DNA of 32,000 nucleotides from positions 203,341 through 235,340 of the forward strand of contig CAYVBR010000015.1 in the NCBI GenBank assembly GCA_964449865.1, in the 5' to 3' direction. The notes below the pieces were generated by a model. The model saw nothing but the letters and a program-made list of their open reading frames with translations, searched no databases and was not told where the DNA came from. Made by a program: the position numbers and the translations under genes. The stretch comes from an uncultured Candidatus Nitrosotenuis sp. Lineage in GTDB: Archaea; Thermoproteota; Nitrososphaeria; Nitrososphaerales; Nitrosopumilaceae. The first letter of the stretch is position 1; the number at the start of each line of letters is the position of its first letter. This document shows, one piece after another, positions 1 through 32,000 of the stretch.

Positions 1-50
1 GACATCTGATGTTTTAATGAGCCAAATGTTCTAATTTATGTTACTGATCT

Positions 51-608
51 TTAGCTGTGATTTCCGGGTATTGGCAATAGTTTTGCGTCTGGAAGTCCTG
101 CTTTTTTTCGCTCTTCCTCTGTGAGACTTTCAAACTCTATTGAAATTGTTGCCTTGAGGTTGAATCGCCCCTCCAATTCTTTTGCAAACTGGCCTACTTC
201 TTTTCCTGAATAGAATTCTTTAGAGCCCTCCAAAAATATGCGGGTTCCCTTGTCCCTCACGTCTCCACCGAACTTGTCTTTGATGAATTTTGTAGCTTCC
301 TCAACTTCTTTTTTTAGAATGTTGTTGTGATACAGTACGATTCCCTTAGTTGGGGTGTAATCAATAGGCGTTCCCCTCTTGTACAGGAATACTCCGATAA
401 ATCTTGCATCCTCTTCTGGTTCCTTCACGCCTTTGATTTCCCAGTTTAGCACCTTGGCTTGATCATAATCATATTTCTGGATGTCGTCTGATGTTATCTT
501 CCAGTATCTGTGGCGAGTCACTGCAATTCCTGAGTTTTGATGTCCTATAAAATCAATACTATGCCATGACGCAAGTTGGTTCTGTTTTGTCCTTGATTTA
601 TTTCTCAA
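51..608 (-). CDS. hypothetical protein (185 aa), soluble, no family recognised
   Basis: Long ORF with protein-like composition. It has a TTG start at 608 with no in-frame ATG nearby. The start lies about 29 nt from the TATA-like TTATATTA at 631-638. Confidence 0.6.
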   Translation of the reverse strand: MRNKSRTKQNQLASWHSIDFIGHQNSGIAVTRHRYWKITSDDIQKYDYDQAKVLNWEIKGVKEPEEDARFIGVFLYKRGTPIDYTPTKGIVLYHNNILKKEVEEATKFIKDKFGGDVRDKGTRIFLEGSKEFYSGKEVGQFAKELEGRFNLKATISIEFESLTEEERKKAGLPDAKLLPIPGNHS

Positions 609-630
609 ATTGGCGCATCTGAAATTGAGA

Positions 631-638
631 TTATATTA
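631..638. promoter_or_regulatory. candidate shared bidirectional TATA box (TTATATTA) for the divergent pair 51-608(-) and purS(+)
   Basis: AT-rich near-palindromic octamer centred between the divergent start codons at 608 (-) and 659 (+). Each start is about 27-29 nt away, the typical archaeal TATA-to-TSS distance. Confidence 0.45.
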
Positions 639-658
639 GACCGATGACACGTCTTCTC

Positions 659-913
659 ATGCCGATGTTTGAGGTTCAGGTAATCATCGAAAACAAACCC
701 GGAATCAGTGATCCTGAAGGCACCACAATCCTAAATGACCTTGTCCTAAAGGGAAGCTATTCCTCAGTCAAAAAAATACGATCGGCAAAAATGCTGAAAT
801 TCCAGATAAACACCGCCAACAAAAAAGCGGCACAGGAAACAGTTCAAAAACTCTGCAATGATCTTAGAATCTATAATCCGATGGTAAGCAAGGTCACGTT
901 TACCGTAATCTAG
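659..913 (+). CDS. purS: phosphoribosylformylglycinamidine synthase subunit PurS
   Basis: About 84 aa with the PurS-like N-terminus MFEVQVIIENKPGISDPEG, next to purQ/purL. The ORF opens at 644, but ATG 659 (or 665) fits the TATA spacing better; 644 is only 6 nt from the TATA. Confidence 0.85.
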   Translation: MPMFEVQVIIENKPGISDPEGTTILNDLVLKGSYSSVKKIRSAKMLKFQINTANKKAAQETVQKLCNDLRIYNPMVSKVTFTVI

Positions 914-1329
914 TCGTCTTTTCCAATCGACTTTATCGTGCCGTCTATGAGCAGCTTGCTTCTCAAATGGGATGCCAAGTCTGTCTGCGTAATGACGCCT
1001 ACCAGTTTTTCGTTTTCAAGCACGAGCAGCCTTCGGATGTTGTTGTTTAGCATTTTTTGCACAGCATCCTCGATTAGCGTAGTTGGCTCAACCCATCTGA
1101 ACTTTGGTGACATTATCTCAGAGATTGGGACGTCGGATGCAAGTCTGTTCTTGACTACTATTTTTCTGACAAAGTCTGCCTCGCTTAGTATTCCAACTGG
1201 GTTCTGGCCTTCGGTTACGACAAGAAAGCTGATGTCCTTTTCCTGAAGTAGAGACGCTGCCTCCAAGCACGTTTTTTCCTTTGATATCGTGATCACGTGC
1301 TTGTTCATTATGTCTCGAACTTGGCCCAT
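910..1329 (-). CDS. CBS-pair domain protein (139 aa)
   Basis: Two CBS-like repeats (VITISKEKTCLEAASLL...GILSEADFVRK and VEPTTLIEDAVQKML...VGVITQTDL). Its 3' end overlaps the purS stop by 4 nt. Confidence 0.8.
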   Translation of the reverse strand: MGQVRDIMNKHVITISKEKTCLEAASLLQEKDISFLVVTEGQNPVGILSEADFVRKIVVKNRLASDVPISEIMSPKFRWVEPTTLIEDAVQKMLNNNIRRLLVLENEKLVGVITQTDLASHLRSKLLIDGTIKSIGKDD

Positions 1330-1409
1330 GATTCGTTTTGCGTAATTTCAAGATAAAAAAGGTTTGTTGTCATTCCTACTATGTTCTTGCGACCGACTAG
1401 AATCGTGAT

Positions 1410-1421
1410 TTAATTAATTAA
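1410..1421 (+). promoter_or_regulatory. candidate TATA box TTAATTAATTAA for purQ-purL-purF
   Basis: The TTAATTAA copy starting at 1414 is 29 nt upstream of the purQ GTG at 1443. The same spacing occurs at 22113/22142 and 22472/22501. Confidence 0.5.
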
Positions 1422-1442
1422 TGGCGTCGTACAAATTACCGT

Positions 1443-2123
1443 GTGAAAGTCGGCATTGTCGTATTTCCCGGAAGTAATTGCGATCGCGACATGTACCATG
1501 TTTTACTTGACGTTTTCAAATTAGATGTGAAATATTTTTGGCACGAGGACCACCTTCCAAAGGATCTGGATGCCATTGTCCTGCCGGGCGGTTTTTCCTA
1601 CGGTGACAGACTAAGAGCTGGAGCGATTGCTGCACACAGTCCAATAATATCTGATGTCAAAAAAATGGCAGACAAGGGAATGCCTGTTCTTGGCGTGTGC
1701 AATGGATTTCAAATATTGGTGGAATCTGAACTGCTGCCTGGAATACTGCTAAAAAATACGTCGCTTAACTTTATGTGCAAATGGACAGAACTCATAGTGA
1801 AAAACAACAAGACTCCGTTTACCAACAAGTTTGCACTAGATGAAAAAATCCCAATTCCAATCGCAAACGGGGAAGGACGCTACTATGTTGACAAGGCCAC
1901 GCTTAGCACGCTAAAGAAGAACAACCAAATTGTGTTCAGGTATGGCGAGTCCGTGAACAATTCTGTATTTGACATTGCCGGAATCTGCAACAGGGAGGGA
2001 AATGTGGTCGGCATGATGCCTCACCCTGAGCGTGCAGTTGAGGCAGAAATCAACCCAAATGACTCCAAGCCAGCATCTATGATTTTCCAGTCTTTGATTA
2101 CAACTGTTGGTGCAAGAAAATGA
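1443..2123 (+). CDS. purQ: phosphoribosylformylglycinamidine synthase, glutamine amidotransferase subunit PurQ
   Basis: N-terminus KVGIVVFPGSNCDRD, catalytic GVCNGFQ, and C-terminal MPHPER motif. A GTG start is required to keep the conserved N-terminus. Overlaps purL by 4 nt. Confidence 0.93.
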   Translation: MKVGIVVFPGSNCDRDMYHVLLDVFKLDVKYFWHEDHLPKDLDAIVLPGGFSYGDRLRAGAIAAHSPIISDVKKMADKGMPVLGVCNGFQILVESELLPGILLKNTSLNFMCKWTELIVKNNKTPFTNKFALDEKIPIPIANGEGRYYVDKATLSTLKKNNQIVFRYGESVNNSVFDIAGICNREGNVVGMMPHPERAVEAEINPNDSKPASMIFQSLITTVGARK

Positions 2124-4285
2124 GTCTGCAGCCACAGGAACTAGACTATCTTTCAAAAAAAATCAATAGAAAACCAAACGACACCGAAATGCACATCGTT
2201 GCAGCTGAATGGTCTGAGCACTGCTCGTACAAGTCTTCAAAAAAACATCTCAAAATGCTCCCCATGTCTGGACCCAGAGTACTCAGGGAGAAGGGATTTG
2301 ATTCCGGGGTCCTAGATGTCGGGGACGGATATGTGATAACTGTCCATATTGAGAGTCACAACCATCCGTCTGCAGTTGAACCATACGGCGGTGCGGCAAC
2401 AGGGGTGGGCGGAGTGATTCGCGATATCTTGTCTGCAGGTACCAGACCTATCGCACTCCTTGACGGGCTTCGTTTTGGAAACATAGAGAAAGACTCGCAG
2501 GCAAGATGGCTGTTCAAAAACGCCGTGACTGGAATAGCCGACTATGGCAACTGCCTTGGCATCCCAACAATTGGCGGCGAAGTAGAGTTTGACGAATGCT
2601 ATGCAAACTATGCTCTAGTTGATGTTGCATCAATTGGATTTGGCAAAAAAGAAAGACTGATCAAAAATCACGCCGATGTTGGCGACGTGGTGGTTTTGCT
2701 TGGCGGCTCGACTGGGCGAGATGGAATCGGGGGTGCCCAATTTGCATCTGACTCGCTTGAAACAGAAGACCGCTCGGCAGTGCAGATCCCAGACCCTTTC
2801 ATTGAAAAATTAATCATCGAGGCAACCCTTGAGGCAAGAAATGAGGGCTGCATAAAGGCGCTAAAGGACCTAGGAGGCGGCGGCCTTTCATGCGCGATTT
2901 CAGAAACTGCTGACACGCTTGGAATTGGAATTGAGCTTGACGTAAACCGCGTCCATACCAGAGAATCAGACATGAATCCGAGGGAGATAATGACATCCGA
3001 ATCCCAGGAGAGAATGCTGATTATTACAGATAAGAAAAAACTTGTAAAACTAGAATCAATCTGCAAAAAATTCCGAGTTACATGCTCTGTCATCGGCAAG
3101 GTCACATCTGACAAAATGATGAGAGTGAAAAACAACGACGACGTGGTTGCGTCAATTCTTGCTGAAATTGTTGCAAATGCGCCACTGCTTGACAGGCCAT
3201 CAAAGGAGCCGAAATATCTTAAAGAACTGCAGAAAAAGAAGGAACCAAAACCTGCCTCTGACCTTTCCAAGGTTACCATGCGGCTCCTATCATGCCCAAA
3301 CATTGCAAGCAAAATCTGGGTGTATGGACAATATGACCACGAAGTTGGGATACGAACCGTAGTGAAGCCTGGAATGGATTCTTCCGTACTTCGTCTGGAT
3401 AATGGAAAATACTTGGCGGCAAAAATTGACGGAAACCCAAAACAGTGCTACATTGATCCAAAAAACGGTGCAATCGGATGCTTTGAAGAGGCATGCAGAA
3501 ACGTGGTGTGCACGGGCGCTACTCCAATTGGAATGGTCGACCATCTGCAGTTTGGCAACCCCGAAAACCCGGAAATCTTTTGGACATTTTTAGAATCATT
3601 AAAGGGAATATCTGAATTTTCAAAACACTTTGACATACCGTGTGTCGGGGGAAAAGTAAGCCTGTACAACGAAACCCCTCAGGGACCAATCAAGCCGACC
3701 CCAATTATTGGCGTCTTGGGGCTGATTGACAAAAAACCACTGCACACACAAAAATCAGAACAAGGTGACATCCTGATTCTGGTTGGGACTACCAAAGACG
3801 AGCTTGGTGGCTCTGAATATTATGAGTACATTCACGAGTTTATTGGCGGAAAATGCCCAGTGGTTGACTTTGCCGAATCGAAACTCAACATGAAGTCAGT
3901 ACTGCACATAATTGAAAGCGAATGGGCAAGAAACGTCCATGACTGCTCAAAGGGCGGCCTGGCAATTGCAGTGTCTGAGATTGCCATGACTAGTGGCATT
4001 GGGTGTGTGGTGTCAATTGACAACGTGCCGTCACCAAAATTGCCTGATGACAAGATTCTGTTTTCTGAGAGCCATTCTAGATACTTGTTATCTGTATCAA
4101 AATCAAACCTTGACGCGGTGCTTGGATATCTTAGGGAAAAGAATGTAACATTTGGAATAATTGGCAAGTTTGAGGGAAAAAGCATCGTGTTTTCCAAAAA
4201 CAAAAATGTAATTGTAAAACTAAGCGTTGATAAAGCACATGACAAGTGGTTTAATTCACTGAAGGATTTGGTTTTGCATGGTTAA
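2120..4285 (+). CDS. purL: phosphoribosylformylglycinamidine synthase subunit PurL (FGAM synthase II)
   Basis: 721 aa with AAEWSEHCSYKS, ESHNHPSAVEPYGGAATGVGGVIRD and duplicated AIR-synthase-like domains. Sits in a purQ-purL-purF operon context. Confidence 0.95.
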   Translation: MSLQPQELDYLSKKINRKPNDTEMHIVAAEWSEHCSYKSSKKHLKMLPMSGPRVLREKGFDSGVLDVGDGYVITVHIESHNHPSAVEPYGGAATGVGGVIRDILSAGTRPIALLDGLRFGNIEKDSQARWLFKNAVTGIADYGNCLGIPTIGGEVEFDECYANYALVDVASIGFGKKERLIKNHADVGDVVVLLGGSTGRDGIGGAQFASDSLETEDRSAVQIPDPFIEKLIIEATLEARNEGCIKALKDLGGGGLSCAISETADTLGIGIELDVNRVHTRESDMNPREIMTSESQERMLIITDKKKLVKLESICKKFRVTCSVIGKVTSDKMMRVKNNDDVVASILAEIVANAPLLDRPSKEPKYLKELQKKKEPKPASDLSKVTMRLLSCPNIASKIWVYGQYDHEVGIRTVVKPGMDSSVLRLDNGKYLAAKIDGNPKQCYIDPKNGAIGCFEEACRNVVCTGATPIGMVDHLQFGNPENPEIFWTFLESLKGISEFSKHFDIPCVGGKVSLYNETPQGPIKPTPIIGVLGLIDKKPLHTQKSEQGDILILVGTTKDELGGSEYYEYIHEFIGGKCPVVDFAESKLNMKSVLHIIESEWARNVHDCSKGGLAIAVSEIAMTSGIGCVVSIDNVPSPKLPDDKILFSESHSRYLLSVSKSNLDAVLGYLREKNVTFGIIGKFEGKSIVFSKNKNVIVKLSVDKAHDKWFNSLKDLVLHG

Positions 4286-5711
4286 AGAAAATTGCGGAGT
4301 AGTTGGAATTTTCAGTAGGGACGGAACAAACGTAATCCCGATGGTGATTGACGCATTGCGTGCATTGCAGCACCGGGGCCAAGAGGCCTGGGGAATTGCA
4401 ATCCCGAAAAAAGCACCAATCAAAAGACTGGGACTAGTATCTGGAGCGTCAGGCGAATTCCAAAAAATCACTGAAGAATACGCATCGCCTGCAGCGATAG
4501 GTCATGTGAGATATTCGACTGTTGGAAAAAGCAACCTCGAAAACGCCCAGCCGCTAAAGGTCAAGGATTTGTGCATTGCCCACAATGGAACAATAGCAAA
4601 TGTTGCCGAACTTGCAAACCTAGTTGGCGGATGCACGTTTACGCCGCAAAATGCAAGCGATACTCTAGTTGCCGCTCAAAGACTCGTCTCACTCATGTCT
4701 ACAAACGGCAAGCTTGGAAGCGCCCTGTCTATTCTAAAAAACGAGATGGCCGGCTCATACTGCTTTACCTTTGTGTCTGATGATAATGCAGTGTATGCGG
4801 CGCGTGATCCGCGCGGGTTTAGGCCGATGGTTTTGGGCTCAAAAGAAGAAGGGCAGGTAACAATAGTCGCATCCGAGTCGTCTGCAATAACTGCAATTGG
4901 CGCAAAACTTGTCCGTGATGTTGTCCCGGGTGAACTGCTAAAGTTTAGCAACACTGGAATGGAATCTGAAATGTTTTCAGAAGAAAAAAAGCACGCACAC
5001 TGCTCATTTGAATTTACATATTTTGCGCACCCGACATCTAGAATGGAGGGAACAAACATCTATGTTGCAAGAAAAAGAATCGGCCAGTTTCTAGCTCGAA
5101 AATTCCCAATCAAGGATGCGGATTTGGTAATACCTGTCCCTGACTCTGCAAGGCCTGCGGCATTGGGTTATGCGCAGGAACTTGGAATACAGTTTGATGA
5201 AGGGTTGCTCAAAGACAGATATAGCAAAAAGGGGCCACTGCGAAGTTTTATTGAGCCCCACCAAAGCGACCGCGTCGAAATAAATCGCTGGATCATACCG
5301 ATTACAGAAATTATTACTGGAATGCACGTGGTTGTAATTGATGACAGTCTTGTTCGCGGTACGAGCTCAAAGGCAATCATAAAGGCACTAAGGCGGGCCG
5401 GTGCCAAAAAAATCAGCATGCTCATCACGTATCCTCCAATCAAGTATCCGTGCTACGCGGGAATTGACTTTCCGTCACAAGACGAATTGGCAACTGGAGT
5501 AATTGGAGAAGGCGTTACCGACGAGCAAGTAATTGACAAGATACGACGTGACATTGGCGCTGACTTTTTGGGATACAATGATGCAGAAAACCTTGCAAAC
5601 GCAGTCGGCATACCTCTTAACTCTATGTGCTTTACGTGTACCAGCGGAGACTATTCTACGCTAGGAATAAAGCCAGTATTCAAGACAAGAGAGGAAATGA
5701 AGGGCGAATAA
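4278..5711 (+). CDS. purF: amidophosphoribosyltransferase PurF
   Basis: N-terminal CGVVGI nucleophile after a short propeptide, ALQHRGQEAWGI, and the PRPP-binding VVVIDDSLVRGTS motif. Overlaps purL by 8 nt. Confidence 0.95.
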   Translation: MVKENCGVVGIFSRDGTNVIPMVIDALRALQHRGQEAWGIAIPKKAPIKRLGLVSGASGEFQKITEEYASPAAIGHVRYSTVGKSNLENAQPLKVKDLCIAHNGTIANVAELANLVGGCTFTPQNASDTLVAAQRLVSLMSTNGKLGSALSILKNEMAGSYCFTFVSDDNAVYAARDPRGFRPMVLGSKEEGQVTIVASESSAITAIGAKLVRDVVPGELLKFSNTGMESEMFSEEKKHAHCSFEFTYFAHPTSRMEGTNIYVARKRIGQFLARKFPIKDADLVIPVPDSARPAALGYAQELGIQFDEGLLKDRYSKKGPLRSFIEPHQSDRVEINRWIIPITEIITGMHVVVIDDSLVRGTSSKAIIKALRRAGAKKISMLITYPPIKYPCYAGIDFPSQDELATGVIGEGVTDEQVIDKIRRDIGADFLGYNDAENLANAVGIPLNSMCFTCTSGDYSTLGIKPVFKTREEMKGE

Positions 5712-5712
5712 A

Positions 5713-5958
5713 ATGGAAATCGCGTTTGTCTTGGTAAAATGTGAGGTTGCTCACGAAATGGAGGTAATGCGGGACGTTCTAAAAATTGACGGGGTAAAAG
5801 AGGCGCACGGAACATATGGGATGTATGACATTTTCATCAAGGTCCAGGGGCAGAGCCACAAAATAGTGTCGGATATCATAACTAAGCAGATCCGCAAAAT
5901 CCCAAACGTCGTGTCAACTAGTACGCTTTCGACCATCCCAGAACAGGGCGGAAAATAA
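5713..5958 (+). CDS. stand-alone Lrp/AsnC-type ligand-binding (RAM) domain protein, 81 aa, no HTH
   Basis: Matches the C-terminal AsnC/RAM fold pattern (AFVLVKCE...VMRDVLKIDGVKEAHGTYGMYDIFIKV...IRKIPNVVSTSTL). Its start is 1 nt after the purF stop. Confidence 0.75.
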   Translation: MEIAFVLVKCEVAHEMEVMRDVLKIDGVKEAHGTYGMYDIFIKVQGQSHKIVSDIITKQIRKIPNVVSTSTLSTIPEQGGK

Positions 5959-5999
5959 TTCATCTGATCTATTTTTTAAATTAGTCTGCATCTATCCGT

Positions 6000-6392
6000 T
6001 TGATGGTCTCTTCTTACAAGTTTTTAATAATAATTGGAATTGCAGCGATTGCTGGAATCGGGGGAATCATCGCACTGTCCTTATCGAAGGGAACTTTTTC
6101 ATCGCAGGACTATGAGGTCGATGTGGACCCGTTCAAGGATCCGCAGAACCTGTTTGTCACTGCGCGTGTGATGGTTCAAAACATTGGCGCAAAGCCGCTA
6201 ACTAACGTGATTGTAAATTACGGTGACGGCGACGTGCTAAACTTGGGAACCCTTGCTCCAGGGCAAAAAGTAATCCTGTCCCCGCCGTCTGAAAACTCGC
6301 TGCACCAAGTAAAGGTCACTGCAGATAATGAGATTTCAGTAACAAAAGAGTACCGCGTTCCTCCAAAGATTCCTGGAATGATGGGATCTTAG
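6000..6392 (+). CDS. membrane-anchored protein with one N-terminal TM helix and a small beta-sandwich (CARDB-like) ectodomain
   Basis: Hydrophobic FLIIIGIAAIAGIGGIIALSL followed by the beta-rich segment VTARVMVQNIGAKPLTNVIVNYGDG...LAPGQKVILS. The start may be ATG 6003 rather than TTG 6000. Confidence 0.6.
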   Translation: MMVSSYKFLIIIGIAAIAGIGGIIALSLSKGTFSSQDYEVDVDPFKDPQNLFVTARVMVQNIGAKPLTNVIVNYGDGDVLNLGTLAPGQKVILSPPSENSLHQVKVTADNEISVTKEYRVPPKIPGMMGS

Positions 6393-6595
6393 GTCCAAGA
6401 CTTCTTGTCTTTTTTCCAGACTCTGACATCGTCGACATAGACCTGGTCCTCAAGATCAAAGACAGTGTGCCATTTTTTGTCGTGTGGAAGAAGCTTGTCT
6501 AGCTCATTTACGTTGTTTTTTGTAGGGAACTTGTTAGTCAGTGCGCCCCACTTCATGTTTGGGATCTTGGGCATGATGTCATTGATGTCTCTCAT
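6389..6595 (-). CDS. small hypothetical protein (68 aa), charged and Trp-rich
   Basis: ATG-initiated ORF with protein-like composition. The overlapping plus-strand ORF 6465-6668 looks like low-complexity noise. Confidence 0.5.
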   Translation of the reverse strand: MRDINDIMPKIPNMKWGALTNKFPTKNNVNELDKLLPHDKKWHTVFDLEDQVYVDDVRVWKKDKKSWT

Positions 6596-6669
6596 GATGC
6601 ATGTAGGGAAAATTTCATTGATAAATTTTTGTTTTGGCGCATTAAACGTGGCTGGTATGGCTGCTTGAA

Positions 6670-8226
6670 CTAGTTGCCTTTTTTGCTAAAATGCTGCCGA
6701 ATCTTTACGATTGCAAGTATAGGCATGACAAAATACATTCCGACGTTTAGCAGGATTACCCCTATTCCATATCCTAGCATTTCTTGCTCTGAATCAATGT
6801 CTGCGTAATTTAGAATTGACAGGGTGGAAAGCATTGGAGATATGGTCATCTTTACAAATTCCTTGAAAATTGGGCTCTGTCGCTCCAAATCTGCCACAGT
6901 TGGGCTAAACGAATAGTAAAACTGGTTGAATCCTGCCATGAATGCAGTCCCGGATTGAGTGTCTAGCAACACGTTATCCCTCACTTCTCTGAGTGACTGT
7001 ATCTGGGCGGACAGTTCAGTCCCATATGCTGCCGTTGCAATTAGGCACCCTTTGTTGGCATCTGGCGTTTGGCTGGGTTGCTCTGCAATTGGGGCGGGTT
7101 GCTCTGCCGCCGCCTTTGGAAGAATTCTAAATATCTTTTCTTCTGATAGGGACACGATGTAAAGTAGTCCGTCTGGACCTACCTCGATGTCTGTCACACA
7201 GCCAAAGCCCGTGCCAAATATGACCTCGTCCATCGACTCATCGATGTTGTGAACCTTGTCTGCTAGTTCAGGTGACTCAAATACAAGGCCTGTTCTGTTT
7301 GAATCAAGTTTGAATCTGTACAAATTGCCAGTATTGCAGTCTCCTACAAATATGCTGTCTGAGTAATCCTTTAGCTTCTCCGAATTTACAAAAGAAATCG
7401 CAGTCGGAGCAACCGGTCTTTGCCAGCTAAACTCTGGGTCGCTGTACACAAAATTTCCGTATTTTGGCAATGCGTCAATTTGTTCCTGGTTCTTTGCAGG
7501 CCCCATAATCTCAATCCACCCGCTGTTGAAGTTTTCTGGAACTAGGTTGATCTCGTCATACTCGTCATCTCCGTTTTCTGTATCCCAGAGATTTCCAGTA
7601 ATTGGGTCAAACGCAATTCCAAAACTGTTCCTTATGCCCATCGCATAATAGTTTCCCGGCGGGTCAACTCGCAAAATCACACTTGTGTCGTTTTTCCACT
7701 CTGACATTCTGTTCTGTAGCTTGCCATAGTTGCCATTGTCTCCAATCACGGCGTACACCTGGCCGTTAAAGTTAGTCATCGCCCCGCCATTGTGATAAAA
7801 ATTCTCGCCTGTTAGGGTCTTTACCAAAACTGGGTTGATCAGATTATTTCCGTCCCAGTTGTACTTGTAAATTCTGTTCTCGATTGCTTTTCCGCCGTCT
7901 ACATCGGCTGCGGTGAAATACACGTAAACTGTGGAACCGATTGACGTGATTCCAAGCATCCCTCGCTCTCCGTCTTTTGCAACTGAAACATCCAAAACGG
8001 GTGCGTCCTGTAAGATGCCGTCTCTTACAAGTCGTACCTGGCCGTCATATCTTTGCAATACCAAAATGTCGTCTCCCACAAAAGTCATCGTAGTCGGGTT
8101 GTTTGGAATCCCTCTTACGAACACCTCGACTGCCAAATTCTCATCCTTTATTGTCTGCTCGTCTGACTGGGCAAACGCCGGCAAAGCTCCCAGCGACAAA
8201 CACAGTATCAAAAGGAGGGCCAGCAT
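6670..8226 (-). CDS. secreted soluble quinoprotein glucose/sorbosone dehydrogenase-like beta-propeller with a C-terminal CLIATAAYG module and TM anchor
   Basis: GSDH-family motifs (YAMGIRNSFGIAFDPITGNLWDTENGDDEYDEINLV...NSGW). Signal peptide MLALLLILCLSLGALPAFAQ if the start is ATG 8226; the ORF extends to 8286 but would then overlap purC. The C-terminal 126 aa hold GCLIATAAYGTELSAQIQSLREVRDN plus a hydrophobic helix. Confidence 0.8.
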   Translation of the reverse strand: MLALLLILCLSLGALPAFAQSDEQTIKDENLAVEVFVRGIPNNPTTMTFVGDDILVLQRYDGQVRLVRDGILQDAPVLDVSVAKDGERGMLGITSIGSTVYVYFTAADVDGGKAIENRIYKYNWDGNNLINPVLVKTLTGENFYHNGGAMTNFNGQVYAVIGDNGNYGKLQNRMSEWKNDTSVILRVDPPGNYYAMGIRNSFGIAFDPITGNLWDTENGDDEYDEINLVPENFNSGWIEIMGPAKNQEQIDALPKYGNFVYSDPEFSWQRPVAPTAISFVNSEKLKDYSDSIFVGDCNTGNLYRFKLDSNRTGLVFESPELADKVHNIDESMDEVIFGTGFGCVTDIEVGPDGLLYIVSLSEEKIFRILPKAAAEQPAPIAEQPSQTPDANKGCLIATAAYGTELSAQIQSLREVRDNVLLDTQSGTAFMAGFNQFYYSFSPTVADLERQSPIFKEFVKMTISPMLSTLSILNYADIDSEQEMLGYGIGVILLNVGMYFVMPILAIVKIRQHFSKKGN

Positions 8227-8244
8227 GTTTTTTCTATTGATTGC

Positions 8245-8252
8245 TAAATTAA
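8245..8252. promoter_or_regulatory. candidate shared bidirectional TATA (TAAATTAA) between the dehydrogenase-like gene and purC
   Basis: Lies in the centre of the 48-bp divergent gap. It is 29-30 nt from purC ATG 8275 and about 26 nt from ATG 8226 on the other strand. Confidence 0.45.
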
Positions 8253-8274
8253 AAACCAATCCAAAATTGTTATA

Positions 8275-9132
8275 ATGATAGGTCAATCATCAAAACTTGG
8301 AAAATACTTGAAGTTTGTAGGATCTGGAAAGGTAAAAGATGTCTATGATTTGGAAAATGGGGAATTACAATTCAAATTCAGTGATCGGGTGTCTGCATAC
8401 GATGTAAAGTTTCATGATCCAATTCCTCTCAAAGGAGAGGTCCTGTGCAAGTTTGCGGAATTCTGGTTCAACAAATTGCCTGTGAAAAATCACTATGTCC
8501 GCACCGTCTCAAAAAACGAAATCATCGTCAAGAAAATGAGCATGATTCCAATGGAATGTGTGGTGCGGGGCTATTTCTATGGCAGCCTTATTTCCAGATG
8601 GAAAAGCGGAGAAATAAAATTGCCCTCTGGAACTGTAACCGAAGTTGCAGCCAAGCTGCCTCATCCGATATTTGATCCTACGACAAAGGCAGAGCATGAC
8701 GAGCCCGTAACAAAGGACTCGGCTGTGGCGCGAGGACTGGTGACAAAACAAGAGTTTGAATGGCTTGAGTCAAAGTCAATTGAAATCTATGATCTGATGT
8801 CAAAGATTGCGGATTCTGCTGGATTCATTCTTGCCGACTTGAAGCTAGAGTTTGGAAAGTTAAATGACGAAATACTGCTTGGCGACTCTATTGGCCCTGA
8901 TGAATACAGACTGTGGCCAAAGGACGCTTACGTGGTCGGGAAGATCCAAGAGTCATACGACAAACAAATCCTCCGCGACTGGCTTACTGCAAATGGATAT
9001 CAAAAACAATTTGAGGACTCTAGAACGGAAGGCAAGGAACCAGTGGCCCCCTCAATACCTGGCGACATCATCGCCAAAATGTCGCAGCGGTACGTAGTTT
9101 CATACGAAAATCTTACTGGCAAGGCGCTTTAA
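8275..9132 (+). CDS. purC: phosphoribosylaminoimidazole-succinocarboxamide (SAICAR) synthase PurC
   Basis: GSGKVKDVY, FSDRVSAYD, VRGYFYGS and LADLKLEFG are typical SAICAR synthetase motifs. Confidence 0.93.
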   Translation: MIGQSSKLGKYLKFVGSGKVKDVYDLENGELQFKFSDRVSAYDVKFHDPIPLKGEVLCKFAEFWFNKLPVKNHYVRTVSKNEIIVKKMSMIPMECVVRGYFYGSLISRWKSGEIKLPSGTVTEVAAKLPHPIFDPTTKAEHDEPVTKDSAVARGLVTKQEFEWLESKSIEIYDLMSKIADSAGFILADLKLEFGKLNDEILLGDSIGPDEYRLWPKDAYVVGKIQESYDKQILRDWLTANGYQKQFEDSRTEGKEPVAPSIPGDIIAKMSQRYVVSYENLTGKAL

Positions 9133-9262
9133 CTCGAATTTCAAATTCCCACTCATGTTCTAACTTTTTCAAAACCCCCTTCTGGGGAGTTTTACACCTG
9201 TTTGGCGGTAGGGGTTTCCAGATTTTCAAAAATTCATCCATTTCAAAACTTAGTTGTAGTGT

Positions 9263-9294
9263 TATCATGTTTATCGGTATGCTATCATGTTTAT
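9263..9294 (+). repeat. two identical 12-mers TATCATGTTTAT phased 20 nt apart (9263-9274, 9283-9294); a third 10/12 copy at 9434-9445 overlaps the ArsR start codon
   Basis: Direct reading of the sequence. GCTATCATGT is identical at 9281-9290 and 9432-9441. Confidence 0.7.
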
Positions 9295-9437
9295 GATACT
9301 GATACGAGATTAGTAGTAGTAAAAGGAAATTTATTGGTTTTATTACGAAATTTGTGGTAATGTAAAAAAAATAGTGCGATTAGACAAAAAAATGTGATAC
9401 GTTGATCTTTTAGCTAACCCAAATACAGAACGCTATC

Positions 9438-9959
9438 ATGTCTACATTACTTGAAAAACCAATCAAAATTAGTCGTATAATGACAATCTCTGTCGAACAC
9501 GCCCGTGCACTAGAAGACCCGGCACGAGCAAAAATTGTGGAAATCCTGTATCACAAAAGAATGACCGCTGAACAAATCACAAAGGAACTGCAGAAGACAG
9601 GGCACAACAAAGCAATCACAACAATTCGACACCACATTGACATTCTAAAAGAAGCAGGCCTGATTGAAATTGTAAAAATCGAAGAGGTGCGGGGAGCCGT
9701 TGCAAAGTTTTACGGAACATCTACCAAGTTTCTTGGGAATCATTCTTCAAAAGACTTTGACACCAAGTATTCTTCAATTATAGAAAACACATCTGCAAAA
9801 ATCGAAAAGATTCTCGAAAGCATTGCAAAAAGACCTGCACTGCAAAAAAAGACAGACAAGCAGGGTTACGGCGAATTTCTTCTGATGGAAATTGTCAACC
9901 GCGCAACAGCAAAGGCTCTGGAAACAAAAGACTACACATTACAAAAAAAGATCAAGTGA
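9438..9959 (+). CDS. ArsR-family winged-helix transcriptional regulator (173 aa)
   Basis: The N-terminal wHTH pattern ALEDPARAKIVEILYHKRMTAEQITKELQ...ITTIRHHIDILKEAGLIEIV is ArsR/SmtB-like. The C-terminal half is helical and not recognised. Confidence 0.8.
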   Translation: MSTLLEKPIKISRIMTISVEHARALEDPARAKIVEILYHKRMTAEQITKELQKTGHNKAITTIRHHIDILKEAGLIEIVKIEEVRGAVAKFYGTSTKFLGNHSSKDFDTKYSSIIENTSAKIEKILESIAKRPALQKKTDKQGYGEFLLMEIVNRATAKALETKDYTLQKKIK

Positions 9960-10368
9960 CCTCTATCACAAAGATCCCTTTTGTTTGAGGACTCTGCAGC
10001 ATCTTTATCATTTTACGAGGAATGTCGTCTGATGCCTTGTCGCAATTTATCGCCAGCGTTCTTGGGCACAAAAATTTACTTTTCCTAATCACTATGTCGT
10101 GTGGGTGCTCTAGTATCAGATCCTGATTCCCGTTTCCAACAACTTGAAAAACTTCGTCGTTTACCTGAATTGAAAGTGTGACTTTAGATCGCTCATCTCT
10201 TAGTTTTTCCTTTAGTTTTTCTGGGATGTCTTTGCAACCGCACTGTGCAGAAACTCCGACGATGCAGTCCCCCTGTATTGTTAGATCAGGCTCGGTTGTG
10301 ATCTCAATTGTTCTTGGGTGAAGTGCCCTGACATTTTCATGGCCGTAAAATGGAATCTCAAATCGCAC
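9952..10368 (-). CDS. DUF371 domain protein
   Basis: Opens with FYGHENVRALHPRTIEITTEPDLTIQGDCIVGV, which I recognise as the archaeal DUF371 signature. GTG start at 10368, exactly 29 nt from the TATA-like element. Confidence 0.7.
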   Translation of the reverse strand: MRFEIPFYGHENVRALHPRTIEITTEPDLTIQGDCIVGVSAQCGCKDIPEKLKEKLRDERSKVTLSIQVNDEVFQVVGNGNQDLILEHPHDIVIRKSKFLCPRTLAINCDKASDDIPRKMIKMLQSPQTKGIFVIEVT

Positions 10369-10387
10369 GCTGCACCCATGACTAGAC

Positions 10388-10397
10388 TTAAATTAAA
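10388..10397. promoter_or_regulatory. candidate shared bidirectional TATA (TTAAATTAAA) for DUF371(-) and psmA(+)
   Basis: Central AT-rich element. It is 29 nt from GTG 10368 and 25-33 nt from TTG 10421. Confidence 0.45.
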
Positions 10398-10408
10398 CTT
10401 TCAAAGCA

Positions 10409-11158
10409 TTGAAAACTGAATTGCTTCCTTCTCAACAAGGTTATGACAGAGCTATTACAATATTTTCTCCAGATGGAAGACTATACCAGGTAGAATATGC
10501 AATTGAAACAGTACGACGTGGGGCAATTGCAGTTGGAATCAAAAGCAAAGACGGTGTCGTAATCGCAGTTGAAGAAAAACCACGCAAATTACAAATCTCA
10601 GAATCAGCACATAAAATATTTCAAATTGATGAGCACATTGGATTTGCGGCAGCAGGATACATCCCAGATGCAAGAAGCCAAGCAGATGCAGCAAGATTCT
10701 TTTCACAAAGCAACAGAATGATCTATGACGAACCAGTTGACGTGGAAACAGTAGCAAAACATCTTGCAGACCAATGCCAGCAATACACCCAGTTTGGCGG
10801 AGCAAGACCGTTTGGCGTTGCACTAATCATTGCAGGAGTTGACTCTAACGGCAATTCCTTATTCCTGACTGATCCTAGCGGAACATACATTGCATATGAT
10901 GCAGTTGCGATTGGCGCAAATTCTGATCAGGCAAATGACTTTCTTGAAAAAAATTACAAAGCTGACATGTCACTTGACGATGCATCTGCGCTAGCCGTAT
11001 CGTGCATTTACCTTGCAAGTGACCAAAAGAGCGGAACAGATCATATCAAGATGTCAAACGTAAAGTCATCCACAAAACAGTTTGACAAGGTAACGCAAGA
11101 ACAGATTGCAAACTATGCGACAATTGCAAAACAGAAATTCCCAGTCCCGTCCTCATAA
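10409..11158 (+). CDS. psmA: proteasome subunit alpha
   Basis: GYDRAITIFSPDGRLYQVEYA plus overall alpha-subunit architecture. There is no ATG upstream of the conserved N-terminus, so the start is TTG 10409 or, better by TATA spacing, TTG 10421. Confidence 0.93.
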   Translation: MKTELLPSQQGYDRAITIFSPDGRLYQVEYAIETVRRGAIAVGIKSKDGVVIAVEEKPRKLQISESAHKIFQIDEHIGFAAAGYIPDARSQADAARFFSQSNRMIYDEPVDVETVAKHLADQCQQYTQFGGARPFGVALIIAGVDSNGNSLFLTDPSGTYIAYDAVAIGANSDQANDFLEKNYKADMSLDDASALAVSCIYLASDQKSGTDHIKMSNVKSSTKQFDKVTQEQIANYATIAKQKFPVPSS

Positions 11159-11169
11159 GTTTCTCAATA

Positions 11170-11985
11170 TTGAAAATCTCAATCGCTATTCCAGACTCTG
11201 CTCTCAAGGATGAATCAACACAACTTGACAAGTCCCGTAAGGCTTCCTTAATTGCGCGTGCATGCGCAATTTTTAGAATTGACACAATATACCTGTACGA
11301 AGAAACTGGCGGAAGCGAGGCAGACAGATTTCTTCTGTCGCTGATCCTGCGCTATCTTGAAACTCCGCAGTACTTGCGAAAGGCACTCTTTCCAAAAATA
11401 GACGAGCTCAAGTATGCCGGCATACTGCACCCGCTGCAAATTCCCCATCACTCCCTTTTGGCAAATCCAAAGTATCTCAAAGTGGGCGACATCCGAGAAG
11501 GGGTGGTACTGCATCACAAGGGAAAAAAATTCCTCGACATTGGTACGTTTGATCCTGTGGTGTATTATGGGAAGGAACACGAAAAGAAGAGAATAACAGT
11601 ACAAATCAAAACTGTAGTGCCAACAGTAACTGTCAAAGAAATTTCTGAAAACGAAGTAAAGCAGTACTGGGGATACAAAGTAAAGGAGCGATCAAACCTG
11701 CTAAAACTGCTAACAGAATGGAAGGGCGACTCTCTTCTGACATCGCGCAAAGGAAAAAATGCAACACAAAAGCACTTGGACTACTACGTTCAGTCTGAAA
11801 AGCCAATGCTTTTGGTTTTTGGAGGCCCAGATCGGGGAGTGTACGAAATGCTTGGCCAGAGGATTAACGATCTCTCAAATGCAAAGGTGCTCAACTTTTT
11901 CCCAAACCAGGCAACTGAAACCGTTAGGATGGAAGAGGCACTGATGGGCATCCTGTCGATTCTTAATTTTGCAAACTCAAATTAA
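11170..11985 (+). CDS. putative SPOUT-class RNA methyltransferase (DUF171 / SPOUT1-C9orf114 family)
   Basis: N-terminus ISIAIPDSALKDESTQLDKSRKASLIARACAIFRIDTIYLY and the C-terminal LLVFGGPDRG knot-like motif. TTG start. Confidence 0.7.
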   Translation: MKISIAIPDSALKDESTQLDKSRKASLIARACAIFRIDTIYLYEETGGSEADRFLLSLILRYLETPQYLRKALFPKIDELKYAGILHPLQIPHHSLLANPKYLKVGDIREGVVLHHKGKKFLDIGTFDPVVYYGKEHEKKRITVQIKTVVPTVTVKEISENEVKQYWGYKVKERSNLLKLLTEWKGDSLLTSRKGKNATQKHLDYYVQSEKPMLLVFGGPDRGVYEMLGQRINDLSNAKVLNFFPNQATETVRMEEALMGILSILNFANSN

Positions 11986-12008
11986 TGATCGTTTTCCAAG
12001 TGCACTAA

Positions 12009-12119
12009 ATGACAAAATCCAAAAGTTTTCTCAAGTTGGTAATTCTGGTGGGGGCTGTCGGAATCGTAATTGGCGGAATCACGTTTTATCTTTCGCTTGC
12101 AAGTATAGTAAAACCGTAA
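12009..12119 (+). CDS. candidate small membrane protein, 36 aa (MTKSKSFLKLVILVGAVGIVIGGITFYLSLASIVKP)
   Basis: My own translation; the ORF is below the track's size cutoff. It has one clear TM helix after a basic N-terminus. The TATA-like AAATTAAT sits about 27 nt upstream of the ATG. Confidence 0.45.
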   Translation: MTKSKSFLKLVILVGAVGIVIGGITFYLSLASIVKP

Positions 12120-12135
12120 CATTCGTTACCCCTAG

Positions 12136-12143
12136 ATATATAA
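12136..12143 (+). promoter_or_regulatory. candidate TATA box (ATATATAA) of the ribosomal protein operon
   Basis: Strong TATA-like element 28-35 nt upstream of rpl3 ATG 12171. Confidence 0.55.
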
Positions 12144-12170
12144 TGGGGTTAACGAGGTTTTCGATTATCC

Positions 12171-13163
12171 ATGGGCCATAAGAAATACAGTCAGCCACGT
12201 CGTGGAAGTCTTGCGTACTCACCTAGAGGACGTGCCAAAAGCATGGAGGCAAGAATTCGAAACTGGCCTGAAACAAATTCAGAACAACCAAAACTCTTAG
12301 GCTATGCAGGATTCAAAGTAGGATGCATTCAAATTGTCAGCATCGACGATAGGGAAAAAACACCAAACCATGGCAAACAACTTGTAAGCCTTGGCACTGT
12401 TGTTGCAACTCCACCAATCTCAATAATTGGAATCAGGGGCTACCGTGACGATAACGACGGTGCACACGCAATGTTTGACGTGTACAGCAGTGACATGCCA
12501 AAAGAAGTATCACGATTATTTACAGTAAAACCAAAAGAAGGCGGCCTAGAACAAGCAGAAAAAATGCTTGGCAGGGTGAGCGAATTATTTGCAGTAGTTG
12601 CGGTATTTCCAAACACTGCCGGACTGGAGCAAAAGAAACCATATGTGTTTGAGGTCGCAGTAAAAGGCGGAGACACAAAGAAACAATTTGAATTTTTGAA
12701 AAATCTTTTCGGAAAACAGGTCAAAGTAGAAGAAGTATTCGAGATTGGCACAACTGTTGACGTGGCATCCATCACGAAAGGAAAAGGCATTGAAGGCCCA
12801 ATCACCAGATGGGGTGTCAAGAAAAAGCAGCACAAGTCAAGAAAAAGCGTCAGAGCACTTGGATCACTTGGCCCAATTTCTCCAGCAAGCATCATGTACA
12901 CTGTCCCACGTGCAGGACAGCGAGGCTTCCATCAAAGAGTTGAATACAATAAAAGAATTATGATAATGAGCAACACTGACAAAAATGAATTCAAGATAAA
13001 CCCATCCGGCGGATTCAAACACTACGGCTTGGTAAATGGCGACTTTGTTGTTTTGAAAGGATCAGTTCCTGGAACATACAGGCGTCTTGTCAAGCTCAGA
13101 GCACAAATCAGAGACATTCCAACAAAGGTTCTCAAACCAAACATACTGGAGATTGTGATATGA
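12171..13163 (+). CDS. rpl3: 50S ribosomal protein L3
   Basis: GHKKYSQPRRGSLAYSPRGRA N-terminus and FHQRVEYNKRI; first gene of the conserved L3-L4-L23 cluster. Confidence 0.96.
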   Translation: MGHKKYSQPRRGSLAYSPRGRAKSMEARIRNWPETNSEQPKLLGYAGFKVGCIQIVSIDDREKTPNHGKQLVSLGTVVATPPISIIGIRGYRDDNDGAHAMFDVYSSDMPKEVSRLFTVKPKEGGLEQAEKMLGRVSELFAVVAVFPNTAGLEQKKPYVFEVAVKGGDTKKQFEFLKNLFGKQVKVEEVFEIGTTVDVASITKGKGIEGPITRWGVKKKQHKSRKSVRALGSLGPISPASIMYTVPRAGQRGFHQRVEYNKRIMIMSNTDKNEFKINPSGGFKHYGLVNGDFVVLKGSVPGTYRRLVKLRAQIRDIPTKVLKPNILEIVI

Positions 13164-13969
13164 AGGCCAAAACATTCTCGTTAACTGGAACAAAGCAGGA
13201 AGAAATTGAACTGCCCCCAGTGTTTCTGACTCCGTTTAGAAAAGACGTAATTCACAGAGCATTTGTCAATTTAGATTCTCACCACTATCAGTCTCAGGGA
13301 CGACACCCAACTGCAGGTATGGATGTCGTTGCAATGTCAAACGACCCTCCAACCGGACACGGCAAGGCAAGAATTGCAAGAATCCGAGGCGGAGGACCAA
13401 GACAAGGCGAAGGTGCAGGTGTCTCACAAACAAGAGGCGGAAGACAGGCACACCCACCAACATCTGAGAAGGTAATCTACAAAAAACTAAACAAAAAAGA
13501 AAACAGATTTGCACTGTGTTCTGCAATCGCGGCTACTGCCTCAAAGGATATCGTAGAATCAAGAGGGCACATAGTTGAGAAAGTCGAGTCATTTCCACTA
13601 ATCGTATCTGATGACATTGAAAACATCTCAAAGGCAAAAGACATGCTCAAAGTACTTGACGCATTACACCTGACTCCTGACATCAAGAGACTGGAAAGCC
13701 GCAAGGCCCGTTCTGGCAGAGCAGTCATCAGGGGAAGAAAAACAAAGGTTGGAAAAAGCATTCTCTTTGTAACCAAGGATGCAAAAAGTCTCTCAAAGGC
13801 ATGCGGCGGATTCCTGGGAGTAGACGTTGTAAACGCAAATGACCTGTCAATCCTTGACTTGGCACCTGGCTCTCAGCCAATCAGACTAACAGTATACACA
13901 AAAGCTGCAATTGCAGAAATTGCAAAGATAAAATCAACACACCTTAGACTAATGGAGGTATTGCAATGA
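13160..13969 (+). CDS. rpl4: 50S ribosomal protein L4
   Basis: Position after L3 with an ATGA overlap. The archaeal L4 pattern (IELPPVF, GRQAHPP) is present. Confidence 0.93.
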   Translation: MKAKTFSLTGTKQEEIELPPVFLTPFRKDVIHRAFVNLDSHHYQSQGRHPTAGMDVVAMSNDPPTGHGKARIARIRGGGPRQGEGAGVSQTRGGRQAHPPTSEKVIYKKLNKKENRFALCSAIAATASKDIVESRGHIVEKVESFPLIVSDDIENISKAKDMLKVLDALHLTPDIKRLESRKARSGRAVIRGRKTKVGKSILFVTKDAKSLSKACGGFLGVDVVNANDLSILDLAPGSQPIRLTVYTKAAIAEIAKIKSTHLRLMEVLQ

Positions 13970-14232
13970 ATACCATTCAAGCAACAAAAATCATCATAAG
14001 ACCACACATCACTGAAAAAACTTTTGCGCTAATTGAAAAAGACAACAGAATCTGCTTTATCGTAGATGCTGATGCAGACAAAAAGACAATCAAAGAGGCA
14101 ATCAAGATACTCTACGAAGAAGATGCACTTGATGTCAACACCGCAAAGACAATTTCTGGCAAAAAAGCATTTGTCAAATTTGAGTCAGTCGAAAAAGCAA
14201 GAGACCTTGCAACAAAGATAGGAATGCTATAA
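13966..14232 (+). CDS. rpl23: 50S ribosomal protein L23
   Basis: 88 aa with IIIRPHITEKTFALIEKDNRICFIV and KKTIKEAIKILY. Overlaps L4 by 4 nt. Confidence 0.93.
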   Translation: MNTIQATKIIIRPHITEKTFALIEKDNRICFIVDADADKKTIKEAIKILYEEDALDVNTAKTISGKKAFVKFESVEKARDLATKIGML

Positions 14233-14270
14233 TATGGACCGAAAAACTTCAATCATAAAGGTGTCAATAC

Positions 14271-14666
14271 ATGGTTAAAGAATTTGATTATAGGGGAATC
14301 CCAATAGCAGAACTACAGAACATGTCGCTTGAAAAATTATTTGAGATATTCCCGGCGCGATCCAGAAGATCACTTACCAGAGGTATCACCGACGGCAAGA
14401 GAAAGCTTATCGAGGAAATCAAACTTGACAAGGCTGGAAAGCTAAAGAACCCAATCAAGACTCACATCAGAGACTTGATAATCCTTCCATACATGGTCGG
14501 AGTTACAATTAGCGTATATTCAGGCAAGGAATTTGTCGCAGTTACAATTACCACCGCAATGATTGGACACCACATTGGGGAATATGTTAGAACTAACAAA
14601 CGAGTCGTACATGGAGCACCAGGAGTCGGAGCATCAAGATCCAGCTTGTACGTGCCATTAAAGTGA
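14271..14666 (+). CDS. rps19: 30S ribosomal protein S19
   Basis: KEFDYRGIPIAELQNMSLEKLFEIFPARSRRSLTRG and GHHIGEY. An SD-like AAGGTG sits 8 nt upstream. Confidence 0.95.
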   Translation: MVKEFDYRGIPIAELQNMSLEKLFEIFPARSRRSLTRGITDGKRKLIEEIKLDKAGKLKNPIKTHIRDLIILPYMVGVTISVYSGKEFVAVTITTAMIGHHIGEYVRTNKRVVHGAPGVGASRSSLYVPLK

Positions 14667-15130
14667 TTGACATGGGAAACTTTGATTACGCTTTCCAAAA
14701 CTTTGACGCGACAAAACACGTCCGTGCCTCAATACGTGAGAAAGACGTTTCACACAAACACGCACGCGAAGTTGCCAAGGCAATCAAGGGTCTGACAATT
14801 GAAAAGGCACGCGATTACCTGCAAGACGTAGTTGCAGCAAAACGCGCAGTTCCATTTAGAAGATACAAAAACGAGGTTGGCCACAGATCTGACCCTGGCG
14901 TAATGTCTGGCCGTTATCCGGAAAAAACCGCAAGGGAGTTTATCAAACTATTAGACAATTTGGAAGCAAATGCCGAATACAAGGGAATGGATCTTGACAG
15001 ACTCAAAATCGTCGGCGCAAACACCCACAAGGGAGTCATAGTAAAAAGATTCACACCACGTGCACAAGGCAGGGCAACTCCCAAAAACAACGTCCTAACA
15101 CATATTGAGCTGGTAGCTCAGGAAGCTTAG
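14663..15130 (+). CDS. rpl22: 50S ribosomal protein L22
   Basis: Operon position plus the archaeal L22 pattern ([25 protein letters not shown]...[10 protein letters not shown]). Confidence 0.93.
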
Positions 15131-15132
15131 AA

Positions 15133-15876
15133 TTGACAGCAGTAAAAAACGTCATAAAAGACAACTACAACATGATGCTACTCAAGGACTACCTTAGAGA
15201 GGCAATCAAAGAGGCGGGATTCTCGCATGTTGAAATCTCAAAGACCCCGACTGGCACAAGAGTAGTCTTACACGTGACAAGACCTGGAATTGTAATTGGA
15301 AGAAAAGGATCTGGAATCAGAGACCTGACTGAAAAACTAGAAAAAGACTTTGGACTAAAGAGCCCGCAAATTGCAGTAAACGAAATTTCTCAACCAGAAC
15401 TCACATCAAGCGTGATGTGCAACAGAGTTGCATCCCTGATTCAGCGCGGAACCGCATTTAGAAGGGCAACAATGTGGACGCTGCAGCAAATCATGAATGC
15501 CGGCGCAATGGGCGTACAAATCACGCTTTCTGGAAAATTAAGGGGCGACCGTTCAAGCTTTGAAAAACACTCTGCTGGAATACTGCCGCGCGCAGGACAC
15601 CAAGCACAGATTATAGTGGACGAGGACATTACTCACATCCCGACTGCAATGGGATACATCGGAGTGAGAATCAGAATTGCCAAAAAAGACAGATTCATCC
15701 CAGAGTTTGAGCTAAAGGGAGTAAAAGACGAAAAGACGCTTGAACAAAAACAAAAGGAAGAAGCAGACGCAGCGGCACTGCTCTTGGCAAAAACTGAAAG
15801 TGAGGCAGTAAAAATCATCGCAGAAAAAATTGAGAATCTTGATCTTATGGAAGACGTAGAGGAGAAGCTCAAATAA
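15133..15876 (+). CDS. rps3: 30S ribosomal protein S3
   Basis: KH domain with [15 protein letters not shown], and an acidic/Lys-rich C-terminal tail. A TTG start is needed to retain the conserved N-terminus. Confidence 0.94.
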
Positions 15877-15877
15877 A

Positions 15878-16081
15878 ATGGCCCGATTAAAGATGAAGTC
15901 AATCAGAGAGCTAAACATTCCAGACCTCAAAGGGAAACTGGAACAGTCAAGAGTTGAGCTTGCAAAAATCAGAACAGAGGCCGCAAAAGGAACTCTGAGA
16001 AAGGAAAGCGGAAAAATCCGAGCACACAGAAAAGAAATTGCAAGGATGCTCACAAGAATAAACGAGGAAAAAACAAAATGA
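15878..16081 (+). CDS. rpl29: 50S ribosomal protein L29
   Basis: 67 aa helical protein (IRELNIPDLKGKLEQSRVELAKIR) in the canonical position after S3. Confidence 0.92.
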   Translation: MARLKMKSIRELNIPDLKGKLEQSRVELAKIRTEAAKGTLRKESGKIRAHRKEIARMLTRINEEKTK

Positions 16082-16353
16082 TTACACTAGAAAATATCAC
16101 AAACCACGAACTGATTGGACTTGACACCCAGATAGTAGAGTCGACAAATAATCAAATTGTCGGATTTAGCGGCAAGGTAGTGGATGAGACAAGATCAACA
16201 TTTACCATTCAAACACAAACCGGCCTGAAAATGATTCCAAAGGAACACTCCAAGTGGAAGTTTACAATTAACGAAACCCAAAGCTGCGTAATTGACGGCT
16301 TGGAAATCTCAAAGCGACCAGAAGAACGACTAAAGGTGAAGAGAAATGGCTAA
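16078..16353 (+). CDS. rnp1: ribonuclease P protein component 1 (Rpp29/Pop4)
   Basis: The pattern ELIGLDTQIVESTNNQIVGFSGKVVDETRSTFTIQT matches archaeal Rpp29. It occupies the usual archaeal position between L29 and S17. Confidence 0.85.
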   Translation: MITLENITNHELIGLDTQIVESTNNQIVGFSGKVVDETRSTFTIQTQTGLKMIPKEHSKWKFTINETQSCVIDGLEISKRPEERLKVKRNG

Positions 16354-16657
16354 AGGACAAACAGAATCAAAACACGTGTATCACGGAATCGTCATGGACA
16401 ACGGCGATGCACTAAGTGTCAGAGGAAAACTCTTCGAAGGCAAAGTAGTCAGTGCGAAGAATAAAAATACTGTAGTTATTCAAAGAGAATCTCCATTGTA
16501 CATGTCAAAGACAAAACGATATGCAAGAAGCAAGAGCACGATTCATGCATACAAGCCGGCAAAACTTGAGATCAAAGAAGGCGACATGGTAGTTGCAGCA
16601 GAATGCAGACCAGTTGCAAAATCAGTTTCATTCGTTGTAGTGGAGGTCAAGTCCTAA
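16346..16657 (+). CDS. rps17: 30S ribosomal protein S17
   Basis: GKVVSAKNKNTVVIQRE...RYARSKSTIHAY...EGDMVVAAECRPVAKSVSFVVV. Confidence 0.93.
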   Translation: MAKGQTESKHVYHGIVMDNGDALSVRGKLFEGKVVSAKNKNTVVIQRESPLYMSKTKRYARSKSTIHAYKPAKLEIKEGDMVVAAECRPVAKSVSFVVVEVKS

Positions 16658-16658
16658 A

Positions 16659-17096
16659 ATGTCCGGCGGAAAAAGTCGTGCAGTATCTGCAAAGGGCGTA
16701 CAGGAATTCCGTCCATACGTTACTAGAGTACTTCCACTTGGCGCAAGAGTCACGTGTGCAGACAACACCGGCGCTAAGATCCTAGAGATAATCATGGTAA
16801 AGAGGGCAAAGACTAGGCACTCGCAATATCCGGCAGCGGCAGTTGGCGACTTTGTAAACGTCGTAGTCAAAAAGGGCCCAGCAGAACTAAGAAAACAAAT
16901 CTTTGGCGCAGTTATAATTAGACAAAAGTACCCAATTCGAAGACTAAATGGAATTCGCGTTTCATTTGAGGACAACGCAGCAGTGCTCGTTACTCCAGAA
17001 GGGGAAATCAAAGGGACTGACATAAAAGGACCAGTTGCAGCAGAGGCCTCTGAAAAATGGCCACGCGTTGCAAACCTGGCATCAATGGTGGTATAA
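16659..17096 (+). CDS. rpl14: 50S ribosomal protein L14
   Basis: RVTCADNTGAKILEII and NAAVLVTPEGEIKGT are typical L14 motifs. Confidence 0.95.
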   Translation: MSGGKSRAVSAKGVQEFRPYVTRVLPLGARVTCADNTGAKILEIIMVKRAKTRHSQYPAAAVGDFVNVVVKKGPAELRKQIFGAVIIRQKYPIRRLNGIRVSFEDNAAVLVTPEGEIKGTDIKGPVAAEASEKWPRVANLASMVV

Positions 17097-17100
17097 CAAA

Positions 17101-17595
17101 ATGAAGCCAACAACAATCCGTAACCGAATGATTTACCAGGCGACTGCCGTTGTAAAAAGCAGACAGCTAAGCAGCCACCTCTCAAAAGAACTGCAAAAAA
17201 AATACAACAAGCGCAGCATCAGAATAATCGAAGGTGACACAATCCGCGTACTCCGAGGGGAATTCAGAGGAGTCACAGGCAAAATCACCAGCGTATCGAC
17301 TCCAAGAAACGGAGTCTCAATAGAAGGAGTAAAAAAGGAAAAACTCAAGGGCGGAAACCTTGACGTCTTTATTCACCCATCAAACCTCATAGTTACCGAA
17401 CTTAACACCGAAGACAAGTGGAGACAAAGCAAACTGGAAGGAAAGAAAACCAAGCCAGTCAAAGAAGCAAAACCAAAAGAAACCGCAAAACCTGCTCCAA
17501 AGAAAGAGGCAAAGGCACCTGCAAAGGAGTCAAAGCCAAAAGAAACCAAAGAATCAAAGCCAACCAAAACCGAAAAGAAAAAGGAGGAAAAATAA
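17101..17595 (+). CDS. rpl24: 50S ribosomal protein L24 with a ~54-aa Lys/Pro/Glu-rich C-terminal extension
   Basis: KOW motif IRIIEGDTIRVLRGEFRGVTGKI. ATG 17101 is chosen because the ORF's upstream extension overlaps L14. The tail is KPVKEAKPKETAKPAPKKEAKAPAKESKPKETKESKPTKTEKKKEEK. Confidence 0.9.
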   Translation: MKPTTIRNRMIYQATAVVKSRQLSSHLSKELQKKYNKRSIRIIEGDTIRVLRGEFRGVTGKITSVSTPRNGVSIEGVKKEKLKGGNLDVFIHPSNLIVTELNTEDKWRQSKLEGKKTKPVKEAKPKETAKPAPKKEAKAPAKESKPKETKESKPTKTEKKKEEK

Positions 17596-18312
17596 TTGCC
17601 ACGAATAGCAGGAAGTAAAAAACTAAAGCGTCAGATGTCTCCAATGTTTTGGGGAATCTCAAGAAAAGAACCACGATTCGTAGTTACAGTACGACCGGGT
17701 CCTCACTCTAAGCACATTTCAATTCCAACTGCAGTATTCCTGCGTGACACACTAAAGCTAGTGACCACTCTGCGAGAAGCAAAATATGCAATCTACGGGG
17801 GCAAGGTAAAAGTAGACGGCGTTGAGCGAAAATCACTGCACCACGGAATCGGACTCATGGACGTAGTAGAATTGGAGGGAATCCCTGATATCTATAGACT
17901 CGTACCGGGAAAGGGCCACATACTGACTCCTCTGAAAATCAAGAGCTCTGAAAAATCTGTCAAACTAGTCAAAGTTACAAGCAAACAAAATGTCCCGTCT
18001 GGAAAAACACAAATCGGATTCCACGATGGACGCTCGCTACTATCTGAAGAAAAAGTTTCAGTAGGAGATACATGCGTCATGCAAATCCCAGAACAAAAAA
18101 TCAAAGAAGTCTTGAAGCTAGAAAAAGGAGCCAAGGTAATTGTCACTAAAGGAATTAACACCGGTCAGATAGCAGATGTCAAGGACATCAAAGAAGGCAC
18201 TTTTGTTCTTCCAAAACGTGCACTGCTCTCATTTGGCCAAAGAGAAATCGAAATCCCTGCAGACCTAGTCATGGTTGTGGGCAAAAAGGAGCCAGTTGTT
18301 CAAGTAGCGTGA
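17596..18312 (+). CDS. rps4e: 30S ribosomal protein S4e
   Basis: GSKKLKRQMSPMFWGI N-terminus and an S4e body. The TTG start is supported by the AAGGAGG SD at 17581-17587. Confidence 0.93.
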   Translation: MPRIAGSKKLKRQMSPMFWGISRKEPRFVVTVRPGPHSKHISIPTAVFLRDTLKLVTTLREAKYAIYGGKVKVDGVERKSLHHGIGLMDVVELEGIPDIYRLVPGKGHILTPLKIKSSEKSVKLVKVTSKQNVPSGKTQIGFHDGRSLLSEEKVSVGDTCVMQIPEQKIKEVLKLEKGAKVIVTKGINTGQIADVKDIKEGTFVLPKRALLSFGQREIEIPADLVMVVGKKEPVVQVA

Positions 18313-18316
18313 TTAT

Positions 18317-18835
18317 ATGGCAAACAAAGATAGCATAATGAAAAAAATTAGACTAGAAAAAGTCGTCCTAAACATGGGCGTAGGTAAATCCGGCGACGCA
18401 ATCGAGACTGCAAAAAAGGCACTTGATTCAATCTCTGGCAAAAAATCCTGCGCAAGAGATGCAAAGGGAACACAAAGAGACTGGGGAGTAAGAAAAGGTG
18501 AACCAATCGGAGTGGCAGTAACAGTTAGAGGCGAGGATGCAGGAAAATTACTGCAAAGACTAGTTGATGCAAAAGGCAAGAAGCTAAACGGCAGATCATT
18601 TGACGATTTTGGCAACGTTTCATTTGGAATTAGAGAGCACATCGACATTCCTGGAATAAAATACGATCCTCAAATTGGAATCTTGGGCCTGGAGGCAGCA
18701 GTAACTCTTGTCAGACCTGGATTTGGAATCAGATTTAGAAGCAGACACAAGGCAAGCGTTGGAAAGCACCACCGCATCAGCAGTGACGAAGCGAAAGAAT
18801 TTTTATCACGTGAATTTGGAGTTGCGTTTGTATAA
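18317..18835 (+). CDS. rpl5: 50S ribosomal protein L5
   Basis: IRLEKVVLNMGVG, NVSFGIREHIDIPGIKYDP. Confidence 0.94.
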   Translation: MANKDSIMKKIRLEKVVLNMGVGKSGDAIETAKKALDSISGKKSCARDAKGTQRDWGVRKGEPIGVAVTVRGEDAGKLLQRLVDAKGKKLNGRSFDDFGNVSFGIREHIDIPGIKYDPQIGILGLEAAVTLVRPGFGIRFRSRHKASVGKHHRISSDEAKEFLSREFGVAFV

Positions 18836-19011
18836 TGAAAGATAGATCATACAAGTACACTGGCAGAAAAGAGCACAAGTTCGGCAAAGGCTCGCGCTGG
18901 TGCAAACGATGTGGCGATTACACAGCAGTAATTCAAAAATATGACTTGAACATCTGCAGACGATGCTTTAGGGAGGTTGCAAATTCTTTGGGATTTGCCA
19001 AATACCGGTGA
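18835..19011 (+). CDS. rps14: 30S ribosomal protein S14 (zinc-binding type), 58 aa
   Basis: My own translation; the ORF is below the track cutoff: MKDRSYKYTGRKEHKFGKGSRWCKRCGDYTAVIQKYDLNICRRCFREVANSLGFAKYR. It has CxxC...CxxC and the canonical position between L5 and S8. Its ATG overlaps the L5 TAA. Confidence 0.9.
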   Translation: MKDRSYKYTGRKEHKFGKGSRWCKRCGDYTAVIQKYDLNICRRCFREVANSLGFAKYR

Positions 19012-19016
19012 GATAA

Positions 19017-19409
19017 ATGCCAGCAACCAACATCGTAGCAAATTTGTTTAACACTCTGTATAACAACGAGGCAAGAAGAAAGAGCGAATGCATAATCCTG
19101 CCAACGTCAAAACTCGGAATTGAGGTGCTAAAGACGCTGCAAAAGCACAACTACATTGGCGAATTTGAGCACATCGATGACAAAAGAGGCGGAAAATTCA
19201 AGATTCAGCTACTTGCTCACATCACAAAATGCGGTGCAATCACACCAAGATTCAAGGTAAAAAAAGGCGAATTTGTTGACTGGGAACAGCAATATCTTCC
19301 GTCATACAACAAAGGAATGATGCTTGTAACTACAAACCAAGGCGTAATGTCGCACCACGAGGCTGCAAACAAAGGAATTGGAGGATTCTTAATCGGATAT
19401 GTCTACTAA
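19017..19409 (+). CDS. rps8: 30S ribosomal protein S8
   Basis: IVANLFNTLYNNEARRKSECIILP and GGFLIGYVY C-terminus. Confidence 0.94.
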   Translation: MPATNIVANLFNTLYNNEARRKSECIILPTSKLGIEVLKTLQKHNYIGEFEHIDDKRGGKFKIQLLAHITKCGAITPRFKVKKGEFVDWEQQYLPSYNKGMMLVTTNQGVMSHHEAANKGIGGFLIGYVY

Positions 19410-19956
19410 ACAAGAAGAATTATTCCAAGCCACATTTGATGTTCCAGCTAAAGTAAAACTCACACTCAAAAAACACATGCTGCACGTAGAGGGCCCACTA
19501 GGCAAGACATACAAGAATTTCAAGAAAATCCCAGTCGGACTCGAAGTTAAGGATAACAAGGTAACAGTCACGGCAGTAAACTCGAGGAAAAAGTATCATG
19601 CAATTGCAAACACTGCACTTTCAATAATTCGAACCCTGTGCGAGGGAGTAGTAACTGGCTATACAATAAAGATGAAAATAGTCTATGCGCACTTTCCAAT
19701 CACTGTCAAAACTAAAGACAAGCTTGTCCTAGTTGAGAACTTCCAAGGAGAACGTGCACCAAGAACTGCAAAAATCCACGGAACAACCAAAGTCACCTCA
19801 AAAGGAGACGAGGTGGTCGTATCAGGACCAGTGCTGCAACACGTAACACAAACTGCAGCAGAAATCCAATCAAATACCAAAGTCAAAAACAAAGATCACC
19901 GAGTCTTTCTTGATGGAATCTACCAATTCTACAAGGAAAAAGGCATCGAAAAATAA
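19399..19956 (+). CDS. rpl6: 50S ribosomal protein L6
   Basis: Two-domain L6 pattern (GPLGKTYKNF, MKIVYAHFPITV). Overlaps S8 by 11 nt. Confidence 0.93.
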   Translation: MSTKQEELFQATFDVPAKVKLTLKKHMLHVEGPLGKTYKNFKKIPVGLEVKDNKVTVTAVNSRKKYHAIANTALSIIRTLCEGVVTGYTIKMKIVYAHFPITVKTKDKLVLVENFQGERAPRTAKIHGTTKVTSKGDEVVVSGPVLQHVTQTAAEIQSNTKVKNKDHRVFLDGIYQFYKEKGIEK

Positions 19957-19970
19957 TTTTTCAAATTTTC
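19957..19970 (+). terminator. candidate oligo-T terminator of the r-protein operon (TTTTTCAAATTTT)
   Basis: T5 and T4 runs directly after the L6 stop. Archaeal termination typically uses oligo-T tracts. Confidence 0.4.
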
Positions 19971-20016
19971 AGACTTAGTAAGGATTAAATCGCATACGCC
20001 TAAGACAAAACCTGTT

Positions 20017-20090
20017 GCCGCCCTAGCTCAGCGTGGTAGAGCGCCTGACTGTTAATCAGGGGGTCGTCAGTTCAAGTCTGACGGGCGGCG
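20017..20090 (+). tRNA. tRNA-Asn (anticodon GTT), no encoded CCA, no intron
   Basis: Hand-folded cloverleaf. Acceptor GCCGCCC/GGGCGGC, D arm GCTC..GAGC, anticodon stem CCTGA/TCAGG with loop CTGTTAA, T arm GTCAG TTCAAGT CTGAC, discriminator G. TATA-like GATTAAAT lies at 19983-19990. Confidence 0.92.
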
Positions 20091-20097
20091 CATAATC

Positions 20098-20119
20098 TTT
20101 CTAAACTCGAGTTTTGAAA
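20098..20119. repeat. variant copy of the 22-bp palindrome (TTTCTAAACTCGAGTTTTGAAA), followed by a T-rich tract; possible tRNA terminator hairpin
   Basis: 19/22 identical to the consensus. The two centre changes (T9>C, A14>G) are complementary and preserve the dyad. TTTGTTTTT follows at 20122-20130. Confidence 0.6.
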
Positions 20120-20178
20120 CATTTGTTTTTGCATCTTGTAATTTATGATGTGCTGATCTGAGAGTTTAATTTTCAATC

Positions 20179-20200
20179 TTTCTAAATTCGAATTTAGAAA
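20179..20200. repeat. 22-bp perfect palindrome TTTCTAAATTCGAATTTAGAAA (copy 1)
   Basis: The sequence is its own reverse complement and is identical to the copy at 22074-22095. Confidence 0.9.
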
Positions 20201-20290
20201 TATAGATCGATGCAACCATTTGGTTTACTCTATTAGACCGTCTGGATCTAATATCTGATCGCACATTATGAATAATGCAGGAGGTTTACG

Positions 20291-20545
20291 ATGGCCAGAA
20301 TTAAAAGGGCCAACAGATATTGTGTTGACTGTGGGGCAAGACTGGTGTACTACCCACGCCTTTCAAACCCAAAAGCCCCAAACGAGCACCGAGTTTTGGT
20401 GTATGGGTGCCCTGACTGTACAGTTGACTTTGAAAAACCAAAGCTTTTCTCAATTCGACGAAACCAGGTTGACGATCCGCTGGAAACAGTAGAGATTGAG
20501 ATAGTCGAAGCTAGGAAACTCCTGGAAAAAACACCCGTGGCATAG
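20291..20545 (+). CDS. small zinc-ribbon protein (84 aa), function unknown
   Basis: CVDC...CPDC pairs. A strong SD AGGAGGT sits 8 nt upstream of the ATG. Preferred over the overlapping alternative-frame ORF 20268-20492. Confidence 0.65.
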   Translation: MARIKRANRYCVDCGARLVYYPRLSNPKAPNEHRVLVYGCPDCTVDFEKPKLFSIRRNQVDDPLETVEIEIVEARKLLEKTPVA

Positions 20546-20607
20546 ATCAAGCCTTGCATTATCTGGCCCGATAGAACTTTTTATCCAACCGTACCAAGAA
20601 TTCTTCC

Positions 20608-21147
20608 GTGGAAGACGTAAAAAGTACTTGGGGCAATCGGTTCATAATTGCCGCAATACTTCAGGGCGGAATAGTAACAATGATGGCGCTAAGCATGGTT
20701 GGTGCCCAGGCTGTTTTTACCAAAGTTAACATGATTCAATTTTTGTCTCTGTCTTTTGAAGGACCTGCAAAATGGGTATTTCTTGGACTGATGTTTTATC
20801 TGATACTTATTGTTGCAATTGCAGTAACTGCCGTATTTTACAGCCATTTGGAAATTAACCTAAAGCGTAGCTTTTCCGGCAAATCAAAATTCTTAGCCTG
20901 GATTCACCTGATTGGAATGAATGTGGGCGGAACTGGCACAACACTGCTTATGGTATTTGCAGGACTTAGCGGCTCTGGAGTGATGGACATATTCACGACA
21001 GGGGAGATTGGCAAACCAAACCTTGCAGTAATGGACTCGTTTATTCCGCCAATCGGACTGTTCATTGGATTTCTTGCAATTGGGGTAATGTGCGGAGGCC
21101 TGGCGTACACGATGGCGTATCTGAGAAAGCCGTCCTCAATCCAATAA
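20608..21147 (+). CDS. integral membrane protein, about 4 TM helices, unknown function
   Basis: Four long hydrophobic segments. GTG start lies 27 nt downstream of the TATA-like ACTTTTTATCC (20575-20585). Confidence 0.65.
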   Translation: MEDVKSTWGNRFIIAAILQGGIVTMMALSMVGAQAVFTKVNMIQFLSLSFEGPAKWVFLGLMFYLILIVAIAVTAVFYSHLEINLKRSFSGKSKFLAWIHLIGMNVGGTGTTLLMVFAGLSGSGVMDIFTTGEIGKPNLAVMDSFIPPIGLFIGFLAIGVMCGGLAYTMAYLRKPSSIQ

Positions 21148-21594
21148 TCTGGCCATTTTCTTCACATTGCAAAAAGTTTGGCGTGGTTTTATGGAAAAAA
21201 ACCCTACCCTTTTGCCGCAAACTAGGGCAAAAGAATTGAGAATTTGCGCATAATCTCAGAATCCCTGATTATCCGATTTGTGTCAAGAACTGTAAAAATC
21301 TTGGATTTTTCTGATGATTTTTCACCCTAAATTCGGTTTTTGCTGGGGTTTAGCTTTTGTTCGGGGGACAAATAGTTTTGGCACCTTTACCTGGGTAATG
21401 GGGATGTTTTGGCACTTGCCTGCATTAGTTACGAACAAGTGTTAAACCCCCCTGAAAAACGGCTGATCCTGAAAAAATCATCGTTCTCACAATTGGGGGT
21501 TGACTATACGGGGGTTTAGCTTTTACGAACAAATTGCAATATTTGGCAAAAACTCAAAATAATTCAAATTAAAGAAGGTCTTGATTCGTAACAC

Positions 21595-22062
21595 ATGAAA
21601 AAGCAGCCAAAAAATCAGAAAATCAGAATAGCCCCAAAAAAGGAATATGATAATTTTAGAAAATACTTTGCTTTTTCCTGCGTTGACTTGGTGATATTTG
21701 ATGGAAAGTCCGTCCTGCTGACAAAACGAACTAGGGACCCATACAAGGGATACTGGCACTTGCCTGGCAGCATGATACACAAAACTGAGAAAATGACTGA
21801 CACGGTAAAGCGCTCTGCAAAAGAAGAGCTCGGCCTTGATGTAAAAATTGAAAAGTTTATCGGCGTCTACGAAAGCCTGGACAGGTTTCGCCACGATGTC
21901 TCAAATGGATTTGTCGTTTCAATAAAGGGCGGTCAACTAAAGACCGACCACCAAAGTAGCGATATTGGATTTTTTGCAAGACTGCCGAGCAGGATCATTC
22001 CGCATCATCGTATGCTGATAAAAGACGCCATGCGGATTGTCCGTGCCGACTCTTATGCCTGA
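21595..22062 (+). CDS. NUDIX hydrolase family protein (155 aa) with a deviant Nudix box
   Basis: The segment LPGSMIHKTEKMTDTVKRSAKEELGL aligns to GX5EX7REUXEEXGU, with G>S and RE>RS substitutions. Confidence 0.75.
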   Translation: MKKQPKNQKIRIAPKKEYDNFRKYFAFSCVDLVIFDGKSVLLTKRTRDPYKGYWHLPGSMIHKTEKMTDTVKRSAKEELGLDVKIEKFIGVYESLDRFRHDVSNGFVVSIKGGQLKTDHQSSDIGFFARLPSRIIPHHRMLIKDAMRIVRADSYA

Positions 22063-22073
22063 AAAACCATATG

Positions 22074-22095
22074 TTTCTAAATTCGAATTTAGAAA
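22074..22095. repeat. 22-bp perfect palindrome TTTCTAAATTCGAATTTAGAAA (copy 2)
   Basis: Perfect dyad, 11 nt after the Nudix stop and 17 nt upstream of TTAATTAA at 22113. Confidence 0.9.
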
Positions 22096-22112
22096 TATTC
22101 TGAAAAGATCAG

Positions 22113-22120
22113 TTAATTAA
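22113..22120 (+). promoter_or_regulatory. candidate TATA box TTAATTAA of small secreted peptide gene A
   Basis: Exactly 29 nt upstream of ATG 22142, the same geometry as paralogue B. Confidence 0.55.
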
Positions 22121-22141
22121 CTGGGAATTAAAAAATTGAGC

Positions 22142-22369
22142 ATGGCTGGTAAACTACTCGGACTAGTTGCAATAACTGTCCTCTTGTCTACAATATTGGT
22201 CATGGCACTATCATCTGAACAATATGCTGAAGCAAAGACTTCAAAAATGTCTCCAAAACACAAGTTCAGCAAATGGGCTCATAACAAAGTATGTGGCGAC
22301 CAACTCTGTGAAGGAGACTCCTACTACAAAACACCACTTAAGATAGGAAAGAGCACACCGCACCGATAA
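22142..22369 (+). CDS. small secreted Cys-containing peptide, paralogue A (75 aa precursor, about 44-aa basic mature part)
   Basis: Signal peptide MAGKLLGLVAITVLLSTILVMALSSEQYAEA with an AxA site. The mature region shares TSKM..HK[FY]S.W..N.VCGD.LC.G..Y.K with the next gene. The ORF opens at TTG 22136. Confidence 0.7.
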   Translation: MAGKLLGLVAITVLLSTILVMALSSEQYAEAKTSKMSPKHKFSKWAHNKVCGDQLCEGDSYYKTPLKIGKSTPHR

Positions 22370-22431
22370 GAAACAACAATTTTTTCATTTTTTGCACTTC
22401 TTTTCATGCTCTAGTGCAGCAAAATCTAATA

Positions 22432-22453
22432 TTTCAAAATTCGAATTTAGAAA
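22432..22453. repeat. 22-bp palindrome, copy 3 (TTTCAAAATTCGAATTTAGAAA, 21/22)
   Basis: One mismatch (T5>A). Lies 18 nt upstream of TTAATTAA at 22472. Confidence 0.85.
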
Positions 22454-22471
22454 TAGCAAAAAATGGTTACT

Positions 22472-22479
22472 TTAATTAA
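22472..22479 (+). promoter_or_regulatory. candidate TATA box TTAATTAA of small secreted peptide gene B
   Basis: Exactly 29 nt upstream of ATG 22501. Confidence 0.55.
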
Positions 22480-22500
22480 TCCAACGGGCGTATGCATAGC

Positions 22501-22776
22501 ATGTTGAGACTAGTTGCACTTGTAATGATAAGCGTACTGCTGTCGACTGCTATACTTGGAGCAGTAAGTTCAGGTCAGTTTGCAGACGCAGCAAAGGCAT
22601 CTAACACGTCAAAAATGCTCAGGCACAAGTACTCACACTGGGTCGGAAACCAGGTATGTGGCGATGAACTGTGTCCTGGTAATCCCTACTTCAAATGGAA
22701 CATGAAATACAGAACTCATGTATCCCCATACGACAGTTATGAGCATCAAGACTTGCTCAAAGTAAAGCACCAGTAA
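22501..22776 (+). CDS. small secreted Cys-containing peptide, paralogue B (91 aa precursor)
   Basis: Signal peptide MLRLVALVMISVLLSTAILGAVSSGQFADA and a shared VCGDELC core with paralogue A. The ORF opens at ATG 22492; ATG 22501 fits the promoter geometry. Confidence 0.7.
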   Translation: MLRLVALVMISVLLSTAILGAVSSGQFADAAKASNTSKMLRHKYSHWVGNQVCGDELCPGNPYFKWNMKYRTHVSPYDSYEHQDLLKVKHQ

Positions 22777-23113
22777 TTCTGACAAAATACGCTAAAACAC
22801 ACCTGTTTCATGAGATGACATCTTACACAATAATTTAGAAACTAGTGCGAACTGCCTAAAATTTTAAAGATTTGCTTTTTCTCAAATATCGCGATACCGC
22901 ATAATATGAGCAGCCTAAAATCAGGCTTATTTGTTCTGAAAATAGTTTTTCGGAAATTTGTCAGATTCCGCGCCAAAGTAAAATCATACCGACGCCTGTT
23001 AGTAGGAGAATCCCTGTACGGCCGATGTAATTTGCAGATTCGCTCAAATCACTAGGGTGCCGACTGGTGATTATTTATTAATTTTCTAACTGCTCAAACT
23101 CTGAGGTGGAAAT

Positions 23114-23659
23114 TTATTTTGCCGCCATTATGGAATCTAGTGCTTTTGTTAGTTTATCAAAACCGTACTTGTTAATCATTGCAGATAGCTCTCTAGTTAT
23201 CATTGCTGCCTCGACGTCGTTGACCGCTTCATTCTTTCTTGCTTCAAATTCTCTTTGCTCAACAACAGATGTGTCTGTTCTAAACATGTTCATTTCTTCT
23301 TCGTATTTTCTCTGTGCTTCCTTGATTTTCTCGATCTGGGACACTTTTTTCTGTAGTTGGGCGTTGACCAGTTTTACGAATTGATTTGCGTTTCGCGTGT
23401 CTTGTCCTGCCTCGATGAACTGATCCTTGACCCTCTCGGAACGATCCCTTTTGTCTAACTCCTCTTTAAAGAACAGTTTTCTTGTTCCTCCGCTTTCTAT
23501 AACGTCCTCTAAATCGTCATTTGTAATATTCTTCTCAGTCACATCTCTTTTCGCTATGTGCTTTTCAACCATTAGATTCTCTAAAAATCGTGTGAGTAAT
23601 ATCATGTATTTTGTATTAATTGAACAAACGCCTCTGTAAATCCATGTTCCTAAATTCAA
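23114..23659 (-). CDS. hypothetical coiled-coil protein (181 aa)
   Basis: Long charged heptad-like region (QFVKLVNAQLQKKVSQIEKIKEAQRKYEEEMNMFR...). No family recognised and the start is uncertain. Confidence 0.55.
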   Translation of the reverse strand: MNLGTWIYRGVCSINTKYMILLTRFLENLMVEKHIAKRDVTEKNITNDDLEDVIESGGTRKLFFKEELDKRDRSERVKDQFIEAGQDTRNANQFVKLVNAQLQKKVSQIEKIKEAQRKYEEEMNMFRTDTSVVEQREFEARKNEAVNDVEAAMITRELSAMINKYGFDKLTKALDSIMAAK

Positions 23660-23663
23660 TATT

Positions 23664-24059
23664 TTGTTAAATCTAATTCATCATGACTCTATTAAGAAAT
23701 GCACGCCTGCTTACTGCGTGGAAGGACTAGAGGTAAAACTGCCAATTCCAAAAAGGTTTACAGATGCGCAGTTACGCATGCTTGAAGACTATTTTAGAGA
23801 GATGCCGATTGAGGAAATCCTAACCGGATTAAAGTTTGCAAAAAACAGGTGGTCTGCAAAGGACGCCGGAGTTCTAAAGGTCGGGAGAAAAAGCATTATA
23901 CAAAAAGAAGTCCATTCCGTTACGAACGAGCAGGCGCAGTGGAGGCTGAAGAACTGGAAAATGATGATCTCAAATTATAGGCGACGCGGATACAGCTACC
24001 CGACAATATCTAGAATAAAGAAAATCCTTGTTGAAAAAAGTAAAAAGAAGTCTAAATGA
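23664..24059 (+). CDS. hypothetical basic protein (113-131 aa), function unknown
   Basis: The ORF opens at TTG 23664, only 4 nt from the divergent gene. GTG 23718 would give the 59-bp divergent spacing around the AT-rich TCTAATTCAT seen at other gene pairs. The 3' end overlaps cdvB by 8 nt. Confidence 0.5.
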   Translation: MLNLIHHDSIKKCTPAYCVEGLEVKLPIPKRFTDAQLRMLEDYFREMPIEEILTGLKFAKNRWSAKDAGVLKVGRKSIIQKEVHSVTNEQAQWRLKNWKMMISNYRRRGYSYPTISRIKKILVEKSKKKSK

Positions 24060-24708
24060 GTGATTCTTTTTTCTGCAAAATTCCAGTTGGGATGTCGCTT
24101 GGTGGCTCTGGGATGATTGCCCTTGTCTGGCCTTCGATTACTGCCTGAGCCTCTTCCAAAATTGCAAGCGTGTCTGAGTTTGAACTGTATGTTGTGACTG
24201 TCGTATCTGATGCGCTCATAGAAGAGCCTGTCAGCACGTCTCCTAGCACTTGTGATAGGTTTTGCATTGATGATGTTGCCTCTGGCATTATTCCGCTCAG
24301 CGATGCGCCTAGTCCCTTGATTACTGACATGCATGGGCTTAGTGTTACCACGATGTCTCCAAGTTCTGACACTGTGTTTAGTCTGAGCTGAATCTGTTCT
24401 AACGCAAGTTTTGCACCGTTTACCATGTTGTGCATTTTTCTAATCTCGAGCAATTCCGTGGCATATGCCTTGGCATAATGCTGGTTGTTGGCTTTTTGAG
24501 CTGCGATTATTTTATTAAAAATGTAATCATTTTTCTGCTTTATTTTTCCCGCGATTCCGTCAAGTTTTACTATCTGAAGCTGGAGGTTTTTCTGCGCTAC
24601 GTCTATCTTGTTTTTGAGTGGTACGTCTGGCTTTACTCTGTCTAGTATTTTCTGTGAGAGATTGTCCCCGCGTCCCATATCGTTCCATCTGTCACTTAGC
24701 GACCCCAT
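24052..24708 (-). CDS. cdvB: cell division protein CdvB (ESCRT-III / Snf7 family), short form without a C-terminal winged helix
   Basis: Collinear similarity to my recollection of Sulfolobus CdvB: AYATELLEIRKMHNMV..LALEQIQLRLNTVSELGD..L.P.M, then EEAQAVIEGQTRAIIPEPPSDIP, which is a MIM2-like Pro-rich motif. Confidence 0.88.
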   Translation of the reverse strand: MGSLSDRWNDMGRGDNLSQKILDRVKPDVPLKNKIDVAQKNLQLQIVKLDGIAGKIKQKNDYIFNKIIAAQKANNQHYAKAYATELLEIRKMHNMVNGAKLALEQIQLRLNTVSELGDIVVTLSPCMSVIKGLGASLSGIMPEATSSMQNLSQVLGDVLTGSSMSASDTTVTTYSSNSDTLAILEEAQAVIEGQTRAIIPEPPSDIPTGILQKKESLI

Positions 24709-24746
24709 TTTCCATTATTGATAGAAAAATTGATTTTAAACAAGTT

Positions 24747-24793
24747 TGTAACCACTGACCCTGTCACTCTGGTTACAAGATCATCCGGTTACA
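24747..24793. promoter_or_regulatory. inverted repeat TGTAACCA-N15-TGGTTACA plus a third GGTTACA copy, upstream of the cdvB TATA (ATTTTAAA 24733-24740)
   Basis: Read directly: 24747-24754, 24770-24777 and 24787-24793. It lies between the stop of the upstream thioredoxin-like gene and the cdvB promoter. Confidence 0.45.
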
Positions 24794-24796
24794 GCG

Positions 24797-25882
24797 TTAT
24801 CCGAAGGTAAACGTGTAGATTTCAAATCCCGGGCTGTCCACTTGAATCTCTATTGTGTGCCGCCCAGAGTCTTTTGTCTTGGCAATGTTGTAGAGTCTTG
24901 ACTCTGAAGTGTGAACCTTGCCGTCCTTGACATCTGAACCGGAATCTTCTTCTGATATTGGCTTTCCGTCAAGCAGTATGGTAAGCTCCGACTCTCCAGA
25001 CGCTACAATGTTTACGTCTCTTGCAAAGTATGGCAGCTTGATTGCCCCTGAATCTGACACCAGTCTCATGCGGTCTGAAATGTTTTTCCAAACTCCGTCC
25101 AAGTAAAAGTGATTGCTTTCTAATTTATCTGGAATGACATATGTGACGTCGTTATTTGGATTAAATCCTTCTGAATTCCCAAGCAGATTTCTTCCGTGAG
25201 CAAAGTCATACCCGAAATATAATTCCGGGGTCCCGGCGCCATTTTCAAATTCTTCAATTTCTACAAGCGGCTGTACCGTATCCATTTTCAGTCCAAGTCT
25301 TGATGCTCGCTCATTTAGCAGGTCTTGGATTACTTTTTCAGTTTCTGCATACTCTCCCTCACCTATGTGATCATATCTGATGTACCCTTCGTCATCTGCA
25401 ATGTATTTTCTTGGCCAGTAGTTGTTTGAGAACGCACTCCAGATCTCTTTGTCATTATCAAGCACTACTGGATACGTGATTCCGAATTTCTCAGTTGCCT
25501 GCTTTACATTGTTGATGTCTTTTTCAAATTCAAATTCTGGTGAATGTATTCCAACTATGACTAGTCCCTTGTCTGCGTACTTGTCGTTCCAAGCTACGAT
25601 GTATGGGATTGTCCTCTGGCAGTTTATGCAGCTGTATGTCCAAATGTCATAGAGCACCACTTTGCCTTTGATCTGATCTTTGAGCTGCTCAGCATCCGTG
25701 TTGATGTATCCTGCAATCCCTTGCAGTTCTGGCGCTTTTTTGAACTGGCTTTTATCAATCGATAGCGTATCAGTGCCGGTGTTGTTTGGGGCTTCTAGCG
25801 AGGTAAAGTAGGCACTCAGCCCTCCTATTGCTCCTGCAATCACTATTCCCATGATTATTGCTGATTTAATTTCTGATCTCAT
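24797..25882 (-). CDS. membrane-anchored thioredoxin-like (TlpA/redoxin, DipZ-type) thiol:disulfide oxidoreductase with a C-terminal beta domain
   Basis: N-terminal TM helix and a redoxin fold with active site WTYSCINCQ (CxxC). VGIHSPEFEFEKD and YPVVLDND are also present. About 150 extra C-terminal residues resemble DipZ. Confidence 0.8.
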   Translation of the reverse strand: MRSEIKSAIIMGIVIAGAIGGLSAYFTSLEAPNNTGTDTLSIDKSQFKKAPELQGIAGYINTDAEQLKDQIKGKVVLYDIWTYSCINCQRTIPYIVAWNDKYADKGLVIVGIHSPEFEFEKDINNVKQATEKFGITYPVVLDNDKEIWSAFSNNYWPRKYIADDEGYIRYDHIGEGEYAETEKVIQDLLNERASRLGLKMDTVQPLVEIEEFENGAGTPELYFGYDFAHGRNLLGNSEGFNPNNDVTYVIPDKLESNHFYLDGVWKNISDRMRLVSDSGAIKLPYFARDVNIVASGESELTILLDGKPISEEDSGSDVKDGKVHTSESRLYNIAKTKDSGRHTIEIQVDSPGFEIYTFTFG

Positions 25883-25886
25883 TTTC

Positions 25887-26615
25887 TTACCCTAACAACA
25901 AGTCATTCAAGAACGGGAAACTTGCAATTCTGGCAAGCTGGTTTGTAAGCACCAAAATGCCCAGCATGATTATCAAGCTGCCCATGATTATGGAGTAATA
26001 CTTCAAGTGCTTGCTTAGCGCCCGGATCAGTCTTGTGAACCTTGAGAAGAACACTCCCATTAGAATAAACGGAATTCCAAGTCCTAGGGAATATGCAAGC
26101 AACAACGTAAATGCCTGCCCTGGCGTGGTGGCAGCCAAGGTCAAGACGCTTCCAAGTATTGGGCCAATGCACGGCGTCCAGCACGTGGCAAATGCGAGCC
26201 CGAATACAAACGATAGCGGATAGCTGGCCTTGCCGCCTTTTGGCAAAAACTTCTTTTCAAAATTCAGCTTGTTTATCTTGATTGATAATAGCATGAATGT
26301 TCCAAACCCAATTATTATAATTCCGCCAACTTGGTTTAGTCCTGATATTAGACCCGATACCACACTTGATAGTACGCTGTTTAGTACAACGCCAAAAATA
26401 GAAAACACCACTGAAAACCCGAGGACAAAGAATATTGTGTTTAACAAAACGTTTAGCCGATTTGCGACCGTGATCACGCCGTTGTTTTTTTGAAGATCCG
26501 TGATCGTTGTTCCGGAAATATATGCTAAAAATGCAGGTATCACCGGCAGTATGCACGGTGCAAGAAATGAACCAAGGCCTGACACTGCTGCTATTGCGAT
26601 GGTTATCTCCGACAT
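25887..26615 (-). CDS. ccdA: cytochrome c biogenesis / thiol:disulfide electron transporter CcdA (DsbD family)
   Basis: Six-TM protein with the two conserved Cys motifs, APCILPVIPAFLAYISG and WTPCIGPILGSVL. Ends 4 nt upstream of the thioredoxin-like gene. Confidence 0.88.
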   Translation of the reverse strand: MSEITIAIAAVSGLGSFLAPCILPVIPAFLAYISGTTITDLQKNNGVITVANRLNVLLNTIFFVLGFSVVFSIFGVVLNSVLSSVVSGLISGLNQVGGIIIIGFGTFMLLSIKINKLNFEKKFLPKGGKASYPLSFVFGLAFATCWTPCIGPILGSVLTLAATTPGQAFTLLLAYSLGLGIPFILMGVFFSRFTRLIRALSKHLKYYSIIMGSLIIMLGILVLTNQLARIASFPFLNDLLLG

Positions 26616-26711
26616 GATACGTTGGATGTGATTTTTTTATTAAAGCATTCTTCCAGATTTGCTCCTATTTGGCAGATATTGCTTTTTATCTAACCGTTCC
26701 ATGTGACATCC

Positions 26712-26816
26712 ATGAATAAAAGATTCCTTGCAATTGGAATAGCGTTTGCAATCATAATTGCAATTGCAGTTTATGTCGGCTCGCCAATGTTTTTGGGCAT
26801 GGACATGCGCAGATAA
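26712..26816 (+). CDS. candidate small membrane protein, 34 aa (MNKRFLAIGIAFAIIIAIAVYVGSPMFLGMDMRR)
   Basis: My own translation; the ORF is below the track cutoff. It has a single TM helix. The TATA-like CTTTTTATCT sits about 27 nt upstream. Confidence 0.4.
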   Translation: MNKRFLAIGIAFAIIIAIAVYVGSPMFLGMDMRR

Positions 26817-26818
26817 CA

Positions 26819-27952
26819 CTAGAAAATCTTAAACTTTCTTCCAGCTTTTTCAAAAACTTCTAGCGTGTATTCTATCTGCTTTTTGGAAATCCACGCCGTG
26901 ACTGAGACTCTTATCCTTGCGCTGTTTTTTGGGACAGTCGGATATCTGATTGGCTGGGCAAACACCCCGCAATCAAATATGTATTTTCCAAAATCAAGTG
27001 TCTTTTTTTCATTTCCAACTATGATTGGAATTATATGTGTTGGAGATTTTATGTCGTAGCCGATTTCTTTTAGTCCCGAGGCAAGCAGTGCCGTGTTTTT
27101 CGCAAGTGCCGCCTGCCGTGTTTTCCTGTCCTGCCCCAGTCTGTCAAGTGACATCTTGACAAGAAATGATGGGAGTGCAGACGTATAGATGAATGATTTT
27201 GAGCGGTTTATGCACAAATCTACTATTGAATCGTCTGCCGCGACGTATCCTCCAAAGGAACCAAGTGCCTTGCTCAGGCTGCTTACGTATGCGTCAACTT
27301 TTTTGTCGACTCCAAAGAGATTTGCGGTGCCCCTGCCGTCATTGCCCACTGCAAAATCCCCATGCGCATCGTCTAAGATTAAAATCGCGTTGCTCTTCTC
27401 AGTGATCTCTGTCATCTGTCTGAGGTTGGCATAGTCGCCGTCCATGCTGAATATTCCCTCTGTGATTACGAATTTTCTCATCTTGGAATGTGCCTTGATT
27501 TTTTTTGCCAGGTCTTCCACGTCGTTGTGTTTGTAAACCTGCACCCTTGCGCCAGTAATCTTGCATGCCTCAATGATGCTTGCGTGGTTTAGCTCATCGC
27601 TTAGTATTAGATCTTTTTTTCCAACCAATGCGGAAATGACTCCTAGGTTTGCCATGTATCCTGTCGGAAACACTAGTGATGCTTTCTGTGATTTGTGTGC
27701 CGCCAGTTTTTTTTCAAGTCTTCTAAAAGAAACGTCGTTTCCAGAAACCAGGCGAGAGCTTGACTGCAGTTGGTTTACCTGGCTTTTCTTTACCTGTAGT
27801 CCCAAGTAGTCGTTTGAGCAAAGATTGATGAGAGTTTTTCCTCCGATCGTTATGCGTGATTCTTTGACATGGCCGTAGCGTAACTGCCTGTGGAGATCCT
27901 CTTTCTTTATTTCTCTTAAAAGATGGCTTACAAATTCGAGTTTAGGCTTCAA
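26819..27952 (-). CDS. bioF: 8-amino-7-oxononanoate synthase (PLP-dependent acyltransferase)
   Basis: Alpha-oxoamine synthase pattern (NDYLGL, DDAHG, SSLSKALGSFGGYV with the PLP lysine), in a bio cluster context. Confidence 0.88.
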   Translation of the reverse strand: MKPKLEFVSHLLREIKKEDLHRQLRYGHVKESRITIGGKTLINLCSNDYLGLQVKKSQVNQLQSSSRLVSGNDVSFRRLEKKLAAHKSQKASLVFPTGYMANLGVISALVGKKDLILSDELNHASIIEACKITGARVQVYKHNDVEDLAKKIKAHSKMRKFVITEGIFSMDGDYANLRQMTEITEKSNAILILDDAHGDFAVGNDGRGTANLFGVDKKVDAYVSSLSKALGSFGGYVAADDSIVDLCINRSKSFIYTSALPSFLVKMSLDRLGQDRKTRQAALAKNTALLASGLKEIGYDIKSPTHIIPIIVGNEKKTLDFGKYIFDCGVFAQPIRYPTVPKNSARIRVSVTAWISKKQIEYTLEVFEKAGRKFKIF

Positions 27953-28922
27953 GATTTATTTTCTTAATCATTTCCAAGTCTTTTTCCATCTCGTTTCCGT
28001 CCATGGTCAGATAGCCAGAACTGATGATTCCGTTTGCACCGCTTAGGAGCAGTTCCTCGCCGCTATCTTTTAGGTGCACCTCGCGACCTCCGGAAATTTT
28101 GATTATTGCTTTTGGTAACGCGAATCGTGTGACTGCAAACATGCGTAAAATCTCTTCAAACGGCAGCGGCGTTTGCAATTCCAGCGGGGTTCCAGGCATT
28201 GCGACAAGCAGGTTTATCGTAACCTCCTCTGGAACCATCTTTGCTAAATCCAAAATCAGTTCTAATCTCTGACTCCGAGTTTCACCCATTCCTATTATTC
28301 CGCCCGTACACAGTTCAAGTCCTGCCTGGCGCGCTATCACAAGCGTGTCTATTCTGTCCTGGTACGTGTGGGTCGTGCAAATCTGCGGAAATTTTGATCT
28401 TGATGTTTCTAAATTGTGGTTGTATCTGCGTACCCCCAGTGCTTTTAGCTGTTTTGCCTGACTCATCGTAAGAAATCCTAAGCTGCATTCTATGCTGATT
28501 CCCACCTGGCGGTTGATCTGCCCAATTATGTCGCAAACCTTTTGAAAATCTGAATCCGACGGCTCTCTCCAAGCTGCGACAAGGCAATATGATTCTGCGC
28601 CTTCGTCTAATGCCTTTCTTGCCTTTTCTACTATCTCTTCTGCCGGAAGCAGCTGGTAGCTGTCAATTCCAGTATTGAAAAATGCGGATTGACCGCAAAA
28701 TGAACAATCCTCACTGCAATAATTTTTCTTAATGTTTGCAAGCTGCTCCACGTCCACCTTGTCTCCGCCAAACCTGCGCGTTATCTTGTTTGCAGCATCT
28801 GAGAGAGTCCTTAGTTCTGACTCGGGTATGTTGATTAGTCCTTCTATGTCCGACTCGGAAAGATTGGTGCCGTCTAGGACCTTTTGCTGACAGTTTAAAA
28901 TGAATTGATGATCAGGAATCAT
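27942..28922 (-). CDS. bioB: biotin synthase (radical SAM)
   Basis: CSEDCSFCGQS CxxxCxxC cluster, YNHNLETS, and GGIIGMGE. ATG 28922 is preferred over the adjacent TTG 28925. Confidence 0.93.
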   Translation of the reverse strand: MIPDHQFILNCQQKVLDGTNLSESDIEGLINIPESELRTLSDAANKITRRFGGDKVDVEQLANIKKNYCSEDCSFCGQSAFFNTGIDSYQLLPAEEIVEKARKALDEGAESYCLVAAWREPSDSDFQKVCDIIGQINRQVGISIECSLGFLTMSQAKQLKALGVRRYNHNLETSRSKFPQICTTHTYQDRIDTLVIARQAGLELCTGGIIGMGETRSQRLELILDLAKMVPEEVTINLLVAMPGTPLELQTPLPFEEILRMFAVTRFALPKAIIKISGGREVHLKDSGEELLLSGANGIISSGYLTMDGNEMEKDLEMIKKINLEA

Positions 28923-28945
28923 CAAACATTAGCGACTTTTCACGG

Positions 28946-28953
28946 TTAATTAA
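28946..28953 (-). promoter_or_regulatory. candidate internal TATA box TTAATTAA upstream of bioB
   Basis: A perfect TTAATTAA in the 72-nt bioA-bioB spacer, 28-31 nt from the bioB start. Confidence 0.45.
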
Positions 28954-28994
28954 GATTTCAATGTTAACTGGTCGCACTGTGCACTGGTTTACCA

Positions 28995-30308
28995 TTACTT
29001 TGCGATGTTTTTGATGGTGAGTATGGTTCTGTCTATTAGATAGTTCAACTCTGATTCTGAAATCGCAAGCGGTGGAACGAGCATGACTATGTTTCCAAGG
29101 CTTCTAAGGTAGATGCCGTTTTTCTTCGCCTCTTCAAAAATCACCTTATTCGTTGATTTTTTAAAGGAAATGGGAGTCTTTTTGTGCCTGTCCTGCACCA
29201 GTTCGATTCCCATGAGCATTCCCCTGTATCGTACGTCGCCTACCGTGTCTATGTCGAGAATTTCAGAGGTCCTTTCTTCAAACACCTTTGAGGTCTTTTG
29301 TATTTTTTTAATCAGGTTTGTTTTTTTGTACAGATTCAGGTTTTCGTTTGCAACTGCGCACGATAGCGGGTTTCCAGTAAACGTGTGGCCGTGGTAAATG
29401 TGCCTCATTTCTGAATAGTTTCCCAAAAACGAATCGTAGATGTTTTTTGTCATTAGCGTTGCAGCCATCGTGATGTATCCGCCAGTTAGCATTTTCCCAT
29501 AAGCGACAATGTCTGGTTTGCTGTTCTGAGACACATATTCTACAAGTGATCCCAGTCTTCCAAAACCTGTTGCAATCTCGTCTAATATGAGCAAGACCCC
29601 GTGCTTTTTGCACAGTCTGCTTATTTTTTCTTGGAACCGGTCTTGGTAAATGTTTACTCCTCCTGCCATCTGTGCCCCGCTTTCCATGACAAACGCTGCA
29701 ATCTTGTCGTTGCTTGAAAACAGTCTTTCAATTTTTTCTAATCTTTCCTTTTGGTATTCTGCCGGAGTTGTGTTGCCTGGCAGCCTGTAGCTGTTTGCAA
29801 AGGGGATCTGAATTGTTTTGTACAATTGGTTCTTGAATTTGGAAAAAAATCCCGGCACATATCCTACTGACATTGCCCCAAACGTGTCCCCATGGTATCC
29901 GTTTTGCAGGGTTGCAAACTGGGATTTGTTTTTCTCCCCCTCGTTTTGCCAGTACTGGAGGGCCATCTTGAATGACACCTCCATCGCAGTCGAGCCGTCG
30001 TCTGAATAAAATACCTTGTTCATGTATGGTGATATCTCTACGAGTCTTTTTGCAAGCAATTCCGCTTGATCATTTGTAAGATTGAACAGCGACGAGTGCA
30101 CTATCTTTTCTGACTGCTTTTTTATTGCGTAAATTAGCTCTTTTTTAGAGTGGCCCCAAACGTTGCACCACATGCTTGCCACCCCGTCAAGAATCTTGTT
30201 CCCGTCTGAATCCACAAGCCACATTCCTTGCCCTTTTACAATCTTTGTAAAAGAACCCCATTCTGACATCTGCGTATATGGGTGCCAAACGTAGCTGCTG
30301 GACTTCAT
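28995..30308 (-). CDS. bioA: adenosylmethionine-8-amino-7-oxononanoate aminotransferase
   Basis: VWHPYTQM N-terminus and class-III aminotransferase motifs (LILDEIATGFGRLG, AYGKMLTGG). ATG 30308 directly follows GTG 30311. Confidence 0.93.
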   Translation of the reverse strand: MKSSSYVWHPYTQMSEWGSFTKIVKGQGMWLVDSDGNKILDGVASMWCNVWGHSKKELIYAIKKQSEKIVHSSLFNLTNDQAELLAKRLVEISPYMNKVFYSDDGSTAMEVSFKMALQYWQNEGEKNKSQFATLQNGYHGDTFGAMSVGYVPGFFSKFKNQLYKTIQIPFANSYRLPGNTTPAEYQKERLEKIERLFSSNDKIAAFVMESGAQMAGGVNIYQDRFQEKISRLCKKHGVLLILDEIATGFGRLGSLVEYVSQNSKPDIVAYGKMLTGGYITMAATLMTKNIYDSFLGNYSEMRHIYHGHTFTGNPLSCAVANENLNLYKKTNLIKKIQKTSKVFEERTSEILDIDTVGDVRYRGMLMGIELVQDRHKKTPISFKKSTNKVIFEEAKKNGIYLRSLGNIVMLVPPLAISESELNYLIDRTILTIKNIAK

Positions 30309-30384
30309 CACATGTATGACTGGATTTTGTATTAATAATCAATCTGTGAAAAGGTTAATCAAGCAACTAGCTGGATTTTTTCTG

Positions 30385-31065
30385 TTGAAGTCGTACTTTG
30401 TCACGGGGACTGACACCGGGATTGGAAAGACCTGTTTTACTGCAGGCCTTGCGTTTGCAATGAGAAACTTGGGAATCAACGTGGGCGTAATGAAGCCGTT
30501 TGCGACAGGCATTCCGCAAAAGACTGGGTACAAGTCCGAAGACGTAACAATTCTAGTCGAGGCATCCGGCGCAAAAGACGACGAAAGTGTGGTAAATCCG
30601 TATTTTTTCCCAATTCCTGCATCGCCATACATGGCGGCAAACAAGCTAAAATCTGTAATCGATGTCAGTCATGTGTTAGATAAATTTGAAAAATTGCAAT
30701 CTCTTCATGACTCTGTTCTAGTTGAGGGCATCGGTGGAATCATGACGCCGATTCTCAAAGATTACTGTGTTGCCGACCTGATTAAGGACCTTAACCTTGA
30801 GGTTCTGATAGTGGCAAGCTCAAGAATTGGAACCGTGAACCATACTCTTCTGACATGTGACGCGTGCAGAAAGTACGGGCTCAAAACAAAGGGAATAGTC
30901 ATTAACAATTTTGACGCTGCGGGTTATGCCGTGGATGATCTTGGAACTGACTTGGAAAATCTTAGCGGGATTGACGTGCTGTGCTCAATTCCTCACATTG
31001 ATGGTTGCAACGCAGAGAAAATTTCCAAAATATTGGCAGAATCTGGTATGATTGGTGCGCTCTAG
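30385..31065 (+). CDS. bioD: dethiobiotin synthase
   Basis: With TTG 30385 as start, the protein reads M-KSYFVTGTDTGIGKT, as I recall for E. coli BioD (MSKRYFVTGTDTEVGKT). The ORF opens at ATG 30316, but that leaves only 7 nt to bioA and adds an atypical 23-aa extension. Confidence 0.88.
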   Translation: MKSYFVTGTDTGIGKTCFTAGLAFAMRNLGINVGVMKPFATGIPQKTGYKSEDVTILVEASGAKDDESVVNPYFFPIPASPYMAANKLKSVIDVSHVLDKFEKLQSLHDSVLVEGIGGIMTPILKDYCVADLIKDLNLEVLIVASSRIGTVNHTLLTCDACRKYGLKTKGIVINNFDAAGYAVDDLGTDLENLSGIDVLCSIPHIDGCNAEKISKILAESGMIGAL

Positions 31066-31694
31066 ACCTTAAAGATTTTAAATTTTGACTGCGTTTTTGA
31101 GGAGCAGAAGGCGCTGATATCGTTTATTATGTTTGAAAACGAGCAGCCATTTTCAATTTCATATGTCTTGTACTCAAGGCCGAGACTTGTTTTCTGTATC
31201 AGCCAGATGTTTTCTTTTACTGGTTGTATGGTCTTTATTTTATCCAGTGACTCAAGAATCTTGTTGGCATTCTTTGTTTTTGGGAAAACTATGACAAGTG
31301 CGTCTTTTGGCGATGAAACAAGCGTTCGCACGTCTGGAATGACAATGTCTAATTCTACTGATTTAGGTGCTACCTTTCTCTGGCTTGTGATGAGGGCATT
31401 TGTAAGCAAATAATGCATCAGTGACTCTGCAAACGCCTCAAAGTTTTCATGCTGATCTCCGCCTAATTTGGCAATCCTTGGATGGCAGTTACTCACCACT
31501 TGCCTGATCAAACTGGCCGTGTTGTTTTTTGAAATCTCTGTCTGAATTTTTTGCTCTGAAATTGAGTTTATCTGCTCATAGAGCATTTCTTTGATTGGAG
31601 ATGCCTCGCTCATAATCTTGTCAATGGTCCGTAACATTTCTTGTTTTGGATTTGAAATGCTAGTTTTGCATCTTGATCCGAGTTTTTTCTTCAA
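31062..31694 (-). CDS. hypothetical protein (210 aa), function unknown
   Basis: Long ORF convergent with bioD, overlapping it by 4 nt. No family recognised. The TTG start is uncertain; the internal Met at residue 20 is an alternative. Confidence 0.55.
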   Translation of the reverse strand: MKKKLGSRCKTSISNPKQEMLRTIDKIMSEASPIKEMLYEQINSISEQKIQTEISKNNTASLIRQVVSNCHPRIAKLGGDQHENFEAFAESLMHYLLTNALITSQRKVAPKSVELDIVIPDVRTLVSSPKDALVIVFPKTKNANKILESLDKIKTIQPVKENIWLIQKTSLGLEYKTYEIENGCSFSNIINDISAFCSSKTQSKFKIFKV

Positions 31695-31736
31695 AACGTA
31701 GAAATTCCTAAATTCGCGGTGTGATTCTGAGAACTA

Positions 31737-31955
31737 GTGAAAAACGCCGAATGCAAAAGATGCTTGAACAAGTTTGATCAAAAAGACATTTACACGATTC
31801 AGCAGTTCCAATACAGAAAATCCCCATCATACGAGTGGACTGTGGAGTTCTTTGGAATCTTAAAGATCGACGAGTGGGAGTCGTTTTGCGAAAACTGTCT
31901 TCGCTATTATGGGCAAATATCAAGTGACGTGTGGGCAAAATATTGCAAAAAATAA
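31737..31955 (+). CDS. small Cys-rich (CxxC...CxxC) zinc-ribbon-like protein, 72 aa
   Basis: CKRC and CENC pairs. GTG start lies 27 nt downstream of the TATA-like AAATTCCTAAATTC. Confidence 0.5.
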   Translation: MKNAECKRCLNKFDQKDIYTIQQFQYRKSPSYEWTVEFFGILKIDEWESFCENCLRYYGQISSDVWAKYCKK

Positions 31956-32000
31956 AAAGTTGTTTTTAGTCTGATCTTGGAAATTACGCTGCAGCCTTTA

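Follow-up and report, generated by a model that had tools for sequence, protein, structure and literature searches.

The ammonia-oxidising archaea (AOA), which rank among Earth's most abundant microbes, carry a palindromic DNA site of 28 bp that is nearly invariant across all the AOA orders sampled. It is built of two inverted arms around a short spacer, lies between genes regardless of their orientation, is largely restricted to one chromosomal neighbourhood, coincides with the end-points of rearrangements and is also present on small episomes. From these features we infer, tentatively, that a site-specific recombinase uses the palindrome as its core site, which would have the build of a dif site and have been borrowed by the episomes; the reader being a recombinase, its putative identity and any recombination in present-day cells all belong to the interpretation. 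To our knowledge, almost nothing has been learned about cis-acting chromosome sites in AOA, for which we know of no genetic tools.

Copies and architecture of the site

The window, that is, the whole 32-kb stretch of Nitrosotenuis DNA that was analysed, contains four copies of the palindrome within 2.4 kb (A to D in Table 1), all of them intergenic. An initial annotation had listed three, two identical copies of a 22-mer (B and C) and a 21/22 copy (D), at coordinates and in intergenic positions that a palindrome scan of the window reproduced. Its statement that only half-sites occur elsewhere overlooked copy A, which has 3 mismatches and whose core lies 6 nt past tRNA-Asn(GTT), and it holds for the rest of the 32 kb, where no further near-copy was found and the next best match has 7 mismatches. 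Since none of 100 dinucleotide-preserving shuffles produced any match at up to 3 mismatches, no copy is expected by chance. The lone right arm downstream of copy D is possibly a remnant of another copy. An Rfam scan of positions 19800-23200 returned the tRNA as its sole match.

Table 1. Sites and neighbouring features in the window.
Feature	Position	Strand	Remarks
ArsR-type HTH gene	9438..9959	+	Candidate binder if the site is an operator (synteny)
tRNA-Asn(GTT)	20017..20091	+	Linkage to downstream site copy kept in both AOA orders
Copy A, 28-bp element	20095..20122		Core 20098-20119, TTTCTAAACTCGAGTTTTGAAA; orthologous first copy after tRNA-Asn in many AOA loci
Copy B	20176..20203		Core 20179-20200, perfect; end 90 nt upstream of Zn-ribbon gene start
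Conserved 90-nt leader and 84-aa Zn-ribbon gene	20201..20290 and 20291..20545	+	First gene of B-C segment
Remainder of B-C segment	20608..22062	+	Membrane protein 20608-21147; conserved non-coding 21150-21594; Nudix gene 21595-22062
Copy C	22071..22098		Core 22074-22095, perfect; 11 nt past Nudix stop, 17 nt before TTAATTAA
C-D cassette	22113..22369	+	TATA-like TTAATTAA 22113-22120; small secreted protein 1, 22142-22369
Copy D	22429..22456		Core 22432-22453, 1 mismatch; 18 nt before TTAATTAA
Second cassette	22472..22776	+	TATA-like TTAATTAA 22472-22479; small secreted protein 2, 22501-22776
Lone right arm TAATTTAGAAA	22831..22841		After second secreted-protein gene
p23664-family gene and CdvB/ESCRT-III-like gene	23664..24708	+ and -	CdvB-like gene at 24052-24708 (-)

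The two small secreted proteins are old paralogues (43-48% identity in tblastn alignments), and the DNA upstream of their genes cannot be aligned except for the palindrome and the TATA box. The spacings of these boxes, 17 and 18 nt from the palindrome and 29 nt from the ATG, came out on recomputation as first annotated. The earlier suggestion of selection on the palindrome itself is borne out, and so is a reading of the site at the level of DNA. Neither Pfam nor PDB sequence searches found a relative of the Zn-ribbon protein, and a PDB sequence search with the p23664 protein gave no match. The distance between the copy B-type site and the Zn-ribbon start is kept at 90-91 nt in about 20 loci. 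In other AOA a site copy lies directly upstream of the p23664-family or the CdvB-like gene; no such copy exists in the window.

The conserved unit can be written AT-R-TTTCWAAA-YTCGAR-TTTWGAAA-Y-AT, with two 11-bp inverted arms and a 6-bp spacer. Its flanks were read from 112 sites in related genomes at positions that the site search had left unconstrained: T occupies -1 in 96% and A occupies -2 in 79% of them, with R at 0 and the mirrored bases on the opposite side, and conservation ends at 28-30 bp (-2/+25). When only the arms were specified in the pattern search, the spacer measured 6 bp in all 117 arm pairs and the centre read YTCGAR in 114 of them. The arms vary independently, complementarity at the variable positions being at the chance expectation. 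Each arm is conserved on its own, which favors reading by a protein over pairing and adds to the support for a recombinase. Strand-specific G·U counts are confounded by phylogeny. Pairs of sites within a locus share their centre more often than pairs from different loci (0.51 versus 0.38), a result that refutes the idea that copies of the same genome avoid a common centre to block recombination.

Chromosomal neighbourhood, rearrangements and circular elements

The site is present in Nitrosopumilus, Nitrosarchaeum, Nitrosopelagicus, Nitrosotenuis, Nitrosotalea, Nitrososphaera and Nitrosocosmicus, and is kept even in tiles of 52-61% GC. In two independent scans about 90% of the chromosomal matches fell in a syntenic neighbourhood formed by the end of a ribosomal-protein operon, tRNA-Asn, cdvB and biotin genes. 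In a sample of 80 genome tiles and 120 metagenome contigs, these marker genes were found beside 70 of the 80 genome matches and 100 of the 107 non-viral metagenome matches, which rules out a dispersed regulon; on 12 large contigs or chromosomes, one 8-kb tile each contained the site. The search of related genomes proposed in the initial annotation revealed an intergenic site conserved across AOA orders. A generic repeat or a sequence absent from relatives, two of the outcomes that the annotation had set against its proposal, does not fit a site with few copies, at one locus, that orthologous loci also carry. The bacterial matches of the first scan, all in high-GC contigs, represent another word, TTTCGAAATTCGAATTTCGAAA, and were left out of account, and a literature text search did not find the palindrome sequence in paper texts.

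Within this neighbourhood 52 of 197 loci have 2-4 copies. Near-identical copies lie 0.1-6 kb apart, and their orthologous positions and gene orientations are kept across many genera; tandem copies are spaced 60-92 bp, with no helical phasing. All gene contexts are represented among the intergenic sites, tandem, divergent and convergent, the last of them exemplified by a site enclosed by the ends of a PNPOx-like and a Lys-rich gene and by a Nitrososphaera site 5 nt from the stop of the convergent gene. At the tRNA-Asn site the upstream tRNA is constant and the downstream gene varies. Many copies lie 3-15 nt past a stop codon or tRNA, and in many Nitrosopumilaceae the operon of the ArsR-type orthologues ends 9-40 nt from a site copy. 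Genes tend to converge on the cluster, the share of coding bases pointing toward it being 72% across loci and, in the window, 83% on either side; the skew over these 32 kb is confounded by the coding strand. A replication origin (ORB) was set aside on account of this convergence, of the lack of a cdc6 gene nearby and of site-less episome relatives whose gene set is unchanged.

Two inversions end at copies of the site. In Nitrososphaera the bioB-bioF segment has one orientation in three loci (L020, L115, L078) and the other in four (L034, L050, L061, L064), and a 3.1-kb segment is inverted between L039 and L094. Both inversions probably go back to one evolutionary event each and could have arisen from homologous recombination between 28-bp inverted repeats. 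In Nitrosotenuis relatives variable cassettes adjoin the copies: the gene at the Nudix position differs, homology with one relative (L018) picks up again at 22068, beside copy C, and both secreted-protein cassettes are missing from another (L086). As for recombinase genes, a tyrosine-integrase gene adjoins one of the two bounding copies in L039, and a Pin-like serine recombinase is encoded 0.3-1.4 kb from a copy in Nitrososphaerales. There the invertase gene stands beside one of the two sites that flank bioB-bioF, an arrangement not shared by the window or the Nitrosopumilales loci. It is unlikely that this Pin-like enzyme is a universal partner of the site, as its relatives (40-56% identity) form clusters of only 1-8 members and the enzyme is apparently confined to Nitrososphaerales; the L039 integrase, with 5 homologues only, was ruled out as a housekeeping XerA. 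Neither the window nor the surroundings of the sites yielded an Xer-type gene.

Outside the chromosome, 47 of 50 IMG/VR matches are members of a single family of circular elements, about 4.2 kb in size, each with one copy of the site. The copy occupies either of two intergenic gaps, in most cases between two divergent starts and in the L128 type in a convergent gap, and it is the sole feature that the elements have in common with their hosts. Pfam and PHROGs searches of the 47 elements gave no match to an integrase or Rep. Integrated elements were found neither by blastn and tblastx against host loci nor in four contig look-ups, and none of the site loci scanned contained both viral and host genes. 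All 120 homologues listed for a 239-aa episome protein are on contigs of at most 12.4 kb, the longer of which are concatenated variants.

What may read the site

At the mechanistic level, the 28-bp double-stranded site would be the target of a sequence-specific protein that binds as a symmetric dimer or tetramer and is most probably a site-specific recombinase, with one monomer on each arm and with strand cutting and exchange at the edges of, or inside, the central YTCGAR. The copies beside tRNA-Asn would mark an old recombination hot spot where segments have been inserted, lost or inverted. Circular elements with no recombinase of their own may carry one copy to exploit the host enzyme, either for multimer resolution, like plasmids with cer or psi, or for integration, like IMEX. 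This tentative reading is supported by the 11-6-11 build, the deep conservation of the site in one neighbourhood and its intergenic placement independent of gene context. Further support comes from the two independent inversions with their ends at copies, the nearby recombinase genes, the variable cassettes, the copies on episomes, the arm-wise conservation and the convergence of genes on the cluster. On the other hand, the stability of the copies in position and orientation across genera excludes frequent recombination between them. The recombinase reading is also weakened by the lack of an Xer-type gene near the sites, by the narrow distribution of the Pin-like and L039 enzymes, by the absence of integrated episomes, by the fact that homologous recombination can explain the inversions and by the sites that abut TATA boxes.

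That stability would be better accounted for by a chromosomal landmark whose binding protein is not a recombinase, i.e. a partition (centromere-like), terminus-organising, fork-barrier or SMC boundary site on which episomes hitch and where inversions are by-products of homologous recombination, an explanation that we regard as rather unlikely. Several stable copies in one conserved neighbourhood, independent of gene context and with independently conserved arms, agree with it, as do the accessory gain of the site by small circular elements and the convergence of genes on the cluster. The same traits recall parS and matS, short palindromes with several copies in one chromosomal region that are widely conserved irrespective of gene context; these are, however, shorter (16 and 13 bp), are scattered across tens to hundreds of kb, and have ParB and MatP as known readers. 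No partition or terminus protein was found near the AOA sites, and we know of none that would serve such a landmark, nor of any ParB/MatP-type reader in AOA. In addition, under the landmark reading it would be coincidence that the site has the exact 11-6-11 build, that two rearrangements end at copies and that recombinase genes lie close by. A bolder scheme, which we consider improbable, is that an AOA-specific protein reads the palindrome array beside cdvB, in the zone on which genes converge, and couples chromosome resolution or segregation to Cdv division, with the 4.2-kb episomes, as a family not described before, and other small elements riding on it; this would be a new chromosome-maintenance system rather than a variant of Xer/dif.

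Regulation of transcription has to be considered as well. An operator upstream of the TATA box was one of the two readings offered in the initial annotation, and it is unlikely in our judgement. It would bind a conserved homodimeric transcription factor at the BRE/TATA, either the ArsR-type protein, whose gene is syntenic in Nitrosopumilaceae, or an aCcr1-like cell-cycle regulator, and viruses would borrow it for their divergent promoters. The part of the proposal that stands is the geometry: besides copies C and D, some orthologous promoters have the site 4-27 nt upstream of TATA-like boxes, in Nitrososphaerales a gap of 4-5 nt separates it from the TATA of the p23664-family gene, it recurs 15-127 nt upstream of the Zn-ribbon, DUF2299, cdvB-like and secreted-paralogue families, and most episomes place it exactly between two divergent starts. 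The site also resembles archaeal operators (ArsR/SmtB 12-2-12; aCcr1 boxes) in being palindromic and BRE/TATA-adjacent at some genes, in the multiple boxes, in the link to a cdvB paralogue and in viral borrowing, and in Sulfolobus two or three aCcr1 boxes are found at division-gene promoters (bioRxiv 10.64898/2026.09.06.749720). Such a role leaves several other facts unexplained. Conserved sites occupy promoter-less convergent gaps in hosts and in L128-type episomes, linkage is to the upstream tRNA-Asn and not to the downstream gene, a single neighbourhood takes the place of a regulon, tandem copies lack helical phasing, and the ArsR operon precedes the site, which is at its 3' end. Regulation of biotin genes was ruled out because bioB has a BirA-box-like repeat of its own, retained within the invertible segment, and the RbkR operator because its Thaumarchaeota motif is TTAC-N10-GTAA (PMC5397151), unlike the AOA site.

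Two further explanations have little probability. It is very unlikely that each outward-facing half of the site (CGAA plus TTTAGAAA) acts as a BRE/TATA core promoter, so that the whole would be a bidirectional promoter. In its favor, the arms resemble TATA boxes, a number of starts are 19-40 nt away from the site, and for the Zn-ribbon gene no other TATA is obvious in the stretch from the site to the conserved leader. Against it, many sites have a gene end on one side or on both, separate and better TATA boxes are present between sites and starts, and 28 near-invariant bp far exceed the need of a core promoter. Most improbable is an RNA or DNA hairpin, be it a terminator, a processing signal or a REP/MITE-like repeat, which was the second reading of the initial annotation. 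The position of many copies just past a stop codon or tRNA and a possible stem of 9-12 bp speak for it. Nevertheless, the predicted stems are AU-rich and of low stability (-2.6 to -8.6 kcal/mol), in two of the four cases they do not surpass those of shuffles, and there is no U-tract or T-run. It is sequence, not pairing, that is conserved across orders, with covariation at chance level; some sites lie between divergent starts, and a low copy number at one locus is unlike REP or MITE elements. The hairpin reading is not supported.

Known systems and significance

The recombinase reading invites comparison with dif, the site where Xer recombinase resolves chromosome dimers, which in its canonical form is single-copy. 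Archaeal dif sites consist of two 11-nt inverted repeats with near-perfect arms and a 6-nt spacer (PMC8371274; PMC2958812; PMC5357621). The AOA site shares with dif/XerA and dif/XerCD the length of 28 bp and the 11-6-11 build, with near-perfect arms as in single-recombinase systems, as well as conservation across a large clade and confinement to one chromosomal region. It differs from them in being multi-copy and in a sequence unlike published dif sites, archaeal dif having been compared by description only. Owing to the four copies in 2.4 kb and the loci with 2-4 copies, it was not filed as a canonical dif. The episomes resemble cer, psi and IMEX systems (e.g. CTX-phi), where small recombinase-less replicons carry a look-alike of the host site, yet no integrated element flanked by two sites was found for them. 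Like the pdif modules of Acinetobacter plasmids, several AOA sites bound gene modules that differ in presence or orientation between relatives. However, pdif sites reside on plasmids, are of recent origin and possess asymmetric XerC/XerD arms, whereas the AOA sites are chromosomal, ancient and fully symmetric.

A likeness also exists to hix, gix and cix, the A/T-rich palindromes of about 26 bp used by the Hin, Gin, Cin and Pin invertases, whose half-site core, TTTWG..A..A, presumably resembles the AOA site. The Pin-like gene beside the site in Nitrososphaerales and the two orientations of bioB-bioF fit such systems. In contrast to them, the recombinase seems absent from Nitrosopumilales, the order of the window, the orientations are fixed in clades rather than switching, and we know of no enhancer for the AOA site.

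A near-invariant 28-bp site, found across AOA at one locus and on episomes, provides a concrete and testable handle on chromosome biology in these archaea. If it is an operator, it would be the first widely conserved regulator site in AOA. It is a candidate recombination target for vectors and integration tools, and the elements of about 4.2 kb are a candidate family of natural mini-replicons. In a lineage whose division relies on ESCRT-like Cdv proteins, the site may bear on the resolution of chromosome dimers, on segregation or on termination.

The 28-bp palindrome and its spread

The initial annotation recorded an exact 22-mer, TTTCTAAATTCGAATTTAGAAA, at two places in the window, copies B and C of the table, and a third copy, D, with one mismatch. 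These three are real, while the count was incomplete, as a fourth copy, A (TTTCTAAACTCGAGTTTTGAAA), had been overlooked. The intergenic placement holds for all four, and so does the spacing at copies C and D, from which TTAATTAA lies 17 and 18 nt away, respectively, followed by 29 nt to the ATGs. No match to the 22-mer at three or fewer mismatches was obtained in 100 dinucleotide-preserving shuffles (window GC, 43%).

A scan of one genome per species with the pattern TTTCNAAANTCGANTTTNGAAA returned at least 120 matches, about 80 of those listed coming from ammonia-oxidising archaea (AOA). The preservation first seen within the window extends to relatives: the palindrome is conserved across the AOA genera among the matches listed, namely Nitrosopumilus, Nitrosarchaeum, Nitrosopelagicus, Nitrosotenuis, Nitrosotalea, Nitrososphaera and Nitrosocosmicus. 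Flanks outside the scan pattern are also conserved at 112 AOA sites, with T at -1 (96%), A at -2 (79%) and R at 0, and the opposite flank mirrors this. Since these positions were unconstrained, the conserved unit is wider than the 22-mer: AT-R-TTTCWAAA-YTCGAR-TTTWGAAA-Y-AT, 28 bp, with 11-bp arms and a 6-bp centre. A pattern that fixed the arms alone found a 6-bp spacer in 117/117 cases and YTCGAR as the centre in 114/117. Genome tiles of 52-61% GC retain the AT-rich palindrome, unchanged or nearly so, together with the same neighbour genes; L006, L059, L071 and L079 are complete MAG chromosomes of this kind, labelled Nitrosopumilus or Nitrosopumilaceae and unusually GC-rich.

The bacterial matches of the first scan were set aside, as they carry a different word, TTTCGAAATTCGAATTTCGAAA, on high-GC contigs. 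This is another perfect palindrome, with at least 21 matches in high-GC bacterial MAG contigs (L005, L007, L011, L019, L032, L042, L054, L057, L066, L116 and others), sometimes two per contig, from Pyrinomonadaceae, Acidobacteriota, Anaerolineae and Methylomirabilota.

Coordinates of the copies and of associated features (L numbers, genome tiles or metagenome/IMG/VR contigs)
Feature	Sequence	Coordinates	Remark
tRNA-Asn(GTT)	window	20017-20091	
Copy A core	window	20098-20119	starts 6 nt past tRNA-Asn
Copy B core	window	20179-20200	with copy A, between tRNA-Asn and Zn-ribbon gene
Conserved 90 nt	window	20201-20290	copy B to Zn-ribbon start
Zn-ribbon gene	window	20291-20545	84 aa
Non-coding stretch	window	21150-21594	445 bp; GGGGTTTAGCTTTT repeated near 21345 and 21512
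Copy C core	window	22074-22095	11 nt past Nudix stop
Small secreted-protein genes	window	22142-22369; 22501-22776	tandem paralogues
Copy D core	window	22432-22453	between the secreted-protein genes
Lone right arm	window	22831-22841	past second secreted-protein cassette
Third secreted protein	L018	591-836	other strand
Interrupted tRNA-Asn	L089	~3480-3620	minus strand
Interrupted tRNA-Asn	L105	~3420-3560	minus strand
bioB promoter motif	L034	2691-2750	
bioB promoter motif	L050	7228-7287	
bioB promoter motif	L035	2141-2206	
Pin/Hin-like serine recombinase	L020	4995-5588	orthologues in L034, L050, L061, L115 and others
Tyrosine integrase	L039	2304-3317	= L180 10001-11014; Phage_integrase and SAM-like domain
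Circular-element family	L121-L170 (IMG/VR), also L171-L178		e.g. L129 1-4236
Site on short contig	L213	257-278	
Site on short contig	L194	2097-2118	
Site on short contig	L268	1915-1936	

One chromosomal neighbourhood

Among the matches listed, 70 of the 80 tiles from AOA genomes carry marker genes from a single neighbourhood: the end of the ribosomal-protein operon (S8, L6) with tRNA-Asn, the Zn-ribbon and DUF2299 genes, an ArsR-type/106-aa/PNPOx-like operon, a gene of the p23664 family (named after the window gene at 23664) paired with a CdvB/ESCRT-III-like gene, and bioB, bioF and bioA. Metagenome contigs, scanned independently, had 120 matches: 100 in the same neighbourhood, 13 in a viral family of 4.2-kb elements and 7 markerless. 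Twelve large contigs or complete chromosomes have one 8-kb tile each among the matches listed. The initial annotation had considered a generic repeat scattered without positional preference, which this clustering contradicts.

Positions are kept across lineages. A copy ends 90-91 nt ahead of the Zn-ribbon start, frequently behind one or two more copies, spaced 60-92 bp, that directly follow the tRNA; the DUF2299 gene has a copy 15-68 nt upstream. Copies also precede the p23664-family gene in Nitrososphaerales (by 24-39 nt) and the cdvB-like gene in Nitrosotalea and others (by 80-127 nt). In Nitrosopumilus a copy follows the PNPOx-like stop by 9-12 nt and faces a convergent Lys-rich gene whose stop is 43 nt away, and in Nitrososphaera a convergent gene ends 5 nt from the copy downstream of tRNA-Asn; at both positions there is no promoter for the site to serve. 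In a tally using gene calls backed by homology, 96 site flanks face gene ends, one third at 3-15 nt, and 91 face gene starts, mostly at 24-91 nt, with 12 convergent and 8 divergent settings. Fourteen apparent in-gene sites proved to be spurious ORFs across the tRNA region. The post-tRNA copy is tied to the upstream tRNA-Asn, and the downstream gene changes between orders.

Several local features accompany the copies. The 90 nt behind copy B, conserved across genera, might serve as a leader or as a second site for a protein. Their invariant blocks are TTAGAC-N6-GATCTAATA, forming a small hairpin without covariation, and ATGCAGGAGG, a Shine-Dalgarno-like box 7-8 nt ahead of the start, and their short TTAGA/TCTAA arms are an everted echo of the main palindrome's arms. 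The 445-bp stretch, which the Nitrosotenuis relatives L018 and L086 retain at 71-78% and which lacks an Rfam match, may be an unannotated RNA gene. The gene preceding copy C varies among Nitrosotenuis relatives: it is Nudix in the window, L090 and L055 (a Candidatus Nitrosotenuis MAG contig 86% identical to the window across 4.1 kb), an unrelated 194-aa gene in L018, where homology to the window picks up again 6 nt ahead of copy C, and, in L086, which lacks both secreted-protein cassettes, an opposite-strand 94-aa gene. The secreted proteins share a KVCGDQLCEG-like motif and occur in some Nitrosotenuis relatives, L086 having none. In Nitrososphaera L089 and L105 a ~34-nt interruption past the D-arm of tRNA-Asn, seen by eye, suggests a non-canonical intron; ARAGORN called no tRNA in either region.

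Rearrangements and small circular elements

The majority gene order in Nitrososphaerales is bioA, a Pin-like serine recombinase (Resolvase and HTH_7 domains), site, bioB-bioF, site, p23664-family gene and cdvB-like gene. In L020, L115 and L078, bioB-bioF is inverted between its two sites, carrying its own promoter along and leaving the outer flanks unchanged; as these three look related, the inversion is probably a single event. L094 has the order luciferase-like gene, site, NTP-transferase, SIS and bioD, and in L039 the luciferase-like gene and site are followed by a tyrosine integrase, the 3.1 kb of L094 inverted, and a second site copy, a second and independent inversion. The rarity of this integrase (five homologues) marks it as a mobile-element gene, not a housekeeping Xer; its lineage has three site copies.

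In Nitrososphaerales the Pin/Hin-like recombinase has a constant position between bioA and bioB, and its best 120 matches are 78-99% identical, conservation and synteny that are unusual for an enzyme of this type. The L039 integrase is inserted between a site copy and bioD in a marine thaumarchaeon; L179 has this integrase in split form, with ~5.6 kb of other genes between it and a degenerate site copy. At the bioB promoters of Nitrososphaera, TTGTAAACC-N15-AGTTTACAA spans a TTTTAATTA box and resembles a BirA (biotin repressor) operator.

The IMG/VR scan gave 50 contigs, 47 of which share six proteins, at 4.1-4.8 kb and 37-43% GC. Terminal redundancy, present in all but one of the 47, indicates circular genomes. 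Searches of Pfam and PHROGs with the ten largest ORFs of the representative L129 yielded no meaningful match, and neither an integrase nor a Rep was detected. The elements have only 30-60 bp around the site in common with the AOA loci, and no match at the protein level. The site usually lies between two divergent operon starts, where site-free relatives have a 54-nt gap; in the type of L128, L138, L153 and L160 it lies in the other intergenic gap, between convergent gene ends. Its presence in either gap makes it an accessory module acquired at differing places. The 239-aa family protein has 618 relatives in marine metagenomes, including Tara Oceans data; the best 120 are all on contigs of at most 12.4 kb, the longer ones being concatenated variants without host genes, and no integrated copy was seen among them. 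Some contigs of the family reach 240-430x coverage. L213, L194 and L268, short contigs bearing the site without markers of the host or of the 4.2-kb family, have virus-like coding content, either an N-terminus that is Arg-rich and capsid-like or several small Zn-finger proteins, and may be further kinds of site-carrying small mobile elements.

Candidate functions of the site

The initial annotation had offered a REP-like or terminator hairpin, a reading weakened by several results. RNA folds of the four window copies range from -2.6 to -8.6 kcal/mol; two do not exceed shuffles in stability, and none is followed by a U-tract. At 231 distinct host sites, the fraction of complementary pairs at variable positions was compared with the product of the marginals, as expected if the arms were independent: 0.77 against 0.73 at 5/18, 0.52 against 0.49 at 0/23, 0.94 against 0.94 at -1/24, 0.68 against 0.68 at -2/25 and 0.71 against 0.55 at 9/14, the only one of the five with an excess. 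The arms are conserved each in its own sequence, as expected for a protein that reads two half-sites; a base-paired structure does not predict this pattern. A bidirectional promoter is very improbable, and a hairpin, terminator or REP even more so, both readings being weak. What the data call for is a double-stranded DNA site that has a symmetric protein reader, functions at any intergenic place, is retained by all AOA in a single chromosomal zone and is useful enough to be copied by small circular replicons that lack recombinases.

The palindrome is tentatively read as a recombinase core site, dif-like in build. The archaeal Xer recombination site dif has been described as 11-6-11 with near-perfect arms (PMC2958812, PMC8371274, PMC5357621), a build shared by the AOA site, and replicons borrowing a host site have precedent in plasmid cer and psi and in IMEX elements (PMC5357621); the ~4.2-kb elements likewise carry a host-type site. 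The reading is favoured because of these parallels, and because rearrangements in two cases have copies as end-points and genes for recombinases are found nearby in two lineages. Unlike canonical dif, the AOA site is multi-copy, with copies stable over very long time. For these reasons it is not classed as dif, and also because no Xer-type partner was found in the window or beside the sites and because a terminus position is indicated only by gene orientation toward the cluster (72% of coding bases, both sides), skew in the window being confounded by coding strand. A landmark for partition, terminus or boundary functions, read by something other than a recombinase, would account better for this stability and is rather unlikely overall. 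The transcription-factor operator proposed initially, slightly more doubtful, suits the TATA-adjacent sites, where its geometry stands, and the ArsR synteny, but breaks down at the convergent sites and over the single-locus distribution. The motif of RbkR, a known regulator of Thaumarchaeota, differs from the AOA site (PMC5397151). A literature search of incomplete coverage found the site sequence in no paper text, nor any account of an AOA dif site or of the ~4.2-kb elements. The site is real, deeply conserved and directly testable.

Follow-up and report, generated by a model that had tools for sequence, protein, structure and literature searches.

Much of the nitrification on Earth is carried out by ammonia-oxidising archaea; to our knowledge, almost nothing has been established on gene control or on the cell envelope in these organisms. 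Dimeric regulators of archaea are known from sites such as those of Ptr2 and from the TGM motif of Thermococcales, which is bound by Tgr/TrmB. The crossover sites of small serine recombinases are exemplified by res site I (gamma-delta/Tn3 resolvase), hix (Hin) and gix (Gin). In exported proteins, described signals include Sec signal peptides, which carry an AxA site for signal peptidase, and the lipobox, a conserved sorting box behind the signal. Chromosome dimers are resolved by Xer recombinases at dif, XerCD acting in bacteria and XerA in Thermococcales and Sulfolobus (PMC2958812). Here we analyse a 32,000-nt stretch of a Candidatus Nitrosotenuis genome (hereafter the window), in which two adjacent small genes, A and B, each follow a copy of a long palindrome. 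We put at about one half the probability that A and B are leaderless genes for exported mini-proteins consisting of little but a Cys-loop box, and that they are transcribed under a dimeric protein occupying the palindrome.

Both units show the architecture described in a first-pass annotation, whose coordinates were confirmed: a palindrome, a spacer of 17 nt (unit A) or 18 nt (unit B), the motif TTAATTAA, and an ATG 29 nt after the start of that motif. In unit A, the 22-nt palindrome TTTCTAAATTCGAATTTAGAAA is exact at 22074-22095 and is followed by TTAATTAA, which we read as a TATA box, at 22113-22120 (+) and by gene A at 22142-22369 (+). Unit B, starting 358 nt after unit A, has the palindrome with one mismatch at 22432-22453, the putative TATA box at 22472-22479 (+) and gene B at 22501-22776 (+); an in-frame ATG at 22492, upstream of the gene B start, is not kept in relatives. 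The palindrome reported at first is thus real, but the conserved element is longer than its 22-nt core, comprising 28 bp, aTaTTTCTAAAtTCGAaTTTaGAAAtAT (22071-22098 at gene A), arranged as 13-2-13 around a central CG (ATATTTCTAAATT-CG-AATTTAGAAATAT). The two copies initially noticed at A and B are also not the only ones, with two more at 20098-20119 and 20179-20200. These four copies in the window are the only four in the whole 1.69-Mb genome, where 0 are expected (0.00 matches in shuffled sequence).

The copy at 20098-20119 has three mismatches and the centre AACTCGAGTT, and lies 7 nt past a tRNA-Asn (GTT) gene (20017-20091, +; ARAGORN; 67.9 bits with Rfam), an arrangement kept in relatives. 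The copy at 20179-20200 is exact and precedes a non-coding stretch of about 90 nt that is highly conserved. Both stand downstream of the tRNA and upstream of a gene for an 84-aa zinc-ribbon protein (CxxC...CxxC; 20291-20545, +). The tRNA gene, a conserved landmark, flanks the palindrome cluster on its left and is the sole known RNA returned by an Rfam search of the region, and its layout with the palindrome recurs in other genera. An isolated half-site, AATTTAGAAA, at 22832-22841 (+) had been taken as a hint of a decayed third unit. This suggestion is not supported: the genome contains 18 isolated half-sites, this one is not conserved in two relatives (G136 and G322), and nothing between 22777 and 23113 resembles a peptide-gene relic or shows protein or DNA similarity to the real third paralogue, gene C. 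The half-site probably lies outside the palindrome system.

Genes A and B are under purifying selection. Gene A encodes a 75-aa pre-protein with a basic 44-aa mature part containing VCGDQLC, and gene B a 91-aa pre-protein with a 61-aa mature part that contains VCGDELC and ends in the tail SPYD.Y.HQ.LLK. A profile search matched all of 23 Nitrosotenuis genomes searched, 21 of them strongly and two (G126 and G412) weakly, and 15 homologues of gene B were found, including one in Ca. Nitrosotenuis sp. DW1, with 56-100% identity and all annotated 'hypothetical protein'; the tandem arrangement, like gene A itself, is kept within the genus. Gene C occurs in most relatives on the opposite strand, with its own TATA box and without a palindrome. 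The dN/dS ratios are 0.19 for A, 0.18 for B and 0.17 for C, at a synonymous divergence that is near saturation (dS about 1.4-1.8). Across 13 genomes, the palindrome stands 17 nt ahead of the TATA box in 13/13 A promoters and 18-19 nt ahead in 12/12 B promoters, and the distance from TATA box to ATG is 28-30 nt, these spacings being constant while the spacer sequence diverges. Such short distances suggest that the transcripts of A and B would be leaderless; a literature search found no Nitrosotenuis transcriptome paper.

Data mining with the palindrome revealed copies in 137/151 Nitrosopumilaceae and 33/41 Nitrososphaeraceae genomes, whereas a control pattern matched 0 and 2 genomes of the same two sets. 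Each genome carries 3-4 copies, and in GC-rich genomes the element persists as an AT-rich island, so selection on the site is strong. Small viral contigs, about 4.2 kb long, carry it too, midway between divergent genes and about 31 nt from each start codon. The palindrome string was found in no paper by a literature search. These observations overturn the idea of a cis-element dedicated to A and B, all the more as one Nitrosotenuis genome (G126) has all four palindromes although no gene A, B or C was found in it. The site accordingly has a function independent of these genes and, being kept at one spot across ammonia-oxidising archaea, is better regarded as a shared docking site than as an A/B-specific switch. 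A hairpin or cruciform was rejected, as symmetric positions of the 28-bp palindrome do not covary: doubly changed symmetric pairs numbered 17 against about 16 expected, and 8 against about 15 expected. This pattern suggests a protein site whose half-sites are read independently.

The placement of the palindrome relative to promoters is compatible with an operator, with dyad symmetry and a fixed gap to TTAATTAA of 17 nt (A) or 18-19 nt (B). At the Nitrososphaeraceae locus that we read closely (L236), the palindrome lies 6 nt before the TATA box of a core gene, and gene-start coordinates indicate a similar placement at most other loci of that family. Gaps to the nearest TATA-like box thus fall at about 6, 17-19 and roughly 29 nt, about one helical turn apart, a phasing that rests on few promoters with TATA boxes assigned by eye. 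A dimer bound just upstream of the BRE/TATA region would most likely set the transcription of A and B. In the mechanism that we favour, A, B and C would be paralogues; A and B would be leaderless and encode small proteins that are exported or tethered to the membrane, and an ancient 28-bp palindrome 17-19 bp ahead of the A and B promoters would be bound by a protein dimer governing both genes jointly with the zinc-ribbon gene behind the first two copies.

Two core genes nearby encode candidates for the binding protein. The zinc-ribbon gene was found in 142/151 and 144/145 Nitrosopumilaceae genomes and in 0/105 genomes of the other families of the class. Its product has 46 invariant alignment columns and matched no family or solved relative, and its predicted structure (pLDDT 55) gave no usable model. 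As a sole binder it is weakened by the presence of the palindrome in Nitrososphaeraceae, where a zinc-ribbon profile search found nothing; a zinc-ribbon ORF of the viral contigs was rejected as a homologue of the host gene. The second candidate is a core protein of 115-131 aa encoded beside cdvB (23664-24059, +), which has no Pfam family and is present in single copy in 75/81 Nitrosopumilaceae and 35/41 Nitrososphaeraceae genomes. In the latter family, the palindrome lies about 40-50 nt ahead of its start, and we consider that this protein may bind the site.

The A and B products both begin with the features of a Sec-type signal peptide, as first annotated: a basic n-region (MAGK in A, MLR in B), a hydrophobic stretch of 19-21 residues (Kyte-Doolittle 19-residue maximum 2.6-2.7) and small residues at -3 and -1, in AEA for A and ADA for B, with A[DE]A invariant in A, B and C. 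Their mature parts are short and cationic (pI 9.8 for A, 9.2 for B), contain His and Met, and have exactly two Cys each, the conserved C-x4-C pair of VCGDxLC, again in agreement with the earlier description. The signal peptide would be cleaved and the Cys pair would form a disulfide, although the hydrophobic segment is long enough for an uncleaved anchor. No entry of Pfam, NCBIfam or PDB matches A, B, C or the box described below, in line with the absence of a recognised family in the first-pass annotation; the VCGDxLC string was found in no paper, and structure prediction for the gene B product gave no confident fold (pLDDT 55).

The motif shared by A and B is not private to them. It belongs to a box of about 30 residues, with the layout [signal]-A-D/E-A, a Lys-rich segment, K-[YF]-[GS] and [VI]CGDxLC, that was found only in Nitrosopumilaceae, where each genome encodes a few larger exported proteins headed by it; besides A and B, three further proteins of this genome begin with it. 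The larger box proteins include metallo-beta-lactamase, multicopper oxidase, DUF1264, DUF7482 and Kazal proteins, and several of them look metal-related (a multicopper oxidase, Met-rich and Cys-rich proteins). Since the same box heads these larger proteins, A, B and C can be described as box-only mini-proteins special to Nitrosotenuis, each with a Sec-type hydrophobic N-terminus, an A-D/E-A site, the Lys-rich box and a short tail. The box itself probably serves in tethering, maturation or redox/metal handling beside the membrane.

The distribution of the box bears on two other readings of the genes. That A and B are pseudogene remnants, i.e. N-terminal stumps of longer box genes, might be suggested by the proteins outside the genus, in which the box heads chains of 128-544 aa. 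This possibility, already raised in the first-pass annotation, is very improbable given the dN/dS of 0.17-0.19 and the conservation of lengths, tails and promoters across the genus. A and B could alternatively be free secreted peptides with a signalling, antimicrobial or metal-binding function under a cis-element of their own, as their composition, the metal-related look of several larger box proteins and the lack of a known family would allow. We consider this unlikely. The cis-element is shared far beyond A and B, scans of the surrounding genes against Pfam and NCBIfam identified neither an exporter nor a processing gene, and the box is common to ordinary exported enzymes, which favours a general role in the envelope over a specific signal or toxin. 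No link to proteins of the viral contigs was found either, and a viral origin of A and B was rejected for want of similarity to the ORFs of the 50 viral contigs. Pfam also identified a thioredoxin-like protein (24797-25882, -) and a CcdA/DsbD_TM protein (25887-26615, -) downstream; this pair is kept in G126, where no A, B or C gene was found but a weak box match occurs in a larger protein. That distribution neither favours nor disfavours the link to A and B considered in the first-pass annotation.

The palindrome locus occupies a similar chromosomal position in all eight closed genomes measured. Its distance to cdc6 is 0.44-0.45 genome lengths in the four from Nitrosopumilaceae and 0.40-0.49 in the four from Nitrososphaeraceae. 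Genes converge on it, and the MK-disparity curve has its maximum at the locus and its lowest point next to cdc6. GC skew was uninformative on the contig that carries the locus, for which the sole extreme comes from MK disparity. That the palindromes are origin recognition boxes of a replication origin, as could be imagined from their few, clustered and conserved copies and from the lack of a recognisable replication gene among the ORFs listed for one viral contig, is extremely improbable and was rejected. The cdc6 gene lies on another contig (C5) with an AT-rich stretch and ORB-like inverted repeats (GAGTGGAAATAAAGG) upstream, the locus is nearly opposite to it in the eight closed genomes, and genes converge on the locus instead of diverging. 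The origin of N. maritimus was reportedly mapped by Pelve and colleagues in 2013.

The same position is compatible with a reading in which the palindrome is a bystander for A and B, namely a chromosome-maintenance or recombination site on the terminus side, such as a crossover of a small serine recombinase or a mark used in segregation. In that case A and B would stand beside the sites through intergenic constraint or through duplication and shuffling of site and gene together, with the TATA boxes alone driving transcription. This is an appreciable possibility, though well short of even odds. It would account for the location far from cdc6, the convergence of genes and the MK-disparity peak, for the copy that other genera have at a spot free of promoters, flanked by the 3' ends of convergent genes, and for the palindromes kept in G126; the 13-2-13 architecture around CG is moreover the layout of res site I, hix and gix. 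In Nitrososphaeraceae, a single-copy core resolvase (Resolvase + HTH_7) is present in 37/41 genomes and linked to the palindrome, lying within about 5 kb and usually within 3.5 kb of it in most of those searched, and in a single case (G066), where B is missing, gene A and its promoter are inverted exactly between two palindrome copies. Both this linkage and this inversion may point to recombination. On the contrary, no serine recombinase (PF00239) was matched in the genome under study, and 0/81 Nitrosopumilaceae genomes reached the cut-off. The sole tyrosine recombinase of this genome is patchy in the family (23/81), and none was found in a closed genome that has palindromes (G048). The strict spacing to the TATA box in 13 species despite near-saturated synonymous sites, and the gaps about one helical turn apart, also argue against a mere bystander.

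A broader proposal, which we advance tentatively and would expect to fail more often than hold, combines both functions: the palindromes would mark the replication-terminus side in ammonia-oxidising archaea, and would have passed from recombinase sites to core-protein sites, with A and B switched accordingly. In Nitrososphaeraceae they would be sites at which the core small serine recombinase resolves chromosome dimers. Nitrosopumilaceae, in which no conserved core XerA was seen, would have lost the recombinase and the sites would be held by another core protein, possibly the 115-131-aa cdvB neighbour or the zinc-ribbon protein, that would couple the DNA of the terminus with the cell cycle or with division. 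Being in phase with the sites, the A and B promoters would then switch as replication terminates or the cell divides.

The palindrome is a short, extremely conserved element in fixed geometry to strong promoters. Together with a core serine recombinase in soil lineages and a position opposite cdc6, it bears on how these chromosomes are finished and separated. The Cys-loop box, previously undescribed and common to exported enzymes, including a multicopper oxidase, and to three mini-proteins, could define a step in sorting, tethering or redox handling between membrane and S-layer.

Compared with known export signals, A and B share with Sec signal peptides the positive start, the hydrophobic core and the small residues at -3 and -1. 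Like the lipobox, the box is a conserved Cys-bearing motif common to unrelated exported proteins, but its Cys pair lies away from the cleavage site, 19-30 residues past AxA, and unlike known sorting boxes it matches no entry of Pfam, NCBIfam or PDB and was found only in Nitrosopumilaceae. The palindrome resembles dif in its 28 bp, which can be read as 11-6-11, and in its position opposite the origin; membership of the Xer/dif system was nevertheless rejected, as there are 3-4 copies instead of a single site and no conserved core tyrosine recombinase. Its likeness to res site I, hix and gix extends to a size of about 26-30 bp with 12-13-bp inverted arms and a 2-bp centre, to the Resolvase + HTH_7 gene close by in Nitrososphaeraceae and perhaps to the single inversion that has both ends at palindrome sites. 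It differs from them in that no serine recombinase is found in this genome or in Nitrosopumilaceae, in that no accessory sites were recognised, and in that its CG centre and perfectly symmetric arms make a site without direction. With respect to usual operators, the palindrome is far longer and its conservation, which spans two families and viral contigs, is far stronger; all its copies lie at one chromosomal spot, some without a promoter. With Ptr2- and TGM-type sites it shares dyad symmetry, a short fixed distance upstream of BRE/TATA, several promoters per genome and half-sites that vary independently.

Genes A (22142..22369, + strand) and B (22501..22776, +) each stand behind a copy of the palindrome 22-mer TTTCTAAATTCGAATTTAGAAA, which is an exact match at 22074-22095 upstream of A and carries one mismatch at 22432-22453 upstream of B; shuffles of the window gave no match expected by chance. 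Between the palindrome and TTAATTAA, read as a TATA box at 22113-22120 and 22472-22479, respectively, lie 17 nt for A and 18 nt for B, and each ATG (22142 and 22501) lies 29 nt downstream of the TATA start. Coordinates, spacers and ATG distances all match the two-unit architecture of palindrome, spacer, TTAATTAA and ATG described in the first-pass annotation. Leaderless archaeal mRNAs require a TATA box about 27 nt ahead of the first codon, and from the DNA sequence we infer that A and B would be leaderless and where their transcripts would start.

The encoded proteins, of 75 aa (A) and 91 aa (B), begin with 19-21 strongly hydrophobic residues followed by AEA (A) or ADA (B), beyond which they are basic (pI 9.8 and 9.2, respectively) and hold exactly two Cys, both within VCGDxLC. 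AlphaFold did not yield a confident fold for B (pLDDT 55). Homologues of B are labelled Candidatus Nitrosotenuis, the nearest named relative being Ca. N. chungbukensis MY2. The A-B tandem pair was present in 8 of 9 genus genomes in a first search, and a profile of the mature part matched all 23 Nitrosotenuis genomes searched, strongly in 21 and weakly in G126 and G412. Most relatives have a third paralogue, C, directly after B on the opposite strand, with its own TATA box and without a palindrome; it is absent from the window's genome and its closest relatives. Median pairwise dN/dS values of 0.19 (A), 0.18 (B) and 0.17 (C) indicate that all three genes are under purifying selection, which rules out gene remnants. 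Together with the predicted Sec-type N-terminus, which may be cleaved or retained as an anchor, and empty Pfam, NCBIfam and PDB searches, this supports the view that these are real, family-less genes, old within the genus, whose products are probably exported. A decayed third unit, proposed from a half-site at 22832-22841, found no such support: the 337-bp gap 3′ of B shows no similarity to C in protein or DNA, and isolated half-sites number 18 across the genome, including that at 22832, with neither G136 nor G322 conserving the latter.

Outside Nitrosotenuis, the profile matches the first 30-45 residues past the signal sequence of far larger ORFs, up to 544 aa. The common pattern consists of a hydrophobic N-terminus, A-[DE]-A, x-K-[AS]-x-G, K-[YF]-[GS] and [VI]-C-G-D-x-L-C-[ST]. 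What stands after this box is mutually unrelated: a metallo-beta-lactamase fold, a three-domain multicopper oxidase, DUF1264, DUF7482 and Kazal domains, or Met-rich and Cys-rich stretches. Since the motif is an N-terminal box common to larger exported proteins, A, B and C can be regarded as box-only mini-proteins. Three further box-bearing proteins are encoded in this genome, and a search of limited sensitivity (E <= 0.001) matched 104 of 223 Nitrosopumilaceae genomes and none of 177 from other families of the class. We found nothing similar among Pfam, NCBIfam and PDB sequences, nor a paper containing the motif strings in a literature search, and the shared Cys-loop box is one of the new points of this analysis. 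One box-bearing protein of 227 aa (L146, G282:C15:57900-59300) combines a Met-rich central part with a tail very rich in Cys (repeated C.C/CGDG motifs), and looks like an exported metal-binding protein.

The palindrome itself reaches well beyond A and B. Its conserved element spans 28 bp, aTaTTTCTAAAtTCGAaTTTaGAAAtAT, and the genome holds exactly four copies, all inside 2.4 kb (control pattern, 0); copies 1 and 2 (20098 and 20179) sit after tRNA-Asn and ahead of an 84-aa zinc-ribbon gene, and the same four-copy layout recurs in eight other genus genomes. Within the same region, 447 bp at 21148-21594, between the genes for a 179-aa membrane protein and a Nudix protein, lack a convincing ORF. 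Across Nitrosopumilaceae the palindrome occurs in 137 of 151 genomes, in one to six copies and mostly one to four (control, 0), and, among genomes with listed positions, nearly all copies are no more than a few kb from this locus; a copy lies <=3 kb from the zinc-ribbon gene in 74 of 80 named loci from Nitrosopumilus, Nitrosarchaeum, Nitrosopelagicus and others. It is also found in 33 of 41 Nitrososphaeraceae genomes, and it persists as an AT-rich island within GC-rich genomes. Fifty viral contigs from IMG/VR (L080-L129; most 4.1-4.8 kb, one 2.8 kb and one 28 kb) carry one palindrome each, midway between two divergent genes and about 31 nt from either start codon. These divergent genes encode small membrane-type proteins; inspection of the ORF list of one contig showed none resembling a replication or recombination protein, and a 75-aa zinc-ribbon viral ORF is unrelated to the host gene. 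In the reduced 1.2-Mb Nitrosotenuis genome G126 (L078, G126:C7:18000-30000), neither an A, B or C gene nor an ORF of at least 50 aa after copies 3 and 4 was seen, yet all four palindromes persist, as does the CcdA/thioredoxin pair. The palindrome clearly has a role independent of A and B. With two of its four copies at the zinc-ribbon gene, and shared by two families and viral contigs, it is not the element dedicated to A and B that the first-pass annotation had assumed; the interpretation given there is partly right overall, but wrong on this point as well as on the third unit.

The geometry of the A and B promoters is fixed across the genus, another new point: the gap between palindrome and TATA box is 17 nt in 13/13 A promoters and 18-19 nt in 12/12 B promoters, despite diverged spacer sequences and synonymous sites near saturation (dS 1.4-1.8). 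Elsewhere the gap to the nearest TATA-like sequence is about 6 nt (Nitrososphaeraceae core gene) or roughly 29 nt (zinc-ribbon gene), differing from 17-19 nt by about one helical turn in the few promoters concerned, where TATA boxes were picked by eye. If a dimer occupied the 28-mer, it would reach to about 7-9 bp from the BRE, a position from which archaeal activators recruit TFB/TBP. Strict gaps despite diverged spacers, phasing and activator-like placement near the BRE suggest that A and B would be transcribed, jointly with the zinc-ribbon gene, under a protein occupying the palindrome, a reading to which we assign a probability of about 0.5. Ahead of the zinc-ribbon gene, the roughly 90 nt from copy 2 to the ATG (20201-20290) are near-invariant across genera, contain the conserved strings ...ATTGATCG.TTGCAAC...TTAGAC...GATCTAATA..GATCGC..., and terminate in GGAGG, 6 nt short of the ATG; the segment, which has no Rfam match, could be a promoter with a structured 5′ leader.

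A compensatory change at the centre of the palindrome, as previously claimed, is contradicted by the absence of covariation: doubly changed copies number 17 against ~16 expected at positions 12/17 of the 28-mer, and 8 against ~15 at positions 8/21. This fits half-sites read separately by a protein dimer and not a hairpin, which we rejected. The zinc-ribbon protein is one candidate for such a binder; the best candidate is a 115-131-aa neighbour of cdvB (window 23664-24059, +; L236:1139-1462, -, in Nitrososphaeraceae), core in both families and single-copy in 75/81 Nitrosopumilaceae and 35/41 Nitrososphaeraceae. In Nitrososphaeraceae a palindrome lies ~40-50 nt ahead of its start; at the single locus examined in detail, 6 nt separate the palindrome from a TTTAAATG box. 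Its tail (GYSYPTISRIKK) resembles a helix-turn-helix by eye, and the protein matches no Pfam family.

The palindrome locus was also considered as a replication origin and dismissed, because cdc6 sits on another contig (C5) beside an AT-rich stretch with inverted ORB-like repeats. This stretch upstream of cdc6 (C5 61,260-61,730, outside the window), with GAGTGGAAATAAAGG at 61408 (+) and 61551 (-), is likely oriC, and the MK-disparity minimum of C5 falls at 61,456, adjoining cdc6. On the window's contig (C15) the MK-disparity curve peaks at 226,262, just past B, and genes converge on the palindrome locus, whose distance from cdc6, in genome lengths, is 0.44-0.45 for four closed Nitrosopumilaceae genomes and 0.40-0.49 for four closed Nitrososphaeraceae genomes (the latter with rounded genome sizes). 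These observations place the palindrome cluster on the terminus side, and its position opposite cdc6 in eight closed genomes is new. The main rival to transcription under a palindrome-bound protein, which we consider less likely, is that the palindrome serves chromosome upkeep only, with the A and B promoters merely adjoining it.

An Xer/dif system was rejected, the only tyrosine recombinase here being patchy (23/81) and of mobile-element type, and one closed palindrome-bearing genome having none. This 426-aa protein (G000 C2:154756-156033; L079:1051-2331), with a C-terminal CxxC...CxxC tail, is multi-copy in some genomes of the family, broken in others, and probably a mobile-element integrase. 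Nitrososphaeraceae possess a single-copy core small serine recombinase (198 aa, Resolvase + HTH_7) in 37 of 41 genomes (L237:1841-2434 and 36 others; identity 67-100%), at most ~5 kb from the palindrome, usually <=3.5 kb and often <0.5 kb; this linkage in soil lineages is likewise new. No serine recombinase was found in this genome or in the 81 Nitrosopumilaceae genomes searched, and the distribution of the recombinase is opposite to that of the zinc-ribbon gene, present in 144/145 Nitrosopumilaceae and 0/105 genomes of other families. In G066 (L031, G066:C8:212500-225500), gene A and its promoter stand in inverted orientation precisely between two palindrome copies, with B absent, an arrangement that may reflect recombination. 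The 28-mer is laid out as 13-2-13 around a central CG, and this is the layout of res site I and hix/gix.
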